Sequence record: CP103123.1
Origin: a plasmid
DNA length: 8,935 bases
Reading direction: 5' to 3' (one strand)
The notes beneath the pieces were generated by a model that worked only from the letters and a program-made list of their open reading frames with translations, did no database searches and was not told the origin of the DNA. Positions 1 through 8,935 of this stretch are shown piece by piece; position 1 is the first letter of the stretch, and every line of letters starts with the position of its first letter. The position numbers and the translations under genes were made by a program.

Positions 1-1656
1 ATGCAAAAAACCTATCTTTATTTAATGGTGTGTGTCATAGGGGCTATGTCTTTAGCTTCGTGTTCCGAAGATTCTATTTCTCCTGATGCTGGTGGCGATG
101 GCGATGGCGACAGCACTACCGAAGTGCCTTTGGCACAAGTTGCAAAACCCAAACCTAACCCTTGGCTTGCACAGGAAGAGTATAGTATTACGCACTTCAA
201 TTCGGCTCAGACTGATGCTTTCTCGTCTGCTGTCAAGGATGGAACTTTCAATATCGATCTTTCCAAGTGTCAGATGACATGGAGCGGTCCTGTTAATTTG
301 ATGACTCTTGCTTCGACTTCGCCCAATTATATGTGGGGTATGAGTAGCGACCGCGTGTCGTATCTTGACATAAGCGACGGCAAACTTGAAAGGGTTGCCG
401 AGGCTGGCTTGCCAGGGATTACAATGAAGACCCAGGAGCAACTGACACGTATAATTGCCGATCATGCTACTTACGACGAACTTTCCAAGACGGTTACCGA
501 TATATTGGGTCCGGTGCCACAAATGTCTATGGCCAACGGTAATTATGTCTTGTGCGACAAGGATAACTATGCTTACACCAATGCAGGTCAGGTAATGGCA
601 CGCTATCGCCTTGCCAATCCTAATAATCCCAAGGATGGTATCATGTTGGATCATCAGATAAGACTTACGAATTTTACCTTCGGCTCTTTTACACTCGTAG
701 GCGCTACTATGACCTATGACGGACACCTTGTTGTGGCTGCTCAGAACGGACTTCTTGTGCTGAATCGTGCTCTTACTACAATCGAAGATTCATACCCTCT
801 TCCATCAGACCAGATTCTCACCAACTCTATCTGCATCGACGAGAATGGCGGTGTTTACGTAGCAAGTAACAGCCGCACACCAGGCGGAAAAGGCCTTATG
901 CAGAAACTCATCTGCAAGGACGGCAAAATCTCCACCTCCCAGGCTGATGGTGCATGGCAAGCCTATTACGACGGTGGTCCGCAAGCACCATGTATCAAAC
1001 TCGGACATGGCACTGGTTCAACGCCTACACTTATGGGCTTTGGCCAAGACAAGGACAAGCTGGTAGTTATTACCGATGGCTCTAAGCGTATGAAACTGGT
1101 AGCTTTCTGGCGTGACGAAATCCCCTCAGACGCACAGCAAGTGGCAGGATACGACAAGCGTATAGCCGGAGTGCACGAGGTTACATGTGGTCTTGGAACA
1201 TCAACAGAGTGGATACAGTCTGAGCAGTCTGTTGTAGTAGGCGGCTATGACGCCTTTGTTGTAAACAATATTAATGTTACCAATCAGGAAATAAACGACA
1301 AGATTATTGGTGTAATCGCTATTGGTCCTATTGTCAAAGGCCCTCAAGGTGCCGAGTGTGTACGTTGGAATACAAAGGAGAAAAAGTGGGAGAGTAAGTG
1401 GACGCGCAGCGATGTAAGTTCTGTAAGTATGATTCCTGCCGTAAGTATCAAGTCAGAGATGGTATTTGTATGTGGCTGGAACGATGCTTCGGGCTGGGAA
1501 GTTACAGGACTTGACTGGAAGAGTGGTGCCACACGTCACCGCAGCATATTGGGCAAGAACAACCGAGCCAATGGTGCCTACGCCATCATTCAGTATCTTG
1601 CTAACGGCGACCTTTTATTCAACTCTGTTGCCGGACCAATCCGCGTAAAATATTGA
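1..1656 (+). CDS. Predicted surface-exposed lipoprotein of unknown function, 551 aa. The N-terminal signal peptide has lipobox L-A-S-C (Cys21), followed by an acidic S-E-D-S stretch and a G/D-rich linker.
   Basis: The ORF spans the interval with no internal stops. The hydrophobic N-terminus MQKTYLYLMVCVIGAMSLASC fits a type II signal peptide. The +2 to +5 residues SEDS resemble the Bacteroidetes lipoprotein export signal. A (GGCGAT)3 repeat encodes GDGDGD. No family was recognised for the mature domain. The true start could lie upstream of the window, but the intact signal peptide argues the start is at position 1. Confidence 0.7.
   Translation: MQKTYLYLMVCVIGAMSLASCSEDSISPDAGGDGDGDSTTEVPLAQVAKPKPNPWLAQEEYSITHFNSAQTDAFSSAVKDGTFNIDLSKCQMTWSGPVNLMTLASTSPNYMWGMSSDRVSYLDISDGKLERVAEAGLPGITMKTQEQLTRIIADHATYDELSKTVTDILGPVPQMSMANGNYVLCDKDNYAYTNAGQVMARYRLANPNNPKDGIMLDHQIRLTNFTFGSFTLVGATMTYDGHLVVAAQNGLLVLNRALTTIEDSYPLPSDQILTNSICIDENGGVYVASNSRTPGGKGLMQKLICKDGKISTSQADGAWQAYYDGGPQAPCIKLGHGTGSTPTLMGFGQDKDKLVVITDGSKRMKLVAFWRDEIPSDAQQVAGYDKRIAGVHEVTCGLGTSTEWIQSEQSVVVGGYDAFVVNNINVTNQEINDKIIGVIAIGPIVKGPQGAECVRWNTKEKKWESKWTRSDVSSVSMIPAVSIKSEMVFVCGWNDASGWEVTGLDWKSGATRHRSILGKNNRANGAYAIIQYLANGDLLFNSVAGPIRVKY
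94..111 (+). repeat. Tandem hexanucleotide repeat (GGCGAT/GGCGAC) x3, in frame within the lipoprotein linker
   Basis: Read directly: ggcgat ggcgat ggcgac, encoding G-D-G-D-G-D. Confidence 0.6.
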
Positions 1657-1686
1657 GATAATTTAATCATCATATAACAGTTATGT

Positions 1687-1718
1687 CAATACTTCACTAA
1701 AAAATTACCGAAGTATTG
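1687..1718 (+). terminator. Perfect 9-bp inverted repeat (caatacttc ... gaagtattg, 14-nt loop) 30 bp downstream of the lipoprotein stop. Possible terminator or protein-binding site.
   Basis: Seen in the sequence. No clear T-tract follows, so intrinsic-terminator function is uncertain. Confidence 0.25.
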
Positions 1719-2095
1719 TAATGACACACCCGAACATATTGAAATGTTCTATCAGTTCCATAAACAAGGCTTCTGTTCTTTATTCCTAGATACAGGTGAT
1801 AAATAACAGATAAGAAACAGATTATAACAAGCCTCCGGCGGGGTTTTCGCTGGGGGCTTTTGACCTTTGCACATATAAAAAGCAAAAAGAAAGCGATATC
1901 GGAGCGTATACCATAAAACAGACCACCGACTATTACAAAACGATATTACGTGCCTAACTGATCGGGGCAGTTCCTCCACCATGCGGACAAATCCCGGTAA
2001 CAAAATGACAAAACGGACACTCACCAAAGAACAACATTTTTTTCTTTTTTCCTAAACACCTTCCAGCGAAGCACAGTGTATTTGTCAAGGGCGAA

Positions 2096-2144
2096 GGGTA
2101 AAAAATACCGCACGAGCGAAGCGAGCACAGGAGATTTTTTACCC
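2096..2144. repeat. Perfect 11-bp inverted repeat gggtaaaaaat / attttttaccc with a 27-nt spacer, about 70 bp downstream (minus-strand sense) of the relaxase stop
   Basis: Seen in the sequence. The spacer contains short direct repeats of cgaagc(g)agcacag. The stem is AU-rich, so it is a weak terminator candidate at best and could instead be a binding site. Confidence 0.25.
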
Positions 2145-2210
2145 GGAGAGTGAAACGTCCCTTTACAAATGCGGCGTGCGGAGTTACCTTTGTGCCGGAA
2201 AATAGAAAAA

Positions 2211-3089
2211 TCACATGCCCATTCCGAAACCTCTGCTCCTTTTTGGCTTCTTCAGGAGTTCCAGATCTTCCTCCTGCTGCTTCTTTTTGGGAATAGGCTG
2301 CTCGATGTCCGGCGTTTTCTCCACCTGTTGATTTTTCGACTTCTCCGGCTCCTGCCGGGATTGAAGCTCTGCTTTGAGTTTGTCCCATTTCTCCTTTCTG
2401 ATGCGTTCCGCACGTTCCACCTGCCGGGCTATTTCCGCCGGACTTCCGTTCTTGACGGCATTAAGATAGTCGAAGCTTTCCTCCGGCTCCCGGTCAAACC
2501 CCATGCGCCGATCAAAAGAGCTTTCACACTTCCGGAAAAAATCCGTCCGGTCAAAACCTCCCTTCACGTTGCCGCAGTTCTTCTTCCCGGTGTGGTTCGT
2601 TTTAGGGCTTAACTTCCTGGTGTTGCTCCGGTCTTTCCGGCTGACGATGATATGTGCGTGCATATCGCTGTCACTTTCACCGTCCCGGTTGAAATGGATC
2701 TTTGCATAATATTCCACATCATCGCTTTTCAAGCCTTTTCCGAAGCCCTCCGCATAGTTTCTCATCACATCCTGCCGTATGTACCGCCGTAAGGCTTCCG
2801 CACACTCCTGCGGAGTTCTGCCCATGCAGCGCAGCTCCTTCTCTGAAGGGCTGACAGTGATAACATAGAACTTTGCGTCAGTCCGGCTTAACTTAGCCTT
2901 GTTGTTGTCTATCTTGAATGTGACCTCCCTTGCGCTCACGTAGTCCCGGAACTGGTTGAAGAACGGCTGCACCTCCTCCCCTTTCTTCATCCTCTCCAAA
3001 TCCTCATGCTGGAGATAGTTCGTCACCGCAACACAACTGCCTGTATTGGCATATGTGCCGTTACCGCTTCCCTGTATCTTCACGTTCAT
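2211..3089 (-). CDS. mobB: Mobilization relaxase of the MobB/BmgA-like MOBP type (relaxase/mobilization nuclease domain), 292 aa
   Basis: The N-terminus MNVKIQGSGNG...AVTNYLQHEDLE matches the MxxKIxxGS...xxNYxxxE catalytic-tyrosine motif I of Bacteroides MobB/RP4 TraI-type relaxases. The histidine triad motif III reads HFNRDGESDSDMHAHIIVS. The C-terminus is a K/E-rich low-complexity tail. The start codon overlaps the upstream gene's stop (ATGA). Confidence 0.8.
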   Translation of the reverse strand: MNVKIQGSGNGTYANTGSCVAVTNYLQHEDLERMKKGEEVQPFFNQFRDYVSAREVTFKIDNNKAKLSRTDAKFYVITVSPSEKELRCMGRTPQECAEALRRYIRQDVMRNYAEGFGKGLKSDDVEYYAKIHFNRDGESDSDMHAHIIVSRKDRSNTRKLSPKTNHTGKKNCGNVKGGFDRTDFFRKCESSFDRRMGFDREPEESFDYLNAVKNGSPAEIARQVERAERIRKEKWDKLKAELQSRQEPEKSKNQQVEKTPDIEQPIPKKKQQEEDLELLKKPKRSRGFGMGM

Positions 3090-3691
3090 ATCTTTTCCCT
3101 TTTGTTCTTCTCGTTCTTGTACAAGGCTTTTATATCATCGAAAAGCCCGGCTTTTCCTTTCGCATCGATATAGCTTGCGATATAGGAGAAGATCTTCTCC
3201 TGCCTTTGCGTCACAGCGTCCAGCCTTGCATAAATGGCTTGTTGGTTCTTCAGAAGCATATCCCTCGACTGACCGACTGCCTTTTCCGCCCGGTCCAAAG
3301 CCTGCTCCCTTATCCCGGCAAGGCTTGCAAGGTCACGCATGAATAGGTCATTGTCTTTTTGGTATTGGCTGAACTTTTTTTCCGTAAGTATCGAGTCCAT
3401 GCTCATGGTCACTCTCATGCTTGTACTGCCCATGGCTTCACAAGCCGGACGCAAGAAATCCTGCTCCTGCTTTCTGATGAACGCTATCACCTGATCACAG
3501 CGTTTGATAAGTTTCTGCATTTCCTTTGCCGGACTCTCATGCTCAACCGGGTTGATGCCGTACTTCTCGAAGTACTCCAGCGCACAGGAAAGGAACTCTT
3601 TCTTTGATACATTATTGGACTTTGCCAGCCTATCAAGCCGGGCAAACGTTTTTCGGTCAATGGTGACAGAAGTGGTGGTTTCCTTATCCAT
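3086..3691 (-). CDS. mobA: MobA-like relaxosome accessory protein (ribbon-helix-helix N-terminus, BfmA/MobA family of Bacteroides mobilizable elements), 201 aa
   Basis: The N-terminus TSVTIDRKTFARLDRLAKSNNVSKKEFLSCALEYF is RHH-like. The gene sits immediately upstream of, and is translationally coupled to, the relaxase gene. This two-gene arrangement matches the Bacteroides mobA-mobB / bmgB-bmgA modules. Confidence 0.7.
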   Translation of the reverse strand: MDKETTTSVTIDRKTFARLDRLAKSNNVSKKEFLSCALEYFEKYGINPVEHESPAKEMQKLIKRCDQVIAFIRKQEQDFLRPACEAMGSTSMRVTMSMDSILTEKKFSQYQKDNDLFMRDLASLAGIREQALDRAEKAVGQSRDMLLKNQQAIYARLDAVTQRQEKIFSYIASYIDAKGKAGLFDDIKALYKNEKNKREKI

Positions 3692-3738
3692 ACAATTGCG
3701 GTTTTAATTGCTGTTTATATTATTAAATCTCTGATTTC

Positions 3739-3767
3739 CAAAGGTATGATTTTAACCACAATTTCAA
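3739..3767 (-). promoter_or_regulatory. Candidate Bacteroides sigma-A promoter for the mob operon: -7 box TAccTTTG (plus-strand 3739-3746 as caaaggta) and a -33 TTTG (3764-3767)
   Basis: The minus-strand reading matches the Bacteroides -7 consensus TAnnTTTG exactly, about 48 bp upstream of the mobA ATG. The -33 TTTG lies about 17 bp further upstream. Confidence 0.4.
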
Positions 3768-3792
3768 ACTAATTGCGGTTAAAAAACTTAAA

Positions 3793-3861
3793 CGGCTGAT
3801 ATTCAGCCGTAACCCCGTAGGGCAAGAGGAAAAACAGGGTAAAGCCCGGTTTCCTCTTGCT
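3793..3861. promoter_or_regulatory. Candidate oriT, a cluster of inverted repeats upstream of mobA. One is a 7-bp-arm palindrome cggctga-tat-tcagccg (3793-3809). The other is a perfect 11-bp inverted repeat gcaagaggaaa / tttcctcttgc (3822-3832 / 3850-3860) whose loop contains a nested ggg-taaag-ccc hairpin.
   Basis: The inverted repeats are read directly from the sequence. A location just upstream of the accessory and relaxase genes is typical for the oriT of MOBP-type Bacteroides elements. The nic site itself cannot be assigned from sequence alone. Confidence 0.4.
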
Positions 3862-4027
3862 ATTCTTTCGACTGCCGAGCAATCGACGAACACCCTCCCC
3901 TGCGGTACGGCGAAAGCTCGTACAAGGGGGACGGGGAGAAGTCGGAGCGAGGCACAAAGAAAGAACCTATTCCACAAACAAAAAAACACATCAAAACGGC
4001 ACAACAGGCTGCATAAAATATCAATAT

Positions 4028-4063
4028 TTTGTTTCGCTATATGGAAACAAAATATTATCTTTG
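4028..4063 (+). promoter_or_regulatory. Candidate promoter of the toxin-antitoxin operon: -7 box TAtcTTTG (4056-4063) and a possible -33 TTTG (4028-4031, with a long 24-bp spacing)
   Basis: There is an exact TAnnTTTG match 20 bp upstream of the ATG at 4083. The motif continues as CTTTGCAACA, a 10-mer that also occurs upstream of the 6502 gene. Confidence 0.4.
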
Positions 4064-4082
4064 CAACACTAAAAAACTTTAT

Positions 4083-4430
4083 ATGGAAGCAAAATCAAGA
4101 TTCAAGGTCAAATTATCCAACGAAGCCCAAGAGTTTTTAGACGGATTGCCCAACAAGGTACGTGAGAAGATCATTAGCAATATTCGTAAATCCACCTTTG
4201 TACTTGATCCAGATTTATTCAAGAAATTGGATGATACGGATATTTGGGAATTCAGAACGTTCTATAACAAAACCAAGTACAGGCTTCTTGCTTTTTGGGA
4301 TAAGGACGATAAGATAAACACTCTGGTAATCGCAACACATGGGTTTATCAAGAAAACCCAAAAGACACCTCCCAAAGAAATAGCCAAAGCCGAAGAGATT
4401 AGAAAAGATTATTTTAATTCAAAAAGATAA
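4083..4430 (+). CDS. higB: Type II toxin of the RelE/ParE superfamily, HigB-like (phage Gp49-like family), 115 aa. The ORF track extends to TTG 4029 and ATG 4041, but 4083 fits the family length and the promoter position.
   Basis: The sequence ...EFLDGLPNKVREKI...LFKKLDDTDIWEFRT...YRLLAFW...TLVIATHGFIKKTQKTPPKEIAKAEEIRKDY matches the conserved pattern of the Gp49-like HigB toxins common in Bacteroidales (FL..L..KV..K...FKKL...DIWE.R...YR.L.F....L..GF.KK.QKTPK.EI..A...DY). It is followed 5 bp later by an XRE antitoxin gene. Confidence 0.8.
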   Translation: MEAKSRFKVKLSNEAQEFLDGLPNKVREKIISNIRKSTFVLDPDLFKKLDDTDIWEFRTFYNKTKYRLLAFWDKDDKINTLVIATHGFIKKTQKTPPKEIAKAEEIRKDYFNSKR

Positions 4431-4435
4431 AGCGT

Positions 4436-4750
4436 ATGGAAGCAAAGAAATTTTATACACTCGAAGAAATCGAGGATAAATACATCGGAGAAAAAGGTAC
4501 TCCCAAACGTGATGCCTACGAAGAAGAACTTAACTCTTTTTTGATAGGTGAAGCCATTAAACAAGCTCGCCAATCAAAGAACTTAACCCAAGAGGAATTA
4601 GGTAATCTGATAGGAGTGCAACGGGCTCAAATCTCCCGAATTGAAAACGGTAAGAATTTAACCTTTTCCACCATTGCAAGAGTTTTTAAGGCTATGGGGA
4701 TAAGTGCTAAACTTGAAATCGGAAGCATGGGTAAAGTTGCGTTATGGTAA
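4436..4750 (+). CDS. higA: XRE-family helix-turn-helix antitoxin / transcriptional regulator (HigA-like), 104 aa
   Basis: Canonical XRE HTH: NLTQEELGNLIGVQRAQISRIENGKNLTFSTIARVFKAMG. The gene sits immediately downstream of the toxin gene, matching the higBA gene order with toxin first. Confidence 0.85.
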   Translation: MEAKKFYTLEEIEDKYIGEKGTPKRDAYEEELNSFLIGEAIKQARQSKNLTQEELGNLIGVQRAQISRIENGKNLTFSTIARVFKAMGISAKLEIGSMGKVALW

Positions 4751-4780
4751 CTAACTATACAACAAAAAGTTACATTAAAT

Positions 4781-4805
4781 CCGGGATGCGTTTTCGCTCC
4801 CGGAA
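4781..4805 (+). terminator. Hairpin (7-bp stem tccggga / tcccgga, 11-nt loop) followed by a T-rich stretch, 30 bp after the higA stop. Candidate intrinsic terminator.
   Basis: Read from the sequence: tccgggatgcgttttcgctcccggaaacttcttgttttat. Confidence 0.4.
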
Positions 4806-5077
4806 ACTTCTTGTTTTATACATTAAAAGTCATATTTATACAAAATTTAACACGCCAAAAAATCTTCCTAATCCGTTGCACTTGGCTTTACTTGTTTCCA
4901 CTCTCTCCCATTCTCCGGAAATTCGTCGTATCAAAAAACACGCTGAAAAGTGGAGCGAAGCGACCTCTATAAACCAAAAAAGAAACACTCCATTGCTTTA
5001 CGGTAATTTTTAGTAGTTCTTTTTAGTTACTTTTACGGCATAGCATAACACATTGTGCTGTAATATCTTACAAAGGT

Positions 5078-5200
5078 CATCTACGACAAATTTCCGAGCA
5101 TCTACGACAAATTTCCGAGCATCTACGACAAATTTCCGAAAAAAACGGTTATCTACGACAAATATTCTACGCCATATATTTGTTTTTGTCGTAGATAAAT
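5078..5200. repeat. Iteron-type replication origin (oriV). It has three tandem 21-bp direct repeats of catctacgacaaatttccgag (5078-5098, 5099-5119, 5120-5140, the last with one mismatch), a fourth spaced partial copy atctacgacaaat (5151-5163) and an inverted partial copy tttgtcgtagataaat (5185-5200), all within an AT-rich stretch.
   Basis: The repeats are read directly from the sequence. The array sits immediately upstream of a Rep_3-family initiator gene, the standard iteron/Rep arrangement of theta plasmids. Confidence 0.8.
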
Positions 5201-5210
5201 ATTTCCTTTG
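5179..5210 (+). promoter_or_regulatory. Candidate rep promoter: -33 TTTG (5179-5182) and a near-consensus -7 box TTccTTTG (5203-5210, one mismatch). The inverted iteron half-site (5185-5200) lies between the two elements and is a probable autorepression operator.
   Basis: The motif positions are read from the sequence. The autoregulation model follows from established iteron-plasmid biology (Rep binding to an inverted iteron over its own promoter) and is an inference. Confidence 0.35.
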
Positions 5211-5227
5211 CGAAAAGCATTAAAGTC

Positions 5228-6195
5228 ATGGAGAAGAAAGACAAGAAACAGAGGGATATAGTCCTGTCGCAAGACAATGCGCTGACTACCGCACGCTACA
5301 AGTTCGACCTTATCGAAAAACGTGCCCTATACTCCATTATACGAAATATCCGGGCGCAATACATCGAGAACGAGAACGGCAGACGGGACTTATTCGATGA
5401 TCTGATTATCACCATACACGAGGAAGAACTAAAGAAATGCGGTGACAATACCAAGATGCAAAACATCTACGATGCGCTAAAACGGCTTAGAAATCGCGAT
5501 ATAGAGATTAACAACGAAAAAATGTGGCTAAGTATCGGTTTTGTCAATTACGTCAAGCATATCAAAAATAAATCGTATTTTGAGGTGCAAGTTTCCAAAG
5601 AGGTACTACCCTATTACGTGGAACTCGCCCAAAACTTCACGAGTTACTCCATGACGGTAGCAATCGCACTCAAAAGCACATTCTCGCAAAGGTTTTACGA
5701 ACTGTGCTGCCAATACCGAAACGCCGGGTTCTTTTTCTACACAGTCGAAAAGCTTCGGGAAATGTTCATGTTGGAAAAGAAATACAAACGGGGATGCGAT
5801 TTCAAAAGGCGTGTACTTGACGATCCGCAAAGGAGTTGTACAATGCCGGACAATGCGATTTATACTTCGAGTTCGAGCCAAAGAGCTACAAAGGCAAGGA
5901 AGTTACCGAATACAAATTCTACGTTTACACAAGGCAAACCGAACAACAAAAGCTATTGGAATACGAAAGCGCAAAACAGGCGATCATCTACATAACAACC
6001 ACTATTTCGAGGTTCTCTAAAAGTGACAAAGGATATGTTAAGCGTGTAGTGAATGCCGTACAGTTACACCCGGAAATAGCCGTACAGGTGGCGCAAAAGA
6101 TACAAAAGAAGTTTGAGCAATATATAGACAAGCCAGCCAAACAGATAGGGGCTATCATCCGGGTTTGCTTAATGGAAGATTTTGGTATAGAATAA
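5228..6195 (+). pseudogene. repA: Rep_3-family plasmid replication initiator (RepA) interrupted by a -1 frameshift at an A3 run (5829-5831). The N-terminal 201 codons are in one frame (ORF 5228-5995) and the C-terminal 121 codons in another (from 5830 to 6195). Adding one A restores a 322-aa protein.
   Basis: The N-terminus DIVLSQDNALTTARYKFDLIEKRALYSIIRNI matches the Rep_3 signature (SNALIEASYRLSL.EQRLIL-type). The sequence DFKRRVLDDPQ in frame A followed by KELYNAGQCDLYFEFEPKSYKGKEVTEYKFYV in frame B matches the Rep_3 C-terminal pattern FKKRVLEPAIKEINEKTDLKVSYEEIKKGRKVTAIKF. The frame-A tail after the shift is low-complexity junk. Confidence 0.8.
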
Positions 6196-6208
6196 AAAAC
6201 ATACAAGT

Positions 6209-6388
6209 ATGAAAACAGGTGATAAAGTTATCGTACCAGCCGAAATAAACGGCTATGGCAGAGATTTACGGGCAATAGTTACAGAGATAGAGAAGTTCGC
6301 CGGGGCAATATTCGTAACAGTGATATTCACCGAACCATGTCCGGAAGCCTGCGGAAGAGGGGGGGTGTTTACCATGACTTCCAGCTAA
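6209..6388 (+). CDS. Small hypothetical protein, 59 aa (MKTGDKVIVPAEINGYGRDLRAIVTEIEKFAGAIFVTVIFTEPCPEACGRGGVFTMTSS), 13 bp downstream of rep. It is absent from the ORF track because it falls below the length cutoff.
   Basis: It is an ATG-initiated open frame with plausible composition, tightly packed after rep. No family was recognised. It contains a G7 homopolymer (6359-6365). Confidence 0.3.
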   Translation: MKTGDKVIVPAEINGYGRDLRAIVTEIEKFAGAIFVTVIFTEPCPEACGRGGVFTMTSS

Positions 6389-6404
6389 TAGCAAGGTGAT
6401 TTAT

Positions 6405-6476
6405 TTTGCTATAATCGCAATAAATTGCAATAATATCTGTGATAAATTGCTATAATAATACTTATAACTACCTTTG
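6405..6476 (+). promoter_or_regulatory. Upstream control region of the 6502 gene. It has direct repeats of gctataat (6408-6415, 6449-6456) and ataaattgc (6418-6426, 6443-6451), and an exact -7 box TAccTTTG (6469-6476) within the shared 10-mer CTTTGCAACA.
   Basis: Read from the sequence. The -7 box lies 26 bp upstream of the ATG at 6502. Confidence 0.4.
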
Positions 6477-6501
6477 CAACAGAATATAGCATTTTACAGC
6501 A

Positions 6502-7023
6502 ATGGAGAAAGGACAGGAAAGCAAGCAAAAGAGGAAAACACCGCTTACCACCATAGCGATAAGCCAAGAGTACGCCAAAAAATTAGACGAGTATTTAAAC
6601 GGTACGGGTATAACTCGCAAAGAATTTGTCGAGTTGTCCGTTGATTATTTCCAAAGAACCGGGTTCGACCTCCGGGGTGAAGCTTTTGACCTCTCCCCAT
6701 TAGAAAAGGTTGCCGGGCGGCTGGAACAATCCGCAAAGATCATGGAACGACACAACGAGGGGACGGAAGCGGTGCACCTGCTTCTCCAAGCTGTCCGGGA
6801 ACAGACCGCCAAGCAACTCCCAGCGCCGGAACTGATCGCCCATGCTGCCGAAGAAAAAGCAAAGGCAGAAGCCAAAAGCGAAGAACAAGAAAGGGAGATT
6901 GCCCGGCTACGCTCCGAAAACTCCGCTTTGCTGGAGTACAAAGAAAAGGCATACCGGGAACTATGCCGGATACGTGATGAACAAAAAACCATAGGGAAGA
7001 TAAAAGTAAATATAGAGTTATAA
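6502..7023 (+). CDS. Second MobA-like RHH protein with a C-terminal K/E/A-rich coiled coil, 173 aa. It is a paralogue of the mobA product at 3086-3691 and has no adjacent relaxase gene.
   Basis: The N-terminus LTTIAISQEYAKKLDEYLNGTGITRKEFVELSVDYFQRTGFDL aligns with the mobA product's TTSVTIDRKTFARLDRLAKSNNVSKKEFLSCALEYFEKYGINP (T.TI...A..LD.......KEF.....YF...G). The C-terminus AEEKAKAEAKSEEQEREIARLRSENSALLEYKEKAYREL is coiled-coil-like. Confidence 0.7.
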   Translation: MEKGQESKQKRKTPLTTIAISQEYAKKLDEYLNGTGITRKEFVELSVDYFQRTGFDLRGEAFDLSPLEKVAGRLEQSAKIMERHNEGTEAVHLLLQAVREQTAKQLPAPELIAHAAEEKAKAEAKSEEQEREIARLRSENSALLEYKEKAYRELCRIRDEQKTIGKIKVNIEL

Positions 7024-7048
7024 AAGAACATTTATAAATAAAAAAATC

Positions 7049-7430
7049 ATGAATAAAGAAATTTTATTTATTTATCCTTTTGCCGGATTATGCAGCACAT
7101 GAAGCTGTGTACTTTTCACAGGCTATTACAGCTGATGATTTTGCCATGAAAAAAAATCCAAAATATGTCAATAAGGTTGTCGCACCCACCTTAGAACCAA
7201 TAAGTTCGATTGGTGGATTCCGCACATTACCCGATTATTCGTTTGACACAATGCCTGATGATTATGTAGCATTGGTATTAATTGGCGGTTTTGGTTGGAA
7301 TACACCTGTTGCAGAAAAGGTTATGCCAATTATTAAAAGTGCTATTGAACAAGAAAAGGTTATAGGTGCGATTTGTAATGCAGCTTCATTCATGGCTAAG
7401 TGTGGTATTGACCGAGAAACAACATCAAAA
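7049..7430 (+). pseudogene. DJ-1/PfpI-family (class I glutamine amidotransferase-like) gene remnant. A short N-terminal ORF (MNKEILFIYPFAGLCST*) is followed, after a frameshift at a T4 run (7078-7081), by ...DDYVALVLIGGFGWNTPVAEKVMPIIKSAIEQEKVIGAICNAASFMAKCGIDRETTS. Family similarity ends near 7428.
   Basis: The core motif D.YVALVLIGG...(E/Q)KVIGAICNAAS resembles the DJ-1/PfpI D.LVLPGG...(K)PVAAICHGP nucleophile-elbow region with its Cys. The last third of the family domain is absent and is replaced by unrelated sequence. One added T at 7078-7081 would join the two frames. The weakest part of this call is whether the N-terminal piece belongs to the same gene. Confidence 0.45.
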
Positions 7431-7617
7431 ACTTTGCAGAAGTCATCCGTAATACAGAAAATCTCAGTAACTTTGTCCTCGGTAATCATAGCAATTATTG
7501 TCTGTAAACTTTTGATATTTAACACTCTAAGATTACAACAATTTTTCGCTAATCACCATTTTTCAGGCACTTATATTTCGTCGAACTCACGTTAAATTAT
7601 TTAATATACATACAATC
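7421..7617 (-). mobile_element. Probable IS982-family insertion-sequence remnant. The minus strand encodes (M)LNIKSLQTIIAMITEDKVTEIFCITDDFCKVFD, resembling the conserved IS982 transposase N-terminus (..E.I..(F/Y)C.VDDF.K). The remnant's left end presumably lies within 7526-7617, and the rest of the transposase is missing.
   Basis: The peptide was read from the minus strand (GTG at 7523-7525, internal ATG at 7487-7489). The point where the IS-like peptide ends coincides with where DJ-1 similarity ends on the plus strand (about 7428). Terminal inverted repeats were not identified. Confidence 0.35.
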
Positions 7618-7659
7618 TTGGATACTTGCTTAGACCTTATTGCTCTTCAATATACTTGC

Positions 7660-8715
7660 ATGATTGTGATGGCCATGCTTGCATTTTTTGTGTTTGTGTC
7701 GCGCTACTATGTAACTTGCCGTAACAGACAGTTTGAGCAGTCGCGTTGGATGATTGTTGTGGCATTACTATTGTTTGTTGTACACTACATGTGTCAGATG
7801 CGGTTGGGTTGGCGACAACAGGGGAACGATGTGGGTGTTCTGTTTAATCTGCTGTTTTATTCGCCTTCGGCTATTTTGTTGTCATGGTCGCAGCTTAATA
7901 TTCTGCGCGCTGGGCATAGACGTTGGAGTTTTATGCGCTATGGCGTTGTTGGATATGCTCTTATGGTATTGTGCATAGTCGCAGGTGTTATTTCAAATGG
8001 CAGTCTGCATATTGGTCCTATGCTATATGTTGCTGATGCTATTCATTTCTTTACTCTATTGTATTATACATGGGCACCGCTGAGGGAACTTGGTAATGTT
8101 CAACGTCGGCTCGACAGTGAACATGGTAATCCTGCAGATGCCTACCTGCGCACTATGCGCTTTGGTTTTTTTGTGGTGTGTGCTTTTGCTGTAATTTCGC
8201 CTCTTTATATATTGTCGCGGCCGCTGCTCTTTGTCTTTGGACCTTTGGGATTGATTTCGCTTTCGCTGTTTATTGTTAGTTTTACGGCGCTTGGATTTAG
8301 TATGTCCGAGGGAGTAACTGAGATTGTTACCGAGACTAACGACGAGATAGCCGCTGCTAAAGTCTTTAGGGAGATTGGGCCTGAGCGTATTGCCGAAATA
8401 GATATGGCGGTAAGCAAATGGCGAAGCGAGGGCGGTTTTAGAGATAGCAACTTGACATTATCCTCGTTTGCTCGTCGCATAATGGTTAATCGTACCGACG
8501 TTGCTTCGTATCTGACTTCCATATATGGTAAGAATTTCCGTACATGGCTTTCGGGTATTCGCGTGGAGGAGGCAAAGGCACTCATGGCTGCACACCCCGA
8601 ATATAGTAACGAGGTTGTTTCTATGGAGTGCGGTTTCTCGTCGCGTGTGTATTTTCAGCGTCTGTTCAAGGAAAGGACGGGCTTGACTCCCGCCGAGTGG
8701 CGCCGTCAACGGTAA
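7660..8715 (+). CDS. Membrane-anchored AraC-family transcriptional regulator: about 7 predicted transmembrane helices N-terminally and a C-terminal AraC-type double HTH. It is 351 aa from ATG 7660. The ORF track starts at TTG 7618, giving 365 aa.
   Basis: The hydrophobic segments are MIVMAMLAFFVFV, WMIVVALLLFVVHYM, VGVLFNLLFYSPSAILLSW, YGVVGYALMVLCIVAGVI, IGPMLYVADAIHFFTLLYYTW, FGFFVVCAFAVISPLYIL and LLFVFGPLGLISLSLFIVSFTALGF. The C-terminus SSFARRIMVNRTDVASYLTSIYGKNFRTWLSGIRVEEAKALMA...ECGFSSRVYFQRLFKERTGLTPAEWRR is a canonical AraC/XylS HTH. Confidence 0.8.
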   Translation: MIVMAMLAFFVFVSRYYVTCRNRQFEQSRWMIVVALLLFVVHYMCQMRLGWRQQGNDVGVLFNLLFYSPSAILLSWSQLNILRAGHRRWSFMRYGVVGYALMVLCIVAGVISNGSLHIGPMLYVADAIHFFTLLYYTWAPLRELGNVQRRLDSEHGNPADAYLRTMRFGFFVVCAFAVISPLYILSRPLLFVFGPLGLISLSLFIVSFTALGFSMSEGVTEIVTETNDEIAAAKVFREIGPERIAEIDMAVSKWRSEGGFRDSNLTLSSFARRIMVNRTDVASYLTSIYGKNFRTWLSGIRVEEAKALMAAHPEYSNEVVSMECGFSSRVYFQRLFKERTGLTPAEWRRQR

Positions 8716-8744
8716 TATACTGGTTATGTGTGCGTTTGCTACTG

Positions 8745-8800
8745 AATGTAAGGTGTAACTTTTGTACGAAGGTTACATAATAAGGCAAAGTGTAACCTTT
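8745..8800 (+). repeat. Direct repeats gtgtaac(t/c)ttt (8747-8757, 8790-8800) and a 9-bp inverted repeat aaggttaca / tgtaacctt (8769-8777 / 8789-8797), just downstream of the AraC-like gene
   Basis: Seen in the sequence. They could be a terminator-like hairpin or regulator-binding half-sites. Function is unknown. Confidence 0.2.
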
Positions 8801-8935
8801 CTTACTGTGACGTATCCTTTCTATAAGAGTGACACACAAGTGATGTCTTTGAGGTTTTTGATGGTTGATGCTTCCTGTATCTTTGCATGAGGAAATTCAA
8901 ACTATTCAAATATAAATTCTCAAAAACAATTCACT

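Follow-up and report, generated by a model that had tools for sequence, protein, structure and literature searches.

An apparent frameshift in the initiator gene of a common Bacteroidales Rep_3 plasmid is probably an assembly scar

The region spanning positions 5078–6195 of the window, by which we mean the whole 8,935-nt stretch of plasmid DNA that was analysed (record CP103123.1), comprises the origin and the initiator gene of a mobilizable Bacteroidales plasmid, which is complete and circular and measures ~8.945 kb when intact. The replicon is already known, as a typed and abundant plasmid family with a textbook Rep_3 layout. In the record, the reading frame of its initiator gene (rep) is broken by a 10-nt gap. 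We consider it quite likely that this break is an assembly artefact, and the account that we favor overall, and regard as likely, is that of a known replicon with a Flye end-join scar in rep. The features that bear on this account are listed below.

4911–4930, minus strand: distal inverted iteron-like site TACGACGAATTTCCGGAGAA, ~150 bp upstream of the iteron array
5007–5030, plus strand: AT-rich repeats TTTTTAGT(AG)TTC / TTTTTAGTTAC, an 11-mer motif in relatives
5078–5140, plus strand: three tandem 21-bp iterons CATCTACGACAAATTTCCGAG, exact or near-exact; the array is found in ~100 related loci
5150–5170, plus strand: fourth iteron, with a diverged 3' half, 30 nt from the third
5179–5210, plus strand: promoter-like TTTG-N20-TTCCTTTG of Bacteroides type, 17 nt upstream of the rep ATG
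5185–5198, minus strand: inverted iteron core TTTGTCGTAGATAA, the right arm of a 14-bp inverted repeat
5228–5830, plus strand: rep codons 1–201, encoding WH1 and the first part of WH2
5831/5832, plus strand: 10-nt gap, with AGGAACTCCG missing between A5831 and G5832 (most of codons 202–205, KELR)
5833–6195, plus strand: rep codons 206–325 and stop, in another frame, encoding the last part of the WH2 helix, followed by the wing (a beta-hairpin) and C-terminal helices
6209–6388, plus strand: small conserved ORF 3' of rep, 59 aa (63 aa in 7.4-kb relatives)

To compare the break with other versions of the gene, we used a gapped pattern spanning the site and recovered 122 alleles from genome and metagenome collections. 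Aligned relatives read CCGCAAA[AGGAACTCCG]GGAGTTG, and the bracketed 10 nt are absent from the window. The full 15-nt stretch was present in 122 of 122 other alleles, none of which had a 10-nt or a 9-nt deletion, and the gap is private to the window (1 of 123 alleles). An earlier note on this DNA correctly placed the switch of the rep frame at 5829–5832 and ascribed it to a single-base frameshift in an A3 run, a reading that does not survive comparison with relatives, which show the 10-nt gap (CAAA[AGGAACTCCG]GGAG). The note also suggested that the cause might be a homopolymer error in an otherwise functional plasmid; sequence error is indeed the likelier class of explanation, but a 10-nt gap is not a homopolymer miscall.

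We considered and rejected several other origins for the gap. Microhomology-mediated deletion was set aside, as a single 10-nt event has no flanking microhomology at this site. Slippage of 9 nt between two GGA repeats, accompanied by loss of 1 nt, would need two events and is unprecedented among the 122 alleles. General nanopore homopolymer noise was rejected as the cause of the 10-nt gap because the G7 allele of the record at 6359–6365, a poly-G tract in the small ORF whose length varies among contigs, is common to many Illumina contigs.

Both domains of the Rep_3 initiator family (Pfam PF01051 and PF21205) were detected above the Pfam cut-offs. Rep3_N scored 85.6 bits in the window ORF, compared to a cut-off of 22.4 bits (E = 5e-24), and this match, together with the iteron array beside rep, bears out the earlier assignment to a plasmid-type Rep_3 replicon. 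The recorded ORF (5228–5995) encodes 255 aa, runs out of frame past 5830, and corresponds to UVO67648.1, annotated as 'replication initiation protein (plasmid) [Parabacteroides distasonis]'; its exact 255-aa product had no entry in the gene-position index. In this ORF, Rep3_C is matched only over profile positions 1–27 of 59 (22.6 bits), and the match is incomplete because of the 10-nt gap. When the frame is spliced by adding one A, giving a protein of 322 aa, Rep3_C is covered over positions 1–58 of 59 (43.9 bits), the outcome anticipated in the earlier note, and the same domain is listed by precomputed Pfam annotation in P0001 and other intact relatives.

The native protein is 325 aa long, however, rather than the 322 aa that the note had proposed, and it reads ...DDPQKELRELYNAGQ... 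at the site of the gap. The 322-aa protein lacks the ELR of the WH2 recognition helix. Among 53 aligned homologues, with identities down to 33%, a 31-residue stretch at the gap had the same length in 52, was longer in one, and was shorter in none, and E203 and L204 were at least 90% conserved. Thus, the resemblance of the spliced junction to the conserved Rep_3 C-terminal pattern is superficial because none of the homologues is shorter at this point. An AlphaFold model (mean pLDDT 83; ~88–95 locally) depicts residues 189–209 as one helix and residues 215–238 as the wing. By this model, the break lies inside the WH2 recognition helix, and the recorded ORF is predicted to lack the end of this helix, the wing, and the C-terminal helices. 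The nearest solved structure is that of mini-F RepE (phmmer E ~1e-11).

Upstream of rep, the iterons were found as the earlier note had described them, with three in tandem (5078–5140), one spaced (5150–5170), and one inverted (5185–5198). A 12-mer core, ATCTACGACAAA, occurs five times with no mismatches, compared to a maximum of four matches per shuffle in 200 shuffles for which up to two mismatches were allowed. A perfect 14-bp inverted repeat is formed by 5149–5162 and 5185–5198, and its left arm is the core of the fourth iteron. The promoter-like match consists of a −33 TTTG (5179–5182), a 20-nt spacer, and an imperfect −7 box, TTCCTTTG (5203–5210), and is unique on the plus strand of the window. 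The −33 box is located between the arms of the inverted repeat, and the −7 box is immediately downstream of them. The inverted iteron does lie between the two promoter boxes, bracketed by TTTG-N20-TTCCTTTG, in an operator-like layout that the earlier note had recognized, and by analogy we presume that 5185–5198 is an operator for Rep dimers.

The distal inverted site (4911–4930) and the AT-rich repeats (5007–5030) had been overlooked in that note. The distal site matches the iteron at 14 of 15 positions over its core (4916–4930), and an inverted counterpart is found 170 nt upstream of the array in two loci with a second iteron type (L005 and L006). The AT-rich 11-mer motif, located in the window between the distal site and the iterons, corresponds to direct repeat D3 in the same two loci, and GC content dips to 0.29–0.36 upstream. 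We consider the repeats at 5007–5030 to be a candidate DNA-unwinding element. The search for DnaA boxes gave none within the origin region, and matches elsewhere with at most one mismatch were no commoner than expected by chance; Rfam and tRNA scans gave no matches. The layout of three tandem, one spaced, one inverted, and one distal inverted iteron is conserved in ~100 loci. In the second iteron type, AAAACGAGAAATTTCCG (pRGF00008, CP126065), the inverted arm co-varies with the direct repeats, and TTnnTTTG is kept at the same alignment position. At the level of sequence, the conserved layout and the co-varying inverted arm support a functional arrangement.

If this origin operates according to the paradigm of RepE, pPS10 RepA, and R6K pi, then Rep monomers would bind the four direct 21-bp iterons and open an adjacent AT-rich stretch, allowing the host replisome to be loaded for theta replication. 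The likely place of unwinding would be the AT-rich 11-mers, which lie between the distal inverted site and the array. Rep dimers, in turn, would bind the 14-bp inverted repeat that straddles the −33 and −7 boxes, occluding the promoter and repressing rep. These putative initiator, operator, and unwinding functions are assigned from homology and layout.

The window is a free circular plasmid without a second replicon, as established by the contiguity of its end with its start and by more than 20 permuted copies. The end runs into the start in more than 20 other contigs from genomes and metagenomes, which are whole-length circular permutations at least 99.5% identical to the window, and some of these contigs cross the junction for 1.2–1.5 unit lengths. 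The idea of the earlier note that the element might be maintained by integration is contradicted by these permutations. In addition, positions 7406–8935 followed by 1–1723 form a single contiguous segment in NZ_CP120354, a 99.6-kb P. distasonis plasmid. No second rep gene was found in the window. In human gut samples, the plasmid is very common and abundant. More than 15 metagenome contigs match the window over its full length at 99.5% identity or higher, at least 1000 contigs carry each of its proteins, and the exact BtgA product occurs in 49,182 indexed blocks of the collection. Its 4.8-kb backbone (2192–7023) comprises btgB, btgA, a RelE/HTH toxin–antitoxin pair, the origin, rep, the small ORF, and a BfmA-like gene, and is 97% identical to NZ_CP072235 and NZ_CP103186, 7.4-kb Bacteroidales plasmids assigned to rep_cluster_1097 / MOBB.

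Compared to 17–18 near-identical copies, the window differs consistently by six SNPs, by insertion of AG at 5015–5016, and by the 10-nt gap. All six SNP alleles were found in other loci, and only the two indels are private; the AG insertion, which lies inside the AT-rich repeats, occurred in 1 of 114 alleles. Among whole-length copies with at least 99.5% identity to the window, the intact rep allele is found. An Illumina/SPAdes contig with 47x coverage (L040) showed no mismatches to the window over ~5.9 kb and differed by indels only (+2, −10, G7 compared to G8, and +TTTA). Private indels without private substitutions are a signature of consensus or assembly error rather than of divergence. 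In other assemblies, the rate of frameshifts per nucleotide was similar in rep, btgA, btgB, and the toxin–antitoxin genes, and the broken copies came mostly from low-coverage contigs. Thus, we see no evidence that rep-defective variants circulate.

How might an assembler have produced this gap? From its accession block, species, and start at the ATG of a gene, we infer that the record belongs to the NIH BFG data set. Plasmid records of that set have UVQ or UVS accessions and start at a gene ATG; the window has UVO accessions and starts at the ATG of a gene other than rep. For the BFG genomes, ONT R9.4.1 reads were assembled by Flye 2.7 and polished with four rounds of Racon, with Medaka, and with Pilon where short reads existed, and BFG file names confirm that Circlator fixstart rotation followed polishing. 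Flye is known to lose tens of bases on circularizing a contig (Wick & Holt, PMC6966772). The 10-nt loss is at the small end of this reported range. In the sequence of events that we propose, Flye would have dropped a few bases on joining the two ends of a long-read contig, and the faulty join would have been left unrepaired because polishing worked on the linear contig. Rotation by Circlator fixstart to the gene nearest the middle would then have moved the scar to the interior of the record, inside rep. As the gap is probably an end-join loss, the plasmid in the cell very likely has an intact 325-aa Rep.

This mechanism makes a positional prediction: for a scar at a given position, the first gene of the record should be the gene nearest to the midpoint of the old contig. 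For a scar at 5832, the first gene of the window (1–1656; 1656 nt) would have occupied old positions 3104–4759, which contain the old midpoint at 4468. The permitted interval for the old junction, 4468–6124, covers 18.5% of the plasmid, however, and the positional fit of the window alone is therefore modest. The AG insertion at 5015 also falls within 4468–6124 and could be an alternative scar.

Sister BFG records give a broader view, as one private glitch was present at the predicted position of the old contig ends in each of four sister records (4/4). NZ_CP103186.1 (BFG-150; ONT-only), which we compared with an independently sequenced P. vulgatus plasmid, has an 8-nt deletion at 3933, a 1-nt deletion, and no SNPs. 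The old span of its first gene (3476–4354) contains the midpoint at 3704, and the 8-nt deletion lies within the BfmA-like gene, which is absent from the gene list of the record. CP103152.1 has a private 18-nt deletion at 4207, and these 18 nt are present in two records from outside the BFG set, NZ_CP072232.1 (100% identity) and NZ_CP054002.1 (99.5%). CP103111.1 has a private 159-nt deletion at ~4514, and CP103243.1 has an exact 80-nt tandem duplication (3808–3887 / 3888–3967) that is absent in relatives. In CP103152, CP103111, and CP103243, the protein accessions, followed in order, wrap around between the two CDSs on either side of the glitch, which provides an independent mark of the old contig ends in those three records. 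Indels of the sister records away from the junction were of 1–2 nt only, the same size as the AG insertion of the window.

The strongest rival to an assembly scar, although an unlikely one, is a real 10-bp deletion that created a rep-null plasmid, with Rep supplied in trans by wild-type copies (heteroplasmy) or by a co-resident sibling plasmid that shares its iterons. Such a derivative would retain the iterons, the toxin–antitoxin pair, and the mobilization genes (oriT/mob). Its truncated Rep, without part of the WH2 helix and the whole wing, would need complementation, and P. distasonis does have sibling plasmids with identical iterons and an intact Rep, for example NZ_CP103186. Moreover, classic consensus errors of nanopore data do not take the form of a 10-nt loss lacking microhomology, and if the AG insertion were the assembly scar, then the 10-nt deletion would be left unexplained. 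Against a real deletion, the allele is unique among 123, SNPs private to the window are absent, and rep is not otherwise decayed; frameshifts in rep are no commoner per nucleotide than those in btgA, btgB, or the toxin–antitoxin genes, and the four sister records all carry an artefact of the same kind at the predicted place. If the deletion were real, the window would represent a rep-null 'satellite' of a very common gut plasmid, replicated in trans in a Parabacteroides cell and acting as a natural cheater in an iteron-plasmid population.

We think it very unlikely that the cell makes a functional 322-aa Rep, encoded by an allele with a genuine in-frame 9-nt deletion between GGA repeats in which an A4 run was miscalled as A3. 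One extra A does restore a continuous ORF with full Rep3_C coverage, and the 9-nt spacing of GGA...GGA would allow slippage. This model requires two independent events at one spot, however, and a 9-nt-deleted allele was found in 0 of the 122 others. It also conflicts with the fixed length of this stretch in 52 of 53 homologues, to 33% identity and with none shorter, and would remove three residues from inside the high-confidence AlphaFold helix at 189–209.

Two further explanations are effectively excluded. The chance that the window holds a dead replicon within an element carried by the chromosome or by another replicon is slight indeed: although its cargo, an AraC-type regulator and a lipoprotein, is 99.4% identical to a segment of NZ_CP120354, which has the cargo but lacks the window backbone, the end of the window joins its start both in NZ_CP120354 and in the permuted copies, the length of 8935 equals that of the intact circle (~8945) minus 10, and the window has no second rep gene. 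Least probable of all is programmed −1 ribosomal frameshifting or transcriptional slippage to give full-length Rep, as a −1 shift at CAA-AGG would reach the downstream frame but the site is undeleted in 122 of 122 other copies, the full-length homologues examined are single continuous ORFs, a canonical slippery heptamer is absent, and transcriptional slippage would need a run much longer than A3.

Returning to the assembly scar, the 'truncated' initiator UVO67648.1 is probably a product of it, a result with value for curation but little biological weight. At least four other GenBank/RefSeq plasmid records, apparently from the same data set, are disrupted or altered by a scar of this type. When such records are used for pseudogene counts, plasmid typing, or pangenomes, one junction artefact is to be expected close to the middle of every rotated circular contig.

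The replicon resembles well-studied Rep_3 systems in several respects. Like RepE of mini-F (PDB 1REP, 2Z9O), pPS10 RepA, and R6K pi, its Rep has two winged-helix domains, and direct iterons adjoin the rep gene. As in those systems, an inverted partial-iteron repeat is positioned over the rep promoter, in what by analogy would be a layout for autorepression by dimers. There are also differences from the RepE system. Rep has ~85 additional C-terminal residues (helices 239–322 of the model) outside the RepE match, which stops near residue 201; RepE chains have 251–266 aa. The arms of the window operator are 36 bp apart, center to center, with the −33 box between them, the promoter is of the Bacteroides −33/−7 type, and a DnaA box above chance was not found in the window origin.

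The gap itself resembles the scar expected from a Flye gap followed by fixstart rotation, in that it is a single multi-base loss, private to the record, at the predicted position of the old contig ends; in contrast to the documented Flye artefact, use of the pipeline for this record is inferred. With respect to its backbone, the plasmid resembles the MOB-suite rep_cluster_1097 / MOBB plasmids pBvulCL06T03-1 (NZ_CP072235.1), the P. distasonis BFG-150 plasmid (NZ_CP103186.1), and pRGF00008 (HG796775.1). It differs from them in its cargo, which consists of an AraC-type regulator, a 551-aa lipoprotein, and a truncated DJ-1/PfpI ORF, and in the 10-nt rep gap, which is confined to the record of the window. 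The iterons of the BFG-150 plasmid are identical to those of the window.

Four other plasmid records in BFG, the NIH genome and plasmid data set to which the window presumably belongs, each contain a single private structural glitch around the middle of the record.

Private structural glitches in four other BFG plasmid records (position, change, record).
3933, loss of 8 nt, NZ_CP103186.1 (L008)
4207, loss of 18 nt, CP103152.1 (L134)
~4514, loss of 159 nt, CP103111.1 (L135)
3808-3967, 80-nt tandem duplication, CP103243.1 (L131)

The order of protein accessions wraps at the glitch site in three of these four records, and the 8-nt loss disrupts a BfmA-like gene in the RefSeq record NZ_CP103186.1. 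Within the window itself, an AG insertion at 5015-5016 is present in only 1 of 114 alleles, the one in this record, and falls within the first of the AT-rich 11-mer repeats in the presumed unwinding region. This dinucleotide is probably a second consensus error; alternatively, it could itself be the circularisation scar, the error left where the ends of an assembled contig are joined.

Two further sites vary among related contigs.

Variable sites in the window.
2096-2144, 27-bp segment between 11-bp inverted repeats, GGGTAAAAAAT and ATTTTTTACCC
6359-6365, poly-G tract close to the 3' end of a small ORF (6209-6388) downstream of rep

The length of the poly-G tract differs among contigs, including those from Illumina assemblies, with G7, G8, G9, G10, and also AG6-AG9 variants found and with G8 the most frequent length in the plasmid lineage of the window. 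Each tract length yields a different C-terminal tail in the small-ORF product; the product of the G7 allele in the window is present on at least 1000 contigs. The tract could be hypermutable or phase-variable, or its length variation could instead reflect a recurrent sequencing problem. The 27-bp segment occurs in both orientations, as in the window in 43 related contigs and inverted in 7 (L010 being one example). It is either a hairpin or terminator of small size that can invert, or a palindrome at which assemblers resolve the orientation ambiguously.

The cargo of the plasmid includes two genes.

Cargo genes in the window.
1-1656, 551-aa lipoprotein
7618-8715, AraC-type regulator

A segment comprising window positions 7406-8935 and 1-1723 includes this cargo and matches one uninterrupted stretch of NZ_CP120354, a 99.6-kb P. 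distasonis plasmid, at 99.4% identity. Because the left breakpoint of the cargo, at 7406, falls within a 171-aa ORF (7080-7595) that is DJ-1/PfpI-like in its N-terminal part, this ORF appears to have been fused or truncated at a recombination joint. In the Illumina/SPAdes contig L040 the plasmid takes a 5.9-kb form that lacks the regulator and lipoprotein cargo. At a TTTA microsatellite (7063-7066) the window has one unit more than L040, a copy number common to the other 8.9-kb copies of the plasmid. This block of btgA, btgB, and the lipoprotein gene, adjoining an ExoX-like gene, also occurs in two ENA contigs of 64-67 kb (L126 and L129), where the 2-kb flanks examined contain no called rep; the mobilization and cargo segment may therefore also reside within larger elements.

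The plasmid also appears in bins or records (L009-L014 and others named by their sources) that bear the labels Prevotella, Saccharibacteria, Helicobacter pylori, Paratractidigestivibacter, E. coli, and Neisseria gonorrhoeae. Such labels almost certainly arose because a high-copy gut plasmid was mis-binned or was present as a contaminant. Several metagenome contigs, CEAB01001261.1 (78 kb, containing loci L015, L021, L044, and L074), OIPH01000166.1, UOJD01002290, and OOAC01001079.1, have 2-4 copies of the rep site apiece, and the L074 alignment spans 1.5 unit lengths of the window. In these contigs the units are joined head to tail as concatemers, which are real multimers or else artefacts of assembly.

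Alignment of plasmids carrying the two iteron types (alignment A1) revealed that rep is a mosaic between them (columns ~200-900 versus 910-1190). In this alignment, divergence in the 5' two-thirds of rep, encoding both winged-helix domains (WH1 and WH2), goes with divergence in the left half of the iteron, whereas the two types hardly differ in the last ~280 nt of rep or in the right half of the iteron (AAATTTCCG). This shared pattern of rep and iteron divergence suggests recombination within rep and modular specificity.
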